A stretch of 64,000 nucleotides of DNA from Candidatus Omnitrophota bacterium. Lineage in GTDB: Bacteria > Omnitrophota > Gorgyraeia > Zapsychrales > Zapsychraceae. This document shows, piece by piece, positions 1 to 64,000 of the stretch. Location of the stretch: positions 989 to 64,988 of the forward strand of contig JADFYE010000012.1 in the NCBI GenBank assembly GCA_015233195.1, in the 5' to 3' direction. A program made the translations under genes and the position numbers. Under the pieces are notes generated by a model. It saw only the letters and a list, made by a program, of their open reading frames with translations, ran no database searches and was not told where the DNA came from. Each line of letters opens with the position of its first letter. The first letter of the stretch is position 1.

Positions 1-756
1 TTAGCTCAAAAAACTGCGCTTGAACAAACCAAAGCCCAATTACCGGCTTTGGACCGCGAGCTTGCCTATACTCGTCATCAATTAGCAGTTTTAGTCGGTA
101 AATTTCCAAATGAAGAAAGCACTTTACCTGAATTTGATCTATCCGAATTAACGCTTCCGCAAGATTTACCGGTAACTTTACCGTCTGAATTAGTGCGTAA
201 ACGTCCTGATATAAGAATGTCGGAAGAATTACTGCATGCGGCTTGCGCAGAGATAGGCGTGGCAACTGCTAATATGTACCCGCAATTTATTTTAAACAGC
301 GGGTTTGGCCCGGAATCAAATACGATCAAAGAATTATTTAATGGCAACAATATTATTTGGAATATCGGAGCTAATATTGTCCAGCCGATATTTCGCGGCG
401 GCGAATTAAAAGCTAAAAAACGCGCGGCATTGGCAGCTTTTGATCAAGCAGCTGCTGAATACCGTCAAACTGTTTTATACGCGTTTCAAAATGTAGCAGA
501 TGTTCTGCGCGCATTGGAAACTGATGCTGCTACCTTTGAAGCTCAAATCGCCGCATTTAATACCGCGGAAGAATATTTTAAATTAGCAAAAGAACAATTT
601 AATAACGGAGCAGTCAGCATTTTTATTTTATTAGACGCTGAGCGGCAATTTAATTTAACTCGCATCGGCGTAGTACAAGCTCAAGCCGCACGTTTTGCAG
701 ATACAGCAGCATTGTTTCAGGCGTTAGGTGGCGGCTGGTGGAACAACGCCAATTAA
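1..756 (+). CDS. Outer-membrane efflux factor (NodT/OprM-type OEP family), C-terminal part; 5' end lies outside the window
   Basis: Frame 1 is open from base 1 (LAQKTALEQTKAQLPALDRELAYTRHQLAVLVGK...), so the TTG at 49 is not the real start. It has a typical OEP C-terminal repeat ending in FQALGGGWW. Adaptor and RND pump genes follow directly. Confidence 0.85.
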   Translation, partial: LAQKTALEQTKAQLPALDRELAYTRHQLAVLVGKFPNEESTLPEFDLSELTLPQDLPVTLPSELVRKRPDIRMSEELLHAACAEIGVATANMYPQFILNSGFGPESNTIKELFNGNNIIWNIGANIVQPIFRGGELKAKKRAALAAFDQAAAEYRQTVLYAFQNVADVLRALETDAATFEAQIAAFNTAEEYFKLAKEQFNNGAVSIFILLDAERQFNLTRIGVVQAQAARFADTAALFQALGGGWWNNAN

Positions 757-829
757 AAATTGGCGAGAAAATAGATAATAGAGAATAGAAAATAGACAAA
801 AACGATTGGTGCAAAAAAGAGGATAGATT

Positions 830-1960
830 ATGTTTAAGAAAATGTTAATTATGTTAGTATTTGTGGGCGTGATTTTTGGAGGGATATTTGGTTATCATGC
901 TTTTATGGGAAACATAATGAAAAAATATATGTCTACCATGAAACAGCCTCCAACTGTAGTATCTGCTATGAAAGCAGAATTTCATGAGTGGCAGCCTTTA
1001 ATAAAATCTGTAGGCAGTTTTAAATCAGTGCATGGAGTTGATGTATCTACCGAAATCCCAGGTATAGTTACTCAAATTAATTTTAAATCAGGTGATGAAG
1101 TAAATGAGGGACAAGTATTGCTACAATTGAATGCAGATACTGATATAGCGCAACTGCATGCTTTAGAAGCTGCTGCAGATTTAGCACAGACTACTTATGA
1201 CCGGGATAAAAAACAATTAGAAGTTCAGGCAATCAGTCAGGCAGTTGTAGACGGTGATGCCGCAGAATTAAAAAGCAAAAAAGCTTTGGTAGCACAGCAA
1301 AATGCTTTAATCGAAAAAAAGACAATAAAAGCTCCATTTGCTGGACGGCTAGGAATCAGTACTATAAATTTGGGCAAATATATAAATCCAGGTGAGTCTA
1401 TAGTCAATTTGCAAAATTTAGATTCAATATATGTTAATTTTTATTTACCCCAGCAAGATCTGGCAAAAATTTTTATAAATCAGAAAATAAACGTTACTAC
1501 TGATTCATATCCTGGACGGACGTTTACCGGATCGATCACTGCGATTAACCCTAAAGTTGAGACTGATTCCCGTAATTTCTTGATTGAAGCTTTAATCGAT
1601 AATCAGAAACACGAACTTTTACCAGGCATGTACGCAATAATAGAAGTAGACGCTGGTACAAAAGAAAAATATTTAACTTTGCCCCAAACGTCTGTGGCAT
1701 TTAACCCTTTTGGTGAAACTGTATTTGTGGTAAGTGAAACTGGCAAAGACGAAAAAGGTAACCCAGTCTTAACTGCTAAACAAATCTTTGTTTTAGTAGG
1801 CGAAACCCGCGGCGATCAAGTCGCGATTTTAAGTGGAATTAAAGAAGGTGACTTAATAGTTACATCTGGACAACAAAAATTACGAAATGGCAGTACGGTT
1901 GTTATAGATAATAAAGTTATTCCGACTAATGATCCAAATCCAAAACCAATTGATCAATAG
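830..1960 (+). CDS. RND efflux periplasmic adaptor (membrane fusion protein, AcrA/MexA-like)
   Basis: N-terminal membrane anchor, a coiled-coil hairpin (LHALEAAADLAQTTYDRDKKQLE) and an IKAPFAGRLG barrel motif. RBS AAGAGGA lies upstream, and the gene sits between the OMF and RND genes. Confidence 0.9.
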   Translation: MFKKMLIMLVFVGVIFGGIFGYHAFMGNIMKKYMSTMKQPPTVVSAMKAEFHEWQPLIKSVGSFKSVHGVDVSTEIPGIVTQINFKSGDEVNEGQVLLQLNADTDIAQLHALEAAADLAQTTYDRDKKQLEVQAISQAVVDGDAAELKSKKALVAQQNALIEKKTIKAPFAGRLGISTINLGKYINPGESIVNLQNLDSIYVNFYLPQQDLAKIFINQKINVTTDSYPGRTFTGSITAINPKVETDSRNFLIEALIDNQKHELLPGMYAIIEVDAGTKEKYLTLPQTSVAFNPFGETVFVVSETGKDEKGNPVLTAKQIFVLVGETRGDQVAILSGIKEGDLIVTSGQQKLRNGSTVVIDNKVIPTNDPNPKPIDQ

Positions 1961-1969
1961 GATTATGAT

Positions 1970-4900
1970 ATGAATTTTACTGATATATTTATTAAGCGAC
2001 CAGTTCTGGCAACTGTAGTTAGTTTGTTAATATTGGTTTTAGGCATACGTTCACTTAGTCTTTTAGGCGTGCGGCAATATCCTGAAACTCAAAATGCTCT
2101 TGTAACAGTTACTACAGTATATACAGGCGCTGATCCTTCAGTAGTCGCCGGATTTATTACAACGCCACTTGAAAATTCAATAGCGCAAGCTGACGGAATT
2201 GATTATCTGGTATCGTCCAGTACTTCAAATGTCAGTCTTATAAAAGCATTTCTCCGCCTAAATTATGATTCGAATAAAGCTTTAACTGAAATAAATACAA
2301 AAGTAAATGCGGTTATTAATCAATTACCAAAAGAAGCGCAGCAGCCTACTATTACAGTCGCTATTGGTGAAGATATAGATTCAATGTATCTTGGATTTTA
2401 TAGCACCGCTATCCCAACAAATAAAATTTCAGATTATCTAATCCGTGTAGTCCAGCCTAAATTACAAGCTGTTCCAGGAGTACAGACTGCTGAAATATTA
2501 GGTAAACGTCAATTTGCAATGCGGGCATGGCTCGACCCTGTAAAAATGGCAAGCCGTCAAATAACTGCTACAGATGTTAGCAATGCTTTAGCTGCTAATG
2601 ATTTTATTTCAGCATTAGGGCAGACCAAAGGGTCTATGGTTCAAGTTGATCTTACTGCAGCGACCGGCATGCATACTGTAGATGAATTCCGCAATTTAGT
2701 TATTAAGACTGTAAACGGCGCAATAGTACGTTTAGGCGATGTCGCAACCGTTTCTTTGGGTGCTGAAGATTATGATACTTCAGTTTCATTCGATGGGGTT
2801 AGCGCGGTATATGTCGGAATAAAAGTTGTACCCAGCGCTAATTTATTGACTGTTATTGGTAATGTAAGAAAAGTAGTTCCTTCAATACAATCTCAATTAC
2901 CTGCAGGATTAGAATGTAAGCTCGTATATGATGCCACAAAATATATAAACAGCTCTATAAACGAAGTTATTAAAACTCTAGTCGAATCATTGCTCATAGT
3001 TACTTTGGTGATTTTTTTATTTTTAGGATCAATCCGTTCCGTAATTATTCCAGTCATTGCCATGCCTTTATCTTTGATAGGCGCGTTTTTTATAATGTTG
3101 ATGCTGGGCTACACAATTAATTTGTTAACACTTTTGGCATTAGTATTAGCTATCGGTCTGGTTGTAGATGATGCTATTATTGTGGTCGAGAACGTGCATC
3201 GGCATATAGAAGAAGGTATGGCTCCGATGGCTGCAGCATTAAAAGGCGCGCAAGAATTGTCTGGTCCAATTATTGCAATATCAATTGTTTTAATCGCAGT
3301 TTATATCCCTATTGGTTTTATGGGCGGGCTAACTGGTGCTTTGTTTACTGAGTTCGCTTATACTCTGGCTGGTGCAGTCGCAATATCTGCGATAATAGCT
3401 TTAACTCTGTCGCCTATGATGTGTTCACGTTTTTTAAAACACCATAATGGAAATAATCAGCATTCATTTATGGAAACAATGGACCAGCAATTCGCTAAAT
3501 TGCAAAACGTGTATGTAAAAATTTTACATAAAGCATTGAATAGTGTACCAGTTATTGTGGTGTTCGCACTTATTGTTATGGTCAGTATTTTCTTTCTATT
3601 TAAAACTTCAAAGAGCGAACTTGCGCCGACTGAAGATCAGGGAATCGTCTTATCTTTGTATACTGGAGCACCGAACGCGTCGATTGAACAAACTAAACTT
3701 TATTCTAAACAAGCTTATAGTATCTTTTCTAAAATCCCTGAAACTGACCATGTATTTCAATTCGATGGAGTGTTTGGAGTTAATTCAGGCATAGCAGGCG
3801 TAGTTTTCAAACCTTGGGACCAACGTAAACGTCATGCGTCAGTTATTCAAGAAGAAATGCAAATGCTTTTAGCAGGCATGGCAGGAGTTAATGCTGTAGC
3901 TTTCACTCCAGCGCCTTTACCCGGAGGAGGCGAAGGTCTGCCAGTTCAATTTGTTATAGGAACTACTAATTCTTTTGAAGAACTGAATAAAATTTCTCAA
4001 AATATTGTTCAAAAAGCTTATGCCAGCGGCAAATTCATGTATGTTGATTCTGATCTTAAAATCGATAAACCGCAAACTGAAGTAATAATCGATCGTGACA
4101 AAACCGCGCAATTAGGTTTGACCATGCGCGATGTAGGACAAGCTTTGGGCTCAATGTTAGGCGGCGGTTACATAAATTATTTTAGTCTTGCTGGACGGTC
4201 CTATAAAGTAATTCCGCAGATTATGCAAAGTGAACGTTTAAACGCTCAGCAATTACGCGATTATTATATTAATACTGCAAGCGGTGCTGCTATTCCCTTA
4301 TCAACTATAGCGACTTTAAAAACTTCAGTTGTTCCAGAAACTTTAAATCATTTTCAACAATTGAATTCAGCGACCATATCCGCAGTTCCTGGTTCAAGTG
4401 TAACTTTAGGTCAAGCTCTGGAAGCAATGAAAAGCATAGCTAAAGACGCTATGCCTGCAGGTTATAGTGTCGACTATTCTGGACAATCCAGACAATTCAT
4501 GCAGGAATCAAACGCGCTTGCTATAACTTTTGTTTTCGCTTTAATAATTATTTTTTTAGCTTTAGCTGCGCAATTTGAAAGTTTTCGCGACCCATTAATT
4601 ATTTTAATGAGCGTGCCTTTGTCAATATGCGGAGCTATGATATTTATTAGCTTAGGCGTAGGCGGGGCAAGCTTGAATATTTTTACTCAAGTAGGGTTAA
4701 TAACTCTAATTGGTTTGATTAGCAAACATGGTATCTTGATTGTGCAATTTGCCAATGATCTTCAAAAAGAAGGAAAGAGTAAACGTGAAGCAGTTGAAAT
4801 GGCTTGCGGCATACGTTTAAGACCAATTCTTATGACTACAGCTGCTATGGTGGTAGGTGTTGTGCCTTTGGTTATTGCTACGGGTGCAGGCGCTGCCGGA

Positions 4901-5014
4901 CGCTATAACATGGGATTAGTTATTATGACTGGAATTGCGATTGGAACTTTGTTTACTTTGTTTGTTGTGCCAGGAATGTACATGTTATTAGCAGCTCAGC
5001 ATAAAAAAGTATAG
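1970..5014 (+). CDS. RND efflux permease (AcrB/MexB family, 1014 aa)
   Basis: N-terminus MNFTDIFIKRPVLATV, the VVDDAIIVVENV motif, a 12-TM layout with two large periplasmic loops, and a length typical of HAE1 pumps. Confidence 0.95.
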   Translation: MNFTDIFIKRPVLATVVSLLILVLGIRSLSLLGVRQYPETQNALVTVTTVYTGADPSVVAGFITTPLENSIAQADGIDYLVSSSTSNVSLIKAFLRLNYDSNKALTEINTKVNAVINQLPKEAQQPTITVAIGEDIDSMYLGFYSTAIPTNKISDYLIRVVQPKLQAVPGVQTAEILGKRQFAMRAWLDPVKMASRQITATDVSNALAANDFISALGQTKGSMVQVDLTAATGMHTVDEFRNLVIKTVNGAIVRLGDVATVSLGAEDYDTSVSFDGVSAVYVGIKVVPSANLLTVIGNVRKVVPSIQSQLPAGLECKLVYDATKYINSSINEVIKTLVESLLIVTLVIFLFLGSIRSVIIPVIAMPLSLIGAFFIMLMLGYTINLLTLLALVLAIGLVVDDAIIVVENVHRHIEEGMAPMAAALKGAQELSGPIIAISIVLIAVYIPIGFMGGLTGALFTEFAYTLAGAVAISAIIALTLSPMMCSRFLKHHNGNNQHSFMETMDQQFAKLQNVYVKILHKALNSVPVIVVFALIVMVSIFFLFKTSKSELAPTEDQGIVLSLYTGAPNASIEQTKLYSKQAYSIFSKIPETDHVFQFDGVFGVNSGIAGVVFKPWDQRKRHASVIQEEMQMLLAGMAGVNAVAFTPAPLPGGGEGLPVQFVIGTTNSFEELNKISQNIVQKAYASGKFMYVDSDLKIDKPQTEVIIDRDKTAQLGLTMRDVGQALGSMLGGGYINYFSLAGRSYKVIPQIMQSERLNAQQLRDYYINTASGAAIPLSTIATLKTSVVPETLNHFQQLNSATISAVPGSSVTLGQALEAMKSIAKDAMPAGYSVDYSGQSRQFMQESNALAITFVFALIIIFLALAAQFESFRDPLIILMSVPLSICGAMIFISLGVGGASLNIFTQVGLITLIGLISKHGILIVQFANDLQKEGKSKREAVEMACGIRLRPILMTTAAMVVGVVPLVIATGAGAAGRYNMGLVIMTGIAIGTLFTLFVVPGMYMLLAAQHKKV

Positions 5015-5085
5015 GTTTGCCTCAACCCCTGTTTTTTAACCTTTTATAAGTTATACTTATATTAGAGTGAAAATAAGGGGGGCGC

Positions 5086-7872
5086 ATGCCTAAGAATGTA
5101 GCAATAAAAAAAATTATTTCTTTTATAATTACGATATGTTTTAGTATATCGTCAATTATTATTTACCCTTCAAGATCTACAGCGCAAAATGTTTTACCGT
5201 CTGCTGGAAATATTTTATCTTTATCAACTCCAACTATGCCGGTAGTTTTAAAAGGCATCCGTGCTACTGCAGAAAATCCTTTTCAATTAGATTTTCTAGT
5301 TGACGCTGGTGACTTAAATTCAAGTTCTGATGAAACCATTAAAATAAACGCTCAAAAATCGATTAAATACTTTTTAGCTGCTTTAACCATTCCAGATAAA
5401 GACCAGTGGGTTAATTTATCTCCATATGAAAAAGACCGTATTGTTCCAGATAATTTTGGTAATACTGAAATGGGACGAGATCTTTTAGCTCAAGATTTTG
5501 TTCTAAAAAAACTAACCGCATCATTAATGTATCCGGAAACAGAATTAGGACGAGAATTTTGGAAAAAAATTTATGATCAAGCATATGAAAAGTTTGGTAC
5601 TACAGATATTCCAACTGATACGTTTAATAAGGTATGGATAGTGCCTAGCAAAGCAGTTGTTTATGAGGGATCAGAAGGCGCGTTCATTACTGAAGAAAAA
5701 TTAGATGTGATGCTAGAACAAGACTATATTGCACAGCAACATGGTCGAAGTAATACGCTTGCTGAACCACAAAACAATACTAAACAACCTACTCCAGAAA
5801 CTCAAACACTTATCAAAACTATAATTCTTCCTGCTTTGCTTAAAGAAGTAAACGAAGGCAAACATTTTGAACCCTTGCGGCAGATTTATCATGCCATGAT
5901 ATTAGCCACCTGGTTTAAACGTAATTTAAAAGAAAGCCTATTAGGACAATCGTATGTAGAAAAAAATAAAATTATAGGCATTGATATTGCGGATAAGAAT
6001 GAACGCCAAAAAATTTATGCCCAATATATCGAAGTATTCAAAAAAGGCATGTATGACTATATAAAAGATGAATATGATCCTGTAATTCAAAAAATCATTC
6101 CCCGTAAATATTTTTCAGGCGGATTTAGCCCAGATCAATTAAATGCGATTTTTACACAAAAACGTGAAGAACCGTTCGCGTTCGCAGGAAAAAAACGTCT
6201 TCGCGCAATTCATCTAAATTTAACAACAACGAATAATTCAGAATTAAAACCCGGCTCAGATAATGCGTTACTAGCTTCATCTATTACTGAAAAAGTACAA
6301 AACGTGATCAATGCTTTAGCACAACCCCAAAAACAACCACAAAAATTTTTAACAATAAACGGACAACAAATTATTCCTATTCCAAGAATACAATCTTGGC
6401 AACCAAATGAAATATATGATATAGGAAATGGTCTTGTAGTACGTGTTAGATCAGCACAATTTGATTCCTTAATGAGTTCTAAACATGGGATTAATACTAA
6501 TTATCAAAAAGCTGCAGATATTGCGGTAAGCCCTTCTTTTTTTAATTCAGGAGAAATTCGAACCGAAACAGGAAAAATCTACCCCTATATTATTACAGAA
6601 AAAATAAATGGACAAAATTTAAATACTTATTATTTTAAACATTTAGCAATGGCAACCCCTTCTAATGCTGAGCAAGATAAAGCATGGCTAAAAGAAAAAT
6701 TAAAAATATTAATAAAAAGAATGATCAAAAATAAATTGTTATTAAGTGATTTTAGACCGGATCAGTTTATGCTTGGGTATTCAGAACTAAATGAAAAGCA
6801 GCAAAAAAATATTTGGTTGATTGACCCGGATCTGTTAGAAGAGTTTCCAGAATTATCTTATCAACAGCTCATAGAGCTATATAAATTAAAAATTTATGAA
6901 GATGATTCTTCAGTATGGAATCAACTCTATGAATATAGAAAAATGTTTTTAGAGATTTTGAATGAGATTGAAAAAGAATCCGATACTGCGATGTTAAATT
7001 CAATTAATGGCGGGGATAAAATAGCGCTTGAAGATATTGATGGGACAAAAATGGAGGATGGATTTTTATTGCTAAAAAACGGAACAAAATTACCATTAAG
7101 CCAATATGAAGGCATGAGTAATTATATATTCGTAAATTCATATTTTGTTGTAAGGGTAATTAAGTCTAACGATAGTAAAATGTATGAAAATTATGAAGAA
7201 GTGGCTAAATATGGCATATGTCCACAAATTCTTCGAAAAGGAAAAATCTTTGGAAAAAATGGTGAAGAATTAAAATATATTGCTGTAGAATTAATTGATG
7301 GAAATAATTTAGCCGAGATGAAAAATTCGTTAACTGATTTACAAATAAAAGATTTACGTAAAATACTTCGCGAATTAATTAAACGAAAAATAATAATCAG
7401 AGATTTCTGGCCTGAACAATTTATGGTTGGGAAAAACATAGGAAGAACAAAAAGTATAAAAGAAGTTTGGCTAATTGATCCTGAAAAATTTAAAATTTAT
7501 GAAAATTTATCATCACAAGAAATTATAATAAAGATGATTAAGCAAATAGAAAATGATGGAATGATGTGGGGAAATTCACCGTACCGTAAAGTATTTCTAA
7601 AAGAATTAAATACTTTTTTAGAAAGTGCAGCCGCGGAAAATGACCGAGCAATTTTAACTAAATCCCAAACTAATCGCGATGATCTAGGTGGTATTGATAT
7701 GGGTTCTGATCGTCTAAATTTAGAAAAACAAGGTCCCGGTAGCGCAGCTAAAACGTCAGGAAAATTTTCACAAAAAATCGATTATAATTTCCAAGGTTTA
7801 AGCATTTTAAATATTACTATCGCCTCAAAAGTAGATATCTCCATGTTTTTAGGTTTACCTGCATCAAATTAG
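5086..7872 (+). CDS. Secreted 928-aa protein of unknown function with two tandem degenerate protein-kinase-like repeats
   Basis: Strong RBS AAGGGGGG and an N-terminal signal/anchor (IISFIITICFSISSIIIYPSRSTAQ). An internal duplication of about 215 aa carries LLLSDFRPDQFML...IWLIDPD in one copy and IIIRDFWPEQFMV...VWLIDPE in the other. Confidence 0.8.
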   Translation: MPKNVAIKKIISFIITICFSISSIIIYPSRSTAQNVLPSAGNILSLSTPTMPVVLKGIRATAENPFQLDFLVDAGDLNSSSDETIKINAQKSIKYFLAALTIPDKDQWVNLSPYEKDRIVPDNFGNTEMGRDLLAQDFVLKKLTASLMYPETELGREFWKKIYDQAYEKFGTTDIPTDTFNKVWIVPSKAVVYEGSEGAFITEEKLDVMLEQDYIAQQHGRSNTLAEPQNNTKQPTPETQTLIKTIILPALLKEVNEGKHFEPLRQIYHAMILATWFKRNLKESLLGQSYVEKNKIIGIDIADKNERQKIYAQYIEVFKKGMYDYIKDEYDPVIQKIIPRKYFSGGFSPDQLNAIFTQKREEPFAFAGKKRLRAIHLNLTTTNNSELKPGSDNALLASSITEKVQNVINALAQPQKQPQKFLTINGQQIIPIPRIQSWQPNEIYDIGNGLVVRVRSAQFDSLMSSKHGINTNYQKAADIAVSPSFFNSGEIRTETGKIYPYIITEKINGQNLNTYYFKHLAMATPSNAEQDKAWLKEKLKILIKRMIKNKLLLSDFRPDQFMLGYSELNEKQQKNIWLIDPDLLEEFPELSYQQLIELYKLKIYEDDSSVWNQLYEYRKMFLEILNEIEKESDTAMLNSINGGDKIALEDIDGTKMEDGFLLLKNGTKLPLSQYEGMSNYIFVNSYFVVRVIKSNDSKMYENYEEVAKYGICPQILRKGKIFGKNGEELKYIAVELIDGNNLAEMKNSLTDLQIKDLRKILRELIKRKIIIRDFWPEQFMVGKNIGRTKSIKEVWLIDPEKFKIYENLSSQEIIIKMIKQIENDGMMWGNSPYRKVFLKELNTFLESAAAENDRAILTKSQTNRDDLGGIDMGSDRLNLEKQGPGSAAKTSGKFSQKIDYNFQGLSILNITIASKVDISMFLGLPASN

Positions 7873-7945
7873 ACCAAGAAAATTGTTTTAAATTTTGACA
7901 CTTCACGCTAAAATAGACATCAATAAGATTATAGGGGGAGATGTA

Positions 7946-10078
7946 ATGGCAGAGATTTTAACTGAAAAGACTACAAAACAAATTTCTTCAGGTCGCAGTT
8001 TCTCATTAGGCGTTACTTTAATGGATGACGGCGCCAATTTCGCGATTTATTCCAAACACGCTAAAGAAATTTTTCTTCTACTTTTCGATACTAATAAAAA
8101 ACAGCCGGTTGATATTATTAAACTTGAACGAGTTGATAATAATATCTGGGTAATATTTGTACATGGAATTAAACCCGGGCAGTTATATGGATATAAAGTA
8201 CGGGGAGACTATAATCCCAAACTTGGATTACGTTTTAATGAAAACAAATTATTAATTGACCCGTATGCCAAAGCTTTTCATGGCGATTTTAAAAATATTG
8301 ATGATTTATTACTCGGGTATGATGCGAAATCCACTGAGCAAGACCTTTCTTTTGATCCCAGAGATAATACTGCAATAGCTCCCCGCTCAGTCATCATTGA
8401 TGATTCTTTCGATTGGCAGGGAGATAAAAAACCGAATGTTCCAATGGAAAAACTGATCATTTATGAAGTTCATGTTAAAGGATTCACCGCACACTCGTCT
8501 TCAAAAGTAAAAAACCCCGGCACATATCTTGGTTTTATCGAGAAAATACCTCATTTAAAAGAGCTGGGTATAAACGCAGTTGAATTGTTGCCGATTAATC
8601 AATTTTATAAACGAGATGGTCTGGTTAAACTTAATCTGACTGATTACTGGGGCTACAATTCTGTAGGATTTTTTGCTCCGGAAAATTCATACAGCACATT
8701 AAAAAATATAGGCTGCCAGGTTACAGAATTTAAAACTATGGTAAAGGCTTTACATAAAGCCGGCATTGAGGTTATTTTAGATGTAGTATTTAATCATACT
8801 GGCGAAGGGGATGAACTTGGTCCAACTTTAAATTTTAGGGGGATAGATAATCCATCGTATTATGCCTTAAAAGGTACTGGTGACGCACCATACCGTTTAT
8901 ACGTTAATGACGCTGGCTGCGGTAATATGTTCAACGTTGAAAATCCTGCAAGTTTACGTTTGGTATTAGACGCACTCCGATATTGGACCGATACTATGCA
9001 CATTGACGGCTTTCGTTTTGATTTAGCGACTATATTACCCCGCATGGACGGTCGCTACTCAAAAGAAGCTGCATTTTTTGAAGCCATAGCTCACGACCCA
9101 GTATTAAAAAATGTAAAACTTATCGCAGAACCCTGGGACTTAACTACGTATCAAATTGGAAATTTTCCTTTAAACTGGTCAGAATGGAACGGCAAATTTC
9201 GGGATACTGCCCGTCAATTCATAAAAGGTGATTGGGGGCAAGCCCGTGAATTAGCTTATCGCTTGACTGGGTCTGAAGATTTATACGGAGATGATGGACG
9301 CACGCCTTACGACAGTATAAATTTTATAACTTGCCACGACGGCTTTACATTGAATGATCTTTATTCTTACAATATAAAACATAATGAAGCCAATGGTGAA
9401 AAAAATCGGGACGGTACCAATGATAATTTTTCCTGGAACTGCGGTGTAGAAGGCGAAACCAAAGACGAAGCTATTCTAAATTTTCGTAAGCAAATGGTAA
9501 AAAATGCATTTGCTTGTCTTTTGATTCCTTTAGGTACTCCAATGATTTTAGGAGGAGACGAATTTCTTCGTACCCAAAAAGGCAACAATAATGCATATTG
9601 CCAAGACAATGAACTAACCTGGTTCAACTGGGAATACGCGAAAAAAAATAAAGATATAACTGAATTCGTAAAAAAACTTATCGCTTTCAGAAAACGTCAT
9701 CCGATATTACAAAAGCGGAAATTTACACCTGGGCAGGGTTTGAATTTCGATAATGTAAAAGATCTGGTTTGGTTTAATGAAAATTTGGGCAAAGTAAACT
9801 GGGATGATGCCAGCATAAAAACATTTTGCTGTCATTTAGACGGAACCAGAGACCCAACTGAAAAAGACCCATGCCATTTGTATTTTATTTTAAATGCTGA
9901 CAATAATGCGCATCACGTTAAATTACCGCAATATCAAGGTATTACCTGGTATCGTGCTTTAGATACTTCAATTAACAGCCGGGATGACATATCTGATAAA
10001 GGAAAAGAACAAAAATTAGATCCTGCAGATTTTTATTTCATAAATCCTCGATGCGTAGTTGTATTAATCGGACAATAA
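7946..10078 (+). CDS. glgX: Glycogen debranching enzyme (GH13, GlgX-type)
   Basis: GH13 motifs DVVFNHT, GFRFDLA, EPWD and FITCHDGFTLND. The start was moved to the ATG at 7946 (MAEILTEK), which follows RBS GGGGGAG. The track start at 7895 is a TTG with no RBS. Confidence 0.9.
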   Translation: MAEILTEKTTKQISSGRSFSLGVTLMDDGANFAIYSKHAKEIFLLLFDTNKKQPVDIIKLERVDNNIWVIFVHGIKPGQLYGYKVRGDYNPKLGLRFNENKLLIDPYAKAFHGDFKNIDDLLLGYDAKSTEQDLSFDPRDNTAIAPRSVIIDDSFDWQGDKKPNVPMEKLIIYEVHVKGFTAHSSSKVKNPGTYLGFIEKIPHLKELGINAVELLPINQFYKRDGLVKLNLTDYWGYNSVGFFAPENSYSTLKNIGCQVTEFKTMVKALHKAGIEVILDVVFNHTGEGDELGPTLNFRGIDNPSYYALKGTGDAPYRLYVNDAGCGNMFNVENPASLRLVLDALRYWTDTMHIDGFRFDLATILPRMDGRYSKEAAFFEAIAHDPVLKNVKLIAEPWDLTTYQIGNFPLNWSEWNGKFRDTARQFIKGDWGQARELAYRLTGSEDLYGDDGRTPYDSINFITCHDGFTLNDLYSYNIKHNEANGEKNRDGTNDNFSWNCGVEGETKDEAILNFRKQMVKNAFACLLIPLGTPMILGGDEFLRTQKGNNNAYCQDNELTWFNWEYAKKNKDITEFVKKLIAFRKRHPILQKRKFTPGQGLNFDNVKDLVWFNENLGKVNWDDASIKTFCCHLDGTRDPTEKDPCHLYFILNADNNAHHVKLPQYQGITWYRALDTSINSRDDISDKGKEQKLDPADFYFINPRCVVVLIGQ

Positions 10079-10135
10079 ATATAAGCCCAAAAATATATAT
10101 TTATAATTTTCAATAATTGAGTACAATATCTTCTT

Positions 10136-11416
10136 ATGAAAAAAATAGTATTATTTATTATCTTTGGTCTGACTTTATTAACTGTCAAGCTAATCTTTGC
10201 TTCTCCAGGTGTAACTGTTGGAGAAATAAACGAAAAAACTTTGACTTTGGTTGACTGCTATAAATTGGCATTAAAACAGAGTGAGTTAATTGCTGTTGAT
10301 CTCGAGAAAATTAAACAAGCAGAATCACATTTTACTCAAGCCTTGGGTACAGCATTACCGCAAATATCATTTTCTCGTTCAGATACCCGCAATTACTCGG
10401 AAATTTCCAAATCTTCCAATATTTCTTTTGAACAAAAATTTATTTTTAAACAAACGCTTTTTTCCGGGTTTAAGGAATTTGCGGGTATGGCTGGCAGCCG
10501 TTTAGAAAAACAGCAACGAGAAAATGAAACACGTTGGGCAGAACAACTATTATTTTTAGATGTTTCAGACGCTTTTTATTTATTATTAGAATTAAGAGAA
10601 GATTTGAAAGCTCTAGAAACTATTAAAACTTCTATTGAAGACCGCATAAAGGATCTCAAAACCCGCGAGGAATTAGGCAAATCACGAAAAAGCGAAACAG
10701 TAACAAATGAAGTTCAACTTTACAATATTGAAGCTGCTGTCATGGATGATAAAAGACAAGAAGCAGTTGCAAAAGAACTTCTGGAATTTTTGATCGGTCA
10801 ACCTGTTGCAGAAATAACTGAATCAAACATTGATATGAGTTTAAGGGAAGAAACCGATTATATGAAATATGCTAATTCACGTCCGGATGTGAAAGCTGCA
10901 GAATTGCAATGGAAAACTGATAAGAAAAGATCAACAGTTGCTAAAAGCGGTTTGTTCCCGACTGTTACTGTTGAATCAGATTATTATAACCACCGGACTT
11001 CCAGCCCGACAGATAGCGATTGGAGCACAATATTAAATATCGATGTGCCGATATTTTCTGGTACTACTACTTTTGGTCAAATTACCGAAGCGAACCTGGT
11101 CGCTAAACAAAGTCAACTGCTTTCAAAACGGGCATTGCGTTCTGCAGTATCAGATATTCATAATATTTACACTAATGTTGTAATGCTAAAATCCCAAACT
11201 GAGTTGCTAAGTAAAGCGCTTAACTCAGCTGAAATTAATTACACTTTACAACTAAAAGATTATAAATCTAATTTAGTCAATAATCTGGACGTGCTGACTG
11301 CGTTACAAGATTGGGAAACCGCCAAACGCAACTATATAAATATTTCTTATGAAACTAAAAGATTTTATTGGCAGCTCTTGGTCGTTTCAAATAATTTGAA
11401 ATTAGAAATTAAATAA
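10136..11416 (+). CDS. TolC-like outer-membrane efflux protein (OEP family)
   Basis: Signal peptide plus two OEP repeats with long coiled-coil segments. The stop is adjacent to the start of the next RND gene (TAATATG). Confidence 0.8.
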   Translation: MKKIVLFIIFGLTLLTVKLIFASPGVTVGEINEKTLTLVDCYKLALKQSELIAVDLEKIKQAESHFTQALGTALPQISFSRSDTRNYSEISKSSNISFEQKFIFKQTLFSGFKEFAGMAGSRLEKQQRENETRWAEQLLFLDVSDAFYLLLELREDLKALETIKTSIEDRIKDLKTREELGKSRKSETVTNEVQLYNIEAAVMDDKRQEAVAKELLEFLIGQPVAEITESNIDMSLREETDYMKYANSRPDVKAAELQWKTDKKRSTVAKSGLFPTVTVESDYYNHRTSSPTDSDWSTILNIDVPIFSGTTTFGQITEANLVAKQSQLLSKRALRSAVSDIHNIYTNVVMLKSQTELLSKALNSAEINYTLQLKDYKSNLVNNLDVLTALQDWETAKRNYINISYETKRFYWQLLVVSNNLKLEIK

Positions 11417-11417
11417 T

Positions 11418-14400
11418 ATGACTTTTTCAGATATTTCCATAAAAAATCCGGTTTTTGCCTGGATGTTAATGATCGGTATTATTGTATTCGGCTGGATCAG
11501 TTTTGTTCGGCTGGGTATAAGTCAAATGCCTGACGTTGACTTTCCAGTTGTTTCCGTATCAGTAACTTGGGAAAATGCTTCTCCTGAAGTAATGGAAACT
11601 GATGTTACTGACATTTTGGAAGACGCGGTTATGAGCGTGGAAGGCATTCAGTCAGTTTCGTCAGTTTCACGTAAAGGACAAAGCCAATTAACGATTGAGT
11701 TTAATTTAAAGCGAGATATTGATGCTGCATTACAAGAAGTGCAAACCAAAATTGCTCAAGCTCAACGTAATTTACCGACTGACATAGACCCTCCAGTAGT
11801 AACTAAAACCAATCCAGAAGACCAGCCAATAATATGGATAACTTTATCCGGCGATAAATCAATAAAAGAACTCACACATTATGTTTCTGAAACTTTAAAA
11901 GATCAATTCACCTCTGTTGCTGGGGTGGGTAGTGTAAATTTAGGCGGGTTTGTTGACCCAAACCTTAGAGTTTGGCTGGATGCAAAAAAAATGCAGGAAC
12001 GCGAAGTTACAGTAGAAGATGTTACTAGCTCAATTGCAGTTCAACATGTAGACCAGCCTGCAGGATACATGGATAGCGGTAATAAAGAAATTAATGTCCG
12101 GGTCTATGGAGAGGCAACATCTCCTGAAGAATTTCAGAACATTATTATACCTCAACGCGTAAGAGGAGGACCAGTTTGGAATACATTAAAATTAAACGAT
12201 ATTGGACGAGTTGAAGACGGATTAGCTGATGTAAGAAGAATTGCCCGTACTTGGGGTAAACCCTGTATCGGGATGGGTATAATAAAGCAGCGCGGAACCA
12301 ATTCAGTTGCCGTAGCTGATGCAGTAAAAAAACGCATGAAAGACCTCGAACCGCAATTACCTAAAGGAACTCAACTTAATCTGGTTTTTGATTCGAGTAA
12401 ATTTATTAAAGATTCAGTTGATGAATTAAAATTTAATTTAATGTTGTCAGTTATTCTGACTTCAATAGTTTGTTTTCTATTTTTAGGTTCTTGGACTGCT
12501 ACTTTAAATGTATTGTTGGCAATTCCTACTTCGTTAATGGGCGCGTTTATGGTCATATATTTTATGGGTTTTACTATAAACACTTTTACCATGTTAGGTT
12601 TATCTTTGGTTATAGGTATTATAGTAGATGATGCGATTATGGTTTTGGAAAATATTTCCCGTCATCAAGAAAAAGGATTTAACCGGCGTCAAGCAGCTCT
12701 TATAGGCGCACGGCAGATCACGTTTGCCGCATTAGCCGCATCACTGGCAATTTTAGCAATTTTTGTGCCGGTTATTTTTATGGAAGGAATCGTCGGTAAA
12801 TTCTTTTATCAGTTCGGAGTTACAATTTCAGTAGCAGTTATATTCTCGCTGTTAGAAGCTTTGACCATAGCGCCTATGCGTTGTTCACAATTTTTAGATG
12901 TTGGGCATACTACTGCACTCGGACGAGTAGTTGATGCTTTTATGAAGAAATTAAATCAAAGTTATCATTATGCTTTAAGTAAATTATTACGCTTCCCTGT
13001 ATTAGTATTAGTCCTGGCTAGCGCTTTGTTTATAAGCTCATTATTTTTAAGCAAATTATTAAAAAAAGAGTTTGTACCTTCACAGGATCAAGGCAGATTT
13101 ATTGTACGTCTAACCACGCCATTAGGTTCGTCTTTACATGCTACAGACGAAGTGTATAAAAAAGTGGAAGCATTATTGATGCAGCGTCCTGAAGTGCAAA
13201 ATTTATTCGCATCGATAGGTTCAGGCAGTCAGGCTAATTCAGGAATGCTTTTTGTTACTTTAAAAGATAAAAAAGACCGTCCAATGTTTAAAGGGCATCA
13301 CATAACCCAGCAGGAATTAGCACAGAATATCCGTCCTATACTAAACAAAGTCCCGGGTGTAGAACGCGCAGTAATCCAGGATACTACTCTCAGCGCTTTT
13401 ACTGCAAAACGTGGATTCCCAATCGAATTTACAGTACAAGGACCTAACTGGACTGATCTGGGAAAATATAGCAGCGCTATAATGGAGAGTATGAAAAAAT
13501 CTGGTCTTTATGTTGACGTAGACACTGATTATCTTTTAGGCATGCCTGAATTACAAATCAAACCTGATCGGGCTAAAGCAGCAGAGCATGGAGTAAGTAT
13601 TGATTCAATAGCGAACACGATTAACAGCATGATCGGCGGTGTTCGTTCTGGTAAATTTACCAGTAATGGTAAACGTTATGATGTAAGAGTTCAATTAACC
13701 GAAGATAGCCGATCCAAACCTGAAGATATACAAAATATTTTTATTCGTAATCAATATGGGGAATTAGTACGCTTGTCTGATGTTACTACGTCTGACATTA
13801 CCCCAACATTATTCGCAGTTAACCGCAATAACCGCGAACGTGCGATTAGTATTTTTGCTAATCCAGCGCCTGGGCATTCTCAGCAGGAAGGACTAGATAA
13901 AGTAAAAATCATATCAAAAGAAATTCTTCCTGAAGGGTACCATATAGCATTTTCTGGAGGAGCTAAAGCTTTCGCAGAATCTTTTCAGGGTTTGATATTT
14001 ACCTTGATTTTAGGCATATTTGTCGCCTACATGGTCTTAGCAACCCAATTTAACAGTTTCGTACATCCATTTACAGTTTTGTTAGCGTTGCCGTTTAGTA
14101 TTACCGGCGCTTATGGCGCGTTATTTTTAAGTAACAATTCAATTAATCTCTACAGTATGATCGGTCTGATTCTGCTGATGGGTATTGTAAAAAAGAATTC
14201 GATTTTGTTAGTAGATTTTACCAATGAGCAACGGAAACAAGGGCTTAATGTTAAAGACGCGCTTTTAACTGCTTGTCCGATTCGGCTTCGTCCGATTCTT
14301 ATGACCTCGATTGCTACTGTGGCAGCGGCTATACCATTATCTTTAGCGATTGGTCCAGGTTCTGAAGTAATGATACCTATGGCTGTATCAATCGTCGGCG

Positions 14401-14543
14401 GCGTTACTGTTTCTACATTTTTGACTTTATTTGTAGTTCCATGCGCGTATCTGCTACTATCGAAATTAGAAAGAAAAACTTATCAGCTGGATAATGATGA
14501 CGATATACCTAATACTGATAACAAATTGAAAGGACATCTATAA
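11418..14543 (+). CDS. RND efflux permease (AcrB family, 1041 aa)
   Basis: N-terminus MTFSDISIKNPVFAWMLM, the IVDDAIMVLENI motif, and a 12-TM/2-loop architecture. Confidence 0.95.
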   Translation: MTFSDISIKNPVFAWMLMIGIIVFGWISFVRLGISQMPDVDFPVVSVSVTWENASPEVMETDVTDILEDAVMSVEGIQSVSSVSRKGQSQLTIEFNLKRDIDAALQEVQTKIAQAQRNLPTDIDPPVVTKTNPEDQPIIWITLSGDKSIKELTHYVSETLKDQFTSVAGVGSVNLGGFVDPNLRVWLDAKKMQEREVTVEDVTSSIAVQHVDQPAGYMDSGNKEINVRVYGEATSPEEFQNIIIPQRVRGGPVWNTLKLNDIGRVEDGLADVRRIARTWGKPCIGMGIIKQRGTNSVAVADAVKKRMKDLEPQLPKGTQLNLVFDSSKFIKDSVDELKFNLMLSVILTSIVCFLFLGSWTATLNVLLAIPTSLMGAFMVIYFMGFTINTFTMLGLSLVIGIIVDDAIMVLENISRHQEKGFNRRQAALIGARQITFAALAASLAILAIFVPVIFMEGIVGKFFYQFGVTISVAVIFSLLEALTIAPMRCSQFLDVGHTTALGRVVDAFMKKLNQSYHYALSKLLRFPVLVLVLASALFISSLFLSKLLKKEFVPSQDQGRFIVRLTTPLGSSLHATDEVYKKVEALLMQRPEVQNLFASIGSGSQANSGMLFVTLKDKKDRPMFKGHHITQQELAQNIRPILNKVPGVERAVIQDTTLSAFTAKRGFPIEFTVQGPNWTDLGKYSSAIMESMKKSGLYVDVDTDYLLGMPELQIKPDRAKAAEHGVSIDSIANTINSMIGGVRSGKFTSNGKRYDVRVQLTEDSRSKPEDIQNIFIRNQYGELVRLSDVTTSDITPTLFAVNRNNRERAISIFANPAPGHSQQEGLDKVKIISKEILPEGYHIAFSGGAKAFAESFQGLIFTLILGIFVAYMVLATQFNSFVHPFTVLLALPFSITGAYGALFLSNNSINLYSMIGLILLMGIVKKNSILLVDFTNEQRKQGLNVKDALLTACPIRLRPILMTSIATVAAAIPLSLAIGPGSEVMIPMAVSIVGGVTVSTFLTLFVVPCAYLLLSKLERKTYQLDNDDDIPNTDNKLKGHL

Positions 14544-15191
14544 ATGAATTTTTCAGATCGATTAAAACGTTGTTTTAAACTACGGTTTGCGATTGTATAT
14601 CCATTTGCTATTTACGCGATATTTTTTACTCATCCAACCAATACTTCAATGTTACGAGGTATAGGAATAGTATGTTTGGGTTTATTGATCCGTCTCTGGT
14701 CTAATGGTTACGCGATTAAACTTGAAAAATTAACTACTTCCGGACCGTACGCTTATGTCCGCCACCCATTATATCTAGGTACATCTTTAGTACTTATTGG
14801 ATTTATAGTGATGTTAAAAATGTATATAGTCGGGATTATTTTTTGGGCGGTAGTAGTAGCTGTGTATTTTAAAACCATAAAACAAGAAGAAAAAATGTTA
14901 GAAGACAAATTTAAAGACGTATATTTAGACTATAAAAAATGTGTTCCTGCATTCATTCCAACTTTTAAACCTTATACAAAAGGCGAAAAATGGGCTTTTG
15001 CTATGGAGAGGTTTATTAGAAGTAAAGAATATAAGTCGACAATTTGGGTACTTGTACTTACTATATTCATATATTTAAAAAACGCGCTTTTTGTTCAAAA
15101 ACTTCAAATGAATACAGAATTATGGATCTATGCCACAATAGCATTTATTTTAATTGTGGCTGATATTACAGGGGAAATTATTAAAAAATAA
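14544..15191 (+). CDS. Membrane methyltransferase of the isoprenylcysteine carboxyl / phospholipid methyltransferase family
   Basis: Polytopic membrane protein with the family signature SGPYAYVRHPLYLG. Its start abuts the RND stop (TAAATG), which suggests translational coupling. Confidence 0.75.
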   Translation: MNFSDRLKRCFKLRFAIVYPFAIYAIFFTHPTNTSMLRGIGIVCLGLLIRLWSNGYAIKLEKLTTSGPYAYVRHPLYLGTSLVLIGFIVMLKMYIVGIIFWAVVVAVYFKTIKQEEKMLEDKFKDVYLDYKKCVPAFIPTFKPYTKGEKWAFAMERFIRSKEYKSTIWVLVLTIFIYLKNALFVQKLQMNTELWIYATIAFILIVADITGEIIKK

Positions 15192-15260
15192 TATTTATCT
15201 TTCACTTTTGCAATGCTTTAGGTAAAATAAGCACTTATAAAATCATTGATCCAAATATAA

Positions 15261-15737
15261 ATGAAACTACAACTTATAATTTTAAATATCGCACTAAGTG
15301 CGAGCATCTTTGGATGTTCATTTATTTCTGCTCCAAAAGCGGAATGGGAATTTAGTAAACTTGATTTTGATACAGTTTCAGAGCAATCAGTTTCAAATAT
15401 GTGCATGCTATATAAAAACTTTGAACCTGAAGTCTTTAGCAAAGCTATATCCCGTGATTTTAACCCGGATAAACAACTATTTTTGGATGCAGTCGCTCTT
15501 ATAGTAGAGAAAGAGAAAGTCGAACAAATCAAATTCGTTAAAGATTATGTTGCGGCAAAAGTAAACGTTATGTCAGTAACTATAAAATGGGAAAAAACCG
15601 TTACAATTAAGAATTCAGGCGCGGTATTTACTATTAAAGGTAAATCAGATTTAATCTTCAGAAGATATAACGGTGACTGGCTATTAAATTCAATTAATGG
15701 TGACAATTTATTTTTATCGACGGCAAATAAAATTTAA
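15261..15737 (+). CDS. Hypothetical lipoprotein (158 aa)
   Basis: Lipobox LSASIFG-C after a hydrophobic leader. The overlapping antisense ORF 15218..15532 has no comparable signal. Confidence 0.5.
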   Translation: MKLQLIILNIALSASIFGCSFISAPKAEWEFSKLDFDTVSEQSVSNMCMLYKNFEPEVFSKAISRDFNPDKQLFLDAVALIVEKEKVEQIKFVKDYVAAKVNVMSVTIKWEKTVTIKNSGAVFTIKGKSDLIFRRYNGDWLLNSINGDNLFLSTANKI

Positions 15738-15769
15738 TAATACACTAAAAAATTTTCTTTAAGAAGATA

Positions 15770-15797
15770 TTGACAACTGTAAGCTTTGAATTACCAT
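15770..15797 (+). promoter_or_regulatory. Candidate sigma70-type promoter for the 119-aa gene / micro-ORF / riboswitch / uppP unit
   Basis: TTGACA at 15770-15775, a 16-nt spacer, then TACCAT at 15792-15797. It lies about 40 nt upstream of a strong RBS (AAAGGAGGA). Confidence 0.4.
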
Positions 15798-15833
15798 ATG
15801 AGGAAGAAATTCTAAAAGAAAGGAGGAATAAAC

Positions 15834-16193
15834 ATGAAAAAATCATTATTAGTATTAGCTTTATTGGCTTTAGTTGCAGCTCCTGTGTTCGCACAAGAAG
15901 CAGCTAAAACCGAAGCAGCAGCACCTGTAGCAGCAGTAGCAGCAGCTCCAGTTGTTGAAGCTGTTGTAGTTGGTGATGTTGTATCAGTTGATGCCGCAAC
16001 TTCAACTATTGTTGTAAAAGTTGTAGTTGATGCAGCAGCAAACACAACTGCAGACAAAACCTTCACCATTCCAGCAGATGCAAAATTAACAAGCGGAGAA
16101 GCACAAATTACGCTTGCTGATGTAGCAGCTGGCGCTAAAGTTTCAGTTACTTTAGCAAATGATGTAGTTAAATCTGTAGCTGTAAACAAATAA
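15834..16193 (+). CDS. Small secreted Ala/Val-rich protein (119 aa), unknown function
   Basis: RBS AAAGGAGGA and a signal peptide (MKKSLLVLALLALVAAPVFA-QE). A low-complexity A/V/P segment is followed by a beta-rich C-terminal domain. Confidence 0.6.
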   Translation: MKKSLLVLALLALVAAPVFAQEAAKTEAAAPVAAVAAAPVVEAVVVGDVVSVDAATSTIVVKVVVDAAANTTADKTFTIPADAKLTSGEAQITLADVAAGAKVSVTLANDVVKSVAVNK

Positions 16194-16212
16194 TTCTCTT
16201 AAAGGAGAAATT

Positions 16213-16302
16213 ATGACAGTCAAAGCAAAAAAACCGGCTAAAAAAGCTAGTTCTTGCAAGACAAAAAAAGCAGCAACGAAGTCATGCTGTTGCTGTAAGT
16301 AG
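16213..16302 (+). CDS. Micro-ORF encoding a 29-aa Lys-rich, Cys-rich peptide (MTVKAKKPAKKASSCKTKKAATKSCCCCK)
   Basis: Translated by hand because it is below the ORF-track cutoff. RBS AAAGGAG lies 6 nt upstream of the ATG. The stop codon abuts the riboswitch. Confidence 0.4.
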   Translation: MTVKAKKPAKKASSCKTKKAATKSCCCCK

Positions 16303-16305
16303 TCC

Positions 16306-16466
16306 TATTAGGGCCCCGAAGGATAAAGTTTAAAGCCAAATTTCTGACCTTCCAGAAAGCGGGAGATACCAGCTGGAGGGGTGAATCTCAAAGAACTTGA
16401 GAAGGATAACTGCCATCCTAACCCATCAACTAATCTCGTAGGCTAGGCAGTATTTTTATTTTTTAA
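16306..16466 (+). promoter_or_regulatory. c-di-AMP riboswitch (ydaO-yuaA motif) with a 3' U-tract expression platform
   Basis: Blocks match remembered ydaO consensus/crystal sequences. They are CCCGAAGGATAAAG (16315-28), AGCGGGAGATACCA (16358-71; compare GCGGGGGACCCA), GGGGTGAATC (16378-87; compare GGGGUGAAUC), GAAGGATAAC (16401-10; compare GUAGGGAUAC) and CCCATCAACTAATCTCGTAGGC (16422-43; compare CCCGACAGCUAACCUCGUAAGC). The duplicated GAAGGATAA fits the pseudo-two-fold fold. Stem CTGCC/GGCAG (16410-14/16446-50) is followed by TATTTTTATTTTTT. Confidence 0.6.
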
Positions 16467-16475
16467 GGGGGAGAT

Positions 16476-17252
16476 GTGGATTATTTTAATGCTATCATTT
16501 TAGGTGTGGTTGAAGGTATAACTGAGTTTTTGCCTATATCTTCAACCGGGCATCTGATCTTAACTTCTAAGATCTTACATTTAACAGAAACTGAATTTTT
16601 AAAAAGTTTCGAAATTGCTATTCAATTAGGAGCCATCCTTTCTGTTGTAGTACTTTATTGGCGCATGTTATTAGTCAATAAGAACATACTCAAACAACTA
16701 ACTGTAGCTTTTATTCCTACTGCAGTAATCGGTTTTGGATTATATAAGATTGTGAAAAAATTCTTTTTAGGTAACAGCGATATTGTTATCTGGGCGTTAT
16801 TTTTAGGCGGCATTTTTCTAGTAATATTTGAACTTGTGCATAAAGAAAATAACGCCAAAGATATCGAAAAATTAGAAGATATTAACTTAAAACAATCTTT
16901 TATAATCGGCATATTCCAATCTTTTGCCATAATACCTGGAGTTTCCAGGGCTGCTGCTACTATAATCGGCGGTCTAATATTAGGACTAAAGAGACAAACT
17001 ATAGTTGAATTTTCATTTTTACTGGCTGTACCAACAATGGGAGCAGCAGTAGCTTATGATTTAATAAAAAGTGCGCCAGCATTTTCTTCTGATCAATTTA
17101 TTTTTTTAATTATAGGATTTGTCGTGTCGTTCATTGTTGCCATAGGCGCAATAAAATTTTTGCTAGCATTCATTCAAAAAAATAATTTTGTGGCATTTGG
17201 ATTTTATCGAATTTTATTAGCTATTTTATTTATGTTCTTTATAAAACTGTAG
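16476..17252 (+). CDS. uppP: Undecaprenyl-diphosphatase (BacA/UppP)
   Basis: GTG start after RBS AAGGGGGAG. N-terminal signature ILGVVEGITEFLPISSTGHL and a polytopic protein of 258 aa. Confidence 0.95.
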   Translation: MDYFNAIILGVVEGITEFLPISSTGHLILTSKILHLTETEFLKSFEIAIQLGAILSVVVLYWRMLLVNKNILKQLTVAFIPTAVIGFGLYKIVKKFFLGNSDIVIWALFLGGIFLVIFELVHKENNAKDIEKLEDINLKQSFIIGIFQSFAIIPGVSRAAATIIGGLILGLKRQTIVEFSFLLAVPTMGAAVAYDLIKSAPAFSSDQFIFLIIGFVVSFIVAIGAIKFLLAFIQKNNFVAFGFYRILLAILFMFFIKL

Positions 17253-17318
17253 CAACGATCTTTTTTGTTCTGCTTGCGTTTTAAAGGGTTTCCCAATATA
17301 ATTATATTGTTTTTCCAA

Positions 17319-17348
17319 GGCCCATATAGCCAATGGGTCTATTTTTTT
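17319..17348 (+). terminator. Candidate intrinsic terminator after uppP
   Basis: Hairpin GGCCCAT-atagcca-ATGGGTC (7 bp including one G-U) followed by TATTTTTTT. Confidence 0.5.
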
Positions 17349-17370
17349 AATATACAATTACTAAAAATAT

Positions 17371-19338
17371 ATGTTAAGTTTATTTAGAAGAATAAAACAA
17401 ATTGTTATTGGAAGGTCAAAAGACCCTCAAGACTCAAAAATATTCCATTCTTTATCATTAATGGCATTTTTTGCTTGGGTTGGACTTGGAGCAGACGGAC
17501 TGTCTTCATCATGTTATGGTCCTCAAGAAGCATTTTTTGCGCTTGGACAACATACCCATCTTGCTATATTTGTCGCACTTGCCACTGTATTGACTATTTG
17601 CATTATCAGCGCGAGTTATTGCCAAATCGTTGAACTATTTCCTGCTGGAGGCGGAGGATATCTAGTAGCCAGCAAATTACTTTCGCCAAACTGGGGAATG
17701 ATATCCGGATGCGCGTTGTTGATCGACTATGTTTTGACTATAACTGTTTCAATTGCCAGCGGGGCAGACGCAGTTTTCAGTTTATTACCTCCAGATTTTC
17801 TTCCTTATAAACTTTGGTTCGCGATACTATGTATTTTCTGTTTAACTATCCTTAATATGAGGGGCGTTAAAGAATCAGTTATGTCATTAGTACCAGTATT
17901 CTTACTTTTCGTATTTACGCACGTGTTCATAATAATTTATTTCTTCATTCATCATGCTCCTGAAATGCCGGCTTTAATCCAGGCAACCCATACTGATGTT
18001 TCTGCTTCTGTTTCTCAATTAGGTTGGCTGGGTGTTATATTTTTAGTTTTACGCGCGTACAGCATGGGGGCAGGTACATTTACTGGTCTAGAAGCTGTCA
18101 GTAACGCAGTTGGAGTATTACGCGAACCCCGTGTTAAAACCGCAAAAAAAACCATGCTTTATATGGCGGTATCTTTGTCAGTGATAGTTCTAGGACTTAT
18201 GATTGCCTATATTATTTATGACTTAAAATTTGCAGACGGTAAAACCTTAAATGCAGTCTTATTTGAGACCATAACTGTAGGCTGGGGCAAGGGTGGTTAC
18301 ATTTTTGTTTTTGTAGCTTTAATATCTGAAGCATTATTGCTATTTATAGCAGCACAAACTGGATTTTTAGGCGGACCACGAGTACTGGCTAATATGGCAG
18401 TTGACCGCTGGTTCCCAAATAGATTTTCGATGTTAAGCGACCGCTTAGTAATTCAAAACGGCGTACTTATCATGAGTATCTTTGCCTTAGCGCTGCTTAT
18501 ATTCACACATGGTTCAGTAGCCTTACTAGTAGTTTTTTATTCGATAAACGTATTTATAACATTCGTGCTTTCCCAATTAGGTATGGTGCGTCATTGGTGG
18601 AACAATCGAGAAAAAGTAAAAAATTGGTTTAAAAAAATGATGGTAAACGGCATAGGTTTAGTATTAACTGCGTTTATCCTTGTATCGATGGTAGTATTAA
18701 AATTTAACGACGGCGGCTGGGCAACATTATTGGTGACTGGAACTTTGATAGCTTTTGCCATATACATAAAAAAACATTATTTAAAAACTGCTAAATTATT
18801 GCGAAGATTAAATAATTTGGTAGTGGCTACTGAAAACGCTCCTGTAGAAAAAGATCCTCACACTGTCATACCCTGCGATAATTCAGCAAAAACCGCAGTT
18901 ATTCTGGTCAGTGGATTTAATGGCATGGGACTTCACACCTTATTCGGAATTTTTAGGTTTTTTGGTCACACTTTTAAAAATTATATTTTTGTTCAAGTTG
19001 GAATTATAGATGTGGAAAATTTTAATTCAACTGAAGAAGTTAAGTCAGTAGAAGAAAAAGTAAAACATGATACTGACCGTTATGTATCTTATATTCAAAA
19101 ACAAGGATTTTATTCTGAAGGCATCTGGTCAGTTAGCGTTGATGCTGTAGAAGGAGTCGCGGAATTAGCACCAAAAGTACTTCAGAAATTCCCTAATTCA
19201 GTATTTTTTGGAGGACAATTAATATTTCCAGAAGAAACTTTAATGTCAAGATTTTTACACAACTACACTTCTTTTTCGTTACAGAAAAAATTATACTGGC
19301 AGGGAGTGCCATTTGTTATTTTACCGATCCGGGTGTAA
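17371..19338 (+). CDS. APC-superfamily permease with C-terminal cytoplasmic domain, KimA (YdaO)-like putative K+ transporter
   Basis: Motifs parallel to B. subtilis KimA as I remember it: GADGLSSSCYGPQE, FPAGGGGYLVASK, LLIDYVLTITVSIASGADA and TGLEAVSNAV. It has 12 predicted TM helices plus a soluble tail of about 170 aa. Confidence 0.7.
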   Translation: MLSLFRRIKQIVIGRSKDPQDSKIFHSLSLMAFFAWVGLGADGLSSSCYGPQEAFFALGQHTHLAIFVALATVLTICIISASYCQIVELFPAGGGGYLVASKLLSPNWGMISGCALLIDYVLTITVSIASGADAVFSLLPPDFLPYKLWFAILCIFCLTILNMRGVKESVMSLVPVFLLFVFTHVFIIIYFFIHHAPEMPALIQATHTDVSASVSQLGWLGVIFLVLRAYSMGAGTFTGLEAVSNAVGVLREPRVKTAKKTMLYMAVSLSVIVLGLMIAYIIYDLKFADGKTLNAVLFETITVGWGKGGYIFVFVALISEALLLFIAAQTGFLGGPRVLANMAVDRWFPNRFSMLSDRLVIQNGVLIMSIFALALLIFTHGSVALLVVFYSINVFITFVLSQLGMVRHWWNNREKVKNWFKKMMVNGIGLVLTAFILVSMVVLKFNDGGWATLLVTGTLIAFAIYIKKHYLKTAKLLRRLNNLVVATENAPVEKDPHTVIPCDNSAKTAVILVSGFNGMGLHTLFGIFRFFGHTFKNYIFVQVGIIDVENFNSTEEVKSVEEKVKHDTDRYVSYIQKQGFYSEGIWSVSVDAVEGVAELAPKVLQKFPNSVFFGGQLIFPEETLMSRFLHNYTSFSLQKKLYWQGVPFVILPIRV

Positions 19339-19347
19339 GGAGGAAGC

Positions 19348-19923
19348 ATGAAACATTTTATATTAATTTATCTCCTAACATTTTTAATATTTTCTAATTT
19401 GGCTAATGCCCAAGAACCAACTGCTAATCCTAAAATCGTTTTAACTATTCAAGCTGACAAAACTGAATGCAAATTCGGAGATGAAATTACTTTTCATTTA
19501 GTATTTAAAAATTTATCCGGAGTTAATCAGTATCTTTTTATAAATAAAATATATCCGGCAAAAATTTTCCAGCTGCATAATGCCAAAGGTGATTTATTAG
19601 GCTGGCAACAAAATGTAATTTATGATGTGGCCTGGAATGTAAATGATTACAAACTTATATTTGATAATGGCGTTTACACGCAAGATATAACTGCCAAAAT
19701 AAAAGAATTGGACGGAAGGGTTATTCTAGATTTTAAAGATTCCAGAATTGTCCTTGATGAACTTGGTAGTTACACCGGTTCGATAGCTTATAAAGGCTGG
19801 GTCGGGACAACCAAAGATGAAACTACTGGTAAAGAGATAACTATTTGTGAAAAATATAAAATGAAAAACTGTTTTGATGGCGAACTAAAATCTAATGAGA
19901 TTAATTTTAAAATAATAAATTGA
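19348..19923 (+). CDS. Secreted hypothetical protein (191 aa)
   Basis: RBS AAGGAGGA and a signal peptide ending in ANA-QE. I recognised no family motif. Confidence 0.5.
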   Translation: MKHFILIYLLTFLIFSNLANAQEPTANPKIVLTIQADKTECKFGDEITFHLVFKNLSGVNQYLFINKIYPAKIFQLHNAKGDLLGWQQNVIYDVAWNVNDYKLIFDNGVYTQDITAKIKELDGRVILDFKDSRIVLDELGSYTGSIAYKGWVGTTKDETTGKEITICEKYKMKNCFDGELKSNEINFKIIN

Positions 19924-19929
19924 GGCAAT

Positions 19930-20514
19930 ATGTTAAAAAATATTTTATTAGCATTTGTACCGATATTTGTAGCAGTTGATGCTATAGGCGTATTGCCTAT
20001 ATTTATTGGAGTCACTAGCGGCTTGACTTCACCAGAACGATTAAAGATTATAAAATTATCTTTGGTTACTGCACTATCTTTAGCAATAAGTTTCATTTTT
20101 TTAGGAAAAGGGTTATTTAACCTTTTAGGAATAACTGTAGCTGATTTTATGATAGCTGGAGGAGCAATATTATTTTGTATTGCTTTAACTGATATTTTTC
20201 AAACCGAAAAAAAGCGCAATATTCCTACCGAAGAGATCGGCGCAGTTCCTATAGGCACGCCTTTGATCGTAGGTCCTGCAGTATTAACTACCTGTTTGAT
20301 TTGTATCGGACAATACGGCATAGTGCCAACTTTAATCGCGGTATTTATAAACGTACTTTTAGCAGGTATAATTTTCGCAAGCGCTGATATTTTATTAAAA
20401 TTTTTTGGACGTTCTGGCGCAGCAGCTTTATCTAAAATAATGGCACTTTTACTAGGCGCTATTGCGGTTATGATGATCCGTAAAGGAATTTTCGCGTTCA
20501 TAAATCCCGTATAA
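19930..20514 (+). CDS. MarC family (UPF0056) integral membrane protein
   Basis: 194 aa with six TM segments. The N-terminus FVPIFVAVDAIGVLPIF is typical of MarC/NAAT family proteins. Confidence 0.75.
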   Translation: MLKNILLAFVPIFVAVDAIGVLPIFIGVTSGLTSPERLKIIKLSLVTALSLAISFIFLGKGLFNLLGITVADFMIAGGAILFCIALTDIFQTEKKRNIPTEEIGAVPIGTPLIVGPAVLTTCLICIGQYGIVPTLIAVFINVLLAGIIFASADILLKFFGRSGAAALSKIMALLLGAIAVMMIRKGIFAFINPV

Positions 20515-20517
20515 ATT

Positions 20518-20847
20518 ATGCGCACAATAATCCTTTTAACAATTTCAAATATTTTTATGACCATGGCTTGGTATGGTCATTTAAAATATAAAAATTCGCC
20601 TCTATACTTAGCGATTTTAGTCAGCTGGCTGATTGCTTTCGTAGAATATTGCTTTCAAGTCCCAGCTAATCGATATGGTCATGGTCAATTCACTGCCGCA
20701 CAATTAAAAACTATTCAAGAAGTAATAACTCTAGTAGTGTTTTGCGTTTTTTCAGTTACTTATCTAAAAGAAGGTCTTAAGTGGAACTACCTCGTAGGTT
20801 TTCTCTTCATTATTATCGCCGTATTTTTTATTTTTAAGAAATGGTAA
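20518..20847 (+). CDS. Small DMT-like membrane protein (DUF486 family)
   Basis: 109 aa with 4 TM segments and the signature NIFMTMAWYGHLKY. Confidence 0.7.
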   Translation: MRTIILLTISNIFMTMAWYGHLKYKNSPLYLAILVSWLIAFVEYCFQVPANRYGHGQFTAAQLKTIQEVITLVVFCVFSVTYLKEGLKWNYLVGFLFIIIAVFFIFKKW

Positions 20848-20851
20848 ACAC

Positions 20852-20879
20852 TTGCCATAATTAATTTTTATGTTAAAAT
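20852..20879 (+). promoter_or_regulatory. Candidate promoter for the 584-aa gene
   Basis: TTGCCA (20852-57), a 16-nt spacer, then TAAAAT (20874-79). Confidence 0.35.
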
Positions 20880-20948
20880 ATCGCCCGTAATTGAAGCCGT
20901 TAACCACGTAGGGTTCAGGATTGATAAGAATACAGGAGAAGATTTATT

Positions 20949-22703
20949 ATGCCGCAAATTCAATTTGAAACTTTAGACCGTAAAATAATAATTCGGATAA
21001 AAGACCGTATCTGTGAAACCCCGGAAGAACTTTTAAACAGCAGTCTATTCCGCCATATAGTTAAAGAAGCCATAATTGAATTAAACAAACATGATTCATA
21101 TTTATTAGCTATTTTTCCAGTCAAAGACGCTGGCAGGGAAGAAATTAATATATTGATAGAAACATTTCGCTTTTTGGTAAAAATGCCAGCTGCCCTGGTT
21201 CCCAATGTAGTTAAAGAATCCGCTCCATTTTTTAAAAATAAATCCTTGTTTAATGAATTTGTTGAGTACATATACAATTATTGGCGCAACTTTGATCGTT
21301 TTATAATTTGTGAATCGCCAGAAGGCACTGTAGAAAATCGACCATATCGCGTATTTAACAATACAGTTGAACACCTGACTCATTTGGTTAGAGCAGTATA
21401 TCGTGACATACAAGAAAATATTACCGGAGAACATCCAAATATTTTCCGTCAAGTTCGCGCTGGTGCTGAAATAGCTACTATTGCAGTCCCGCAAAAATTG
21501 CCTTTTCGTTCAAGTGTATATAAAAAATTAGATGCAGTTCCAATGATACGTCAGGTTTTATTATATCCGCCGTTAATATTAAATCCTCCGATGAATAAAC
21601 GTACTGGAAAATATGAAAAAATAACGGTAAACCCTTTAGAAAAAGTAAGCATTATTTCTAACGAGTGGCTATGCTATCCGGCAAAAGTTGGATCGTTGAT
21701 TATCTGGATATATTTTCATCAAAAGTTTGCTGAGTTAGGTTTTTCTTTATGTAATTTATTTGAATTAGCAACCGGCAAAGATTTGGAACGTAAACCCGAC
21801 GGCATTTATTGTTTTGGGGTAGACCGATCTTCGATAGAAGGCTTAGGTTCATCATTTAACATATTTCATGAAGATAAAAAGAATGATGTTTTAGTGGCGG
21901 CTTGCCCCAACGATGACGAGTTTGGATATTTTGGCTATTTAAAGAAAATGGTATTAACTTTGCATAACGCAATAATGATGAATCGCGGCATATTCCCGTA
22001 TCATGGCGCTATGGTAAGAATCATTTTACCTAAAAACAAAATCGTCACAGTTTTATTAATTGGAGATACTGGAGCAGGAAAATCAGAAACATTAGAAGCT
22101 TTGAGAGACTTAGGCAAAGATGTCATAAAAGACATGGTAATAATTGCTGATGATATGGGTTCAATACAAATCGACAGTAAAGGTCAAGCCTTGGGTTATG
22201 GTACTGAAATCGGCGCATTCTTGAGACTAGATGACCTCAGACCAGGTTATGCATTTGGTCAAATGGATCGGGCTATAATTATGAATCCAAATAAAGTTAA
22301 CGCGCGTATTGTAATCCCGGTTACAACATTTGAAAAATTAAATACCGGATATCCAGTTAATATGGTGCTTTATGCAAATAATTATGAGGAAGCTGATGAG
22401 GAGCACCCAATAGTCGAGCAATTCGTTAATGTTGACCAAGCGTTGAAAATTTTCCGTGAAGGCACTGTAATGAGTAAAGGTACTACAACTTCAACCGGTA
22501 TAGTTCATTCCTATTTTGCAAATATATTCGGTCCGCCACAATATAAAGAACTCCATGATCAATTAGCCCAAAAATATTTTAACGCGTTCTTTAAGAAAAA
22601 ACTTTTTGTAGGTCAGTTCCGTACCCGATTAGGAATTAACGGTTACGAACGTAAAGGACCTGAAGAAGCAGCTAAAGCGTTACTGGAGTTGATTGCAAAA
22701 TAG
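20949..22703 (+). CDS. Uncharacterised 584-aa protein with a C-terminal HPr-kinase/PEPCK-like P-loop domain
   Basis: RBS AGGAGAAG. The P-loop LLIGDTGAGKSETLEAL (GDTGAGKS at 22062-22085) followed by IIADDMG resembles the HprK core GDSGIGKSE...ADD. I did not recognise the N-terminal ~340 aa. Confidence 0.55.
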   Translation: MPQIQFETLDRKIIIRIKDRICETPEELLNSSLFRHIVKEAIIELNKHDSYLLAIFPVKDAGREEINILIETFRFLVKMPAALVPNVVKESAPFFKNKSLFNEFVEYIYNYWRNFDRFIICESPEGTVENRPYRVFNNTVEHLTHLVRAVYRDIQENITGEHPNIFRQVRAGAEIATIAVPQKLPFRSSVYKKLDAVPMIRQVLLYPPLILNPPMNKRTGKYEKITVNPLEKVSIISNEWLCYPAKVGSLIIWIYFHQKFAELGFSLCNLFELATGKDLERKPDGIYCFGVDRSSIEGLGSSFNIFHEDKKNDVLVAACPNDDEFGYFGYLKKMVLTLHNAIMMNRGIFPYHGAMVRIILPKNKIVTVLLIGDTGAGKSETLEALRDLGKDVIKDMVIIADDMGSIQIDSKGQALGYGTEIGAFLRLDDLRPGYAFGQMDRAIIMNPNKVNARIVIPVTTFEKLNTGYPVNMVLYANNYEEADEEHPIVEQFVNVDQALKIFREGTVMSKGTTTSTGIVHSYFANIFGPPQYKELHDQLAQKYFNAFFKKKLFVGQFRTRLGINGYERKGPEEAAKALLELIAK

Positions 22704-22720
22704 AAAATTTGCGGTAGAAA

Positions 22721-24469
22721 ATGTCAAATATTCCGTTTGTATTTTTAGATTCAGCAGTTACAGACGCACAAAATAAAAATTCTTACCTGTTCGCAAATCC
22801 AGTCGAGATACTGACTGCTTACACCACTTCTGAAGTAAAACTAATATTTGAAAAAATTGACCAATTATCTAACAAATTCTGGATAGCTGGTTTTATTTCA
22901 TACGAAACCTTATATGCTTTTCACCCTAAAATTAAACATAAAAAAATATCAGCCACACCTTTACTATGGCTTGGAGTATTTAAAACCCCCAAAAAATATA
23001 ATCCTAATATAACAACTAATCTTTTGAACTCTACAAAATTTGAACTAAGTAATGACATTTCCTTTAATGAGTACAACCGCACCTTTTCTAAAATTAAAAA
23101 ATATCTATTTAACGGATATACGTATCAGGTAAATTATACTTTTGATTGTATCTTGAAAACTAATTTGAACGGTTTAACGCTATATCAACATCTGCGCCAA
23201 AAACAACCAACTGCTTACTGCGCCTATATTGATACTGGTAAAAACCAAATTATGTCGTTTTCACCTGAATTATTCTTTAGACGAGAAAATAGAATTATAA
23301 CTGCCAAACCCATGAAAGGCACAATTTCTAGGGGCAGATCATTTGCTGATGATAAACAAGCTAAAAATATATTAACCAATGACATTAAAAATCGCGCTGA
23401 AAATCTTATGATCGTTGATCTTTTGCGTAATGACCTGGGGAAAATTTGTGATACTGGTACAGTTAAAGTTAAAAATATGTTTAAACTAGAATCTCACCCT
23501 ACTTTACATCAAATGACATCAACTATAGAAGGCTGTTTAAAAAGAAAAATCAGATACCACGATATTTTTGCAAGTTTATTTCCATGCGGCTCTGTTACAG
23601 GCGCACCCAAATTAAAGACTATGCAAATTATTCAAAAAATTGAAAATGGACAGCGAGGCGTATATTGCGGCGCAATCGGCTATATCTCACCTAAAAATAA
23701 AGCAGTATTTAACGTTCCGATCCGAACCCTCGAGAAAAATAATTCTCAGCAAAACTGGAAGCTAAGAGTAGGCAGCGGTATAGTGTGGGACTCCGATCCT
23801 AAAAAAGAATGGGAAGAATGTTTATTAAAATCAAGTTTTGTGGTCAACACCAAATTATCCAAATTTGAAATTTTTGAAACCATACGAATAAAAAATAAAA
23901 AATTTACATATCTGTCTAACCATTTGCGTCGTTTACGAGCATCTTGCGAATATTTTAAATACCCGTATTCAACACAAAAAATAAATGCAATCATAAAAAA
24001 TATGACTGCTAACATAGATAATGGTCTGTGTGCAGTACGCATTATCATAAATGCTGACGGCTGTATCAATTGGGATAAACGAAGCATATCAGACACTATA
24101 TCATCCGCTAAAATAGTCATAGCAGAACAGCGACTTGATCGAAATAATATTTTTCTATTCCATAAAACTACCTATCGCCCCTGGTATAGTGCGTTATTCA
24201 ATTCAGATAAAACAGAAATTTTTGATTACATATTTTTAAATGAATACGACGAAGTATGTGAGGGAAGCAGAACAAATATATTTGCTCAAATAAATGGTAA
24301 ACTTTACACCCCGCCTATTACCTGTGGTTTATTGCCTGGTATTTTACGCCAACGCCTTATCCAGCAAGGCAAATGCAAAGAAAGAATTCTCACACTCAAA
24401 GACCTAAAAAAAGCTAAAGCAATATACTGTGGAAATTCTGTACGCGGATTAGTTAAGGTAAAATTATAG
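22721..24469 (+). CDS. pabB: Fused aminodeoxychorismate synthase component I (PabB-like) and class-IV aminotransferase-fold aminodeoxychorismate lyase (PabC-like)
   Basis: Chorismate-binding core (PELFFRRENRIITAKPMKGT, NLMIVDLLRNDLGKIC, GSVTGAPK, RGVYCGAIGY). It is followed by about 200 aa with a PabC/IlvE-like C-terminus (SRTNIFAQINGKLYTPPITCGLLPGILR). Confidence 0.8.
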   Translation: MSNIPFVFLDSAVTDAQNKNSYLFANPVEILTAYTTSEVKLIFEKIDQLSNKFWIAGFISYETLYAFHPKIKHKKISATPLLWLGVFKTPKKYNPNITTNLLNSTKFELSNDISFNEYNRTFSKIKKYLFNGYTYQVNYTFDCILKTNLNGLTLYQHLRQKQPTAYCAYIDTGKNQIMSFSPELFFRRENRIITAKPMKGTISRGRSFADDKQAKNILTNDIKNRAENLMIVDLLRNDLGKICDTGTVKVKNMFKLESHPTLHQMTSTIEGCLKRKIRYHDIFASLFPCGSVTGAPKLKTMQIIQKIENGQRGVYCGAIGYISPKNKAVFNVPIRTLEKNNSQQNWKLRVGSGIVWDSDPKKEWEECLLKSSFVVNTKLSKFEIFETIRIKNKKFTYLSNHLRRLRASCEYFKYPYSTQKINAIIKNMTANIDNGLCAVRIIINADGCINWDKRSISDTISSAKIVIAEQRLDRNNIFLFHKTTYRPWYSALFNSDKTEIFDYIFLNEYDEVCEGSRTNIFAQINGKLYTPPITCGLLPGILRQRLIQQGKCKERILTLKDLKKAKAIYCGNSVRGLVKVKL

Positions 24470-24490
24470 ATAAAAAAATTTCTTGACAAA

Positions 24491-24509
24491 TGATACTAAT
24501 ATGGTATCC
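24491..24509. promoter_or_regulatory. Palindromic operator candidate 1 (TGATAC-N7-GTATCC) in the rrf2 promoter
   Basis: It lies just downstream of TTGACA (24483-88). It shares the extended left arm AATGATACTA with the site at 24937-24955. Confidence 0.45.
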
Positions 24510-24516
24510 TTTGGAT

Positions 24517-24918
24517 ATGAAGCTGATAAACAAAAATACTGATTACGCGGTACAAGCGCTTTTTTATATAAGCCAAAAAACTCCAAACATTATTTCTACA
24601 GTTGAAGTTGAAAAACAGCTTAATTTACCCCGTCCATTTATACGTAAAATTCTACAAAATCTAACCAAAGCCGGATATTTATCATCAAGTAAAGGCAGTG
24701 GAGGAGGGTTTACTATTGCCCGTCCGTTAGATGACATATATTTACTTGACCTAATGCAGTTATTCCAAGGCAGACTTGCATTTACTGATTGTTCATTTCA
24801 AAAGAAAGTTTGTCCGAACGCGGGGCATTGTCCCTTAAGGCGTAGAATCAAAACAATAGAAGATACAGTATTACATGAATTAAAAGGTGTGTCTTTGGCT
24901 GAATTAACGAAAAAATAA
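24517..24918 (+). CDS. Rrf2 family transcriptional regulator (NsrR/IscR-like, Cys-containing)
   Basis: N-terminus MKLINKNTDYAVQALFYIS (wHTH) and C-terminal cysteines (CSFQKKVCPNAGHCPL). The start was moved from 24490 because the upstream codons overlap the operator/promoter. Confidence 0.85.
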   Translation: MKLINKNTDYAVQALFYISQKTPNIISTVEVEKQLNLPRPFIRKILQNLTKAGYLSSSKGSGGGFTIARPLDDIYLLDLMQLFQGRLAFTDCSFQKKVCPNAGHCPLRRRIKTIEDTVLHELKGVSLAELTKK

Positions 24919-24936
24919 AAAATTTTTAATTTTTAA

Positions 24937-24955
24937 TGATACTACTGCAGTATCA
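24937..24955. promoter_or_regulatory. Palindromic operator candidate 2 (TGATAC-N7-GTATCA) upstream of the ferredoxin-hcp genes
   Basis: Perfect 6-bp arms with a 7-bp spacer, and the same AATGATACTA left arm as site 1. It sits 11 nt upstream of the probable start at 24966. Confidence 0.45.
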
Positions 24956-24965
24956 GAAAGGTTAT

Positions 24966-25784
24966 ATGCAGCGTAATATAATAGTTATAGATGAAGCTAA
25001 ATGCAATGGATGCGGTCAATGCGCCCAAGGCTGTCCTGAAGGCGCAATCCAAATGGTTAATGGTAAAGCTAAATTAGTGAGCGAGAATTACTGTGATGGA
25101 TTAGGCGCATGTGTTGGACATTGTCCGGTTGATGCGATTAAAGTAGTTAAAAAAGATGTGGAAAATTATGATGAACGTCTTGTTATGGAGAAAAGCATAA
25201 TTCCGCAAGGCAGTCAAATGATCAACGCCCATTTAGAACATTTAAAAGAACATGCTCAGCATGAGTATTTAGCAATTGCATTAGAAACTTTAAAAGCGAA
25301 AGGGTTTGATATGAGTGAATTTATCCAATCAGTTATACCAGCAAAAACTCCGTGCGGATGCCCAGGATCACAAATGCGCGAACTGAAACCATCCGTAACC
25401 CCAGGGGTTACGGGAAGGTCGGAGCTATCTCAATGGCCGATTCAATTACATCTGGTCAATCCAACTGCACCTTACTTTAATAACTCAGATTTATTAATAT
25501 CTGCTGACTGCGCGCCATACGCGTACGCAAATTACCATCAAAAATTTTTAAAAGGTAAAAAAGTTATTACACTATGTCCTAAACTAGACAATAGTCAGGA
25601 TGTTTATGTTGAAAAATTAACAGAAATTTTAAAACATAATAATATTAAATCGATTGCCACAGTCAGAATGGAAGTGCCTTGCTGCGCTGGTACTACCCAA
25701 ATAGTGGAAGAGGCGATAAGCCGCTCAGGGAAACGGTTGGTTTTAAAAGAATTTGTTATATCAATAGATGGGGAGTTAATGTAA
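24966..25784 (+). CDS. 4Fe-4S dicluster ferredoxin-domain protein (hcp-associated)
   Basis: CNGCGQCAQGCP and CDGLGACVGHCP cluster motifs, plus a Cys-containing C-terminal domain. The start was chosen at MQRNIIVIDE after AAAGG. Confidence 0.8.
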   Translation: MQRNIIVIDEAKCNGCGQCAQGCPEGAIQMVNGKAKLVSENYCDGLGACVGHCPVDAIKVVKKDVENYDERLVMEKSIIPQGSQMINAHLEHLKEHAQHEYLAIALETLKAKGFDMSEFIQSVIPAKTPCGCPGSQMRELKPSVTPGVTGRSELSQWPIQLHLVNPTAPYFNNSDLLISADCAPYAYANYHQKFLKGKKVITLCPKLDNSQDVYVEKLTEILKHNNIKSIATVRMEVPCCAGTTQIVEEAISRSGKRLVLKEFVISIDGELM

Positions 25785-25850
25785 CTATTGGCGTATAGAT
25801 TTTAATAAAAATATAAGTATAATGAATTTAATTATAACTAGGAGGGTAAA

Positions 25851-27470
25851 ATGTTCTGTTTTCAATGTCAAGAAACTGCAAAAAATCAAGGCTGTACAAT
25901 CAAAGGGGTATGCGGCAAATTAGATCAAACTGCATGTCTTCAAGATCTCTTAATATATACTTGCAAAGGTATATCTTGTGTAGCGCAAAAAGTTAAACCT
26001 GACATATCTATAGGTCGATTTGTTACTAAAGCAATGTTCGCAACTATCACAAATGCCAATTTTGACGACGATCGTATTGTTTCTTTGATCAAAGAAGGAC
26101 TTCAAGTAAGGGATAATTTAAAAAGACAAGTTGAAAATTGTTCTGCAAAGTGTCCGGATTGCGTTTCCTGGTCTGCAGATACAAAAGAAGCAATGTATGA
26201 AAAAGCCAAAGCTATTGGTGTATTATCAACCAGCAATGAAGATGTCCGTTCTTTACGGGAACTTTTAACCTATGGTATAAAAGGAATTTCTGCTTACGCG
26301 TCACACGCCGCGCATTTAGGCTATGAAGATGAAACCATCTATTCATTTATTTTTGAAGGTCTGGCATCAACTGTGCACGATTTAAGTGTGGATCAAATGG
26401 TTGGGCTGGTCATGAAATGCGGGCAAACTGCAGTAACTACTATGGCTTTGTTAGATAAAGCAAACTCGAACACCTACGGTAAACCCGAGCTTACAAAAGT
26501 AAATATCGGGGTAAGAAATAATCCCGGTATCCTAATTTCTGGTCATGACCTAAAAGATATGGAAGAGTTATTAAAACAAACTGAAGGTACTGGAATTGAT
26601 GTTTATACCCACAGTGAAATGCTTCCTGCAAATTATTATCCGGCATTCAAAAAATACAGCAATTTTGTTGGAAATTACGGCGGATCGTGGTGGAAACAAG
26701 CAGATGAATTTGATACTTTCAATGGCGTGATTTTAATGACTACAAACTGTATTGTTCCGGTCAGGGATTCTTATAAAAATCGCATATTTACGACTGGCAT
26801 GGCAGGGTACCCAGGAGTTACACATATTCCAGAACCTGCAGAAGGTAAAAAGAAAGATTTTTCAGCAATAATCTCTTTAGCTAAAAAATGTCCTGCTCCA
26901 AAAGAAATTGAAAAAGGCGAGATTATAGGTGGATTCGCTCATGATCAAGTATTAGCTTTAGCTGATAAAGTAGTCGCAGCGGTAAAGTCAGGGGCTATTA
27001 AACGTTTTATTGTTATGGCTGGCTGTGATGGACGCCATCCTTCGCGTAAATATTTTTCTGATGTGGCAGAAGCATTGCCAAAAGATACTATTATCTTAAC
27101 TGCAGGCTGTGCCAAATATCGCTACAATAAATTGAATTTAGGTGATATTGGCGGCATTCCTAGAGTATTAGACGCTGGACAATGTAATGATTCATATTCA
27201 TTAGCTGTAATCGCGCTAAAATTAAAAGAAGTTTTTGGATTAACTGATGTTAATCAATTACCTTTATCATTTGATATTGCTTGGTATGAACAAAAAGCTG
27301 TTGCGGTTTTATTAGCAGTTTTATCACTGGGATTTAAAAATATACGACTGGGACCGACTTTACCAGCGTTTTTATCACCGAATGTAGTAAAGGTTTTGGT
27401 AGAAAAGTTTGACATTAAACCGGTAACTGAACCAAAATCTGATGTTGAGGCAATGGTTGCTGGAAAATAA
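25851..27470 (+). CDS. hcp: Hybrid cluster protein / hydroxylamine reductase
   Basis: Canonical N-terminus [23 protein letters not shown]. The length (539 aa) fits, and RBS AGGAGGG is present. Confidence 0.95.
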
Positions 27471-27482
27471 GAAGTCCTACTT

Positions 27483-29558
27483 ATGAAAAACTTTTTTATT
27501 TTTCAATATGATTATGTTTATTTTTTTTATGGTTTCGCTTTTTTATTATTATCATTTTTGTGTTTTAGCCTTAGCCGAGACCGTGAACAAATTCTGCCTT
27601 GGGTTTGGTTAGGTTTATTTGGTTTTATTCACGGATTAAACGAATGGATGGAAATTTTTAAAATTGACAATGGAATAAATGTAATTTTTTCAGTTATACA
27701 TCTAACCATTTTATTTGCTTCATACGTATGTTTTTTAGAATTTGCTATAATTAGTTTTAAATTTCAAAAAAAAATATTTCCACGCCTATTGATATACTCA
27801 GTTCTGCTGCCTTTAGTAATTAGCGGTATTAAAGGCGGCTTAACTGGTGTAAATATAACTACTAGATATTTTATAGGCTTTCCCGCAGGTATATTATCGT
27901 CCTGGGTTATTTTTTCAGCTTCAAAATTAAATCCAACTAAAGGAAAGCCCTTAAAAATTTTAAGTGTTTGTTTATTTTTATACGCAATTCTATCTGGACT
28001 AATTGTTTCTAAAGCTAATTTTTTATTAGCACCCTGGCTAAACTCGGATGTTTTTTTTGATAAAACTGGTATACCGATTCAATTCGCCCGAGCAATATTA
28101 GCGTTAGTCTCAGCTATGGCTTTATGGTTTTACCCATATAATCCAACAAAAATTGATTTTTTATCCAAGAAGCCGTTGATTTATTGGAAACCTTCCAAAT
28201 GGATAATTTTAATAACTTTAGTTTTTTTTATTTCTGCAGGCTGGATTTTTACAAATTATTTAGACTACTACGCAGGGATGCAGTTAATTCAAAAAAGCCG
28301 GGAAAATAAATATTCATCATTTAACATTTTAATAAAAGAATTAGCCCAATTAGAATTAATCGCTAATACCATCAGCAAATCAATACCAGTAAAAACCGCG
28401 CTTTTAACTCGCCAAGATCACTATAAAGCAGATGCCTTAGTCATGGTTAATGATTATATGAAAAAATTTACTGGCGCAGAATGTTTCTTACTGGATTTGG
28501 AGGGCAAGCTAATATTTAAAAGCGGAGACACATCATTTGAAAACAAAGATTATCCATCATTTACTTATACACCATATTTTAAAAAAGCAATAGAAGGCAA
28601 AACTGGTTATTATTTTACTCTTGGTGCTATTTATACCCAAAGAGTTTATTACGTAAGCTTTCCTATAAAAGCTGATGATACTAAAATTATTGGCGTAGTC
28701 GTTCTTAAAAAAAATATATCTGCATCACCTATAATTCGCTATCGTTTATTAAGTATTTTTTTCACTATGGTCGTTTGTATATTAACAGTTTTGTTTTTCA
28801 TTGCATTAAAGCGGAGAGAAACCATAATTGCGCTTGTTAATGAAATGAATGAAAAATTAAATTCAGTTGATAAAATGAAAAATGATTTTGTTGCAATTGT
28901 ATCTCATGAGTTACGAACACCATTAACATCGATAAAAAATGCCGCAACAATTTTATTAAAAGACAAAACCTTTCAACGTTTAGAAGATGAGGAACGTAAA
29001 GAATTCTTAGAAATGATCTTAAACAATACCGACAGACTGGCATATATTGTCAGCGATCTTTTAGATATATCAAAAATAGAAGCAGGTGTTCTTAAAATAT
29101 ATAAAGTACCCTCAAATATATTTTTATTAGCAAAAGATGTAATTAATAATTTACAAAATTTTGCGAATGAAAAACACATTAAACTAAATATACAGACAGA
29201 TAAAGAATTAATTATTTTACAGATCGATCCTGAAAAAACCCGAAGAATTTTTATGAATTTAATTCATAATGCCATAAAATTTACCCCGGAAGGCGGGAAA
29301 ATTACAATTAAATTTGCTGAAACTGTAAATGAAGTTCAGATCTGCGTTTCTGATACCGGCATCGGAATGTCTAAAGAAGATACAGAAAAAATATTTAATA
29401 AATTTTTTCAATCATCGGATTCCAGAGTACAACAGGAAAGCGGTAGTGGATTGGGATTAGCCATTACTCAAGGATTAATTGAACTGCAAGGCGGTAAAAT
29501 TTGGGTTAAATCTGTACTTAATGAAGGCAGCTCATTTTATTTTACGTTTCCGGTTTGA
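27483..29558 (+). CDS. Sensor histidine kinase with a polytopic N-terminal domain and an extracytoplasmic sensor domain
   Basis: H-box VSHELRTPLTSI, N/G boxes (HNAIKFTPEGG, DTGIGM, GSGLGLAI), and about 8 N-terminal TM helices. Confidence 0.9.
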   Translation: MKNFFIFQYDYVYFFYGFAFLLLSFLCFSLSRDREQILPWVWLGLFGFIHGLNEWMEIFKIDNGINVIFSVIHLTILFASYVCFLEFAIISFKFQKKIFPRLLIYSVLLPLVISGIKGGLTGVNITTRYFIGFPAGILSSWVIFSASKLNPTKGKPLKILSVCLFLYAILSGLIVSKANFLLAPWLNSDVFFDKTGIPIQFARAILALVSAMALWFYPYNPTKIDFLSKKPLIYWKPSKWIILITLVFFISAGWIFTNYLDYYAGMQLIQKSRENKYSSFNILIKELAQLELIANTISKSIPVKTALLTRQDHYKADALVMVNDYMKKFTGAECFLLDLEGKLIFKSGDTSFENKDYPSFTYTPYFKKAIEGKTGYYFTLGAIYTQRVYYVSFPIKADDTKIIGVVVLKKNISASPIIRYRLLSIFFTMVVCILTVLFFIALKRRETIIALVNEMNEKLNSVDKMKNDFVAIVSHELRTPLTSIKNAATILLKDKTFQRLEDEERKEFLEMILNNTDRLAYIVSDLLDISKIEAGVLKIYKVPSNIFLLAKDVINNLQNFANEKHIKLNIQTDKELIILQIDPEKTRRIFMNLIHNAIKFTPEGGKITIKFAETVNEVQICVSDTGIGMSKEDTEKIFNKFFQSSDSRVQQESGSGLGLAITQGLIELQGGKIWVKSVLNEGSSFYFTFPV

Positions 29559-29581
29559 AATAACTAAAAGAGGGGGTAATT

Positions 29582-29959
29582 ATGCAAGAAATGATATTAA
29601 TGATTGATGATGAAGCAGATATTACTAAAACTGTACGATTTTTTTTAGAAGACGCTGGTTATGATGTAGCTATAGCTGGTAATGGTAAAGATGGGCTGGA
29701 AAAAGCCAGATTACATCATCCTAATTTGATTATATTGGACTTAAAATTACCGCAATTACCTGGAGAAGCAGTATGTAAAGAAATCCGTAATGATTCAAAA
29801 ATCGCCAATACTCCTATTATAATGCTTACATCAAAAGATTCAGATACTGATAGGGTAATCGGAAGAGTTATTGGTGCGGATTATTACATGACCAAACCTT
29901 TTGATCTGTATGTTTTAAGCGCAAAAATTAAAGAACTTTTAGATGCTAGAAAAAAATAA
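29582..29959 (+). CDS. Single-domain response regulator (CheY-like receiver)
   Basis: The DDE acidic pocket (MIDDEAD), phospho-acceptor context ILDLKLP, and the conserved T (LTS) and K (KPF). Confidence 0.9.
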   Translation: MQEMILMIDDEADITKTVRFFLEDAGYDVAIAGNGKDGLEKARLHHPNLIILDLKLPQLPGEAVCKEIRNDSKIANTPIIMLTSKDSDTDRVIGRVIGADYYMTKPFDLYVLSAKIKELLDARKK

Positions 29960-29979
29960 GTAAATAAAGATCGAAAAGA

Positions 29980-30015
29980 AAAAAGGTCGTCTATGATAGA
30001 CGACCTTTTTATTTT
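29980..30015. terminator. Strong, potentially bidirectional intrinsic terminator
   Basis: Perfect 10-bp stem AGGTCGTCTA/TAGACGACCT (29984-93/29997-30006) with a 3-nt loop. An A-tract lies upstream and TTTTTATTTT downstream. Confidence 0.8.
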
Positions 30016-30400
30016 ACCCGATCTAAACAAAAATTCTTTAATTTTGTTTAGCCCGGACTACACCTTACATATAATACTACTACCAAACCCGTGAACTGGT
30101 CACGGTATATGTAAGGAAAATGAGATTAATAGGCATATATTTATCGGGGATGGAAACTGTTTGCCAGATTTTTACCCCAAGTCAGTGGCGAATCAATTCC
30201 CTCTTTGAGCATGGCATTTCACGCTTGTTTCGAAATGCTCATTTATTCCTGCTCGTCCCCGATCATTTTTCAAACCTAAGTACTCATCAGATCATTCGAT
30301 CATTATTTCAAAGAACTTTTCTATCCTTATATTATGCTTTTATTAAAATAATGATATAGGACTAAAGTATCCTTGCTATACGATATTTTTCTTGTGATTA
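30016..30400. other. Highly structured non-coding island of unknown identity (candidate ncRNA or leader; strand unresolved)
   Basis: Nested helices read directly from the sequence: 30023-32/30042-51 (10 bp), 30063-73/30106-16 (11 bp) enclosing 30089-94/30100-05, long-range 30143-50/30256-63 (8 bp) enclosing 30214-20/30232-38, and 30325-60. G+C is visibly higher than in other spacers. Confidence 0.3.
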
Positions 30401-30445
30401 TTGTGGTATTATGTTAATTTTTCTACTTATAACGAAAGCGAAAAT

Positions 30446-32140
30446 ATGAAAAAATTCTGCATATTTTTATTATGTATTGCAATACCAACACTTGCAGCAG
30501 CTGCTGCTATGGACTTAGATCCGATAAGAGTATACAGCATGAAAGATATACTCAGAAATTCTGATGAGCCAGAACTTTTGCCAAGTTTATCTTCAGGTGT
30601 TGATATACAATCAAGGGTAAATAATGGAATGCTACAGGATGTTTCTATAAGAGGAGGATCTTTTGAAGATGCTGATGTAAGGATAGAAGGCGTACGCATA
30701 AATAATCCGCAAACCGGACATTTTAATCTTTCGGTACCAATAGTACCAACAGATCTTAAAAATACGCAGGTTGACCTTAATGGTCAGTATATTGATTATA
30801 GTCTGAAGGTGCCTAATAAAAATGAAGGTATTGTCCGAATGTCTGCAGGGAACGGCGGATATGTAGATTCAATTACTTCCGCTTCATTTGGAAAAGGAAA
30901 TACATATAACCGGGTATCATACGAAGGCATGCGTACTGATGGTCTAAGACCAGAAACAGACAGTAAGAAAAATTCAGCGTCCTATACGTTGTTTCATGAG
31001 GCTGATTTATTAACTTCACAAATATACGCGGCATATTTGCAAAAAGACTTTGGTGAGGGCGGCGCTTATGGCGCGCCATGGTATATGCGGGAAGAAGAGC
31101 ATTTAAAACAACAATTTGTTATGGGAAAATTCGCGTTTAAAGAAAATTTAGACCTGATATTAACCCCATATTTTCATCAAACTGATGATACGTTTTTCTT
31201 AGACCGATATAACCGCACTGCCAACCGCAATGACCACACAACATACGTTTACGGCAATGACGCGAAAATGTATTTTATGGATCGTTTGTTTTTTACTAAA
31301 TTGGACATTAGACAAGAAACGCTCCGTTCGACTAATTTGAATAAACATGACCGATTTATTTATGAATTTGGTATTGGTCAAGAAGAAAGACAATTTGGTA
31401 AATTTGGTTATAACTTTTATTGCGGCGCGCTAATGTTAAATAATTTTCCATATCAAACCATTCCTAAAGCTGGTGTATTTTATGATGTATTTGAACAATG
31501 GCGGTTAAGTTTTGATGCGAGTCGTAAATACCGTACACCGTCTTTTACCGAATTATATTATTTTTCACCGTCCAGTCACGGCAATGCTGATTTAGCGCCG
31601 CAATTTTCTGACAACTATGAAGTAGGATTAACCCATAAAACCGAAAAATTTGTAGCCAGAATTGATAGTTTTTATAGATACGAAAAAGATGCAATTGATT
31701 GGGTCAGAAACAATAGTGACTCCTTTTATAGAGCGGTCAATGTAGAGAAGATTCAAACTTCAGGTTACGACTTGAAAGTTCAATATGATCTTGATTGGAA
31801 ATTTTTAAAAAGATTCTCAACTGAATTTACTGGTCTTTATTTAACCAAAAATAATAATTGGGATATGTCTAAATACGCGTTTGAATATTTACGAAACAGA
31901 TTAGTTTGTAAATTAGAACAATCTGTGGGCAAATGGGATTTTGCTTTGGCATATATTTACGAGGATCATATCAGCCAAAAAAGCCGCTCAATAGTTAACG
32001 GGGATATTGTGTATAAAATTTCCAAAAATATGGATACTTTTATTAAAATGGAAAATATGTTTGATAATGATTATTATGAGATGCGGTATATTGAAGCAGC
32101 GCCGATGTCGATTAGGGGGGGAGTGGAAATTAAATTTTAA
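30446..32140 (+). CDS. TonB-dependent outer-membrane receptor (small, BtuB-sized, 564 aa)
   Basis: Signal peptide MKKFCIFLLCIAIPTLAAAAA, a plug-domain motif (IRGGSFEDADVRIEGVRINNP), beta-barrel repeats, and a terminal aromatic residue (VEIKF). The start was moved from 30401. Confidence 0.85.
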   Translation: MKKFCIFLLCIAIPTLAAAAAMDLDPIRVYSMKDILRNSDEPELLPSLSSGVDIQSRVNNGMLQDVSIRGGSFEDADVRIEGVRINNPQTGHFNLSVPIVPTDLKNTQVDLNGQYIDYSLKVPNKNEGIVRMSAGNGGYVDSITSASFGKGNTYNRVSYEGMRTDGLRPETDSKKNSASYTLFHEADLLTSQIYAAYLQKDFGEGGAYGAPWYMREEEHLKQQFVMGKFAFKENLDLILTPYFHQTDDTFFLDRYNRTANRNDHTTYVYGNDAKMYFMDRLFFTKLDIRQETLRSTNLNKHDRFIYEFGIGQEERQFGKFGYNFYCGALMLNNFPYQTIPKAGVFYDVFEQWRLSFDASRKYRTPSFTELYYFSPSSHGNADLAPQFSDNYEVGLTHKTEKFVARIDSFYRYEKDAIDWVRNNSDSFYRAVNVEKIQTSGYDLKVQYDLDWKFLKRFSTEFTGLYLTKNNNWDMSKYAFEYLRNRLVCKLEQSVGKWDFALAYIYEDHISQKSRSIVNGDIVYKISKNMDTFIKMENMFDNDYYEMRYIEAAPMSIRGGVEIKF

Positions 32141-32161
32141 AGGGGTATAGAGGTAAAAAGC

Positions 32162-32539
32162 GTGTTAGAGAAAGTAAGAATTGATAAATGGTTATGCGCG
32201 GTACGGATATTTAAAACGCGTTCTTTAGCTTCCGAGATGTGTGAACGGGAGAAGGTGTGGGTAGACGGACAAAGGGTAAAGCCTTCCCGAGAAATTAAAG
32301 TCGGACAAAAAATAAAAGTCCGCAAAGAAAATATTGATTGGGAATTTGAAGTTTTACAATGCATTGATAAGCGCGTAAGCGCGCCAATATCTTTGGAATG
32401 CAAAAAAGATATTACGCCGCCTGAAGTTTTAGAGCGAGCTAAATTGATCCGCAGCATGTGGACAGCCAGACGTGAACCAGGAACCGGTCGCCCAACAAAA
32501 AAAGAACGACGCGAACTAGACGCATTTATGGATTTATAA
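32162..32539 (+). CDS. S4-domain RNA-binding protein (Hsp15/HslR-like)
   Basis: GTG start after AGAGG. S4 motif RIDKWLCAVRIFKTRSLASEMC...V.VDGQRVKPS and a basic C-terminal tail. Confidence 0.8.
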   Translation: MLEKVRIDKWLCAVRIFKTRSLASEMCEREKVWVDGQRVKPSREIKVGQKIKVRKENIDWEFEVLQCIDKRVSAPISLECKKDITPPEVLERAKLIRSMWTARREPGTGRPTKKERRELDAFMDL

Positions 32540-32542
32540 TCT

Positions 32543-33301
32543 ATGTTACAAGATGTTCACATTCATTTACAAGAATTAAAAACTGAAACTGAGCTAACAG
32601 AACTACTGTATCAGGCAGAGCAATCCAATATACAGCGGCTATTTTGCAATGGCATAAAACCTAACGACTGGGAGCGCGTATTAAATATTGCGCAGAATAA
32701 TAAAAATATTGTTCCTTTTTTTGGCGTTCATCCTTGGAATGTTGATAATTTGGATAAAAATTGGTTTAGTGAACTCAAACGCTATTTAATGTCAATGCCG
32801 TCAGGCATAGGCGAGATCGGTCTTGATAAAACCCAAAATGCCGGCGATTTTGAAACACAAAAATTTGTTTTCAAAAAACAAATTGAACTTGCAATAGAGC
32901 TGAACCGTCCATTTATTATACATTGCGTTAGAGCGTGGGGAAATTTGTTAGACGCGTTAAAACCTTATGATCTTGAAAATCATCCATTTATAATTCACTG
33001 TTTTTTAGGTCCAATAGAAGTAGCTGATAAACTAATAAAATCCGGAGCGTATTTATCAGCGTCATTAAAGTTACTATCAGATAAAAATCAACATTCAATA
33101 AACGAAGTATTTGAAAAAATTCCTGTTGAAAAAATATTAGCTGAAACTGATTACCCATATGTGCCAAGATCTTTAGAGACTGCGCCATATTCGGTTCATC
33201 TAAAAAATTTGTATTTAAAATTAAGCAAATTAAAACAAATCCCTGAAAAAGAATTAGAACAAATCCTTTGGTATAATGGTACAAAAATAATTTCAAGCTG
33301 A
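32543..33301 (+). CDS. TatD family metal-dependent hydrolase
   Basis: The HIH metal motif near the N-terminus (DVHIHLQ), IGEIGLD, IIHC twice, and ETDYPY. Confidence 0.85.
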   Translation: MLQDVHIHLQELKTETELTELLYQAEQSNIQRLFCNGIKPNDWERVLNIAQNNKNIVPFFGVHPWNVDNLDKNWFSELKRYLMSMPSGIGEIGLDKTQNAGDFETQKFVFKKQIELAIELNRPFIIHCVRAWGNLLDALKPYDLENHPFIIHCFLGPIEVADKLIKSGAYLSASLKLLSDKNQHSINEVFEKIPVEKILAETDYPYVPRSLETAPYSVHLKNLYLKLSKLKQIPEKELEQILWYNGTKIISS

Positions 33302-33310
33302 GGTAGAATA

Positions 33311-34012
33311 ATGAACGACACTTTAACGAAATTAAAAAAACGTCTGCGTGATTTCGCGTCTAAAGAAGACGCAAAATTTTTACAAAGATTTTTTAAAACT
33401 GGTCCAGGTCAATATGGTGAAGGCGACGTATTTATAGGGGTGCGAGTTCCGGATAATCGAAAAGTTGCAAAAGAATTTAAAGACCTATCAATGTCTGACC
33501 TTAATATTTTAATAAAATCTCCTATACATGAAGAAAGATTATTAGCGCTTATTATTATTACTTTCCAATTTGCCAAAGCCGACGATAAGAATCAAAAATT
33601 ACTATTTGATCTATATTTATCAAACACTAAATCTATAAATAATTGGGATTTGGTAGATTTGAGCGCGCCGAATGTGGTAGGCGCATATTTATTAAATCGT
33701 GATCGTTCTATATTATTCAAAATGGCTAAATCAAAATTGTTATGGGATAGACGTATTGCAGTAGTTGCGACCCATTATTTTATACGAAATAATAGTTTTG
33801 ATCATACCTTAAAAATATCCGAAATGTTATTGGAAGATAATGAAGATCTCATGCATAAAGCCGCAGGCTGGATGCTGCGTGAAGTTGGAAAACGAGATGT
33901 TGAGGTATTACGTGGTTTTTTAAATAAACATCACAAAATTATGCCCCGTACCATGCTTCGGTATGCTATTGAAAAATTTGAGGAAAAAGAACGAAAGAGT
34001 TATCTTAAATGA
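33311..34012 (+). CDS. DNA alkylation repair protein (AlkD-like HEAT-repeat family)
   Basis: Family-typical FFKTGPGQYGEGDVFIGVRVP..RK.AKEF, HEERLLAL and NNWDLVD. Confidence 0.8.
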   Translation: MNDTLTKLKKRLRDFASKEDAKFLQRFFKTGPGQYGEGDVFIGVRVPDNRKVAKEFKDLSMSDLNILIKSPIHEERLLALIIITFQFAKADDKNQKLLFDLYLSNTKSINNWDLVDLSAPNVVGAYLLNRDRSILFKMAKSKLLWDRRIAVVATHYFIRNNSFDHTLKISEMLLEDNEDLMHKAAGWMLREVGKRDVEVLRGFLNKHHKIMPRTMLRYAIEKFEEKERKSYLK

Positions 34013-34944
34013 ATTTACCAGTTAAATTTATTGAAAGATTAAAACAGATCATTCCGCCTGAAAACTATGCGGATGTTCTGGAAACTTTTTCGCTACCGCG
34101 CAAAGCCTGGATGCGAATTAATCGACTTAAATCTAACATTGCCTCAGTACGCGAAATTTTAGATGCCGAAAATATAAAATATGAACAAAATCCGATATTT
34201 GAATTCGCCTTATTGATAGATCAATTGGCTAAAGACGCTGAAATCATAAATGACCTTATTTCAAAAGGCATTTTATATCCTCAAAATATTTCAAGTATGC
34301 TGCCTGCATTAATATTAAATCCTCAAGCGGGCGAAAATATTTTAGACACTTGCGCAGCGCCTGGAAGCAAAACATCGCAAATGGCTGAAATGATGCAAAA
34401 TAAAGGAAACATCCAAGCGATTGAAGCGATTCCTAAACGTTTATTTAAACTGCGTTCTATAATGCAATTATTAGGAGTTGAAATAGTTGATTCCTGCTGC
34501 TGTGACGCCAGAAAATTTAATGCCAATGACCAATTATTCGATAAAATTCTGGTCGATGCTCCTTGCAGTTCTGAAGGGCGGTTTTCAACTAATGACCCTA
34601 AAACTATTGGCTATTGGAGTCCACGTAAAATCAAAGAAATGATGCAAAAACAACGCGGGATATTGCTGTCAGCCAGCCGTTTGCTTAAAACCGGCGGTAC
34701 CTTAATATATTCTACCTGCACTTTTGCTCCTGAAGAAAATGAAGGGATTATTGACTGGTTCTTACGTAAATGCGATCCTTCGATTAAAATGGAATCAATA
34801 AATCTACCCAATAATATTAAAACCTATCCAGCCATAACCTCCTGGGGGAAAAAATTATATTCACATGAAGTTGCCAAATCAATTCGAATATTACCTAATG
34901 GCATTTACGAAGCATTTTTTATGGCAATGTTTAAAAAATTTTAA
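34009..34944 (+). CDS. RsmB/RsmF (NOL1/NOP2/Sun) family RNA m5C methyltransferase
   Basis: SAM motif LDTCAAPGSKT and catalytic Cys motifs DAPCSSEGRF and YSTCTFAPEENE. It overlaps the upstream gene by 4 nt. Confidence 0.85.
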   Translation: MNLPVKFIERLKQIIPPENYADVLETFSLPRKAWMRINRLKSNIASVREILDAENIKYEQNPIFEFALLIDQLAKDAEIINDLISKGILYPQNISSMLPALILNPQAGENILDTCAAPGSKTSQMAEMMQNKGNIQAIEAIPKRLFKLRSIMQLLGVEIVDSCCCDARKFNANDQLFDKILVDAPCSSEGRFSTNDPKTIGYWSPRKIKEMMQKQRGILLSASRLLKTGGTLIYSTCTFAPEENEGIIDWFLRKCDPSIKMESINLPNNIKTYPAITSWGKKLYSHEVAKSIRILPNGIYEAFFMAMFKKF

Positions 34945-34986
34945 ATATTTCATCCTAATTGCTGCTTTTATAATAGAATATCTCAT

Positions 34987-35697
34987 ATGAAAACAACTTT
35001 ACTTATTCCAGTGCTAAATGAAATAGACGGCTTAAAAGCCATAATGCCCCAAATCAAGAGGGAATGGGTCGATCAAATACTTTTCGTGGACGGACAATCT
35101 ACAGACGGCACCATTGATTACTTAAAACAAAATAATTACGAATATGTAATTCAACAAAAAAAAGGTATGCGCTATGCTTACCTTGAAGCTTGGCCGCATA
35201 TAAAAGGTGACGTAGTTTTGACTTTCAGTCCAGACGGTAATTCAGTAGCAGACCGTATTCCGCCTTGCATTGAAAAAATGAAGGAAGGTTATGATATGGT
35301 CATTGTTTCCCGCTATGCTCCAGGAGCCAAAAGCGAAGATGATGATGCCATAACCGGATTTGGCAACTGGATGTTCACTTCCCTAATTAATTTTTGCCAT
35401 GGCGGGAAATATACTGATGCTATGGTAATTTACCGCGCTTACCGTAAAGATCTTATCTATGAGCTTAGTCTGGATTTGGATAAACATTATGAAATTGAAG
35501 AAAAACTTTTCCATACCCGAGTTAGCTGGGAGCCGTTATTATCTATGCGCGCTGCCCGTAAAAAACTTAAAATCGCGGAAATTCCCGGTGATGAACCAAA
35601 ACGATTAGGCGGAGTGCGTAAATTGCAAATCATACGCTGGGGTTCAGTTTTCATGTACGAACTTATCCGTGAAATGTTCATGAAAGATTATAGTTAA
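34987..35697 (+). CDS. Family 2 glycosyltransferase (polyprenyl-phosphate sugar synthase-like)
   Basis: N-terminal LIPVLNE, the DGQSTDGT (DxD-type) motif and a GT-A fold length of 236 aa. Confidence 0.8.
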   Translation: MKTTLLIPVLNEIDGLKAIMPQIKREWVDQILFVDGQSTDGTIDYLKQNNYEYVIQQKKGMRYAYLEAWPHIKGDVVLTFSPDGNSVADRIPPCIEKMKEGYDMVIVSRYAPGAKSEDDDAITGFGNWMFTSLINFCHGGKYTDAMVIYRAYRKDLIYELSLDLDKHYEIEEKLFHTRVSWEPLLSMRAARKKLKIAEIPGDEPKRLGGVRKLQIIRWGSVFMYELIREMFMKDYS

Positions 35698-35718
35698 AAA
35701 TATTTTTCAGCTTGCCCC

Positions 35719-35774
35719 TTGACATTTTCAATTTCTGTGTTACTATTTGTAGTAACGTTACTGCATATAGTAAC
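35719..35774 (+). promoter_or_regulatory. trp promoter with two abutting 18-bp palindromic operators
   Basis: TTGACA (35719-24), a 16-nt spacer, then TACTAT (35741-46). Operator 1 is GTTACTAtttgTAGTAAC (35739-56) and operator 2 is GTTACTgcatatAGTAAC (35757-74). Both contain ACTA/TAGT half-sites like the E. coli TrpR operator. Confidence 0.55.
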
Positions 35775-35785
35775 ATGGAGGAACG

Positions 35786-37177
35786 ATGAAAAAGAAAATA
35801 GTAATTAAGACCGTAGCCGCGGAAAGATTTACGCCGCTGGTAGTTTTTAAAAAACTCAACGCGCGAGCCCTGCTTGAATCAGCAGTATTGGCTATAGGTC
35901 AAAGCCGCTATTCCATTATCCTGGTCGAAGAAGCGTTTAGGTTAATGCTTGACCACCAAGGCGTACACCAGGTCACAGCTGGAGTCAAGCGTACCTTAAC
36001 CAAAGATAAAAGCCAATTCATTAAGTTGTTGAAAGAGGCAGGCAAAGAAGTTTTAACCAAAGAAAATTTTGGTATTCCAATTCCTGCAGCAGGATTAGGT
36101 TTTTTAGGCTATGAAACTGCCGCATTATTCGATAAAATAAAACTGCATCAGCAAATTGACGATCTAAAACTACCGGATAGCATTTTTATGTTCGGTTCTG
36201 TTTTTGCTATTTTTGACCATTATAAATCAGAATTACATCTGCTTGCTTTAGACGAAGATACTTCAACTGCAAAAGCAAAATTAGAAGGCTTAGCATTACG
36301 TTTATTTGATGACGATTTTCGCGCTTATAAATCTCAGGACCAGCATTTCGACTATACGGCTGATATTGAATCAGGTAAAAGCGATTTTCTAAAAGGCGTA
36401 CAAATAATACGCGACCATATTATAAAAGGGAATTTAGTACAAGCAGTTTTGTCCCGCAGGGTAAAAATTAATACAAAATTACCACCGATAGACGCCTACA
36501 GCAGGTTAAGACGTGAAAATCCTTCTCCATACCTATTTTATCTGGATTTTGATGAATTCCAACTTTTAGGAGCATCACCGGAACTTATGGTCTCATTATC
36601 CGGAGAGATCGCGACTGTAAAACCAATTGCCGGGACGCGTAAAAGAGGAAAAGACCGGGCTGAAGATGTTGAGCTTGAAAAAGAATTATTATCAGACGAG
36701 AAAGAACGCGCTGAACATTTAATGTTAGTCGATTTGGCACGTAATGATCTTGGAAGAATAGCAGTAGCAGGTAAAGTTTCACCGGTACATCTTTACGGCG
36801 TAGAACGCTATTCTCACGTTATGCATATTGTCTCTGAAATAGAAGCTTTAATGCGTAAAGACTGCGATGTTTATGATTTAATAAAAGCTACTTTTCCGGC
36901 GGGCACTGTATCAGGTGCGCCTAAAATAATTGCAATGGAGATAGTATCCCAATTAGAAAAAACTAAACGCGGACCTTATGCTGGTCTGGTCGGGCATTTT
37001 GATATAAGCGGAGATTTTGATTCCTGCATTACTATCCGCTCGTATATCCATAAAAACGACAATTATTACGTCCAGGCAGGGGCAGGAATCGTATATGATT
37101 CAATACCTGAACGCGAATTTGAAGAAACTGTTTATAAATCAAAAGCCTCGATAAAAGCTTTAGGTGTAAAAATATGA
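35786..37177 (+). CDS. trpE: Anthranilate synthase component I
   Basis: RBS GGAGGAA. Chorismate-binding core (SPELMVSL, IAGTRKRG, HLMLVDLARNDLGRI, GTVSGAPK, RGPYAGLVG). It is the first gene of the trp cluster. Confidence 0.92.
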   Translation: MKKKIVIKTVAAERFTPLVVFKKLNARALLESAVLAIGQSRYSIILVEEAFRLMLDHQGVHQVTAGVKRTLTKDKSQFIKLLKEAGKEVLTKENFGIPIPAAGLGFLGYETAALFDKIKLHQQIDDLKLPDSIFMFGSVFAIFDHYKSELHLLALDEDTSTAKAKLEGLALRLFDDDFRAYKSQDQHFDYTADIESGKSDFLKGVQIIRDHIIKGNLVQAVLSRRVKINTKLPPIDAYSRLRRENPSPYLFYLDFDEFQLLGASPELMVSLSGEIATVKPIAGTRKRGKDRAEDVELEKELLSDEKERAEHLMLVDLARNDLGRIAVAGKVSPVHLYGVERYSHVMHIVSEIEALMRKDCDVYDLIKATFPAGTVSGAPKIIAMEIVSQLEKTKRGPYAGLVGHFDISGDFDSCITIRSYIHKNDNYYVQAGAGIVYDSIPEREFEETVYKSKASIKALGVKI

Positions 37178-38763
37178 TACTAATGATCGATAATTATGAC
37201 TCATTTACTTATAACGTGGTCCAGCTGATATCTAAACTTGGATATCAAGTAAATACTGTGCGCAACGATGAAATAACTATATCGCAGATCGAACAACTCA
37301 AACCATCGCATATCGTAATATCTCCCGGACCGGGATATCCTAAAGATGCAGGCATCAGTTTAAAAGTTATAAAACATTTCGCAGGAACAATCCCGATCCT
37401 GGGTATTTGCTTAGGACATCAATGTATTATTGAAGCTTTTGGCGGACGAATAATTCCTGCCGGAAAAATCGTGCACGGTAAAACTTCAAAAATAATTCAT
37501 GATAATAAAGGAATATTCCGTAATATTATTCAAGGATTAGAAGTAGTTCGTTATCATTCTTTAGCCGGTGATCCTAAGGCTATGCCGGATTGCTTGGAAA
37601 TAACCGCTACGACCGAAGACGGAACAATTATGGGTGTGCGGCACCGTAAGCATCAAATTGTAGGAGTGCAATTCCACCCTGAATCAATCGGTACCAAAAT
37701 GGGGGAAGAGATATTAAAAAATTTTTTCCATTACCGCACTGATGAAGTACAAGCCTTGAAATTAATTGCAAAGGTAACGCGAGGTGAAGATCTTGATGCA
37801 AAAGAAAGTTACCGCATCATGGACGAGATAACGTCTGGAGATCTGGCAGATAGCCAATTAGGCTCATTTTTAGGCGCATTGTCAGTAAAAGGTATTACTC
37901 CGATTGAATTAAGCAGTTTTGTTACTCTTTTACGGGATAAAGCCGGAATCAAAACAGTCATGAAAGGTTGTCTTGACACCTGTGGCACTGGTGGCGACGG
38001 TAAACACACTTTCAATATTTCAACTGCTGCCGCGCTTTTATGCGGTTATGCAGACATAAAAGTAGCAAAACATGGAAATAGGGCAGTAAGTTCTAAATCC
38101 GGAAGTTTTGATTTCTTAAACAGCTTAAAAATAAATACTCAAGGCAAGATTGATGACAATATTAAATCTTTGAAAAAAAATAATTTTGCTTTCTTTTTCG
38201 CGCCAAATTATCATTCAACCATGCGTTATGTCGCAAAAGTACGTCAGGAAATAAAAATCCGCACTGTATTTAACATGATCGGTCCTTTGGCAAATCCCTT
38301 ACAATTAGATTATCAACTAGTAGGCGTATTTGATCCGAAATTATTAGATTTGTTTGCAGCAGCATTGCAAAAATTGGGTCGGAAACATGCTTTAGTAGTG
38401 CATTCTCAAGACGGGTTAGACGAGATAAGTATTGCCGCAAAAACTTCGATACGGGAACTTTTACCAAACCATAAAATACTCTCTTATGAGATTGATCCAA
38501 AAGATTTTGGAATTAAAGGATTTAAATTAACTGATCTTGAAGGCAGTTCATCAAATGAAAATGTTAATGTGTTTATGAAAATTATTTCCGGCAAAAAACT
38601 TGATCATAAAACTCTTGCGGTTAAAAATGCTATAGCTATAAACGCTGGTGCAGCATTTTATATTTGCGGTAAAAGCGAGTCGATAAAAGAAGGATATAAC
38701 TTGGCTATGAAAAAAATATCAGAAAATGGATTTAAAAAATATTTAGAAAAGTTAAAAATATGA
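37174..38763 (+). CDS. trpGD: Fused anthranilate synthase component II (glutamine amidotransferase) and anthranilate phosphoribosyltransferase
   Basis: The N-terminal GATase has MIDNYDSFTYN, GICLGHQ and FHPES. The C-terminal TrpD has CGTGGDGKHTFNISTAAALL and KHGNRAVSSKSGS. It overlaps trpE by 4 nt. Confidence 0.92.
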   Translation: MILMIDNYDSFTYNVVQLISKLGYQVNTVRNDEITISQIEQLKPSHIVISPGPGYPKDAGISLKVIKHFAGTIPILGICLGHQCIIEAFGGRIIPAGKIVHGKTSKIIHDNKGIFRNIIQGLEVVRYHSLAGDPKAMPDCLEITATTEDGTIMGVRHRKHQIVGVQFHPESIGTKMGEEILKNFFHYRTDEVQALKLIAKVTRGEDLDAKESYRIMDEITSGDLADSQLGSFLGALSVKGITPIELSSFVTLLRDKAGIKTVMKGCLDTCGTGGDGKHTFNISTAAALLCGYADIKVAKHGNRAVSSKSGSFDFLNSLKINTQGKIDDNIKSLKKNNFAFFFAPNYHSTMRYVAKVRQEIKIRTVFNMIGPLANPLQLDYQLVGVFDPKLLDLFAAALQKLGRKHALVVHSQDGLDEISIAAKTSIRELLPNHKILSYEIDPKDFGIKGFKLTDLEGSSSNENVNVFMKIISGKKLDHKTLAVKNAIAINAGAAFYICGKSESIKEGYNLAMKKISENGFKKYLEKLKI

Positions 38764-39965
38764 CCAAATACTTCGGACAATTTGGCGGACAATATACTGG
38801 TGAAGTATTAAAACCAGCTTTGCTTGAGTTAGAAAATGCATTTTTGCATATTTTACCGAGTGAATTGTTTCAAAAAGAATACAGCATGCTTTTACGAGAT
38901 TATGTAGGCAGACCTACGCCATTATATTTTGCTGAAAATACGACCAAAGATCTTAAAGGCGCTAAAGTTTATATTAAACTCGAAGGTTTAGCAAATACCG
39001 GCGCGCATAAAATTAATAATGCTTTAGGTCAAGTTTTATTAGCCAAGAAAATGGGAAAGAAGCGGGTTATAGCAGAAACTGGTGCTGGTCAGCATGGAGT
39101 AGCAACTGCAGCAGCTGCAGCTAAATTAGGTTTATCCTGCGAAGTATTTATGGGCGAGATCGACGTTATACGCCAACAGCCAAATGTATTTTTAATGAAA
39201 CAATACGGTGCGAAAGTGACTACTGTCACTGACGGAACAAAGACTTTAAAAGACGCGGTAAACCGAACGTTAAAAGAATGGGCGAATTGTTCGGACTACA
39301 CATTATATATTTTAGGCTCTGCTTTAGGACCATATCCATACCCGGATATAGTCCGCACTTTTCAGCAGATAATCGGTCAAGAAATTAAAAAAGAGATACT
39401 TTCCCGCGAAGGACGGATTCCTGATATGTTGATTGCCTGCTGCGGTGGAGGTTCAAATTCAATCGGAACTTTTACGCCATTTATAAATGATTCTGTTTCA
39501 TTAGTAGCAGTTGAAGCTGGTGGCAGAAATAAAGATATCGGCAACCATGCGGTACGCATGAACGGCAATGGAAAATTAGGTATTATCGAAGGCTATAAAT
39601 CATTTTTTATCCAAAGTGATGAAGGTCAAGTGTTGCCGACTCATTCCATTTCTGCAGGATTAGATTATGCTGGCATCGGACCAGAATTAGCGTTCTTAGG
39701 ACAAAAGGGCAGGATAAAATTTGAAAGCGCTACAGACGAGGAAGTATTAAATGCTTATCAGTATTTCGCCAGAAAAGAAGGTCTGTTATTTGCAATGGAA
39801 TCAGCGCATGCAGCAGCGTATGCTTTACGAATAGTGCCGAAATTGACCAAAGAAGCGATTGTTTGCATAACCATGTCTGGACGTGGAGACAAAGATATTT
39901 TTATAACCGCAAAAGCACTATACGCGGACGAATGGAAAAAATTTTTGAAACGAGAAGGGGCATAG
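38760..39965 (+). CDS. trpB: Tryptophan synthase beta chain
   Basis: FGQFGGQY, the PLP lysine context NTGAHKINN, and CCGGGSNSIG. Confidence 0.95.
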   Translation: MTKYFGQFGGQYTGEVLKPALLELENAFLHILPSELFQKEYSMLLRDYVGRPTPLYFAENTTKDLKGAKVYIKLEGLANTGAHKINNALGQVLLAKKMGKKRVIAETGAGQHGVATAAAAAKLGLSCEVFMGEIDVIRQQPNVFLMKQYGAKVTTVTDGTKTLKDAVNRTLKEWANCSDYTLYILGSALGPYPYPDIVRTFQQIIGQEIKKEILSREGRIPDMLIACCGGGSNSIGTFTPFINDSVSLVAVEAGGRNKDIGNHAVRMNGNGKLGIIEGYKSFFIQSDEGQVLPTHSISAGLDYAGIGPELAFLGQKGRIKFESATDEEVLNAYQYFARKEGLLFAMESAHAAAYALRIVPKLTKEAIVCITMSGRGDKDIFITAKALYADEWKKFLKREGA

Positions 39966-40036
39966 AGGCACAAAGGCGATAGGATATAGGAAAAGTAAAA
40001 ATAAAAATACAAAAAATTAAAAAAATAAAATTAAAA

Positions 40037-40214
40037 TAGCAAATTTTGTAAATTAAAAATCGTAGATATTGAGCGGACGTTGATAATTCGAGCGGGCACG
40101 GCTCGTACATGCTTCATCGTACGAGAGCGAGAATTATCTTCGAGCGCAGATAGTCTCGCAGGGACTAACCAGCTTTCCGCGAAATATCAAAGATTTTTAA
40201 CAAAAATTTGCGTA
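40037..40214. repeat. 178-bp GC-enriched imperfect palindromic element inserted between trpB and trpA (MITE-like or structured RNA)
   Basis: Terminal inverted repeats TAGCAAATTTTGTAAATTAAAAATCgtaGATATTgaGCGGA (from 40037) and TCCGCgaAATATCaaaGATTTTTAACAAAAATTTGCgTA (to 40214). Internal stems are GATAATTC/GAATTATC and CTCGTAC/GTACGAG. It is flanked by TTAAAA at 40031-36 and 40215-20 and preceded by a strongly A-rich tract of about 50 nt. Confidence 0.5.
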
Positions 40215-40234
40215 TTAAAATTTTAAAGGTTAAT

Positions 40235-40984
40235 ATGTCAAAAAATAACGTTCGCTTAATGGCACACTTGGTCGCTGGTTTTCCGGATAAAAACGGATTT
40301 TTACAAGCTTTACAAGCTTTAAAAGACGGTGGAGCAGATACGTTGGAACTGCAAATCCCATTTTCCGACCCTACTGCTGACGGTCCAGCAATAACTTACG
40401 CCAATGAAGAGGCGATACGTAATGGATTCCATGTTGCCCAAATATTTGACTACATCAAACACGCTAAAAATATTGGCTTTGAGCGCATAGTAGTTATGAC
40501 CTACGCGAACATTCCCTTTGTTTATGGAATAAAAAAATATGTGCAAGACATGAAAAATGCAGGTGTCAGCGCTATTTTAGCACCTGACCTTCCGATAGAA
40601 GACGAAGAAAACTTTTATCAATCTGCTTTTGATACGGGAATAGACCCCATGCCGGTTGCAGTTATTAACATGTCCGAAGAACGAATAAAATTATTAAAAC
40701 AAAAACCATTTAAAAAAATTTATATAGCTATACGGGCAGGTATAACCGGAAAACAAACTGCATTAGACCCAAATCTTAAATTATTTTTTGAAAAATTTAC
40801 GGGATATGAATTATACGCAGGATTTGGCATAAAAACTCCTGAACAAATCAAAGAACTCTCTACTTACGCGGATGTTTTAGTGGTCGGCTCATATTTTACA
40901 GAGACCATCATTAACGCGGTTAAACAAAAAACTGATATCTATGCGGAAGTAAAAGCAGCGATTTCATACTTGCTAAAAAATTGA
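40235..40984 (+). CDS. trpA: Tryptophan synthase alpha chain
   Basis: Signature ELQIPFSDPTADGPAI. The start was chosen at the ATG at 40235 (MSKNNVRLMAHLVAGFPD) after AAAGG. The track start at 40208 is a TTG inside the palindromic element's flank. Confidence 0.9.
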   Translation: MSKNNVRLMAHLVAGFPDKNGFLQALQALKDGGADTLELQIPFSDPTADGPAITYANEEAIRNGFHVAQIFDYIKHAKNIGFERIVVMTYANIPFVYGIKKYVQDMKNAGVSAILAPDLPIEDEENFYQSAFDTGIDPMPVAVINMSEERIKLLKQKPFKKIYIAIRAGITGKQTALDPNLKLFFEKFTGYELYAGFGIKTPEQIKELSTYADVLVVGSYFTETIINAVKQKTDIYAEVKAAISYLLKN

Positions 40985-41065
40985 TTTTAATCTAAAATCA
41001 ACATTCAATTTAACGCTTTATTAATTTTTTGTACTTTGTTTTTCTTTCTACTATCAATTAAATAT

Positions 41066-41344
41066 ATGCAAGGCTTAAAAGAATTACTTAAAATTTTTAA
41101 TCAAATAAAAAACGAAAAAGATATGGAACGTCTTTTTCAAGAAATATTCACTGAAAAAGAACGCGAAACTCTTTCTAACCGCTGGCTTTTAATGAAAGAA
41201 ATCCACCGCAATATACCTCAACGTGATATCGCACAAAAATTTCATATGAGCTTATGTAAGATCACTCGAGGAGCTAAAGTCCTGCAAGAAAAAAATTCTC
41301 TCTGCAAACAATTATTGGATAAAAATCACCCCCAGAAAGATTAA
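41066..41344 (+). CDS. TrpR family (Trp repressor-like) DNA-binding protein
   Basis: It aligns by eye with the E. coli TrpR core: FTEKERETLSNRWLLMKEI vs LTPDEREALGTRVRIVEEL, PQRDIAQKF vs SQRELKNEL, and CKITRGAKVLQ vs ATITRGSNSLK. The start is uncertain because there is no clear RBS. Confidence 0.7.
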   Translation: MQGLKELLKIFNQIKNEKDMERLFQEIFTEKERETLSNRWLLMKEIHRNIPQRDIAQKFHMSLCKITRGAKVLQEKNSLCKQLLDKNHPQKD

Positions 41345-41346
41345 AT

Positions 41347-43104
41347 ATGGAATTATTATCCGGTAATGAAGCGATCGCGCGAGGAGCATACGAAGCAGGC
41401 GTAACTTTAGCAGCAGGATATCCAGGAACACCTTCCACCGAAATATTAGAAAATATCGTCCAATATAAAGATGTGATCTATGCTGAATGGTCTCCAAATG
41501 AAAAGGTAGCATTTGAAGTCGCTGCTGCAGCAGCTATGGCTGGCGCACGGTCATTAGTAACAATGAAACATGTAGGACTAAATGTAGCAGCTGATCCTTT
41601 AATGACCTTGGCTTATATAGGCGTAAAAGGCGGCATGGTTATTGTGGTTGCAGATGATCCTGGTATGCACTCGTCCCAAAATGAACAAGACAGTAGAAAT
41701 TACGCGAAATTCGCAAAAATACCTTTACTTGAGCCGTCGGACAGTCAAGAAGCAAAAGATTTTATGTTGTATGCTTATGATCTTTCTGAAAAATACGGCA
41801 CCCCTGTAATTCTTAAAACTGAAACCCGGATTAGTCATTCTCGTAGTTTGACTGAACTTGGCACGCGTGGACCAGAAAATAAAACTGATTTTATTAAAGA
41901 CCAATCAAAACATGTAATGGTGCCTTTATGGGCGAGAGGCAGACGAGTTCAATTAGAATCACGTATAAAAGAACTTAAAAAAGCCGCGAATGAATCAGAA
42001 ATAAATCGTATTGAAATGCAAGATACATCCTTGGGTATCATCACTTCTGGTGTGACCTACCAATATGTTAAAGAAGCCTGGCCTAATGCCTCAATTTTAA
42101 AATTAGGATTTGTATTTCCTTTTCCGGATGAATTAATAAAAGAATTCGCATCTAAAGTAAAAAATGTATTAATCATAGAACAATTGGATGATTTTATAGA
42201 AGAGCACGTTAAAGCCTTAGGCATTAAATGCAACGGCAAAGATGTAATACCTAATATCGGCGAAATATCTCCGTCAATATTATTAGATATTAAAGCCAAA
42301 ATGGAAGCTGGCTCGCCCATATCAGCGCCTTATAAAAATATCGCGGAAAAATTGCCAGGCAGACCGCCGGTATTATGCGCAGGCTGTTCGCATCGGGGAA
42401 TATTTCACGCTTTAACTGAACATGATGTAGTAATAGCAGGTGATATAGGATGCTATAGTTTAGGAACATTCAAACCGCTGGAACGGCTGGATATAATTTT
42501 ATGTATGGGCGGCGGTATATCAATGGCGCATGGCATGCAAAAAGCCAACAATTCTAAAAAAGTAGTTGGCGTTATTGGCGATTCAACCTTTTTTCATTCG
42601 GGAATTACTGGTCTAATAGATATAGTTTACAACAAAGGAACTTCAACCATCATCGTCTTGGATAATCGTATTACAGCTATGACCGGGCATCAGGAAAACC
42701 CAGGCAGCGGATCAACTTTAATGGGCGAACCTACTGTAGCGCTTTCTATTGCAGAAATTGGACGAGCTTGCGGTGTAAAACGCATTTTCGAAATCAATCC
42801 CTATGACCAAAAAAACACAAAAAATATAATCGCGCAGGAAATCGAAATTAATGAACCATCTCTGATAATTTCAAAAGCACCGTGTGTTTTATATTCTAAA
42901 AAACCAATAAATAAACAAAGGTCTATTAATCAAGAAAAATGTAAAAATTGCCGTCAATGCCTGCGCTTAGGCTGCCCAGCTATTGAGGCTGATGAAGGAA
43001 AACCGCATATTAATCCACATATTTGCATGGGATGCAGTTTATGCCAACAAGCCTGCAAATTCGACGCCATCACTGAGTTGGAGGATAGAACTAATGTCAT
43101 CTGA
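41347..43104 (+). CDS. iorA: Indolepyruvate:ferredoxin oxidoreductase alpha subunit
   Basis: N-terminus LSGNEAIARGAYEAGV..AAGYPGTPSTEILE, a TPP-binding region (GDIGCY...GDSTFFHSG), and two C-terminal 4Fe-4S motifs (CKNCRQCLRLGCP, CMGCSLCQQAC). Confidence 0.9.
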   Translation: MELLSGNEAIARGAYEAGVTLAAGYPGTPSTEILENIVQYKDVIYAEWSPNEKVAFEVAAAAAMAGARSLVTMKHVGLNVAADPLMTLAYIGVKGGMVIVVADDPGMHSSQNEQDSRNYAKFAKIPLLEPSDSQEAKDFMLYAYDLSEKYGTPVILKTETRISHSRSLTELGTRGPENKTDFIKDQSKHVMVPLWARGRRVQLESRIKELKKAANESEINRIEMQDTSLGIITSGVTYQYVKEAWPNASILKLGFVFPFPDELIKEFASKVKNVLIIEQLDDFIEEHVKALGIKCNGKDVIPNIGEISPSILLDIKAKMEAGSPISAPYKNIAEKLPGRPPVLCAGCSHRGIFHALTEHDVVIAGDIGCYSLGTFKPLERLDIILCMGGGISMAHGMQKANNSKKVVGVIGDSTFFHSGITGLIDIVYNKGTSTIIVLDNRITAMTGHQENPGSGSTLMGEPTVALSIAEIGRACGVKRIFEINPYDQKNTKNIIAQEIEINEPSLIISKAPCVLYSKKPINKQRSINQEKCKNCRQCLRLGCPAIEADEGKPHINPHICMGCSLCQQACKFDAITELEDRTNVI

Positions 43105-43678
43105 GATCACCAGTATTGTTTTAGCCGGCGTAGGAGGACAAGGAATTTTATTAGCCAGTGACATTACTGCTTTGGCAGCCATGAACGCGGGATATGACGT
43201 AAAGACCAATGAAGTCCATGGTATGGCGCAGCGCGGCGGGTCAGTCATAGGTCAAATCCGTTATGGAAAAAAAGTTTATAGCCCTTTAGTAACCAAAGGT
43301 ACAGCCAAAGTTTTAGCTGGATTAGAGCGCATTGAAATATTACGTTATGCTGATTATCTTGCTAAAGACGGATTAGCAGTTGTAAACAGTCAAATGATAA
43401 TACCTGTAACAGTATCCATGGGCGTATCAAAATATCCTTCGGACGCAAAAGAACTGCTTGCTAAAATTTTTCCGAAATTAGTTTATTTCGACGCGGGCGA
43501 AGAGGCGGCAAAATTAGGAAATATCAAAGCTGCAAATGTAGTTTTATTAGGCACCATATCAAATGGCGTTAACTTACCAATTGAAGCTTGGATCGAAGCA
43601 ATTACCAAGCGCATACCAGAAAAATTCCTCGATCTTAACATTAAAGCCTTTAATATTGGACGGAATATAAAAAAATAA
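43094..43678 (+). CDS. iorB: Indolepyruvate:ferredoxin oxidoreductase beta subunit
   Basis: Start at the ATG at 43094 after GGAGGA, overlapping the iorA stop. It has the motif VLAGVGGQGILLAS typical of the pyruvate/ketoisovalerate oxidoreductase gamma-like domain. Confidence 0.85.
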   Translation: MSSEITSIVLAGVGGQGILLASDITALAAMNAGYDVKTNEVHGMAQRGGSVIGQIRYGKKVYSPLVTKGTAKVLAGLERIEILRYADYLAKDGLAVVNSQMIIPVTVSMGVSKYPSDAKELLAKIFPKLVYFDAGEEAAKLGNIKAANVVLLGTISNGVNLPIEAWIEAITKRIPEKFLDLNIKAFNIGRNIKK

Positions 43679-43700
43679 ATCAGCTAACAAAGGACAAACA

Positions 43701-44438
43701 GTGAGACGAAATTTTTTATTATGTTGTTTTACAGTTATGTTTCTTTCCGGATGCGGGACTACATTACGGACATCTCCGAATTATTACCAAAATGTCACTC
43801 AAATTAAAACATTAGCAGTTATGCCGGTAGATGTTGAAGTATTTAGTTTGACTGCAGGAAATGTTAGAGAATTGAGAGATGACTGGTCGGAAAAAGCAAA
43901 AAATGATGTAGATACTGCTTTAGAAAAAGTGTTGAATGGAAAATATGCTTGGAAAATAAAATTTGTTGATAAAGATTGGATTAAGGCAAACGCATATACT
44001 ACGTGGAGACAAAATAAAGCTTTGTACGAGGCGGTTGCGCTTTCAGCGACTTTGCATGGTTTTAATTCACAAGGTCAGTACTCGCAATCCTTCAAAACCA
44101 AAAAAGATAAGTTTGATTATACATTAGGATCAGAGATCGCGTCTTTAGCTAAATCAGTAGACGCTGATGCTTTATTATTTGTTTATGGATATGATCATGA
44201 AGCTACAGCAGGACGGGTGGCAAGTTTTTGGTTTAATTTAATGGTTGGCGCAGTTACAGGTGTTACCATTGTTCCAACAAATCCAAGTTTAATGACTATG
44301 GGATTAATTAATGGTGAAACCGGGGATCTAGAATGGTATAAAACTACACCGCCAGCTTCAGAATACAGTTTTCGTAATTCAAAAGAAATTGAAAAGGTGA
44401 TGCAGTGGCTTGGAAAAGATCTTTATCCTGTGAAATAA
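43701..44438 (+). CDS. Hypothetical lipoprotein (245 aa)
   Basis: GTG start after AAAGGA and a lipobox FLSG-C. I recognised no family. Confidence 0.55.
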   Translation: MRRNFLLCCFTVMFLSGCGTTLRTSPNYYQNVTQIKTLAVMPVDVEVFSLTAGNVRELRDDWSEKAKNDVDTALEKVLNGKYAWKIKFVDKDWIKANAYTTWRQNKALYEAVALSATLHGFNSQGQYSQSFKTKKDKFDYTLGSEIASLAKSVDADALLFVYGYDHEATAGRVASFWFNLMVGAVTGVTIVPTNPSLMTMGLINGETGDLEWYKTTPPASEYSFRNSKEIEKVMQWLGKDLYPVK

Positions 44439-45595
44439 TACTTGGCTTTGGATTGTGTTTTTTAATTCAAGGGTGCGCTACAGTAAATGTTGCGAACATC
44501 GGAGAACAGGGCTATCAAAAAGCTGACGATGAATTGCGAATGTTTAAACGCGCAGAAGAATTTGCGGAAGTTATTGATGCCACAAACTCGATTTATTCTG
44601 ATCTTGCCTTAGACCAATATTTAAATGACTTAGCTAAAAGCCTTTTGTCGCAGGAAGTAAAAGATAGTGGAATTTCAATTCGGATAAAAGTTATTAAAGA
44701 TCCGGATTTTAATGCATTTACCTTCGGTAATGGGATTATGTATATCCATACCGGGATTTTAGCTGCATGTGAAAATGAAGCGCAATTAGTTAGTTTAATG
44801 GGTCATGAAATTGGTCACGTTCTACACCGCCACGCCTTAAAAGAATTTCGCTCTACTATAAACAAAACTGCTTTTATAAGCGCATTATATGGTTTTGGAT
44901 TGGCAGGTACTGTGGTGCAGTTAGGAACAATTTCAACAATTTCAGGTTATTCACAGCAGCAGGAATATGAAGCGGATCGGGTGTCGTTTGAAATTTTACG
45001 CGATCATGGTTATGATGTTCGGGAAAGTGTAAAATTATTTCAAATTCTTGAAGAACACTTAAAGTCTGAAGAAATTAAAATGCCGTATTTCTTTTCCACC
45101 CATCCTCAGGTTAAAGCCAGGATTGTAAGTTTTCAGGATTTAATTGCGAAAGAGCAGATGCCCGGTCAAAATAGAATTATTGATTCTGATAAATTTCAAG
45201 TTTTAACTAAAGCGGTCCGAGTTTTGAATATGGAATTGTTGCTGAGTAAAGGATATTTTAAAACTGCGGAAAAATTTATTAATGCGTATATCAAACAATA
45301 CCCTCAAGATTTTGATGGATATTTTTGGAAAGGTGAATTGTTCCGTCAAAGAAGCGATGGCGATAAACCAAAAAATACGCGACTTAAAGACGCAGATTGG
45401 AAGATTGCTTTAGCAAATTATGATTTAGCGTTAGGAAAAAAATCCGAAACCGCTTTGGCGTGGAAAGGAAAAGGGTTAGTATATCAAAAAATGGGACAGA
45501 CTAAAGACGCTGGCGATGCTTTTCGACATTACTTAGATATTGATCCACAGGCAAAAGATAAAGCATATATAGAACGATATTTGAAAAAGGAATAG
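44405..45595 (+). CDS. M48 family zinc metalloprotease lipoprotein with C-terminal TPR-like region (BepA-like architecture)
   Basis: Lipobox LIQG-C, a zinc motif HEIGHVLHRH with downstream E (QQQEYEAD), and a helical-repeat C-terminus. Confidence 0.8.
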   Translation: MAWKRSLSCEIILGFGLCFLIQGCATVNVANIGEQGYQKADDELRMFKRAEEFAEVIDATNSIYSDLALDQYLNDLAKSLLSQEVKDSGISIRIKVIKDPDFNAFTFGNGIMYIHTGILAACENEAQLVSLMGHEIGHVLHRHALKEFRSTINKTAFISALYGFGLAGTVVQLGTISTISGYSQQQEYEADRVSFEILRDHGYDVRESVKLFQILEEHLKSEEIKMPYFFSTHPQVKARIVSFQDLIAKEQMPGQNRIIDSDKFQVLTKAVRVLNMELLLSKGYFKTAEKFINAYIKQYPQDFDGYFWKGELFRQRSDGDKPKNTRLKDADWKIALANYDLALGKKSETALAWKGKGLVYQKMGQTKDAGDAFRHYLDIDPQAKDKAYIERYLKKE

Positions 45596-45599
45596 AATC

Positions 45600-46160
45600 A
45601 TGAAAAAAATTAAATATTTAATTTCAGGAATGGTGTTGTGTGTAGTTATGTCTGGCTGTGCGATGTCGATGTGGACCAAGTTGGAAAATAAGGAATATTC
45701 AGACGGCTCTAGAGCGTTTAAGGCAATTATGCCTCAGGATTGGATGCGGTTAAATTATGATCGAGATTTTGTTTTGACGCATGATGGGTTAGCTTTAAAT
45801 TTGATTAATGTACACCGGATAAATCAAAAAAATCCTTTGGAATTCACAAAGAAAAAATATGCTGATAATATGATGATTACAGATTTGGCGGAAATTGAAT
45901 CAGATAATTTAAAAATGAATACAAATATGTTGCAGTTTTCAGTTTTATCAAATACCCCAATCGATATTTCAGGACGAGAAGCTTATCGCATAGAGTATCA
46001 ATATGAAAATAAAAACGGTTTGCCTATATCAGGAATTCAATGCGGATTTCAACATAAACAATGGATTTACCGTATTAAATATGAAGCAGCATCCCAACAT
46101 TATTTTTCTAGTCTAAAATCTGATTTTGAAGCATTTTTAAAATCATTCCAAACCATTTAG
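45600..46160 (+). CDS. Hypothetical lipoprotein (186 aa)
   Basis: Lipobox VMSG-C. It lies immediately after the M48 gene (4-nt gap). Confidence 0.55.
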   Translation: MKKIKYLISGMVLCVVMSGCAMSMWTKLENKEYSDGSRAFKAIMPQDWMRLNYDRDFVLTHDGLALNLINVHRINQKNPLEFTKKKYADNMMITDLAEIESDNLKMNTNMLQFSVLSNTPIDISGREAYRIEYQYENKNGLPISGIQCGFQHKQWIYRIKYEAASQHYFSSLKSDFEAFLKSFQTI

Positions 46161-46281
46161 CTAAACATTTTTTTACAATTTACTAACCAACTCCGCAGCA
46201 GACGCTATTGCGAGTACGCTGCATTTATTTCATTTGACACAATTTATTGATTAGCATATCCTTTTGATATGGAGGACAGAC

Positions 46282-47871
46282 GTGGCTAATAATAAATTTG
46301 ACAATATTACATCTGAAGAAGCTTATGATCTGTATAATAATTCTCCCTGCGGCTACCACTCCCTAAATAAAGATGGTGTAGTAGTACGGATCAATGATAC
46401 TGAACTTTCCTGGTTAGGCTATACCCGTGATGAAGTTGTTGAAAAGAAAAAATTTTCAGAATTTATGACTGAAAATAGCCGCAAAAAATTCTTAAACGCT
46501 TTCCAAATTTTTTTACAAACCGGTAAAGCCCAAGGTTTGACATTTGATATTATACGCAAGGACGGAAGTGTTTTTACAGTTTTAGCTAACGCCAGCGCGA
46601 TCTATGAAAAAAACGGTACTTTTATTATGAGCCGTTCTACATTAGTGGATATCACTGAACGTAAAAATATAGAAGAGAATCTTGAAGCCACAAAAGAATA
46701 CTTAGGTAAAATTATTGATTCCGTCGCTGATCCGATATTTGTAAAAGACCGTGAGCATAAATGGGTTTTATTGAACGACTCCTACTGTTCGTTTATGGGC
46801 TATAAACGGGAAGAATTGATCGGAAAATCCGATTATGATTTTTTTCCAATAAAAGAAGCCAAAGTATTTTGGGAAAAAGATGAAGAGGTTTTTGAAAGTG
46901 GTGAAGGAAATGTTAATGAAGAATTTTTTACTGATGCTTCAAAAATAACCAGAACAATCATAACCAAAAAAACTTTATACATCGACCACAAAGGCGCCAA
47001 ATTAATTGTTGGTATAATCCGCGACATTACTGAGCTAAAACGTACCACCGAAGAATTAAAAACTACTTACGAAAAATTAATAAACATCCAAGCTCGTTTA
47101 GTGCAATCTGAAAAAATGGCTTCTTTAGGTCAGTTAGCTGCCGGCGTTGCTCACGAGATCAATAATCCAGTAACCTATGTACTCAGTAATATCAGCGCTT
47201 TTCAAGATTATGAAAAAAAACTAAATGGATTCTTGCATGACCTTATAGAGTTATCTACAAATTCAAAATTTCAAAAACAAATAAACGAGTTAAATACAAA
47301 ATGGCAAGTAATGGATGTTTTTGATGATATGCCGGCATTAGTAGCCGAGACTTTTGAAGGGGTAGAACGTATAAAAAAAATCGTTCAAGACTTGCGAATG
47401 TTCGCGCATCCTACCAAAGGTGTTTTTAAATATGGTGATATTCATAAATGTATTGATCAAGCGTTGAACATTGTTTTTTGTGAGATTAAAGACCGCGTTC
47501 GCTTAATAAAAGAATTCGGCAATATTCCAAAAGTTTATTTTCAAGAACAACAAATGTCACAGGTATTTATAAATTTATTTGTCAATGCAGCACAAGCGAT
47601 AGAAAAAGAAGGTGAACTACGAGTTAAAACCTGCGCTGATGCTCAATATATTCATATTGAGATTGCAGATAATGGCGTAGGAATACCTCCTGATATCTTA
47701 CCTAAAATATTTGATCCGTTCTTCACTACCAAACCAGTCGGTCAAGGTACAGGGTTAGGTCTTTCGGTAGTACACGGAATTATCGAAGAGCATAAAGGCA
47801 CAATAAATGTTGAAAGCCATATCAACCATGGTACAACTTTCCGCATTAAACTGCCCATATCAAACAAATAA
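46282..47871 (+). CDS. Cytoplasmic tandem-PAS sensor histidine kinase
   Basis: GTG at 46282 lies 6 nt after GGAGG. There are two PAS-like segments, an H-box AAGVAHEINNP, and an ATPase domain with DNGVGIP and GTGLGLS. Confidence 0.88.
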   Translation: MANNKFDNITSEEAYDLYNNSPCGYHSLNKDGVVVRINDTELSWLGYTRDEVVEKKKFSEFMTENSRKKFLNAFQIFLQTGKAQGLTFDIIRKDGSVFTVLANASAIYEKNGTFIMSRSTLVDITERKNIEENLEATKEYLGKIIDSVADPIFVKDREHKWVLLNDSYCSFMGYKREELIGKSDYDFFPIKEAKVFWEKDEEVFESGEGNVNEEFFTDASKITRTIITKKTLYIDHKGAKLIVGIIRDITELKRTTEELKTTYEKLINIQARLVQSEKMASLGQLAAGVAHEINNPVTYVLSNISAFQDYEKKLNGFLHDLIELSTNSKFQKQINELNTKWQVMDVFDDMPALVAETFEGVERIKKIVQDLRMFAHPTKGVFKYGDIHKCIDQALNIVFCEIKDRVRLIKEFGNIPKVYFQEQQMSQVFINLFVNAAQAIEKEGELRVKTCADAQYIHIEIADNGVGIPPDILPKIFDPFFTTKPVGQGTGLGLSVVHGIIEEHKGTINVESHINHGTTFRIKLPISNK

Positions 47872-48411
47872 CATTGCTTTTTTAACTTTATCCGATATTT
47901 CTTTCCCAACTAAGTAATTTACGATTGCAAATGAAAAATCTGCAGCAGTTCCTGGACCTTGACTGGTAATGATGTTACCGTCAATAACCACTTTATCCGT
48001 CTTAACTTTGGTGCTTTTATTGAATAATGCTTCATCTCCAGGATAGCCCGTAGCTGACTTGTTATTCAAAATACCAGTTGGCGCAAGCACCTCAGCCGGA
48101 GAAGCACAGATTGCAGCTATCAATTTTTTTTCATTGAACATTTTATTGATTATTTGTTTAACTAAAGCAGAGGCTGCCAAATTTTTTGCGCCATTTGCAC
48201 CTCCAGGAAGAATTAAAGCGTCATAATTCAGATCATTGCTAGTAAGTATTTTATCAGTAAAAATTTTTACTAATCGAGCGCTAGCGATCTGTACGCTATC
48301 AAGACCAGCAATGGTCACATTTACCCCTGAACGCCGTAATATATCGATTGTAGCTATAGCTTCAATTTCTTCAAATCCATTTGCTAAAATAATCAGTGCT
48401 TTTTGTATCAT
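47860..48411 (-). CDS. DJ-1/PfpI (ThiJ/YajL) family protein
   Basis: Nucleophile-elbow motif AAICASP and LILPGG. The start was chosen at the second ATG (MIQKALIIL) after AAAGGA. Its 3' end overlaps the kinase gene's 3' end by 12 nt. Confidence 0.85.
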   Translation of the reverse strand: MIQKALIILANGFEEIEAIATIDILRRSGVNVTIAGLDSVQIASARLVKIFTDKILTSNDLNYDALILPGGANGAKNLAASALVKQIINKMFNEKKLIAAICASPAEVLAPTGILNNKSATGYPGDEALFNKSTKVKTDKVVIDGNIITSQGPGTAADFSFAIVNYLVGKEISDKVKKAMLFV

Positions 48412-48513
48412 ATCCGTTCCTTTCATTATATAAATATTTTAATTTACAGGTCTTAATATGGCAATTAAAATAGCCAGTCATTGATAAATCGCATTTATAT
48501 TTGAAAGGGTTTT

Positions 48514-49749
48514 ATGAGAAAACTGAAAAGTATTTTTTTAACAGTTTTAATAGTAACACTGTGTTTTATTTTATTTTTGGGTTTAATGGAAATTATTTTT
48601 CGTATGACTCGAGGCACACCAAATCCATTAGCTGACGTTACTCAAACCCGTTCTGATACTTTATTAACCCCGAATGAAATAATACACAATCGCTCCTCAA
48701 TAAATGGAGAATTTGAAACTACTATCCGCATAAATTCTTTAGGTTATCGCGGTCACGACTTTTCTGTTACTAAACCTCAAGGTTCAATCCGTATTTTAGC
48801 TATCGGAGATTCATTTACTTTTGGAGTAGGCGCAAACGATGATCAAACTATACCTGCAGTAATGGCGCACGAACTTATAGCCCAGGGATATACGGCGGAA
48901 GTTATTAACGCCGGCATTGGTCATGAGTCACCCATACGCCACTGGGATAATCTTGAACGTCTGCATTTAAAATACCATCCTGATATAGTACTTTTGTTTT
49001 TCGACCTTACTGATCTATGGGATGATTGGCATTGGGAGCGTCATGCGGTATGGAATAAACAAGGCATGATTGACAGGTTTGACCTGGCTTATATAAATGG
49101 CAAAAGGGACTGGTGGGCAACTTTGGTACAATATAGCGCGTTTTGCAAATGGTTTGATGAAAAAGGCATCCGCATGTTTGAAAAGCTTAACTTATTAGGA
49201 TTTAAAAAATATTCACAACTCAAAAAAGACGGCGCACGTGCCAAAGCAGAAATTATAAATTCATATAATAAAATACCAGATGATACGATCATAAAATTCG
49301 ACGGATTAGCATTAATGCGCGGAAGGGAAAGGTCCCGTCTGATTCTTAAGCATTGGGATCGGACCACAAAATACCTATCTAAAATCCGTGATCTATTAGC
49401 TGAAAAAAATATCCCTTTTATAATTGTAATGTATCCGCACGGCATTTATGTAGGCGAAGACCAGTGGAATGAAGGTCGTAAAACCTGGGGATTTGAACAA
49501 AATAAAAAATACACAGATTATTATCCATTTGAATTAATGGATCAGTACACAAAAAAAGCACAAATACCTTTTATAAATACCTTAAGCGGATTCTTGACTG
49601 CGCCTAAACAGAAATATTTTCACGACTGGGATGGACACATGACTGCTGCTGGATATAAACTGGTAGCAGAACAAGTTGTAGCTAATGCAGTATTTCAGAA
49701 CCTGTTAAAACAAACAGCATTGGGAGATAAAAACAATGCGCCACGTTAA
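48514..49749 (+). CDS. Membrane-anchored SGNH/GDSL-family hydrolase (411 aa)
   Basis: N-terminal TM anchor, block I ILAIGDSFTFGVG, and a C-terminal DWDGHMT (block V D-x-x-H). Confidence 0.75.
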   Translation: MRKLKSIFLTVLIVTLCFILFLGLMEIIFRMTRGTPNPLADVTQTRSDTLLTPNEIIHNRSSINGEFETTIRINSLGYRGHDFSVTKPQGSIRILAIGDSFTFGVGANDDQTIPAVMAHELIAQGYTAEVINAGIGHESPIRHWDNLERLHLKYHPDIVLLFFDLTDLWDDWHWERHAVWNKQGMIDRFDLAYINGKRDWWATLVQYSAFCKWFDEKGIRMFEKLNLLGFKKYSQLKKDGARAKAEIINSYNKIPDDTIIKFDGLALMRGRERSRLILKHWDRTTKYLSKIRDLLAEKNIPFIIVMYPHGIYVGEDQWNEGRKTWGFEQNKKYTDYYPFELMDQYTKKAQIPFINTLSGFLTAPKQKYFHDWDGHMTAAGYKLVAEQVVANAVFQNLLKQTALGDKNNAPR

Positions 49750-50836
49750 GAGTGCTTTAATTATTTTACTCATTACCGTAATATTTTTTGCTGGCTTGAA
49801 TATAATCGCTCTTTTATGGGCGAGAAATTATTATATGAACTTAGATACAGTAAATCGAAACCAAGCTGCAGTTTCATATGGTTATTTTAGACCTAACCAA
49901 TCCAGGACTATACTATTCCCAGGTATGAAACCTTATCATGCGACAGTTAATAATCTCGGCTTTAGAGATGTTGGAATTCAAATATCATCCTCAGATCTTA
50001 ATACAAAACAAAAAATTCTTACAGTTGGAGATTCATTAACCTTTGGTTTATTCATTGATGATGCCAAAACTTATCCGTATCTATTGCAGAAAGCTTTAAT
50101 TGAAACAAAACAGAACGCGATAGTTTTAAACGCTGGTATAGGCAATACCACTATCACTGACCATTTGGCTTATTTACAGAACAAAGGTTTAAGCCTGCAC
50201 CCTGACGTAGTCATCATTAATTTCTGCAGTAATGATATCGCTGAACTTTCAGGACGGTCAAAACCATTATATGGACAATTAATTTCCAAAACTTCAAATC
50301 CATTATCTCAATGGTGGCAAAATATGCCGCTTAACCGGTCTTTTAGACGATGGTACGTGCTCAATAAATACAACCATTGGCTGCATAAAATTAAAGATGA
50401 ACGAATAACTATAATCTTGAAGAATAAAAGCCGAAACCTGGATGACATATTATATGTATGCAAAAATTACTTTGCTCCGGATATAATTAAAACCCCGACC
50501 GATCCTAAAGTACTACAAAATTGGAATAAATATTTTTCAACCTTAGAACAAACTATAGATATCCTACAAAAAAATAATATAAAATTAATATTTTTTATCA
50601 CGCCTGAATTTCTTTCGGTTTTTAACCAGCTTGAATCCGGTTATCAAGAAAAATTAAAAACCTTTTTACAAGAACATAAAATACGTTATATTGATTTGTC
50701 GGATGAATTTAAAAAATATACAGGCGATAAAGTTTCTTTATTTAATGATCCTCCCCGGGATTATCATTTAAGCGGGTCCGGGAATAAATTATTAGTTGAA
50801 AAACTACTTCCAATCATTGAATCGAGCTTGAAATAA
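49736..50836 (+). CDS. Membrane-anchored SGNH/GDSL-family hydrolase (366 aa), paralogous to the preceding gene
   Basis: N-terminal TM anchor, block I ILTVGDSLTFGLF, and a C-terminal PRDYHLS (D-x-x-H). It overlaps the upstream gene by 14 nt. Confidence 0.75.
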   Translation: MRHVKSALIILLITVIFFAGLNIIALLWARNYYMNLDTVNRNQAAVSYGYFRPNQSRTILFPGMKPYHATVNNLGFRDVGIQISSSDLNTKQKILTVGDSLTFGLFIDDAKTYPYLLQKALIETKQNAIVLNAGIGNTTITDHLAYLQNKGLSLHPDVVIINFCSNDIAELSGRSKPLYGQLISKTSNPLSQWWQNMPLNRSFRRWYVLNKYNHWLHKIKDERITIILKNKSRNLDDILYVCKNYFAPDIIKTPTDPKVLQNWNKYFSTLEQTIDILQKNNIKLIFFITPEFLSVFNQLESGYQEKLKTFLQEHKIRYIDLSDEFKKYTGDKVSLFNDPPRDYHLSGSGNKLLVEKLLPIIESSLK

Positions 50837-50837
50837 T

Positions 50838-52661
50838 ATGCCAAAATATATTCTAGGTATTTCCGCGTTCTATCATGACTCTGCTGCAGCACTGATAAAA
50901 GACGGTGAAATAATCGCTGCAGCGCAAGAAGAACGTTTTACCCGAAAAAAACACGACCACAATTTTCCTAAACGCGCAGTTGAATTTTGTTTAGCTAAAG
51001 CCGGTATCACAGTCCTTGACCTGGCAGATGTAGTTTTCTATGATAAACCTTTCATAAAATTTGAACGCTTGCTTGAAACTTATTTAATGTTCGCACCTTT
51101 GGGTCTTAGGTCTTTCATTAAAGCCATGCCACTTTGGTTAAAACAAAAATTAAATTTAAACAAAACCATACGCAAAGAATTAGGTCATGATGTTAACGTG
51201 CTATTTGCTGATCATCACGAATCTCACGCAGCCAGCGCGTTTTACCCATCGCCATTTCAAAAAGCCGCGATTATAACTTTAGACGGAGTCGGGGAATGGT
51301 CAACTCTGACGTTTGGAATGGGTGAAGATAATAAAATATCTTTGTATAAAGAAATCCGTTTCCCGCATTCTTTAGGACTTTTATACTCTGCGTTCACTTA
51401 TTACACTGGTTTTAGGGTAAATTCTGGCGAATATAAATTAATGGGCTTAGCTCCTTATGGAGAGCCTACATATACTGAACTGATTAAAAAAGAACTGCTT
51501 GATATTCGCCCGGATGGATCGTTTAAACTTAACATGAAATATTTTGATTATTGTGCCGGCTTGACCATGATCAATAAAAAATTTTGCGATATTTTCGGTC
51601 GCCCAGCACGCAAACCCGAAGAAAAAATCGAGCAGTTCCATATGGACGTGGCTCGTTCAATTCAGGCAGTTACTGAAGAAATTATTCTTAAGATCGCCCA
51701 ACATGTAAAGCAAGAAACTAATGCTGAATATTTATGTTTGGCTGGAGGGGTCGCACTTAATTGTGTAGCTAACGGTAAAATCGCAGCCAGTGGTTTATTT
51801 AAACGAATCTGGATACAACCTGCAGCTTCTGATTCAGGCGGAGCGCTTGGTGCAGCATTAACAGTTTGGTACAATCATTATCAACAGCCTCGCCAAGCAG
51901 ATAACGTGCATGATATGCAAAAAGCATCTTTATTAGGTCCTGAATTCTCGAATGAAGAGGTGGAAACATTTTTAAAATCAAAAAATGTTAAATATACGAA
52001 ATTATCGGACGATGACCTATTTAAAAAAGCCGCAGATATAATAGCAGATGACAAAGTATTAGGCTGGGTTCAAGGTAGAATGGAATTTGGTCCTCGGGCA
52101 TTAGGCAGCAGAAGTATTTTAGGCGATCCTCGTTCAGAAAAAATGCAGACCACAATGAACGTTAAGATTAAATTCCGGGAATCCTTCAGACCATTTGCCC
52201 CTGCAATTATGTTAGAACACTCCGGTGAATATTTTAAATATTCAGACGAGAGCCCATATATGCTGCTCGTGACTTCGATTAATGATGATAAACGTTTTCC
52301 TATACCAAAAGATCAAAGCGGTTTATTAGGTTTACAAAAATTAAAAATAAAACGATCCGACCTTCCAGCCATAACTCATGTGGATTATTCTGCTCGGGTT
52401 CAAACTGTATCTAAGGAGGAAAACCCCCGCTTTTATAATGTGATAAACGCGTTTTATAAAAAAACCGGTTGTCCAGTAGTAATAAATACTTCATTTAACG
52501 TGCGCGGTGAGCCAATAGTTTGCACGCCCGAAGACGCGTACCGATGTTTATTGCGTACCAACATGGATTACCTAATTATTGAAAATTGTGTTATAGATCG
52601 GCGAGACCAAAAACAAGACGAAATAAAAGTAGGAGACTTAAGTGGATTTGACCCAGATTAA
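50838..52661 (+). CDS. Carbamoyltransferase (NodU/CmcH family)
   Basis: N-terminus ILGISAFYHDSAAALIKDGEIIAAAQEERFTRKKHD, a length of 607 aa, and a C-terminal YrdC-like/Kae1-like architecture typical of the family. Confidence 0.9.
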   Translation: MPKYILGISAFYHDSAAALIKDGEIIAAAQEERFTRKKHDHNFPKRAVEFCLAKAGITVLDLADVVFYDKPFIKFERLLETYLMFAPLGLRSFIKAMPLWLKQKLNLNKTIRKELGHDVNVLFADHHESHAASAFYPSPFQKAAIITLDGVGEWSTLTFGMGEDNKISLYKEIRFPHSLGLLYSAFTYYTGFRVNSGEYKLMGLAPYGEPTYTELIKKELLDIRPDGSFKLNMKYFDYCAGLTMINKKFCDIFGRPARKPEEKIEQFHMDVARSIQAVTEEIILKIAQHVKQETNAEYLCLAGGVALNCVANGKIAASGLFKRIWIQPAASDSGGALGAALTVWYNHYQQPRQADNVHDMQKASLLGPEFSNEEVETFLKSKNVKYTKLSDDDLFKKAADIIADDKVLGWVQGRMEFGPRALGSRSILGDPRSEKMQTTMNVKIKFRESFRPFAPAIMLEHSGEYFKYSDESPYMLLVTSINDDKRFPIPKDQSGLLGLQKLKIKRSDLPAITHVDYSARVQTVSKEENPRFYNVINAFYKKTGCPVVINTSFNVRGEPIVCTPEDAYRCLLRTNMDYLIIENCVIDRRDQKQDEIKVGDLSGFDPD

Positions 52662-53049
52662 TAAAAAAGACCTACGAGGCTTTGGAATAGGCGCTGCCAT
52701 ATTCTTTGCGGGCATAATTCCGTTTATTCAATATTTGAAGCACCATAATCCTTCGATAATATTAATAAGTATCGGGATTATATTGGGTATTATAGGATTA
52801 ATCTTCCCTATGGTACTTAAGCCGTTATATTACGGAGTTATGAAATATTTCGCTTTACCTTTAGGCTGGATCAATACCCGAATAATTTTAGCTATAATCT
52901 ATTACTGCGTATTCATGCCAGTCGGTTTATTACTGCGGTTATTTGGTAAAGATCTGCTTTACCGCAAATTCGATAAAACCGCTGATTCATATTGGATATT
53001 GCGTGACGGAAAACCGTTTGATTCAAATCACTATGAAAAACCTTATTAA
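52642..53049 (+). CDS. SxtJ-like small membrane protein
   Basis: GTG start after AGGAG, overlapping the carbamoyltransferase 3' end. It is 135 aa with 3-4 TM helices. Its position immediately after a carbamoyltransferase matches what I recall of sxtI-sxtJ-sxtK. Confidence 0.65.
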   Translation: MDLTQINKKDLRGFGIGAAIFFAGIIPFIQYLKHHNPSIILISIGIILGIIGLIFPMVLKPLYYGVMKYFALPLGWINTRIILAIIYYCVFMPVGLLLRLFGKDLLYRKFDKTADSYWILRDGKPFDSNHYEKPY

Positions 53050-53060
53050 GTAGGAGTATT

Positions 53061-53219
53061 ATGGCAAAATCATCGCTATTAAAAGATCTTTGGGACTTCA
53101 TGAAAACCCGTAAACGATTTTGGTTAACACCAATCATCATTGTTTTACTTTTATTAGGTGTGATATTACTTCTAACCGAGAGTTCTGCGGTTGCCCCGTT
53201 TATTTATACACTATTTTAA
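53061..53219 (+). CDS. DUF5989 (SxtK-like) 52-aa membrane peptide
   Basis: Hand-translated: MAKSSLLKDLWDFMKTRKRFWLTPIIIVLLLLGVILLLTESSAVAPFIYTLF. RBS AGGAG is present. The conserved ...RKRFWL.P....LLL.G......S...APFIYTLF pattern fits this family as I recall it. Confidence 0.7.
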   Translation: MAKSSLLKDLWDFMKTRKRFWLTPIIIVLLLLGVILLLTESSAVAPFIYTLF

Positions 53220-53237
53220 TAAAAACTAGTGTGATAT

Positions 53238-54293
53238 ATGCAACAGATACAGCGTATAGTGATTTTTCGGACTGATCGAATCGGTGAAGTTATATTAACA
53301 ACACCTCTGATCAAAGCATTAAAAGAAAAATATCCTGCTGCACATATAACTTTCTTCACTTCTAAACTCGCAGAAGAAATCCTGCAATTTGTACCTAGGA
53401 TTGATTCAATACACACCTTTGACACACTATCAAAACCTAATTTTTTTGATTTCTTAAAACTTATCCTCCAATTAAGAAAAGGTAATTTCGATCTCACCCT
53501 AATTAGCAACCCGCACAAATATATTCATCTAGCTGCATTTTTATCTGGCATAAAAAACCGAATCGGCTTTTCACGAAAATGGGGGAAATGGCTTTTAACT
53601 CATTCAATTAAAGATGTGCGGTCTGAAGGAAAAATACATGAAATACAAGCTAATTTACAATTATTAAATATCCTGGATATAAAACAAGACCTGATAAAAC
53701 CCGAAATATCCGTGCCTGAAATATTCAAAGAAGATTTTAAACAACAAATATGTGAATTGAACCTTGATCCAACTAAACCAATAATTTCGATACATCCTGG
53801 AAGCAGTTATATTTATAAACGCTGGCCTAAAGAATATTTTATTGATCTCATCCATCAACTATTAAAATCATATTCAGCACAAATTTGTATTAATGGTGAT
53901 GCATCAGAAAAAAAACTATGCGAGGACATTGCGTCACATTTCTCCTCTAACGTTGTATCATTAGCCGGTAAGTTCACGCTAAAAGATTTAACCATATTTT
54001 TAAGTTTATCAAACTTGGTAATTACTAATGATAGCGGACCAATGCATATCGCTGATGCCTTGAATAAAAACTTGATAGCTATATTTGGACGGGGAAATGA
54101 GGGTACAGGACCAAATCGTTGGGGACCAAAAGGTCCTAACAGTTACATTCTGCATAAAGTGCCAGGGCAATGTAAAAAATGCCAAGACCAAGATTGCCTG
54201 TATGATTATGAATGTTTAAAAATGACAAAACCGCAGGAAGTATTAGACTTGATTGCTAAAAATCAGCTATTAGGTAAATCTAAAGAAGACTGA
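53238..54293 (+). CDS. Family 9 glycosyltransferase (LPS heptosyltransferase-like)
   Basis: N-terminus IVIFRTDRIGEVILTTPLIKALKEKYP and C-terminal ITNDSGPMHIA, the GT9 signature. Confidence 0.85.
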   Translation: MQQIQRIVIFRTDRIGEVILTTPLIKALKEKYPAAHITFFTSKLAEEILQFVPRIDSIHTFDTLSKPNFFDFLKLILQLRKGNFDLTLISNPHKYIHLAAFLSGIKNRIGFSRKWGKWLLTHSIKDVRSEGKIHEIQANLQLLNILDIKQDLIKPEISVPEIFKEDFKQQICELNLDPTKPIISIHPGSSYIYKRWPKEYFIDLIHQLLKSYSAQICINGDASEKKLCEDIASHFSSNVVSLAGKFTLKDLTIFLSLSNLVITNDSGPMHIADALNKNLIAIFGRGNEGTGPNRWGPKGPNSYILHKVPGQCKKCQDQDCLYDYECLKMTKPQEVLDLIAKNQLLGKSKED

Positions 54294-55621
54294 TTTCTTC
54301 CAATAACTAAAATAACTGCATTAAATAAAAATCCAATTACAATCAAAACATTACCAAGCACATTAGCCCCATTCATCATTACTATCTTACCGCTTACACT
54401 CAAACATCCGCCTACAATTACCGCTAGCATTACAAACCATTCATTAATTTTCCAACCTGCTAACCCTGCCAACACCGGACAAACAAACGCTCCAGTAAAA
54501 AATGATAAACCCAATAATAAAGAATCAATTATAGAATTCGTTAATAACGCTATGCCTAAACTAAAAATTGCCAACAAAGTAATAAGCCCACGAGTTAAAA
54601 TAATGGAAGACGTCTTATGAATATTTTTGAATAAGTCAGTCAATATTGTAGCTGAAGTTAATAAAGTACTATTAGCTGATGACATAAAAGCTGATAAAAA
54701 GAAAATTATAATTAAACCCCAGGACCATACTGGTAAAAGATTTTTAAGCATTTGAGATAATCCAGCGAACGATCGCGAATCAATATCAGGATAATAATGA
54801 TTAGCATAAACACCGATAAAACATAAACCCCATGCAATCGGTATTAAAATCAAAGCACTTAACCATACGCTAACCTGCGCGACTTTCTCATTTTTAGCAC
54901 AAAATATACGGGCATAAATGTCCGGTCCGACTAAAAAAGCAGTAGAATAAGTTAATATTAAAGTCAGCAAGTTAAAAATCGAAAATTTTTCAGAAAAAGG
55001 AAATGAATGAGGCGCCAATTGCCATAATGGTAGGTTCAACTTTTTTAATGCAAAACCACAAATAATACATAGTCCTACTAAAATCAACACAAAATGATAT
55101 TTGTCTGTCCGTATAACTGACAATTGTCCGCCTAAAAATGTATATAACGCAAATACCAACGTAGATAACACTACTGCCCAAAAATAAGATAAGCCGATAA
55201 AAATATTCAAAATTACTGCTGACCCAATTATCTGTGCTGCGATCACGCTGGTCCAAGCAATAGGTATGGTTAAGGAAGCAATAAATTTTACTTTTGGTCC
55301 ATAAAAATCATTTAACAATTCTGGAAGAGTAAATTTTCCAAGCCGATTAACTTTTTTTACTACAAGAGTTAAACTTATGAGACCAATAGAAGCTGACATC
55401 AAAAACCATGCAGCTGCCCAACCATATTTTAAGCTCATTGAAACCGTACCCAATATGGCTGAACTTCCAATTATAGTAGCTAATAAAGAGGACGTCGTTG
55501 CCCATATACCGTTATTTTTTCCTGCTACAAAAAAATTTAACGGGTCAAATGAGCGTTTAAAAACTAATACGCCTAAACCAATAAAAAATATTGAATAAAT
55601 AGTTAACCAAATAATTTCCAT
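54263..55621 (-). CDS. Sodium:solute symporter family transporter
   Basis: 452 aa with about 12-13 TM helices. The N-terminal pattern FFVAGKNNGIWATTSSLLATIIGSSAILG is typical of SSF transporters. It overlaps the GT9 gene's 3' end convergently by 31 nt. Confidence 0.7.
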   Translation of the reverse strand: MEIIWLTIYSIFFIGLGVLVFKRSFDPLNFFVAGKNNGIWATTSSLLATIIGSSAILGTVSMSLKYGWAAAWFLMSASIGLISLTLVVKKVNRLGKFTLPELLNDFYGPKVKFIASLTIPIAWTSVIAAQIIGSAVILNIFIGLSYFWAVVLSTLVFALYTFLGGQLSVIRTDKYHFVLILVGLCIICGFALKKLNLPLWQLAPHSFPFSEKFSIFNLLTLILTYSTAFLVGPDIYARIFCAKNEKVAQVSVWLSALILIPIAWGLCFIGVYANHYYPDIDSRSFAGLSQMLKNLLPVWSWGLIIIFFLSAFMSSANSTLLTSATILTDLFKNIHKTSSIILTRGLITLLAIFSLGIALLTNSIIDSLLLGLSFFTGAFVCPVLAGLAGWKINEWFVMLAVIVGGCLSVSGKIVMMNGANVLGNVLIVIGFLFNAVILVIGRNQSSLDLPNS

Positions 55622-55753
55622 GAATGTTTATAATAAAGAAATCCAATTCCGAGTCAAGCATCATTTTTACTTCTGCTAAACTATATAATAAACTTTTACT
55701 TTTATCGGTTTTTATATACAATATTAAAACTTAACCATTAGGAAGAACCATTC

Positions 55754-57061
55754 ATGGAATTAAATATACCCACATTAGATGATATTAAAAATTTAACAAT
55801 TGAGACAATAGGTAAGCCTGAATTTCTTTCGCCTTTATCCCGCAGAACAGTTCAATTCATTACCGATCAAGATAAAATCCTCGTACTACCTCATAAAAAA
55901 GATACAAAAAACCTCTTAGACCAAAATTTAGATATTCCAGCATTTGAAATGGCTGGACCTAGTGAAAAGATTTTCTTTGATCCAACTAACATAACTTGTG
56001 GAATTGTAACTTGCGGAGGGTTGTGCCCTGGACTTAATGATGTAATTCGGACTATAACCTTAGCCTTACATTGGCAATATGGCGTAAAACAAGTCCTCGG
56101 ATTTAGATATGGTTACGAGGGATTATCTTCTAACGCTAAAAAAGAACCAATGGTATTGACGCCAGATACAGTGGATCAAATTCAGCATCAAGGCGGCTCT
56201 ATATTAGGAACCAGCCGTGGACCTCAAGATCCTTTTGATATGGTTAATATTTTAGAAAAAAATCAAGTTAAGATCTTATTTGTTATCGGAGGAGATGGCA
56301 CTTTCAAAGGCGCGCATCAAATCGCAGCAGTTATACACGCGCGTAATTTAAAGATATCAGTTATCGGCATACCTAAAACTATAGACAATGATATTTTTTG
56401 CTCAGAACGAACTTTTGGTTTTTATACTGCAGTAGAAGAGGCACGCAAATCCATATATTCAGCGCATAATGAAGCAAAAGCAGCCTGGAATGGTGTTGGT
56501 CTGGTAAAATTAATGGGACGAGATTCCGGCTTCATCGCTGCACACGCGACTTTAGCAAACAGCGACGTCAATTTTTGTTTCATTCCGGAAGAACCATTTA
56601 TTTTAAACGGACCAAATGGTTTTTTAGAACGATTAGAAAAACGACTTGATCGAAAAAAACACGCTGTAGTGGTAGTCGCAGAAGGCGCAGGAGAACACTT
56701 GATAAAAGACTATGCGACTGGACAAGACGCTTCAGGCAATACCCTACATAAAGATATCGGATTGTTCTTAAAAGACCAGATCGTCACACATTTTAAAAAT
56801 AAAAACATTCCGTTAACTTTAAAATACATTGATCCAAGTTATATGATCAGGAGCTGTCCTTCAATAGCCCCTGATTCAACTTTCTGCATAATGCTAGGTC
56901 AAAACGCTGTGCATGCTGGAATGGCTGGAAAAACTGATATGTTTGTCGGATACTGGAACCACCATTTTACCCATGTTCCATTTAACATCGCGGTTAATAA
57001 AAGAAAAAAAATCGACCCTGAAGGAGAACTTTGGCAAACCGTTAAATTAATGACAGAATAA
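55754..57061 (+). CDS. pfk: 6-phosphofructokinase (long type; phosphoryl donor not resolvable from sequence)
   Basis: GGLCPGLNDVIR, GGDGT, IGIPKTIDNDI and MGRDSG. It carries Gly in GGDGT (ATP-like) but Lys in PKTIDND (found in PPi-dependent types). Confidence 0.9.
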   Translation: MELNIPTLDDIKNLTIETIGKPEFLSPLSRRTVQFITDQDKILVLPHKKDTKNLLDQNLDIPAFEMAGPSEKIFFDPTNITCGIVTCGGLCPGLNDVIRTITLALHWQYGVKQVLGFRYGYEGLSSNAKKEPMVLTPDTVDQIQHQGGSILGTSRGPQDPFDMVNILEKNQVKILFVIGGDGTFKGAHQIAAVIHARNLKISVIGIPKTIDNDIFCSERTFGFYTAVEEARKSIYSAHNEAKAAWNGVGLVKLMGRDSGFIAAHATLANSDVNFCFIPEEPFILNGPNGFLERLEKRLDRKKHAVVVVAEGAGEHLIKDYATGQDASGNTLHKDIGLFLKDQIVTHFKNKNIPLTLKYIDPSYMIRSCPSIAPDSTFCIMLGQNAVHAGMAGKTDMFVGYWNHHFTHVPFNIAVNKRKKIDPEGELWQTVKLMTE

Positions 57062-57073
57062 CTTAAGTTTGTT

Positions 57074-58297
57074 ATGAAACCCGCAATTTTATTTGTAGAT
57101 GATGATGTCAACAATTTACATTCACTCAAACGATTATTTTACGATCTTCGAGAAGAATGGTCTTTATTTTTTGCCCAAAGCGCGGACGAAGCGCTTAAGA
57201 TCCTTAATCACACTGATATTCAAACTATTGTAACAGATATGCGTATGCCGCAAACCGACGGCGCAGAACTGCTGAATATCGTTAGACTAAAATTTCCTAA
57301 TATAATCCGTATTATTCTCTCAGGATACGCGGATCAATCAATGATAACCAGAACCATCGCTTCAGCAGACCAATTTTTTTCAAAACCTTACGATATAAAA
57401 TTACTGAAAAAATACCTGGAGACAGTTCAGTCCGCAGTTTACAACCTGAGATACGAAAACATTTTTAACTTAGGCCCCAGAACTTCGCCAGTATATATAC
57501 TGCCGCATGTTTATAAAAATATAATCAGCGAACTAAGCTCCACACCAGCCTCTTTAAAAAATATTTTTTTATTAGCAGAACAAGATCCTTGTTTAATATT
57601 AAAAATCTTAAATCTAGTTAACAGTGACTTTTATGGACGTAGAAAATCTTGTACTGATCATGAACAAGCCGTGAAAGATATTGGTCTTGAAATTTTTAAT
57701 GAATTATTTTTCAAACAATCAATATTCCAGCCTTTTCCTGATTCTTGGTCAGAAAATGATTTAATTCTAGAAACATATAAACATGCGGCTTTACATGGCT
57801 ATATAGCACGAGAACTATCCACCCAAATATTTAAATCAACTCCAGATTCTAACACCGTATTTGCTATAACTATGTTACTTTATCTATCCGTAATTCAACT
57901 AGTATTATCGAATCCTAAAATATTAAATGAACTCAAGTCAAACGCGTCATTTATGGATTCAAATTTTTGTCTCAACGAATACTTTAGAAATATAAATCAC
58001 ATTTATCTTAATCAAATCTCGACTTACCTATGCCAATTTGCAGGTTTACCTAATGTGATATCAAATACTTTACGCAGTTTTATTTACCCAAAAGAAATTG
58101 AGTCAGAAACTGAACAACAAAAATTATTACTTAAAATAATTCATTTTTCTGGCAATTTGTCTGACGAGTTGTTACCATATAAAAAATGGAATAAGATTTT
58201 TAATTTTTCAGATATTAAATTCAGGCCTGAAGAAATATCACAGTCTGAATTAAATACTATCTGTGAAAGAATACAAACCAATATACATCGGATATAA
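57074..58297 (+). CDS. Response regulator receiver fused to an HDOD-like output domain
   Basis: Receiver motifs FVDDD, VTDMRMP, LSG and KP. About 270 aa of helical domain follow, consistent with HDOD. Confidence 0.7.
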   Translation: MKPAILFVDDDVNNLHSLKRLFYDLREEWSLFFAQSADEALKILNHTDIQTIVTDMRMPQTDGAELLNIVRLKFPNIIRIILSGYADQSMITRTIASADQFFSKPYDIKLLKKYLETVQSAVYNLRYENIFNLGPRTSPVYILPHVYKNIISELSSTPASLKNIFLLAEQDPCLILKILNLVNSDFYGRRKSCTDHEQAVKDIGLEIFNELFFKQSIFQPFPDSWSENDLILETYKHAALHGYIARELSTQIFKSTPDSNTVFAITMLLYLSVIQLVLSNPKILNELKSNASFMDSNFCLNEYFRNINHIYLNQISTYLCQFAGLPNVISNTLRSFIYPKEIESETEQQKLLLKIIHFSGNLSDELLPYKKWNKIFNFSDIKFRPEEISQSELNTICERIQTNIHRI

Positions 58298-59089
58298 ATG
58301 CGAACAGTTATTTATTATTTTTCAGGCACTGGAAATTCATTAGACGTAGCCCAAGGACTTGCTAAAAGCTTTATAAATGAAGATGTTGAAATAATAAATC
58401 TTTCTACAATACATATCCACGAATTTAAAATCTTAAGTTCTGACCGAATTGGTATAATTTTTCCGATTTATATGGGACGAATGCCGATAATGGTATCAAA
58501 TTTTCTAGAAAAACTGGTAGCCGATAAATCAAAATATGTTTTTGCGATCGCAACCTATGGCGGACTCGCCGGAGACGTTATTCAACAAGTAAAAACTAAG
58601 TTAAAAATTCGTGGAATTAAATTATCCGCAGGGTTTTTAGTTAAAATGCCTGAAAATTTTATTCCGTTTTTTGGCGCCATACCGGAAGCTGAACAACAAA
58701 AATTATTTCAGCGAAAGGACCGTAAAATTAGCCAAATTGCGCACTACATAACCAAAAAGAAAAAAGGTCATTTTGAGAACGATTTCTTTTTAATAAATAT
58801 GCTGTACTCAGGTTTTATAGGAAAAATGGGACAGAAGATGATTCCAACTGCTGACAAAAATTTTTGGACTACCGATAAATGCAATGGGTGTGAAATTTGT
58901 TGTAAAATTTGTCCTGCAGACAATATAATTATCCGAAATGAACGTCCAGTCTGGAAACATAAATGTGAATTATGTTTAGCTTGCCTACAATGGTGTCCGC
59001 TAGAAGCCATACAATATAAAAAATCCACACTAAAACGCAAACGTTATCAAAATCCAAATATTAATGCCGGCAATTTAACCACTCGATAA
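58298..59089 (+). CDS. Flavodoxin-like plus 4Fe-4S ferredoxin fusion (EFR1-type)
   Basis: N-terminus IYYFSGTGNS (flavodoxin-like loop) and C-terminal CNGCEICCKICP ... CELCLACLQWCP. Confidence 0.7.
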   Translation: MRTVIYYFSGTGNSLDVAQGLAKSFINEDVEIINLSTIHIHEFKILSSDRIGIIFPIYMGRMPIMVSNFLEKLVADKSKYVFAIATYGGLAGDVIQQVKTKLKIRGIKLSAGFLVKMPENFIPFFGAIPEAEQQKLFQRKDRKISQIAHYITKKKKGHFENDFFLINMLYSGFIGKMGQKMIPTADKNFWTTDKCNGCEICCKICPADNIIIRNERPVWKHKCELCLACLQWCPLEAIQYKKSTLKRKRYQNPNINAGNLTTR

Positions 59090-59196
59090 TTTGATTTTAT
59101 TTTCCTCAAAAAAAATAAATATACAAATTATTTTTTTCTGTTAAATTAAATGGAGTTAAAATAAGTTAAAATGAGTTAGTTCGAGGAGAGGGTTTC

Positions 59197-59898
59197 ATGT
59201 CAGAATATCAAGTTATGACCACCAGGGAATTGGCTGAATATATTAAACTTAATGAAAAAACTATCATTAAAATGGCGCAAAATGGTGAATTGCCAGGCGT
59301 AAAAGTTGGAAACCAATGGCGTTTTCACCTCGCAAGTATTGATAAATATCTCCAAAACCATAACCTGCGCCAGGTAAAAAACGAAGATTTTGATTATGGA
59401 CAACGCACCAGTGAAGAACTGATCGCGCTGTCTCGACTGATAAATGAAGATCTTATTGATTTAAACCTTAAGGCAAAAACTAAAGATGATGTATTAAAAA
59501 AAATTGTTAAAATCGCGGTAGACGCAAACATCACTGACCATGGTAAAGAGTTACTCGAACAATTAAAAAAGCGTGAAGCAATGTTAACTACTGCAATCGG
59601 TAATGGCATTGCAATACCACATCCTCGTAATCCATCAAATATGTTTTTTTTCAAGCCTTCAGTCATAATCGCCCGCTGTAAAGAAGGAATTGATTTTGAT
59701 TCTCCAGACAATAAAAAAGTACATGTTTTTATTATGGTCTGTGCAACCAATGAATACGTCCATTTACGTCTGCTATCTAAAATAGCTAAGTTAACCCATT
59801 CCAAAGAATTTTATTCCACAATATTAAACGCAGATAAAGCATCTGACATATTAAAAACCTTAATGCTATTTGAGCGAAACGAATTATTCTCATTTTAG
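59197..59898 (+). CDS. HTH (excisionase/MerR-type) domain fused to a PTS EIIA-2 (PtsN/fructose-type) domain
   Basis: The N-terminus MTTRELAEYIKLNEKTIIKMAQNGELPGVKVGNQWRF is a helix-turn-helix_17-like motif. The EIIA-2 active-site context is GNGIAIPHPR. Confidence 0.8.
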   Translation: MSEYQVMTTRELAEYIKLNEKTIIKMAQNGELPGVKVGNQWRFHLASIDKYLQNHNLRQVKNEDFDYGQRTSEELIALSRLINEDLIDLNLKAKTKDDVLKKIVKIAVDANITDHGKELLEQLKKREAMLTTAIGNGIAIPHPRNPSNMFFFKPSVIIARCKEGIDFDSPDNKKVHVFIMVCATNEYVHLRLLSKIAKLTHSKEFYSTILNADKASDILKTLMLFERNELFSF

Positions 59899-59922
59899 TT
59901 GTTGAGCAAACTGGAGATTATT

Positions 59923-60297
59923 ATGATTAAATGGATATATTTAATAATCGGCGGAATTGTTGGAACAGCTTCGAGATACAGCTTAGCTGGATTTGTACAA
60001 GAAAAATGCGTAACAACTTTTCCTTGGGGAACTTTATCGGTAAATCTTATTGGCTGTTTAATCGTCGGATTTTTAGATGTTTTATTTGAAAAAAAATTCT
60101 TATTGAGTATAAATGCCCGTATTTTATTAATGACCGGTTTCTGCGGCGCATTTACTACTTTTTCTACCCTAATATTAGAAACTTCAAATTTAATCAAAAG
60201 CAATCAAATAACCTATGCATTAGGTAATATTTTAATAAGTTTTGTATTTGGTTTTGCCGCCTTCAAATTAGGCGCAGTTATTGCAGAATTTATCTAA
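59923..60297 (+). CDS. crcB: Fluoride ion channel CrcB/Fluc
   Basis: Start at ATG 59923 after GGAG. Motifs GGIVGTASRY and GFCGAFTTFST, about 124 aa and 4 TM helices. Confidence 0.85.
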   Translation: MIKWIYLIIGGIVGTASRYSLAGFVQEKCVTTFPWGTLSVNLIGCLIVGFLDVLFEKKFLLSINARILLMTGFCGAFTTFSTLILETSNLIKSNQITYALGNILISFVFGFAAFKLGAVIAEFI

Positions 60298-60314
60298 ACT
60301 TAAAGGAGTTATTT

Positions 60315-60644
60315 ATGAAAATCCCTTCCGAGGGCAGATTATTAAGAATCTTCATTGGTGAACAAGATAAGTGGCAAGGCGTACCGCTTTATGAAGCTAT
60401 TGTTATTCTGGCACGCAGAGAAAAAATGGCGGGGGCAACAGTAATAAAAGGATGCATGGGTTTTGGATGTAAAAGCCATCTTCATACAACCAAAATTCTT
60501 AGAATGTCTGAAGATCTGCCAATGATAATTGAAATTGTTGACAGCAAAGAAAAGATCGATAATTTTTTACCGCATCTAGATGAAATGGTGAAAGAAGGCT
60601 TAGTCACCCTCGAAGACATAAACGTCAATATTTATCGTGCCTAA
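60315..60644 (+). CDS. DUF190 (PII-like fold) protein commonly linked to crcB
   Basis: RBS AAGGAG. The N-terminal pattern LLRIFIGEQDKWQGVPLYEAIV and a length of 109 aa fit DUF190. It is adjacent to crcB. Confidence 0.75.
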   Translation: MKIPSEGRLLRIFIGEQDKWQGVPLYEAIVILARREKMAGATVIKGCMGFGCKSHLHTTKILRMSEDLPMIIEIVDSKEKIDNFLPHLDEMVKEGLVTLEDINVNIYRA

Positions 60645-60653
60645 AAATCCCAA

Positions 60654-63600
60654 TCAAAACAATTCTTTTTGCGTGGACTTATCCGAATGTTTTTGCGTTT
60701 TATCTTTTGAACTTTCTAATAAATTCCGTTCGATTAAATCTATGAACCGGCTGCGTTCAAGTTTATATTCATGCCCAAATAAAAACCGTTTGTTGGAACT
60801 TGTTAAATAAATAAAATTCTGCGCTCTGGTCAAACCCACATAAAACAAACGGCATTCTTCTTTTATATCAGCTTTATTTTTTTCAAATAAAGTATAGGGT
60901 ATAATGCCTTCTTCGCAGCCCACAATAAAAACACATTTAAATTCCAAGCCTTTAGCAGCGTGCAGAGTAAGTAAAGAAACTTTTTCCATATTGATATTGT
61001 GCAAATCAATTTTTTTATTCAAACTTATAGTTTCTAAAAAAACCTTCATATCATTATTACTCATCCGAGCCATATTTACCGCCTTATCAATATCATCGGA
61101 AGCAAGAGGAGTTATAAAATAATTTTGGCATATTAAATTTACTTTTTCGTGCAGCGGCAAGTTTGCCATTTCTATAAAACCATGGTCAAGATCAAGCGGT
61201 TTCAATAATTCATTGTTCTCGATCTTATCCCGCAAAAATTTATTATTAGGGTCTTTAATAAAACTCAAAATATCGACGATAGCCTTAAAAGGCTCTATTT
61301 CAATTAGTAAGTTGTCATCACTGATTTGATACGGAATGTTATGGCTATGTAAAGCATCTACAATCGCAGGCGTCTGATGTTTACTGCGATACAGTATGGC
61401 AAAATCAGATAAACTATTTATATGTTTTGACTGATCTCCTGATGCAAGGTTACGGTCAATAGAATAAAAACTGGTGCCGCCTATCATTTGTTCAATAGTG
61501 CGAGCCACAAATTCCGCTTCACTTTTTTCAGTGCGGCTGCTATGGATATTTATATTAACACCTTCGTGCAAACCCTCGAAAGCCTCAGAAGCGCCCATCG
61601 GATCTATAACATTATTTGACGCCTTAAGTATTTTATTTGAACAACGATAACTTTGTCTTAATTGATAAACTTTGGCATTGGGATAATCATTAATAAACTC
61701 TTTAATATATTTTACGTCGGAACCACGAAACCCATAAATTGCTTGATTAGGATCACCAACTACAAAAATATTCTGAAGGAAAGAACTTAATAATTTCAAA
61801 AGCTGATACTGATTAAAATTTATATCCTGATATTCATCTATCAAAATCCATTTGAACCGATTCTGATATTTAGCCTGCAATTTTGTATCTGCCATCAAAC
61901 GCAAACACGGCAAATATATTAAATCCTCAAAATCCAACAATGTATTATCGCTCAAATATTTCTGATACTTATCAAACACAATTTTTAATTCTAAATCATC
62001 AATTTGTGTTGACGTCAATAAATTTTGCTTTAAGCTTTCAATTTTTAAACATAATTGTTTGGTTTTCCGGTCATTATTAGTAATGTCTTTGACAATCCGC
62101 ACTTTATCTTCTGGAGAAATAATTATAAAGGCTGAACCATTTATAGCTGCCTCAGTTAAAATTGAGTAACCTAATCCATGAAAAGTTTTGATAGTAATAT
62201 TTTCTGCTGCTTCAACACCAGATTCTTTTTTAACGCGGTCTTGAATCTCTGCGGCTGCTTTATTGGTGAAAGTAATAGCCAAGATTTCATCCGGTTTACT
62301 TTTATTATTCGTTAGCAAATAATTTATACGCGATACAATAGTTTTAGTTTTTCCTGTTCCTGGTCCAGCTAAAACCAACGCCGGACCATTTGCATGCTTT
62401 ACAGCTTCTAATTGCTGAGTATTAAGCCCGTTTTTTTTATCTATTTCAATTTTAACTTTTGGGTCGGTTTTAAATTGAGGGGAAGTCTTTTTATAATGTG
62501 TTAAATCAAAATTTATTAGTTCGCGTTTGGGACCAGGTTCAACAAATTTAATATTACTGAATAATGAGTCCCCTTGAGTCAATGAATTAGCTTCCGACTC
62601 ATTAAAAACCTTAATCACTCCATATTCTCCGTCATAACCCTCCTCAATATAAACTCGACGTTCACGCATTCTTTTTATTGCTTCACCTAAAATTGGGTTA
62701 CCTTTTTTTACAAGACTGTTGACCGGAATGTCTAATAAAATTTTTAATTCCGGACCAAACTTACGGATCAAAGCGTGATACTCATTAATAATTTTTTTAC
62801 TCCCGGGTCCGACATTAAATATTTCACTCAGAATCTCCGGCAAAGGTATGATTGAATAGAAAGGAAGTCTATTAGGCTTTTCCATTATATTTGTTCGGTC
62901 TGAAAGCTCAACAATACGATTAACTACTCCTATAGTTACAGGTTTTTTACATTTCGTACAAATACTGCCATGTTTAAACGTTTCGATTGGGTCCCACTGT
63001 ACATTACATTTTCTATGACCATCAAAGTGATATTTTCCTTCTTGAGGGAACAAATCAATGGTCCCTAAAAATTTATCTGCGTCGCCAGTTTTTAACGCTG
63101 CAATCATGGCTCCATACGACAAGTCCGTATTAAATATATTAGCGTTGCGTCCTAATTTATCCGGTGAATGCGCGTCAGAATTTGAAATCAAAGTATATTT
63201 ATCCAAGAACGAACACATCCAATTAAGCGGAGCATCAGTTGATAAACCAGTTTCAACCGCGTAAATATTTTTAGTCAGATCTTCAAAACATTCTTCAATA
63301 CTGTCAAACCCTGATTTGGAACCTAATACTGAAAACCAAGGCGTCCAAATATGCGCAGGTATAAAAAATATATCCGGTGACACAGACAAAGAAAGATCTA
63401 ATAAATTTTTGCAATCCATACCTATAATCGGACGACCGTCTGATTTTAAATTCGCCCCCAAATCAATTAATTTATGGCTTATCTTTTCTGCAGTCTTAAA
63501 ATCTGGAGATAAAATTACACTATGGACTTTTCTAACCCGATCATTTCTTTTAAATATCGTGCTGATCTCCGCGCTTAATAAAAACCGCGGCTCAATATCC

Positions 63601-63845
63601 GGAAGGTCAATAAAATAAGGGTGAGTTTTTAATATAAATTCTTTTTTAAGTTTAAATAGCCCTGGTTCTGCAGGCTGCAATTTTTCTTTTAACTCTTTAA
63701 TCCATCCTGGATGAGTGAAATCACCAGTAGCGACTACTTTTACACCTTTAATTCTTGCCCAAAGGTCTAAAAATTCCGGCATAAGTTCTTTACTGGTAGC
63801 CAAAGAACAATGAGAGTGAATATGAAAATCAGTTATAAATCGCAT
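60654..63845 (-). CDS. Endonuclease Q-like PHP nuclease fused to a UvrD/PcrA-type SF1 helicase (about 1064 aa)
   Basis: N-terminal motifs are ITDFHIHSHCS, GDFTHPGW, EGKYHFDGHRKC and CTKCKKP (PHP metal site plus zinc finger). C-terminal helicase motifs are AGPGTGKT (Walker A), LIDEYQDIN, VGDPNQAIYGFRG, QSYRC, LHAAKGLEF and YVGLTRA. The start could also be 63887, since neither candidate has a clear RBS. Confidence 0.85.
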   Translation of the reverse strand: MRFITDFHIHSHCSLATSKELMPEFLDLWARIKGVKVVATGDFTHPGWIKELKEKLQPAEPGLFKLKKEFILKTHPYFIDLPDIEPRFLLSAEISTIFKRNDRVRKVHSVILSPDFKTAEKISHKLIDLGANLKSDGRPIIGMDCKNLLDLSLSVSPDIFFIPAHIWTPWFSVLGSKSGFDSIEECFEDLTKNIYAVETGLSTDAPLNWMCSFLDKYTLISNSDAHSPDKLGRNANIFNTDLSYGAMIAALKTGDADKFLGTIDLFPQEGKYHFDGHRKCNVQWDPIETFKHGSICTKCKKPVTIGVVNRIVELSDRTNIMEKPNRLPFYSIIPLPEILSEIFNVGPGSKKIINEYHALIRKFGPELKILLDIPVNSLVKKGNPILGEAIKRMRERRVYIEEGYDGEYGVIKVFNESEANSLTQGDSLFSNIKFVEPGPKRELINFDLTHYKKTSPQFKTDPKVKIEIDKKNGLNTQQLEAVKHANGPALVLAGPGTGKTKTIVSRINYLLTNNKSKPDEILAITFTNKAAAEIQDRVKKESGVEAAENITIKTFHGLGYSILTEAAINGSAFIIISPEDKVRIVKDITNNDRKTKQLCLKIESLKQNLLTSTQIDDLELKIVFDKYQKYLSDNTLLDFEDLIYLPCLRLMADTKLQAKYQNRFKWILIDEYQDINFNQYQLLKLLSSFLQNIFVVGDPNQAIYGFRGSDVKYIKEFINDYPNAKVYQLRQSYRCSNKILKASNNVIDPMGASEAFEGLHEGVNINIHSSRTEKSEAEFVARTIEQMIGGTSFYSIDRNLASGDQSKHINSLSDFAILYRSKHQTPAIVDALHSHNIPYQISDDNLLIEIEPFKAIVDILSFIKDPNNKFLRDKIENNELLKPLDLDHGFIEMANLPLHEKVNLICQNYFITPLASDDIDKAVNMARMSNNDMKVFLETISLNKKIDLHNINMEKVSLLTLHAAKGLEFKCVFIVGCEEGIIPYTLFEKNKADIKEECRLFYVGLTRAQNFIYLTSSNKRFLFGHEYKLERSRFIDLIERNLLESSKDKTQKHSDKSTQKELF

Positions 63846-64000
63846 AAGTTTATATAATAGAAACAATTTTACCTTTATGCAAATCATTCTTTATGTAACG
63901 ATAGTTTTATTGCTTTTTTAAGAATTTTAGTTTATCCTATATATATTTTATTTTTTCCAATATAACCATTTTGAAGGAGATATTTATGAATTTTATGAAA

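Follow-up and report, generated by a model that had tools for sequence, protein, structure and literature searches.

The stretch of 64,000 nucleotides of Candidatus Omnitrophota DNA analyzed here (hereafter, the window) contains an RNA element that, judging by its sequence and covariation, is almost certainly a genuine c-di-AMP riboswitch of the ydaO/kimA class. It lies behind two small ORFs and upstream of uppP, which is followed by a gene encoding a KimA-family transporter. We propose that the riboswitch is part of this transcription unit, that it works as an OFF switch, and that its pseudoknot, acting as a terminator helix, gates uppP and kimA; taken as a whole, with the mechanism included, this statement has about an even chance of being correct. 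The sensor itself is conventional, a typical representative of a class that is well known. The unusual features are its position after two cistrons, the presence of uppP as the first downstream gene with the archetypal target behind it, and an expression platform composed of the pseudoknot and a U-tract, although none of them is categorically new. The coordinates of the features are given in Table 1.

Table 1. Features of the riboswitch locus in the window.
Feature	Position	Strand	Description
Promoter-like site	15770..15797	+	TTGACA-16 nt-TACCAT; 10/12 consensus matches; likely start of the transcription unit
ORF 1	15834..16193	+	119 aa; signal peptide; Ala/Val-rich; no known family; strong SD
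ORF 2	16213..16302	+	29-aa Lys/Cys-rich peptide MTVKAKKPAKKASSCKTKKAATKSCCCCK; preceded by SD AAGGAGAA
Conserved 5' flank	16302..16333	+	Hairpin GUCCU/AGGGC; CCCC 16314-17; GAAGGAUAA copy 1 at 16318-26
c-di-AMP aptamer core	16334..16451	+	From P1 5' strand to pseudoknot 3' strand; RF00379, 68.7 bits
P1	16334-37 / 16441-44	+	AGCC / GGCU; cmscan alignment
P2	16341-46 / 16353-58	+	cmscan alignment
P3	16359-64 / 16434-39	+	GCGGGA / UCUCGU; cmscan alignment
GGG/CCC pairing	16379-81 / 16422-24	+	cmscan alignment
P6	16387-91 / 16397-16401	+	cmscan alignment
P7	16403-07 / 16415-19	+	AGGAU / AUCCU; cmscan alignment
Pseudoknot 5' strand	16409..16414	+	ACUGCC in the P7 loop; complementary to 16446-51
Pseudoknot 3' strand	16446..16451	+	GGCAGU; begins one nt past P1; would form the 3' side of the proposed terminator helix
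U-tract	16453..16464	+	U5-A-U6; one nt past the pseudoknot
uppP SD region	16465..16473	+	AAGGGGGAG
uppP (BacA)	16476..17252	+	Undecaprenyl-diphosphate phosphatase, 258 aa; PF02673, TIGR00753
Terminator-like hairpin	17318..17348	+	8-bp stem with 4 G-C pairs, 7-nt loop, then U7 in ATTTTTTT
KimA (YdaO)-family transporter	17371..19338	+	APC transporter homologue, 655 aa; PDB 6S3K, PF13520

Identification and Structure of the Aptamer

A cmscan search with Rfam 15 revealed a match to RF00379 (c-di-AMP/ydaO) at 16324-16459 on the forward strand, scoring 68.7 bits (the gathering score is 38) with E 7.7e-14. The alignment spans the full length of the model (positions 1-134 of 134). No other Rfam family exceeded its gathering score anywhere in the 64 kb, and a permissive Rfam scan of 15200-17500 gave nothing credible besides RF00379; in particular, neither a second degenerate aptamer nor another RNA family was found in the uppP–kimA spacer. 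The G+C content of the window is 35%. A scan of viral contigs for the aptamer core gave no matches.

Most of the conserved core nucleotides are present in the window aptamer (GGGGUGAAUC, AACCC, CUAA). One conserved G is replaced by A, so that CAACUAA is found instead of CAGCUAA, and the same replacement can be noted in the orthologous aptamer of another Omnitrophota genome, nDJH6bin5 (L001, JADFYJ010000001.1), which matches RF00379 with 69.1 bits. The two aptamers differ in several paired positions: an A-U pair of P6 is replaced by U-A, with an extra G-C pair added; a G-U pair of P3 becomes G-C (U to C at 16439); and an A-U pair of P7 becomes G-U, with the pairing kept.

Searching 83 sources with a model made from the window aptamer and its orthologue recovered six aptamers (the window, L001, L007, L046, L067, and L071), which made up the covariation set. 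In their alignment, which was fitted to the model and is therefore biased toward the structure, standard pairs occupy 95.5% of the pair cells and 19 of the 30 pairs have changed on both sides; the Rfam score, which is independent, agrees. None of 500 shuffles equalled the pairing and covariation of the helices, and the pairing fell to 37-51% in the controls with slid partners. The covariation supports the nested helices P1–P7, as judged from these sequences. The original prediction of a ydaO-type riboswitch, for which an Rfam search and a covariation analysis had been suggested as checks, is borne out by the significant RF00379 score, the only such match in the window, and by the compensatory changes in the six related aptamers. 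The interval that it had given, 16303-16466, takes in the aptamer with its conserved 5' flank as well as the pseudoknot and the U-tract.

It is very improbable that the aptamer does not regulate at all and that the element is a constitutive attenuator or terminator of the two-gene unit, with uppP expressed through leaky read-through or from an unrecognised promoter. The uncommon CAACUAA would fit such a reading, as would the facts that the diadenylate cyclase motif RHR[ASTG]A is absent from the real ORFs of the 64 kb window and that the helix adjacent to the U-tract can form whether or not the remainder of the aptamer does. However, the score lies 30 bits over the gathering threshold, and the aptamers of the window and nDJH6bin5 are about 93% identical, whereas the neighbouring proteins are 56-84% identical, and the changes that have occurred in the aptamer keep the pairing.

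Duplicated Nonamer and the Conserved 5' Flank

Across the 64 kb, there are exactly two copies of the nonamer GAAGGATAA, located at 16318-16326 and 16401-16409. The second copy comprises the 5' strand of P7 and two loop bases; the first sits 5' of P1, outside the aptamer helices, and is unpaired in the family model. The duplication that the original prediction had pointed out is real, but its interpretation as a reflection of pseudo-two-fold architecture was rejected, given the position of the first copy off the helices and the divergence of the counterparts in nDJH6bin5. These counterparts, GAAGGATAT and GAGGGATAG, differ from each other; therefore, the nonamer is not maintained as a repeat, and its copies are not halves of a pseudo-dimer.

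When transcripts were folded only as far as 16420 or 16433, AGGAU of the first copy (16320-24) was predicted to pair with AUCCU of P7 (16415-19), and AGU with the ACU in the P7 loop, with pair probabilities of 0.5-0.8. This pairing is gone once the transcript reaches 16445, and its AGGAU:AUCCU part alone is conserved in nDJH6bin5. These folds are consistent with a hypothetical role of the first copy as a competitor for the 3' strand of P7. More generally, judging by the folding models, the conserved 5' flank might serve as a competitor or as an anti-SD strand.

Placement within the Probable Transcription Unit

The promoter-like site at the head of the unit is the only good one upstream of the riboswitch. 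Its counterpart in nDJH6bin5, TTGACA-16 nt-TAACAT, lies inside the conserved block AAGAAGATATTGACAAC. The whole layout is conserved in that genome, where the order is a lipoprotein gene, the promoter-like site, genes for a 122-aa protein and a 27-aa peptide, RF00379, uppP, the KimA homologue, and a MarC-family gene.

No Pfam or NCBIfam matches were found for the product of ORF 1, and a search of 5.8 billion proteins gave no homologues at E ≤ 0.001. Its copy in nDJH6bin5 encodes the 122-aa secreted protein, which is located in the same position and is 73% identical, and the differences between the two genes are chiefly in third positions. ORF 2 likewise has no Pfam or NCBIfam matches. Its counterpart, the 27-aa MPVKAKKPAKKAGTCKTKKASKTCCCK, is found in the same place; the SD, the start, and the position of the stop are kept, the 6-nt indel is in frame, and the TGC/TGT changes are synonymous. 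The conservation of the SD, start, and stop together with the frame-preserving indel argues that ORF 2 is probably translated. The exact sequences of ORF 1 and ORF 2 are absent from the protein collection.

The gaps are short: ORF 1 and ORF 2 are 19 nt apart, and P1 follows ORF 2 after 31 nt. No terminator-like site was found between the promoter-like site at 15770 and the aptamer, and no conserved promoter-like hexamers were seen in 16194-16330. Given the upstream promoter-like site, the lack of a terminator, and the short gaps, "intercistronic" is the best reading, and the sequences of the two genomes suggest that the riboswitch is co-transcribed with the upstream ORFs. The original prediction had also placed the element after two small ORFs and not in a 5' leader; this placement holds, with no promoter- or terminator-like site in between and the same layout in nDJH6bin5. 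A promoter inside the unit, ahead of the aptamer, is possible.

Downstream Genes

The identity of uppP is established by TIGR00753 (231.1 bits against a cut-off of 217.5) and PF02673 (E 1.2e-71, profile positions 1-257 of 257), in agreement with the earlier assignment of the gene directly downstream of the riboswitch. GTG at 16476 is the first possible start since there is an in-frame stop at 16464-66; the riboswitch is 24 nt away from the gene. A protein from an Omnitrophica MAG in NCBI shows 100% identity to the window UppP; an exact look-up of the window uppP returned no record.

The product of the next gene aligns with PDB 6S3K (KimA) with E 1.1e-60, residues 5-480 on 2-464, and its cytoplasmic C-terminal domain aligns weakly with KimA. 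This entry, the best match among solved structures, is the KimA of B. subtilis, formerly YdaO, after whose gene the riboswitch was named. KimA is the archetypal target of the ydaO riboswitch class, and its homologue in the window is, from the gene order, the probable second regulated gene. The original prediction had called the target unusual. The part that stands is that uppP is the first gene; the unusualness itself is weakened because the gene after uppP, which had been missed, is a homologue of the classic target.

The terminator-like hairpin in the uppP–kimA spacer has dG of -10.9 kcal/mol and is located 22 nt before the start codon of kimA. There is no such hairpin in the corresponding A/U-rich spacer of 74 nt in nDJH6bin5; therefore, kimA is probably co-transcribed there. 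As for the window, its sequence suggests that kimA may be attenuated or separately expressed, and that the hairpin may uncouple it.

Distribution of the Arrangement

The transporter of nDJH6bin5 is 84% identical to that of the window. The next relatives are more remote, with identity of no more than 69% for UppP and no more than 66% for the transporter. Omnitrophota transporters with about 65% identity are encoded in an ExbB-ExbD-H+-PPase-ATP synthase operon, in which neither uppP nor the riboswitch is found. Of 77 genome loci that carry a member of this transporter family, the one in nDJH6bin5 alone has uppP next to it on the same strand.

RF00379 was found directly upstream of a KimA-family transporter gene in four other genomes. 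These belong to Fundidesulfovibrio (L007, 100.9 bits), Ignavibacteriae (L067, 88.1 bits), another Omnitrophota (L071, 66.4 bits), and Methylacidiphilaceae (L046), where the aptamer was found with the model made from the window and its orthologue. The simplest reading of these gene orders is that the riboswitch followed by kimA is a recurrent arrangement and that uppP came between them in one lineage. Only the window and one other Omnitrophota MAG, nDJH6bin5, have uppP in between.

Two scans of JGI metagenomes were made for the junction of the aptamer with uppP. The pattern of the aptamer 3' core, 80-140 nt, and the UppP motif EFLP(I/V)SSxGH, which was narrow (AACCC.T only), gave no matches. 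The pattern CAGCTAAYYTCG with 90-150 nt and the same motif gave a single match (L082), which was rejected as a chance one, being at a contig end and having no Rfam match. As both patterns are narrow, the scans demonstrate rarity and not absence. A literature search, with the original target-gene tables outside its scope, found no paper linking a riboswitch for c-di-AMP (ydaO) with uppP or undecaprenyl. The association of the riboswitch with uppP pointed out earlier is present here, but it is rare and not general: it was found in two genomes, and the metagenome scans contained no true junction. Both the uppP arrangement and the compact expression platform rest on these two metagenome-assembled genomes.

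Pseudoknot

The consensus structure of RF00379 leaves out the pseudoknot. The duplex that the P7 loop of the window aptamer can form with the 3' tail has an energy of -9.7 kcal/mol, which was equalled by 2 of 500 shuffled loops. In nDJH6bin5, the 5' strand is GCUGCC (A-U to G-U), the region of the 3' strand, AGGCTAGGCAGTATTTTT, is unchanged, and the duplex energy is -10.0 kcal/mol. The same loop-tail topology is present in the crystallised T. tengcongensis RNA, where it is formed by CUCCUUCG:CGAAGGAG (sequence quoted in PMC5393176). Loop-tail complementarity was also found in L001, L007, L067, and L046, and in all Firmicute and cyanobacterial examples examined. In the riboswitch of T. pseudethanolicus, this pseudoknot is made up of nt 83-88 and 125-130; smFRET showed that c-di-AMP increases both its population and its stability, and the pseudoknot is the regulatory output there, which acts by hiding the SD (PMC11963983).

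Expression Platform

The original prediction had noted a U-tract, as expected for a terminating OFF switch. The tract is indeed present, but the terminator hairpin is absent. There is no room for a separate one, as only 8 nt lie between the end of P1 (16444) and the start of the U-tract (16453), and a consensus terminator scan found no hairpin terminator at 16453-64. The only helices that abut the U-tract are the pseudoknot and an alternative hairpin with an 18-nt loop. In nDJH6bin5, the site of the U-tract is occupied by A+U7, followed by a 20-nt insertion ahead of the SD. The stretch GGCTAGGCAGTA with at least 5 T is the same in both genomes despite this insertion, which argues that the pseudoknot strand and the U-tract are a functional unit. 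A U-tract directly after the pseudoknot was found in none of the 14 other aptamers examined.

All characterised c-di-AMP riboswitches are OFF switches (PMC9960051; PMC6488665), and the riboswitch in the window is probably an OFF switch as well. Since c-di-AMP promotes the related pseudoknot and all characterised members are OFF, we propose the pseudoknot as a substitute for the terminator stem; the U5AU6 tract one nt past the helix would put this helix in the place of such a stem. Transcription would be driven by the promoter-like site at about 15770 and proceed through the genes of the secreted 119-aa protein and the 29-aa peptide, the riboswitch, uppP, and the gene of the KimA-family transporter, and the riboswitch would act as a gate for read-through that comes from the upstream genes and enters uppP and, in part at least, kimA. 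Bound c-di-AMP would stabilise the aptamer including the pseudoknot, and the pseudoknot helix, stacked on P7, would stand in for the terminator stem, stopping transcription before the ribosome-binding site of uppP. When the ligand is absent, the pseudoknot would be less populated and the polymerase would read through; the AGGAU copy of the 5' flank may then compete for the 3' strand of P7, hindering the pseudoknot.

We rate pseudoknot-dependent termination as the working mode slightly short of an even chance. By general pseudoknot stereochemistry, a first loop of one nucleotide (A16408) across a second stem of 6 bp is feasible. We know of no natural case of a pseudoknot helix directly serving as the stem of an intrinsic terminator. 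Several points count against the mechanism. The aptamer would be complete only with the polymerase already in the U-tract, so that the decision window would be unusually short; the 64 kb lack a diadenylate cyclase motif; the competitor pairing is conserved in nDJH6bin5 only in part and is not predicted to be favoured once the transcript is at 16445; and, according to the folding models, a nested hairpin could make termination constitutive or relieved by the ligand.

This hairpin, ACUGCC-AU-CCUA[18 nt]UAGG-CUA-GGCAGU, contains the same 6-bp helix as the pseudoknot and does not require the aptamer fold. It is present in the unconstrained MFE folds, with -9.9 kcal/mol in the window and -8.8 in nDJH6bin5, and P7, P3, and P1 cannot coexist with its upper stem, as is typical of ON riboswitches, for example pbuE. 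Hence the riboswitch might conceivably be an ON switch, in which the hairpin and the U-tract terminate transcription in the ligand-free state, while the ligand, locking AUCCU in P7, U16439 in P3, and GG in P1, leaves a weaker terminator and permits read-through. We consider this quite improbable. The hairpin loop is 18-20 nt, c-di-AMP inducing a K+ importer of the KimA type would be contrary to known physiology, and the U-to-C change at 16439 in nDJH6bin5 strengthens P3 and breaks the upper stem of the hairpin, which argues at the sequence level against an ON switch without settling the question. In addition, the basal 6 bp of the hairpin are the pseudoknot itself, which is formed in the bound state and promoted by c-di-AMP (PMC11963983), and this reading would also set the element apart from the characterised members, all of which are OFF (PMC9960051; PMC6488665).

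An OFF switch acting on translation is unlikely, though the conserved flank offers some grounds for it. In the bound state, CCCC (16314-17) and GAAGGAUAAAG of the flank would pair with the U-tract and the SD (GGGG 16467-70), giving a long helix by which P1 would be extended and the ribosome-binding site of uppP concealed, with the U-tract as a mere spacer. The CCCC and the purine run pair with the U-tract and the SD in all MFE folds, the helix is found in both the MFE and the aptamer-constrained folds of the window and nDJH6bin5, and the flank stretch TAGGGCCCCGAAGGATA is the same in the two genomes. Moreover, the 3' strand of the pseudoknot is the SD in L067, and translational c-di-AMP riboswitches are known (PMC9960051; PMC11963983). 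However, the flank duplex was matched by 127 and 62 of 500 dinucleotide shuffles in the window and by 129 and 55 in nDJH6bin5; being no better than the shuffles, this anti-SD helix was rejected as a feature and retained as a rival explanation only. The helix is equal in the unconstrained fold and so is not obviously ligand-dependent, the first U-tract of nDJH6bin5, conserved after the pseudoknot, plays no part in it, and translational control alone would leave kimA unaffected.

Returning to pseudoknot-dependent termination, its fullest form would be a conditional intercistronic gate, in which the pseudoknot is itself the terminator stem and no other expression platform exists, ORFs 1-2 are always made, and uppP and kimA are turned off together at high c-di-AMP. 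We regard this as doubtful. Ribosomes that finish translating the micropeptide ORF, which lies 12 nt ahead of the conserved flank, might also tune such a gate.

Comparison with Known c-di-AMP Riboswitches

The leaders of B. subtilis ydaO (kimA) and B. thuringiensis kdpFABC resemble the element described here in their RF00379 family, the pseudoknot joining the P7 loop to the 3' tail, a K+ uptake gene in the controlled unit (here, of the KimA family), and a U-tract after the element. Both are transcriptional OFF switches in 5' leaders with a separate canonical terminator hairpin downstream (PMC6488665), whereas in the window the riboswitch is located after two ORFs, the U-tract abuts the pseudoknot, and uppP is the first downstream gene. 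In the examples from Bacillus, Priestia, Niallia, Paenibacillus, and a Peptoclostridium plasmid, as well as in L071, a separate hairpin terminator is found at least 25-40 nt past the pseudoknot.

As in Thermoanaerobacter pseudethanolicus and T. tengcongensis, where the ligand-promoted pseudoknot is the output element and also has 6 bp (PMC11963983), the pseudoknot of the window would be the output. In Thermoanaerobacter, however, its 3' strand is the SD and the switch is translational OFF, while here GGCAGU is followed by the U-tract, and the SD is 16 nt further downstream. This distance and the U-tract suggest termination, and not masking of the SD, as the output.

The riboswitches of S. coelicolor rpfA and C. 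glutamicum nlpC also connect c-di-AMP to a cell-envelope gene and have no canonical terminator (PMC9960051). Unlike the lipid-carrier phosphatase gene of the window, their targets encode peptidoglycan hydrolases, and they are 5' leaders of Actinobacteria. L007, L046, L067, and L071 share both the aptamer and the transporter family with the window (42-63% identity to the window protein), but their aptamers are located directly before the transporter gene, with no uppP between. The platform is a classical terminator in L071, and in L067 it is the SD within the pseudoknot.

The known targets of c-di-AMP riboswitches are transporters and peptidoglycan hydrolases, and c-di-AMP couples osmotic and K+ homeostasis with cell-wall integrity. 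If the proposal is true, the recycling of the undecaprenyl-phosphate carrier would join the c-di-AMP regulon, co-regulated with a KimA-type K+ transporter in Omnitrophota, a poorly understood phylum. This would be a direct link at the RNA level from c-di-AMP to the lipid carrier of the cell wall, and the pseudoknot fused to a U-tract would provide a minimal natural test case for a ligand-induced pseudoknot triggering intrinsic termination.

ORFs Upstream of the Riboswitch and the Aptamer Core

The c-di-AMP riboswitch is preceded by an unannotated micropeptide ORF that is shared with the Omnitrophota genome nDJH6bin5 (L001, JADFYJ010000001.1). It has a strong SD, and its product has CCCCK or CCCK at the C-terminus. 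The first 33 nt of the ORF are free of differences between the window and L001; in the genes next to it, many third positions are substituted. A search with the exact micropeptide sequences revealed no match in the protein collection. The CCCC of the conserved riboswitch flank begins 12 nt downstream of the stop codon. The product may be a small peptide associated with metal or with membranes; alternatively, the ORF could be leader-like, coupling translation to riboswitch folding.

Features identified around the riboswitch
Feature	Length	Window position	L001 position	Strand	Remark
ICMT/PEMT-type methyltransferase-domain membrane protein	215 aa	14544-15191
Ala/Val-rich protein with signal peptide	119 aa	15834-16193		+
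Lys/Cys-rich micropeptide ORF	27-29 aa	16213-16302	2873-2956	+ (window)	Conserved in both genomes
Hairpin (-10.9 kcal/mol) and U7		17318-17348		+	Spacer between uppP and the KimA homologue

The 119-aa protein matches no Pfam or NCBIfam family, and no homologue was detectable among 5.8 billion proteins, with the exception of the syntenic L001 copy (73% identity). The coding region of the membrane protein shares a single base with the stop codon of the 1041-aa ORF that precedes it; the protein's score against TIGR04571, the Leptospira lipid A phosphate methyltransferase LmtA, is sub-threshold (69 bits; the cut-off is 325).

Both Omnitrophota aptamers deviate from the family in their core. At window positions 16425-16433, and at the equivalent site in L001, CAACUAA is found instead of the strongly conserved consensus CAGCUAA, and UAACCC replaces GAACCC or GAGCCC.

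Other c-di-AMP Riboswitch Loci

The Niallia taxi plasmid pMEGANia (L084, NZ_CP102590.1) carries a tandem pair of complete c-di-AMP aptamers (643-788 and 868-1009; 108.6 and 101.1 bits), separated by ~80 nt; downstream of each aptamer lies a separate terminator-like hairpin. On a plasmid of Peptoclostridium acidaminophilum, ablA, which encodes lysine 2,3-aminomutase, is preceded by a c-di-AMP riboswitch (L087, 426-565) whose terminator is of the classical type; this is consistent with an osmolyte-synthesis target.

Contexts of the KimA-Family Transporter

There is no recognisable SD at the kimA start codon in either the window or L001. Because the window spacer contains a hairpin with a U7 tract and the orthologous L001 spacer (3927-4000) has no such hairpin, the coupling of kimA to the riboswitch may differ between the two genomes. 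In the next-closest Omnitrophota contigs (L078-L081, genes at ~170-8980), the KimA-family gene begins 3-6 nt past the H+-pyrophosphatase gene. It is the transporter member of a conserved ExbB-ExbD-H+PPase-transporter-ATP synthase cluster, which is another regulatory context for the KimA-family transporter.

Follow-up and report, generated by a model that had tools for sequence, protein, structure and literature searches.

Orphan non-coding RNA candidates have been drawn from long, G+C-enriched intergenic regions of AT-rich bacterial genomes (PMC6429828, PMC8632094, PMC11109978). The locus described here, a spacer directly in front of a TonB-dependent receptor gene in an Omnitrophota genome, resembles those candidates: it is long, it lies in an AT-rich genome (35% G+C), its core is richer in G+C and strongly structured by prediction, it shows compensatory variation, and it belongs to no existing family. 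However, those candidates normally have tens to thousands of representatives and covariation statistics, whereas ours has two representatives. A structured non-coding RNA family is defined comparatively, by significant covariation across many diverged homologs, and a free-standing bacterial small RNA (sRNA) gene by a promoter of its own and a discrete transcript whose 3' end is defined.

Genes for TonB receptors are classic targets of riboswitches, and the iron-responsive RyhB/PrrF-type sRNAs and OmrA/B are regulators of such receptors. Like these sRNAs, our element is a free-standing intergenic unit with a strong intrinsic terminator that adjoins an outer-membrane uptake gene and probably has a control region in common with it. 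It differs from them in bearing no sequence similarity to them and no detectable complementarity to the receptor start region, and in size: typical base-pairing sRNAs span 50-150 nt, whereas our candidate would be several times larger at about 310-410 nt, has a three-way junction and is far more structured. Cobalamin riboswitches have a B12-box core, a four-way junction and an expression platform, and lie upstream of the regulated gene on the same strand. Like the cobalamin riboswitch (RF00174) and other TonB receptor leaders, our element sits directly upstream of the receptor and forms a multi-helix junction; in contrast to the cobalamin riboswitch, its terminator precedes the structures instead of following them and its strand indicators are opposite. 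We rejected a cobalamin riboswitch because RF00174 was absent among the matches at E≤10 and because no expression platform precedes the ATG. To our knowledge, the Omnitrophota are uncultivated and the regulatory RNAs of the phylum almost unstudied; no report of non-coding RNAs in Omnitrophota was found in the literature that we searched.

The window (the whole stretch of DNA analysed, 64 kb) is compact, with nearly all genes on the plus strand. The spacer (29960-30445; 486 bp) is bordered by the stop codon of a receiver-only response regulator (29959) and the ATG of the TonB receptor (30446). A sequence-only reading of this DNA had called it the largest gap of the window, and it is; the next largest, 282 bp, holds a c-di-AMP riboswitch. 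That reading had also judged its G+C to be higher than that of other spacers, which is only partly right: the spacer overall has 33.1% against 30.5% in the others, and just the structured core stands out clearly (38.5%, with the three-way junction at about 44%). The receptor gene (30446-32140, plus strand) matches Pfam TonB_dep_Rec_b-barrel, has a signal-peptide-like start (MKKFCIFLLC) and encodes a protein identical (100%) to MBF0484161.1 of a Candidatus Omnitrophota MAG. The Pfam Plug domain gave no match in this receptor, nor in several of its closest orthologs.

The folding energy of the spacer (z about -5.7 versus shuffles) lies beyond that of other spacers and of coding DNA. Against dinucleotide shuffles, its core (30011-30270) reached z=-5.8 as a plus-strand fold and z=-3.6 as a minus-strand fold, compared with +1.0 to -3.5 for eight other spacers and a mean of -0.4 (sd 1.2; minimum -2.6) for 15 coding windows. 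Across both genomes that carry the element, z ranged from -5.5 to -7.6. All of the helices listed in the sequence-only reading are present in the sequence and in minimum-energy folds. The "perfect 10-bp terminator" is a real palindrome (29985-30005), but functions as 9 bp with a 3-nt loop: the bidirectional intrinsic terminator (29980-30010), taken as the proposed RNA 3' end on the minus strand, has a stem of 29985-29993/29997-30005 with 5 G-C pairs and A5/T5 flanks; the sequence after the stem is TTTTTTCTTTT when read on the minus strand and TTTTTATTTT when read on the plus. The G+C-rich stem-loop with an immediate U-tract that marks an intrinsic terminator is thus found in 29980-30010. With A/T runs on both sides, and detected on the minus strand with 14 pairs (A/T flanks included) and the tail TCTTTTCGAT, this symmetric terminator could end a minus-strand RNA, as had been proposed.

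Beyond the terminator lie two hairpins, read here on the minus strand. HP1 (30017-30057) has a 10-bp stem (30023-32/30042-51) with outer CCG/CGG pairs and appears in the minimum-energy folds, and HP2 (30063-30116) has an 11-bp stem (CCTTACATATA/TATATGTAAGG, 30063-73/30106-16) that encloses an inner 6-bp hairpin (30089-94/30100-05). They are followed by a three-way junction domain of ~120 nt (30143-30263, minus strand). Its long-range closing helix is P1 (30143-49/30257-63). The P2 arm is bipartite (30207-11/30250-54, with a distal hairpin at 30214-20/30232-38), as is the P3 arm (30152-57/30196-30201, with a distal helix at 30163-66/30186-89). On the receptor side of the junction, a 39-nt linker of repeated GATCATT units (30267-30305), present in the window only, aligns to a gap in the relative's copy and so tolerates insertions; we take it to be probably unstructured. 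A 4-bp mini-hairpin (AGAA-CTT-TTCT, 30312-30322, minus strand) within the conserved block TCAAAGAnCTTnTCTAT was recovered by RNAalifold on both strands, and could be a 5' hairpin of the RNA or a promoter element.

The element has known homologs in two uncultivated Omnitrophota genomes only, that of the window and GCA_015233115.1 (isolate nDJH6bin5; contig L001). Window positions 29980-30445 are homologous to L001 5564-6000, which stands in front of the orthologous TonB receptor. That receptor (P0002) is 62% identical to the window's, directly follows the homologous element, and is the only ortholog above 45% identity among 5.8 billion proteins searched, which indicates a clade with two sampled genomes. 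The relative's MAG is named in the same style as the series from a magnetotactic-bacteria survey (PMC7602337), so these organisms may have a high iron demand.

Gene order in L001 runs from a pabB-like gene through Rrf2, ferredoxin and Hcp to a 628-bp gap, and on to the receptor, an S4-domain protein, TatD and onward; it is the order of the window minus the histidine kinase and response regulator. Since these two-component genes are absent from L001, where the element persists, they represent a window-specific insertion that is unlinked to the element, and the tie to a two-component operon proposed earlier falls away. The TonB receptor is the sole neighbour of the element retained in both genomes. 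L001 carries, between hcp and the shared terminator, a specific 190-bp segment (5376-5560) of tandem GTCACAAGG(A/T)CACAAA units; its centre is AT-rich, and the far end holds an inverted copy, CCTTGTGAC. With histidine kinase and response regulator at this place in the window and the repeat segment in L001, the element seems to have a hot spot for insertions at its left edge. Nevertheless, the terminator has remained attached to the element though the upstream genes differ.

A fused chorismate-binding/aminotransferase-IV (pabB/pabC-like) gene lies immediately 5' of the receptor family in distant Omnitrophota (L002 3201-6829; L076 2063-5701; L077 2003-5725). In these genomes, whose receptors are at most 45% identical to ours, the receptor begins directly after the pabB-like gene or within 162 bp, and the loci examined have neither an Hcp cassette nor the element. 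In the window (pabB/pabC-like gene, 22721-24469; receptor, 30446-32140) and in L001, an Rrf2-ferredoxin-Hcp cassette is inserted between the two genes.

The two genomes are far apart: across ten flanking orthologs, 31% of four-fold degenerate sites are identical between them, a saturated level. Against this background, alignment scores relative to shuffles were z=13 for the whole element, 10 for the three-way junction, 7.4 for the terminator and 7 for the AT-rich block beside the receptor. The HP1/HP2 segment (z=1.3) is not significantly conserved in sequence, yet hairpins occupy the HP1 and HP2 positions in both genomes despite their diverged sequence. Independent single-sequence folds of the window and L001 returned the same terminator, HP1, HP2 and three-way junction. 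By this comparison, the element (29980-30445) is shown to be under purifying selection.

Most of the helices are kept with compensatory changes in the single relative. The three-way junction has 31 common pairs, with 5 compensatory double changes, 2 G-U-compatible changes and none broken. The terminator (9 common pairs) and the HP2 stem (8 common pairs) have 2 compensatory changes each, with no G-U-compatible change and no broken pair, so that 48 pairs, 9 compensatory double changes and 2 G-U-compatible changes were counted in total with 0 broken, among pairs chosen as holding in both of n=2 sequences. Pairing in the junction is 100%, but only 26-45% after a shift of the partners by 1-3 columns; across all counted helices, slid-partner controls gave only 19-63%. 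Shuffle controls for covariation, weak because they involve two sequences, matched the junction in 18/500 cases and the small helices in about 120/500 (up to 122/500). The terminator is homologous to L001 5567-5596, where 7/9 stem pairs (the inner seven) and the 3-nt loop are identical. The HP2 stem reads CCTTACGC/GCGTAAGG in L001, and its inner part is not conserved in sequence but is still a hairpin; the counterpart of HP1 is a 13-bp hairpin of largely different sequence at the same position. The mini-hairpin at 30312-22 adds one further compensatory pair (A-U to U-A).

Other proposed features were confined to the window. ACCCGATC at 30016-23 can form 6 bp with 30143-48 in this genome only, and had been put forward as one side of a mutually exclusive switch; in L001 the sequence of this segment is ACCTAATC, which would pair with one wobble and one A-C mismatch and is buried in the stem of the 13-bp hairpin, which speaks against a switch. 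The hairpin at about 30325-60 is present in the window and its minimum-energy folds, but lacks a counterpart in L001.

Together, these results indicate that the structured element in the spacer is real and conserved and had not been described before, and make it a credible orphan non-coding RNA candidate of a familiar general kind. We see about an even chance that it encodes a structured small RNA, non-coding and restricted to one Omnitrophota clade, and most likely one transcribed from the minus strand.

We then considered whether the conservation might reflect a small protein, either the 79-codon ORF at 30120-30359 (plus strand) or a shorter ORF on either strand. The 79-codon ORF has an ATG start with AAGGA just upstream. 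It found no protein match at E≤0.001 among 1.84 billion representatives and no Pfam match, and L001 has stops in place of an equivalent ORF. Moreover, the alignment of the window with L001 places indels of 1, 2 and 7 nt inside the ORF, with a 39-nt insertion and other 2-nt gaps elsewhere in the spacer, such that every frame is broken between the genomes. Short minus-strand ORFs lie in differing, non-matching frames in the two genomes. A conserved 79-aa protein was therefore rejected (no homologs, no ORF in L001, frame-breaking indels), and we regard a small protein of any of these kinds as very improbable. The ORF is judged spurious, its frame not being conserved as protein in L001 or among the 1.84 billion representatives. 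The island is non-coding and densely structured, in agreement with the sequence-only reading. Another ATG, in the terminator loop (window 29994-30094; L001 5576-5623), was also rejected as a peptide start, as the two frames differ further on and reach their stops after 33 and 14 codons. These frames start alike (MIDDLFILPD in the window and MIDGFFVLPN in L001), a similarity that results from the conserved terminator and TTACC motif.

The element could instead belong to an existing RNA family. When the spacer was compared on both strands with all of Rfam 15 (4227 models, including cobalamin, TPP, 6S, RNase P, SRP, tmRNA, HEARO and hammerhead), no match reached the gathering threshold, consistent with the failure of the sequence-only reading to place it. 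Matches in 29900-30500 were driven by the terminator and fell far below threshold, the core (30011-30340) had no match at E≤10 on either strand, and the L001 copy returned only sub-threshold snoRNA and leader noise. ARAGORN found no tRNA or tmRNA. The hammerhead core consists of CUGANGA and GAAA strands with a cleavage-site UH in a three-way junction; the minus-strand junction strands of our element (AC, AAAGA/AAGAU and AU/AA) lack this core and no hammerhead model matched, so a hammerhead was rejected. An RNase P P4-like motif, AGTCCGGGCT (minus strand, 30060-51), was dismissed as chance, being not conserved in L001 and accompanied by no RNase P model match.

Searches for further copies recovered the same two. 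A covariance model of the three-way junction (R1) gave the two copies 144.5 and 165.6 bits and found no others, with no copy elsewhere in the window, near five distant receptor orthologs or near three related Hcp cassettes. A second copy in the 64-kb window was likewise absent by blastn, as was any match among plasmids and phages. One pattern match in viral contigs was rejected by the covariance model. In GTDB representative genomes, the DNA pattern found only the L001 contig and one chance match, inside an ammonium-transporter-like gene, and the receptor protein pattern found no match. Seventy pattern matches in JGI metagenomes were set aside as chance, with G+C of 0.41-0.75 (mostly >0.5), no CCCGATC following and no blastn similarity. 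It is conceivable, though quite unlikely in our view, that the two copies are the founding pair of a new large structured non-coding RNA class in a probably magnetotactic Omnitrophota clade, either as a ligand- or protein-binding three-way-junction RNA co-regulated with TonB uptake or as a plus-strand riboswitch class controlling the receptor.

Alternatively, the helices might act at the level of DNA or be a decaying relic, in either case having no RNA function: a scar or end of the Rrf2-ferredoxin-Hcp insertion between pabB and the receptor, or a single-stranded DNA structure for recombination or protein binding. Compensatory changes would preserve DNA hairpins equally well. The element occurs only in the clade with the cassette insertion, its left edge is an insertion hot spot, and the distant orthologous receptors directly follow pabB with no spacer or a short one. 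Conservation far above that of saturated neutral sites, however, argues that the element is not a decaying relic. Mobile repeats such as MITEs and REPs occur in several copies within or between genomes and have terminal inverted repeats. A MITE, REP or other mobile repeat was rejected because the element is single-copy in the 64-kb window and gave no second copy in the plasmid, phage, viral-contig, GTDB-representative and JGI searches. Related Rrf2-ferredoxin-Hcp cassettes examined at other loci also lack the element, and a three-way junction of several helices, with wobble pairs and A-rich junction strands, is less expected of a DNA structure. We therefore consider a role in DNA alone, or a relic, unlikely.

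Returning to a structured small RNA, we examined which strand would be transcribed. In the conserved helices, six cells form G-U wobbles on the minus strand that would be A-C on the plus strand, versus one in the opposite sense. One P3 pair contributes in both genomes, another P3 pair and one of P2 do so in the window, and L001 adds two pairs of HP1. Read on the minus strand, the L001 HP1 stem thus contains G-U and U-G (-17.6 kcal/mol), where the plus strand would have A-C mismatches (-8.1 kcal/mol). The consensus fold is also stronger on the minus strand (-35.4 versus -26.9 kcal/mol), as is the L001 fold (-86.8 versus -76.8). A-rich loops are typical of functional RNAs, and unpaired junction bases on the minus strand are 48-49% A. 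The terminator has also travelled with the element while the DNA before it differs between the genomes, and the 12 nt between terminator and HP1 are too few to hold a plus-strand promoter. Thermodynamic z-scores do not separate the strands (window, -5.8 plus and -3.6 minus). The other, modest indicators make transcription from the minus strand about twice as probable as transcription from the plus strand.

Transcribed from the plus strand, the element would be a long cis-regulatory leader of the receptor, riboswitch-like or protein-binding, reached by read-through of the terminator or from an unrecognised promoter. It always lies directly 5' of the receptor, on the side of the receptor's coding strand, and TonB receptors are known for riboswitch control; the window z-score is the better on the plus strand (-5.8 versus -3.6), and one wobble cell favours that strand. 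Such a leader would nevertheless begin with a strong terminator 12 nt ahead of the first helix and no conserved promoter between them, and would leave about 180 nt between the junction and the start codon that tolerate insertions, have no conserved structure, and contain neither a terminator nor a helix sequestering the Shine-Dalgarno sequence. It would also carry A-C mismatches in P3 and HP1 and U-rich loops, it matches neither the cobalamin nor any other riboswitch model, and the alternative helix proposed for it is not conserved. We hold a plus-strand leader to be possible but doubtful.

For a minus-strand small RNA gene, the promoter would lie in the AT-rich block beside the receptor (30354-30422), which includes ATATAGGACTAAAGT (30354-68), ATTTTTCTTGTGATTAT (30385-30401) and TTATGnTAATTTTT (30409-22). 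This block is the best conserved part of the spacer (75% identity with L001 over 127 nt; blastn E=5e-16), and folds of both genomes gave no conserved secondary structure for it. It may represent a divergent promoter or regulatory region common to the RNA and the receptor, perhaps with a regulator site. Candidate promoters in the block are TTGTGA-17-TAATTT, with TG in front, on the plus strand, and TAGAAA-17-AATAAT on the minus strand, whose -10 overlaps the plus-strand -35. As promoter-like matches in the AT-rich region occur at chance frequency (8 versus 7.3 expected from shuffles), these assignments are putative, and comparison of the window with L001 revealed no -35/-10 pair on the minus strand whose conservation is convincing. 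The extended -10 (TGgTATTAT, 30404-12) that the sequence-only reading had assigned to the receptor is present in the window, but reads CGTAGTTAT in L001. A Fur-box-like half-site (AATAATGATA, about 30348-57) and a promoter-like TTTAGC-17-TATAAT (30047-75) were rejected, as neither is conserved in L001.

We infer the strand, transcript ends, promoter and any function of the element as follows. Transcription would start in the AT-rich block, at about 30320-30390, and head away from the receptor gene. The transcript would then pass through the linker, the three-way junction (30263 to 30143) and the hairpins at 30116-30063 and 30057-17, and would end at the intrinsic terminator (30010-29980) with a length of roughly 310-410 nt. 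The element would in this way make a candidate sRNA gene with a 3' end predicted at the terminator and a putative promoter. RNA and receptor would form a conserved divergent pair with one short common control region. They may be co-regulated, with the RNA perhaps acting in trans as a protein-binding or base-pairing regulator. Duplex prediction between the RNA and the TonB translation start gave complementarity no better than shuffles. Given its size and junction architecture, the RNA would more plausibly bind a protein or ligand than act by simple base pairing.

If its transcript is confirmed, the element would give a lineage-specific RNA of about 300-400 nt that is built on a defined three-way-junction core and stands beside an outer-membrane uptake gene; it would offer a handle on uptake control in Omnitrophota and a new RNA database family. 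At two members, it is at present a candidate that merits deposition and renewed searches, short of a discovery.

Two other structured regions were observed in the window. A c-di-AMP (ydaO-type) riboswitch (16324-16459, plus strand; 68.7 bits) is the sole gathering-level Rfam match in the window. The gene just downstream of it encodes a BacA/UppP undecaprenyl-diphosphatase (16476-17252), and an amino-acid permease gene comes next (17371-19338). Although trpB and trpA usually abut, the trpB-like gene (38760-39965) and trpA (40208-40984) are separated here by a 242-bp spacer (39966-40207). After an A-rich stretch, this spacer contains a rather G+C-rich, multi-branched plus-strand fold (40053-40200; MFE -54.1, z=-4.0) that had no Rfam match at E≤1. 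A Trp-repressor-family gene (41036-41344) follows trpA.

Follow-up and report, generated by a model that had tools for sequence, protein, structure and literature searches.

A long-form bacterial Endonuclease Q joined to a UvrD-like helicase in Candidatus Omnitrophota, with a putative clamp-binding tail

The stretch of DNA under study (hereafter the window) comprises 64,000 nucleotides of a Candidatus Omnitrophota contig (GCA_015233195.1, JADFYE010000012.1:989-64988). Toward its end lies a single uninterrupted minus-strand ORF of 1077 aa (60654..63887), as given in the original prediction. Translation almost certainly begins not at position 63887 but at the ATG at 63845, which gives a protein of 1063 aa. 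This placement rests on the length of the NCBI protein P0001 (1063 aa), which matches the query with 100% identity over 100% of its length, on a nearly invariant M1 (alignment A2), and on the N-termini of relatives, 10 of the 13 full-length ones checked showing M-x-F/W-I/T-x-D-x-H-I-H without an extension. Whereas the gene had been described as one of only three on the minus strand, we counted four such ORFs among 53 of at least 90 aa, one of the four (125 aa) being doubtful. The TATTAT box just upstream and the want of an obvious ribosome-binding site are both borne out by the sequence, with no Shine-Dalgarno sequence between the box and the ATG at 63845, and a leaderless mRNA or one with a very short leader is possible. 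The region contains 15 promoter-like sites against 15.5 in shuffled sequences, and the TATTAT candidate is thus indistinguishable from background. The neighbors within the window are housekeeping genes, namely CrcB, DUF190, a PTS-EIIA regulator, flavodoxin and PFK. The features of the gene are collected in Table 1.

Table 1. Features of the EndoQ-helicase gene, in positions of the window
Feature	Position	Strand	Basis or remark
Complete CDS, long-form EndoQ-helicase	60654..63845	-	1063 aa; ORF, P0001 identity, M1
TGA stop of the CDS	60654-60656	-	
Sigma-70-like promoter candidate TTTGCA-18-TATTAT	63854..63883	-	ends 8 nt before ATG 63845
Endonuclease Q module, residues 1-417	62595..63845	-	PHP catalytic, Zn-binding and C-terminal helical domains
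PHP motif D6-F-H8-I-H10	63816..63830	-	metal ligands equivalent to PfuEndoQ H8/H10; alignment
Zn-binding site H277-x2-C280 ... C296-x2-C299	62949..63017	-	His-Cys3; alignment to PfuEndoQ
Inter-domain linker, residues 418-473	62427..62594	-	patch R441-x-x-I-N-F446-D-L; predicted helix 448-459
SF1A UvrD/PcrA-like helicase, residues 474-1045	60711..62426	-	shortened 2B domain
Walker A / motif I A-G-P-G-T-G-K499-T500	62346..62369	-	sequence
Motif II D670-E-Y-Q-D (Walker B)	61824..61838	-	sequence
QKELF, Q1059-K-E-L-F1063, putative beta-sliding-clamp-binding motif	60657..60671	-	conservation; extreme C-terminus

Profile searches support the assignment made in the original prediction, an Endonuclease Q (EndoQ) followed by an SF1A helicase, and the motifs singled out there (DFHIHSHCS, GDFTHPGW, EGKYHFDGHRKC and CTKCKKP) are all found in the sequence. 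Query residues 6-416 align with residues 6-385 of PfuEndoQ (phmmer against PDB 5zb8/7k30, E 1.7e-46), and the AF2 model of this half superimposes on 5zb8 with a TM-score of 0.87-0.88 and an rmsd of 3.0-3.7 Å (Foldseek). By this homology, which extends across all three domains, and by the predicted structure, the N-terminal module is a complete EndoQ. It falls below the curated whole-protein cut-off of the NCBIfam 'hypothetical equivalog' model TIGR00375 (154.6 against 326.6 bits, E 5e-45), matching model positions 72-374 only; we presume that this model is tuned to stand-alone proteins.

The residues that mutagenesis or structure have shown PfuEndoQ to need are H8, H10, E76, H84, R114, H139, D193 and H195, along with the wedge W144 and the pocket residues G169/S171 (PMC5961232, PMC8307549). 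On alignment, all the catalytic residues are retained: the ligands H8, H10, E76, H84, H139 and D193 correspond to H8, H10, E93, H108, H165 and D224 of the window protein, and the essential R114 and H195 to R138 and H226. The metal ligands and R138/H226 are invariant in a set of 120 close relatives and, alignment gaps aside, in the 129 sequences of an alignment built on 128 diverse homologues, with H8/H10 kept in 120/120 and 127/129 of them, respectively. The wedge is W170 and the pocket G200 and S202; both pocket residues are invariant, as is W170 in the close relatives, with H replacing it in 13 of the 129 diverse sequences. The zinc ligands C249/C252/C268/C271 (Cys4) of PfuEndoQ align with H277/C280/C296/C299, an H-C-C-C arrangement shared by 120/120 close and 128/129 diverse homologues. 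The alignment thus points to a variant of the four-ligand site rather than its loss, with zinc-competent residues at every position. From this conservation, we infer that the window protein nicks DNA 5' of dU, dI, dX or an AP site.

The C-terminal module shows all the SF1A signatures. It matches the Pfam models UvrD-helicase (PF00580; 239.3 bits against a gathering threshold of 23, E 8e-71) and UvrD_C (PF13361; 133.3 against 25.6 bits, E 2e-38), with AAA_19 also above its cut-off, and PcrA (1pjr) with E 7e-76. Motifs I, Ia, II, III, IV, V and VI are all present and their residues are invariant in both homologue sets; K499/T500 of the Walker A motif are found in 120/120 and 129/129 sequences, and D670/E671/Q673 of motif II are invariant or nearly so. 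The predicted structure is closer to the DNA-bound, closed form of UvrD (2is6, TM 0.71-0.72) than to apo UvrD (TM 0.59; Foldseek). There is no orthology to PcrA (372.8 bits against the NCBIfam equivalog cut-off of 911.2), Rep (366.5 against 951.45) or UvrD (306.3 against 1144.45), and by sequence the module is a distinct UvrD-like subfamily. The region equivalent to PcrA 407-557 (2B) spans about 86 aa, making it some 60 residues shorter than in PcrA, and the regulation of the helicase may therefore differ from that of PcrA. Subdomain 2A contains an insert specific to the family, GG-x2-F-x-S-x-D (residues 789-797). The alignment with PcrA stops at residue 651 of 724 and is followed by a disordered tail of 15 aa, with no counterpart in the window helicase to PcrA residues 652-724, which we take to be the Tudor-like RNA-polymerase-binding tail.

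The two modules are joined by a linker of about 55 aa, with a pLDDT below 50 at residues 460-471 (AF2). F446 is invariant (alignment A2), and the patch around it is conserved at the level of the subfamily, being found in 89 of the 120 close relatives and in only 4 of the 128 diverse ones. At the other end of the protein, Q1059 is invariant and L1062/F1063 are at least 90% conserved (alignment A2), and a Qxx[LMIV][FLWY] motif occurs within 3 aa of the C-terminus in 115/120 and 102/128 full-length homologues. The tail carrying it is predicted to be disordered (AF2). QKELF deviates slightly from the bacterial clamp consensus QL[S/D]LF, the C-terminal beta-clamp motif with which long bacterial EndoQ homologues have been listed (PMC4858679, Suppl. 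Fig. S1). We regard it as a putative binding motif for the beta-clamp (DnaN), and the conservation of the motif points to a coupling to replication or repair. This motif does not figure in the original prediction.

The fusion is real and recurrent: it is a single polypeptide encoded by one ORF, and it recurs in independent genomes. Relatives are encoded in at least 224 species-representative genomes from at least 15 phyla; in the 80 loci that were retained, the match runs unbroken over the full length wherever the contig allows. The same architecture was seen in 120 + 128 database proteins of ~1000-1250 aa, with both active sites invariant in these 248 homologues at 35-65% identity, the closest relative of the window protein being 65% identical. 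Further, 128 of the top 150 EndoQ-domain representatives (clustered at 50% identity) are at least 980 aa long, i.e., the fused form dominates the best matches. The view of EndoQ as an enzyme that stands alone, archaeal and in rare cases bacterial, is accordingly outdated, all the more as Shiraishi et al. 2016 (Sci Rep 6:25532) had already listed 34 bacterial homologues of ~945-1244 aa (PMC4858679, Suppl. Fig. S1). The window protein belongs, by its sequence features, to this long-form family, and thus apparently joins one that is catalogued but uncharacterized: no biochemical work on a long-form protein turned up in the accessible literature, and in the texts available the C-terminal extension is not identified as a helicase. 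Miyazono et al. 2018 (PMC5961232) cite a three-family classification of EndoQ 'based on the domain organization', and the long form probably corresponds to one of the bacterial 'families 2/3' in Shiraishi et al. 2017.

On balance, we think it probable that the long-form EndoQ acts in a clamp-associated alternative excision repair, nicking 5' of dU, dI or an AP site and then unwinding from the nick. The DnaN sliding clamp would recruit the protein or hold it on DNA, mirroring archaeal EndoQ, which binds PCNA, and is stimulated by it, via a C-terminal PIP box. The EndoQ module would flip out the deaminated or abasic nucleotide (dU, dI, dX, AP) and cut the phosphodiester bond directly 5' of it, leaving a 3'-OH and a lesion-bearing 5'-phosphate. 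The tethered helicase, loaded in cis at this nick, would move 3'-5' along the intact complementary strand, peeling off the lesion-bearing downstream strand, and the repair would be completed by a 5' flap nuclease or exonuclease together with a polymerase and a ligase. In one polypeptide, the fusion would thus carry out what incision plus UvrD does in nucleotide excision or mismatch repair, here applied to deaminated bases. The published model of the EndoQ pathway has a 'removal by helicase activity' after the nick (PMC4357722, Fig. 10 legend). Moreover, PfuEndoQ remains bound to its own nicked product (PMC5961232), and similar retention would hold a fused helicase at the nick. The idea of a nick-and-unwind machine put forward earlier is plausible in that both active sites are conserved together across the family and the polarities fit (a 5' nick and a 3'-5' helicase); this polarity, the clamp binding and the coupling of nicking to unwinding are what we infer for the window protein.

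In a more specific version, which we offer tentatively and which may well prove wrong, the protein would be a self-contained, clamp-tethered initiator: the beta-clamp would bring it to repair sites or position it behind the replisome, and the product-bound EndoQ would load its own helicase without a MutL- or UvrB-like loader. If true, the fusion would be a 'Rosetta stone' identifying a UvrD-type helicase as the missing step downstream of EndoQ, and many uncultured anaerobic phyla would depend on this route to repair dU/dI.

The nuclease and the helicase could also act independently. The helicase would then be a general clamp-associated accessory motor with roles like those of PcrA, UvrD or Rep (replication-fork clearance, nucleotide excision repair and mismatch repair), EndoQ would nick on its own account, and the fusion would ensure only co-expression and co-localization at the clamp. 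This is compatible with the linker, which is long, poorly conserved and predicted to be flexible, with the pTM of 0.58, which leaves the inter-domain geometry uncertain and suggests no fixed nuclease-helicase interface, and with the fact that PcrA, Rep and UvrD are the closest of all helicase models to the C-terminal half. Likewise, 10 of the 44 bacterial EndoQs in PMC4858679 Fig. S1 are short forms with the same clamp motif, indicating that EndoQ needs no fused helicase to work with the clamp. Against this, the architecture has been strictly retained, both active sites intact, in at least 15 phyla and at identities of 35-65%, which speaks for selection acting on the pairing, and a helicase lacking the region past PcrA residue 651 and scoring far below the equivalog cut-offs is not simply a housekeeping PcrA/UvrD. 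We consider independent action unlikely, albeit a reading with some weight.

A role in defense, with EndoQ nicking phage DNA that contains uracil or is otherwise atypical and the helicase making the attack processive, as in Nhi, Gabija (GajA/GajB) or RecBCD-like degradation, strikes us as highly improbable. Nuclease-helicase fusions are a recurrent theme among defense systems, and the protein had been likened to Nhi and Gabija. Many PADLOC GajB profiles match the helicase half (best E 4.5e-84), but they reflect generic UvrD similarity (281 bits against 373/366 for PcrA/Rep), and no listed PADLOC model covers the EndoQ half. The phage inhibitor Ugi does not block Bacillus EndoQ, and a part in defense has been suggested for this enzyme (PMC8307549). 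The genomic evidence speaks otherwise. The flanking genes of relatives are variable, with occasional repair genes (an MPG glycosylase, an AlkD-like protein and a DnaQ-like exonuclease); there is no conserved neighbor among 62 loci, none of the PADLOC families is matched by more than 2 of 150 flanking genes, and GajA is not among the 25 most frequent of the 65 PADLOC families listed for the neighbors. None of 50,697 phage records matched the EndoQ domain; among 72,556 plasmid records it had a single match, to a stand-alone EndoQ, and the best 80 IMG/VR matches cover the helicase only. Thus the genomic context is non-mobile and non-defense, with housekeeping genes as the neighbors in the window, and the conserved clamp motif is itself typical of replication and repair proteins rather than defense effectors. 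Finally, an artefactual fusion of two adjacent genes by frameshift, mis-assembly or read-through, for which one could cite the MAG origin of the contig (Candidatus Omnitrophica) and the truncated ORFs of the related loci L074 and L071 (perhaps sequencing errors or contig ends), is ruled out for practical purposes by the uninterrupted ORF, the full-length recurrence of architecture and length in hundreds of independent assemblies, the isolate genomes of the same length class listed in PMC4858679 Fig. S1, and the family-conserved linker and C-terminal motifs.

Among known systems, Gabija GajB (with GajA) and Nhi resemble the window protein in associating a UvrD-like helicase with a nuclease, but the nuclease of the window protein has an unrelated fold, the chain carries a clamp-binding motif, and there is no partner of the GajA type (an OLD-family ATPase/TOPRIM nuclease). 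AddA, RecB and AdnB likewise carry a nuclease on the same chain as a UvrD-like SF1A motor. Theirs is a C-terminal PD-(D/E)xK domain acting on DNA ends within multi-subunit complexes, whereas that of the window protein is an N-terminal, PHP-fold, predicted lesion-specific nickase with no conserved partner gene. The window protein has no C-terminal PD-(D/E)xK domain, ending about 15 aa past the helicase core; the AddA/RecB models match its motor only and the structural similarity is lower (TM 0.3-0.5). With UvrD, PcrA and Rep (2IS6, 1PJR, 1UAA) it shares all the helicase motifs and the 1A/1B/2A/2B fold (TM ~0.71, 28-32% identity), differing in its N-terminal nuclease, 2A insert, short 2B and terminal clamp motif.

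The stand-alone bacterial EndoQs (Bacillus pumilus and B. subtilis YqxK-type; Brevibacillus WP_031414379, 393 aa) have the EndoQ core in common with the window protein, and that of B. pumilus reportedly nicks dU/dI/AP, as its archaeal counterpart does (PMC5961232, PMC6202378). However, they are only ~25% identical to the window EndoQ domain and lack the helicase, and the Brevibacillus version has a C4 zinc site and no C-terminal QxxLF. The archaeal EndoQs (PfuEndoQ PF1551 and TkoEndoQ TK0887; 5ZB8, 7K30) are ~27-28% identical and share the three domains, the metal ligands, the essential R/H pair, the base-pocket residues and a clamp-interaction motif at the extreme C-terminus. They have no motor domain, their first zinc ligand is Cys rather than His, and their clamp motif is a PIP box, in contrast to the bacterial QxxLF that follows an extra 590-aa helicase module in the window protein. 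The closest likeness is to the long forms of Fig. S1, such as those of Cloacimonetes (WP_029157127, 1073 aa), Geobacter metallireducens (WP_004512662, 1075 aa) and Desulfobacter curvatus (WP_020586011, 1088 aa), with which the window protein was compared by length class, taxa and C-terminal beta-clamp consensus. The Cloacimonadota relatives found here are 1072-1073 aa long and end in QQxLF, as against 1072/1073 aa and QMRLF/QQKLF in that figure. On these features no difference was detected, and the window protein stands as an Omnitrophota member of the class with the variant QKELF.

We identified the EndoQ-helicase, the window protein in which an EndoQ module precedes a UvrD/PcrA-like SF1A helicase and a clamp-type tail, as an Omnitrophota member of the long-form family of bacterial EndoQ homologues (~945–1244 aa), which is catalogued and apparently uncharacterised. 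Its N-terminal half matched the archaeal Endonuclease Q of Pyrococcus furiosus (PfuEndoQ; PDB 5zb8 and 7k30) with E ~1e-46 from query residues 6–416 to EndoQ residues 6–385, thus covering the PHP, Zn-binding and C-terminal helical domains, and matched the NCBIfam model TIGR00375 with E 5e-45, under the model's curated cut-off. The C-terminal half exceeded the Pfam gathering scores for UvrD-helicase (E 8e-71), UvrD_C and AAA_19, and matched PcrA (1pjr) with E 7e-76. The NCBIfam models nearest to this half are PcrA, Rep and UvrD, against which it scores ~370 bits versus cut-offs above 900; it is therefore a UvrD-like helicase and no orthologue of any of the three. AlphaFold2 modelling with 61 homologues (mean pLDDT 79.4, pTM 0.58) predicted both halves to be well folded: a Foldseek search of the PDB placed the N-terminal half with PfuEndoQ (TM 0.87–0.88) and the C-terminal half with DNA-bound UvrD (TM 0.71–0.72, the apo form scoring lower, at 0.59), and recovered no solved chain covering both. 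The inter-domain geometry of the model is unreliable at this pTM, and we draw no conclusion on the interface.

Mutagenesis and structures of PfuEndoQ have defined H8, H10, E76, H84, H139 and D193 as metal ligands, R114 and H195 as essential residues, W144 as the wedge, and H139, G169 and S171 as the base pocket (PMC5961232, PMC8307549). Alignment places H8, H10, E93, H108, H165, D224, R138, H226, W170, G200 and S202 of the window protein at the equivalent positions, and all of these are invariant in 120 relatives of ~50% identity. Also invariant in the same 120 are the helicase residues, namely the Walker A Lys/Thr, DEYQD, motif III Q/Y/R, motif IV R, motif V H/K/G/E and motif VI T/R, with one sequence gapped at motif VI. 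Both sets are kept in 128 diverse full-length cluster representatives (35–50% identity), with one or two outliers per column and up to seven at motif V/VI positions. The original prediction of a full EndoQ joined to a UvrD/PcrA-type helicase is thus borne out by the database matches, the fold comparison and the intact catalytic residues, and the motifs that it quoted are all found in the sequence. In 13 of the 128–129 diverse long-form representatives (from the homologues P0121–P0270), His stands in place of W170, the counterpart of the wedge Trp144, their remaining active-site residues being unchanged bar stray outliers; this replacement may define a sub-clade that handles lesions differently. 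The structural zinc site also distinguishes the fused family: whereas archaeal EndoQ and the stand-alone Brevibacillus EndoQ have a Cys4 site, the window protein has His-Cys3 (H277, C280, C296, C299), as does the fused family throughout.

The gene is one uninterrupted ORF of 1077 codons, in which two in-frame ATGs, 63887 and 63845, lie close to the 5′ end. The NCBI protein of the locus (P0001, annotated as 'UvrD-helicase domain-containing protein' from a Candidatus Omnitrophica MAG, on a 66.8-kb contig) has 1063 aa and is 100% identical to 63845..60657 over 100% of the query. The M1 of this version is near-invariant in the homologue alignment A2, and M-x-F/W-I/T-x-D-x-H-I-H, without an extension, opens 10 of the 13 full-length relatives checked. 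We dropped the start at 63887 (1077 aa) because its 14 additional residues have no counterpart among the homologues; the true start is almost certainly the second ATG, 63845, from which residues are numbered here.

Six narrow peptide patterns, run against a single genome for each GTDB species, recovered a relative in at least 224 genomes, and the matches at the 80 loci kept are unbroken and full-length wherever the contig permits. The relatives come from Omnitrophota, Armatimonadota, Cloacimonadota, Planctomycetia, Bacteroidota, Marinimicrobia, Calditrichota, Spirochaetota, Desulfobacterota/Geobacterales, Ignavibacteria, Aminicenantes, KSB1, Aerophobetes, Clostridia, Patescibacteria and one Rickettsiales endosymbiont. 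An exhaustive phmmer search of 1.84 billion cluster representatives with the EndoQ domain alone returned 992 proteins at E <= 1e-30, which corrects the common statement confining EndoQ to Euryarchaeota and 'a few bacteria'; 128 of the best 150 matches are at least 980 aa long, consistent with the fusion. Thus, a frameshift or an assembly join of two genes, which the original prediction named as a refuting outcome, is excluded by the single ORF, the identical P0001 and the recurrence of the full-length architecture; nor is the fusion the unusual protein that it was taken to be. At two loci, L074 (an Aminicenantes long-read MAG) and L071 (Patescibacteria), the frame seems shortened, with ORF extraction giving 632 and 414 aa respectively; the tblastn matches nonetheless cover almost the entire query, and these are probably sequencing indels or a contig-edge effect, not genuinely split genes.

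The original prediction did not mention the C-terminal motif QKELF of the window protein. In the conservation profile of its last five residues, Q1059-K-E-L-F1063, the Gln is invariant and the Leu-Phe near-invariant, and Q-x-x-[LMIV]-[FLWY] lies <=3 residues from the C-terminus in 115 of 120 close relatives and 102 of 128 diverse full-length representatives, most frequently as QLSLF, QLDLF, QLKLF or QMSLF. Judged by sequence, this long-form tail is the bacterial β-sliding-clamp binding consensus QL[S/D]LF, making it a putative clamp-binding motif in the window protein. Residues 1049–1063 are predicted to be disordered (pLDDT <50), as expected of a short linear motif. The extreme C-terminus of archaeal EndoQ bears a PIP box, which binds PCNA with a KD of 55 nM, and cleavage by the enzyme is stimulated by PCNA (PMC4858679).

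Clamp-binding consensus sequences were stated for the C-terminal region of bacterial EndoQ homologues by Shiraishi et al. (2016, PMC4858679), whose Supplementary Fig. S1 gives 44 such homologues, with the motif at ~401–464 in 10 short forms and at 941–1244 in 34 long forms. The latter include two Cloacimonetes proteins (1072 and 1073 aa) and those of Geobacter metallireducens (1075), Desulfobacter, Spirochaeta, Desulfovibrio, Zymomonas and others (PMC4858679). The Cloacimonadota loci of our analysis encode proteins of 1072–1073 aa ending in QQxLF, an agreement in length and tail that apparently makes them one family; set beside those accessions by length, taxon and tail, the window-protein family appears to be that of the Fig. 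S1 long forms. According to Miyazono et al. (2018, PMC5961232, citing Shiraishi et al. 2017), EndoQ proteins fall into three families 'based on the domain organization', of which families 2 and 3 are bacterial. Given that listing and this classification, proteins of the long form and their clamp motif have been on record since 2016. The helicase domain is reportedly named in the 2017 study. A full-text literature search found no open-access text describing bacterial EndoQ as a helicase fusion, nor did we find biochemical work on any long-form protein, the bacterial enzymes found assayed being only those of Bacillus (PMC5961232, PMC6202378). For a specialist who knows the EndoQ papers of 2016–2018, there is nothing unexpected in the window protein. 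Its value is limited by that earlier listing and by the familiarity of nuclease-helicase fusions as a theme.

The fusion had also been likened to antiphage proteins of the Nhi or Gabija type, with a suggestion that its relatives be checked for location in defence islands. The window protein does match many PADLOC GajB profiles, through its helicase half only and with 281 bits versus 373/366 for the PcrA/Rep models. The PADLOC scan of its window neighbours gave no support for a defence island. Neighbour clustering across 62 related loci found no conserved operon partner (e.g., a polymerase, ligase, flap nuclease or DnaN), the top cluster, made up of transporters, being present at five of them. 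No PADLOC defence family matched more than two of 150 genes in immediate flanking position, and the commonest Pfam families among them were LptF/LptG (7) and cation efflux (4). By tblastn, the EndoQ domain had zero matches in 50,697 phage records, and the one match in 72,556 plasmid records was to a stand-alone EndoQ encoded by a 733-kb Brevibacillus replicon; the best 80 IMG/VR matches all covered the helicase half only, and none the EndoQ half. The defence-island reading is thus negative in every one of these scans, and the Nhi/Gabija analogy is unsupported. Repair genes among the 150 comprise MPG glycosylases (2), AlkD-like genes (2) and a DnaQ-like exonuclease beside the closest relative: at that locus (L001, Omnitrophota, 65% identity), the RNase_T 3′–5′ exonuclease gene (L001:6285-7073, minus strand; Pfam E 2e-21) sits two genes upstream of the orthologous EndoQ-helicase gene, the MPG or AlkD-like genes being at four further loci. 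These numbers are too small for an association. Together with the clamp motif, the genomic context and the phage, plasmid and IMG/VR results favour a chromosomal replication/repair function for the EndoQ-helicase.

In the window itself, the gene converges on a fluoride-resistance pair, with only 9 nt between the stop codons and no terminator-like hairpin found in 60400–64000; no fluoride riboswitch reached the Rfam gathering threshold in the window. The crcB gene is preceded by an HTH_17 + PTS_EIIA_2 regulator gene, and the neighbours past the pair encode this HTH/PTS-EIIA regulator, a flavodoxin-like protein, a response regulator, a phosphofructokinase and a sodium:solute symporter. No second UvrD/PcrA or EndoQ gene was found within the 64-kb window. 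On its other side, the gene shares a divergent intergenic region of 140 nt with a plus-strand gene.

Coordinates of the EndoQ-helicase gene, its elements and other features of the window
Feature	Position	Strand	Remark
Uninterrupted ORF	60654..63887	-	
EndoQ-helicase gene	60654..63845	-	1063 aa
W170 codon	63336-63338	-	
Linker patch	62499-62525	-	residues 441-449
2A insert	61455-61481	-	residues 789-797
C-terminal QKELF	60657-60671	-	
crcB-DUF190 pair	59899-60644	+	convergent with EndoQ-helicase gene
Intergenic gap	60645-60653		
Divergent gene	ATG 63986	+	cut by window end; strong SD GAAGGAG 63973-63979, 6 nt before ATG
TTGACT-16-TATTAT	55622-55670	-	near-consensus sigma-70 promoter upstream of SSF symporter gene 54263-55621
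c-di-AMP riboswitch	16324-16459	+	upstream of ORF 16476..17252
Possible skew switch point	~46000-52000		

As originally noted, the ATG at 63845 has no Shine-Dalgarno sequence upstream and is preceded by a TATTAT box, which forms part of a TTTGCA-18-TATTAT promoter-like site ending 8 nt before the ATG. Promoter-like sites near the gene are as numerous as in shuffled sequence, and the site therefore stays a candidate, one that fits a leaderless or near-leaderless mRNA. The symporter gene has the same geometry (TATTAT, 8 nt, ATG, and no Shine-Dalgarno); many operon-first plus-strand genes of the window have clear GGAG-type sites. On these sequence features, the symporter and EndoQ-helicase mRNAs may be leaderless in this Omnitrophota genome. 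Elsewhere in the window, the sole Rfam match at the gathering threshold is a c-di-AMP riboswitch (RF00379; full-length model match, 68.7 bits versus gathering 38), 17 nt upstream of an ORF. Cumulative GC skew climbs steadily over the first ~48 kb, reaching 1.72, and declines from there to the window end, with gene orientation unchanged across the turn (49 of 53 ORFs on the plus strand); the turn may mark a replication origin or terminus, or the border of a rearrangement, with no matching orientation switch.

EndoQ cleaves immediately 5′ of dU, dI, dX and AP sites, leaves a 3′-OH and a lesion-carrying 5′-phosphate, and remains on the nicked product (PMC5961232); models of the downstream steps invoke either polymerase strand displacement with FEN1 or a helicase branch, the original EndoQ paper having already proposed for the excised segment a 'removal by helicase activity' (PMC4357722, Fig. 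10). For these downstream steps, the long-form family offers a clean, testable model. The fused 3′–5′ UvrD-type motor would load at the nick on the intact strand and travel 5′-to-3′ relative to the damaged strand, peeling the lesion-bearing strand away. The covalent tether would make a separate loader (MutL, UvrB) unnecessary, and the clamp would localise the EndoQ-helicase and, later, polymerase and ligase. The geometry equals the one accepted for UvrD in nucleotide excision repair once the 5′ incision has been made. We infer that this nick-then-unwind mechanism, as a whole, is likely. The fusion, the clamp-type tail and the retention of both active sites across phyla hint at a 3′–5′ SF1A helicase and the clamp acting with EndoQ, a partnership directly testable using one recombinant protein.

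The otherwise variable inter-domain linker has a conserved patch, R441-x-x-I-N-F446-D-L, with F446 invariant; the patch, followed by a predicted helix (448–459), is present in 89 of 120 close relatives and 4 of 128 diverse representatives. An insert in 2A with invariant G789, G790, F793, S795 and D797 (consensus MGGxxFFSxDS) is found in 119 of 120 close relatives, and its strict motif in only 30 of the 128 diverse ones; it is predicted to be a disordered loop (pLDDT <50 at 792–805) and could be a docking or DNA-contact element. PcrA, UvrD and Rep lack this insert. Compared to PcrA, the 2B region is ~60 residues shorter, and PcrA residues 652–724, which we take to be the RNA-polymerase-binding tail, have no counterpart in the window protein. 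The short 2B, the 2A insert and the missing tail may be adaptations of a PcrA/UvrD-like motor to a post-nick role.
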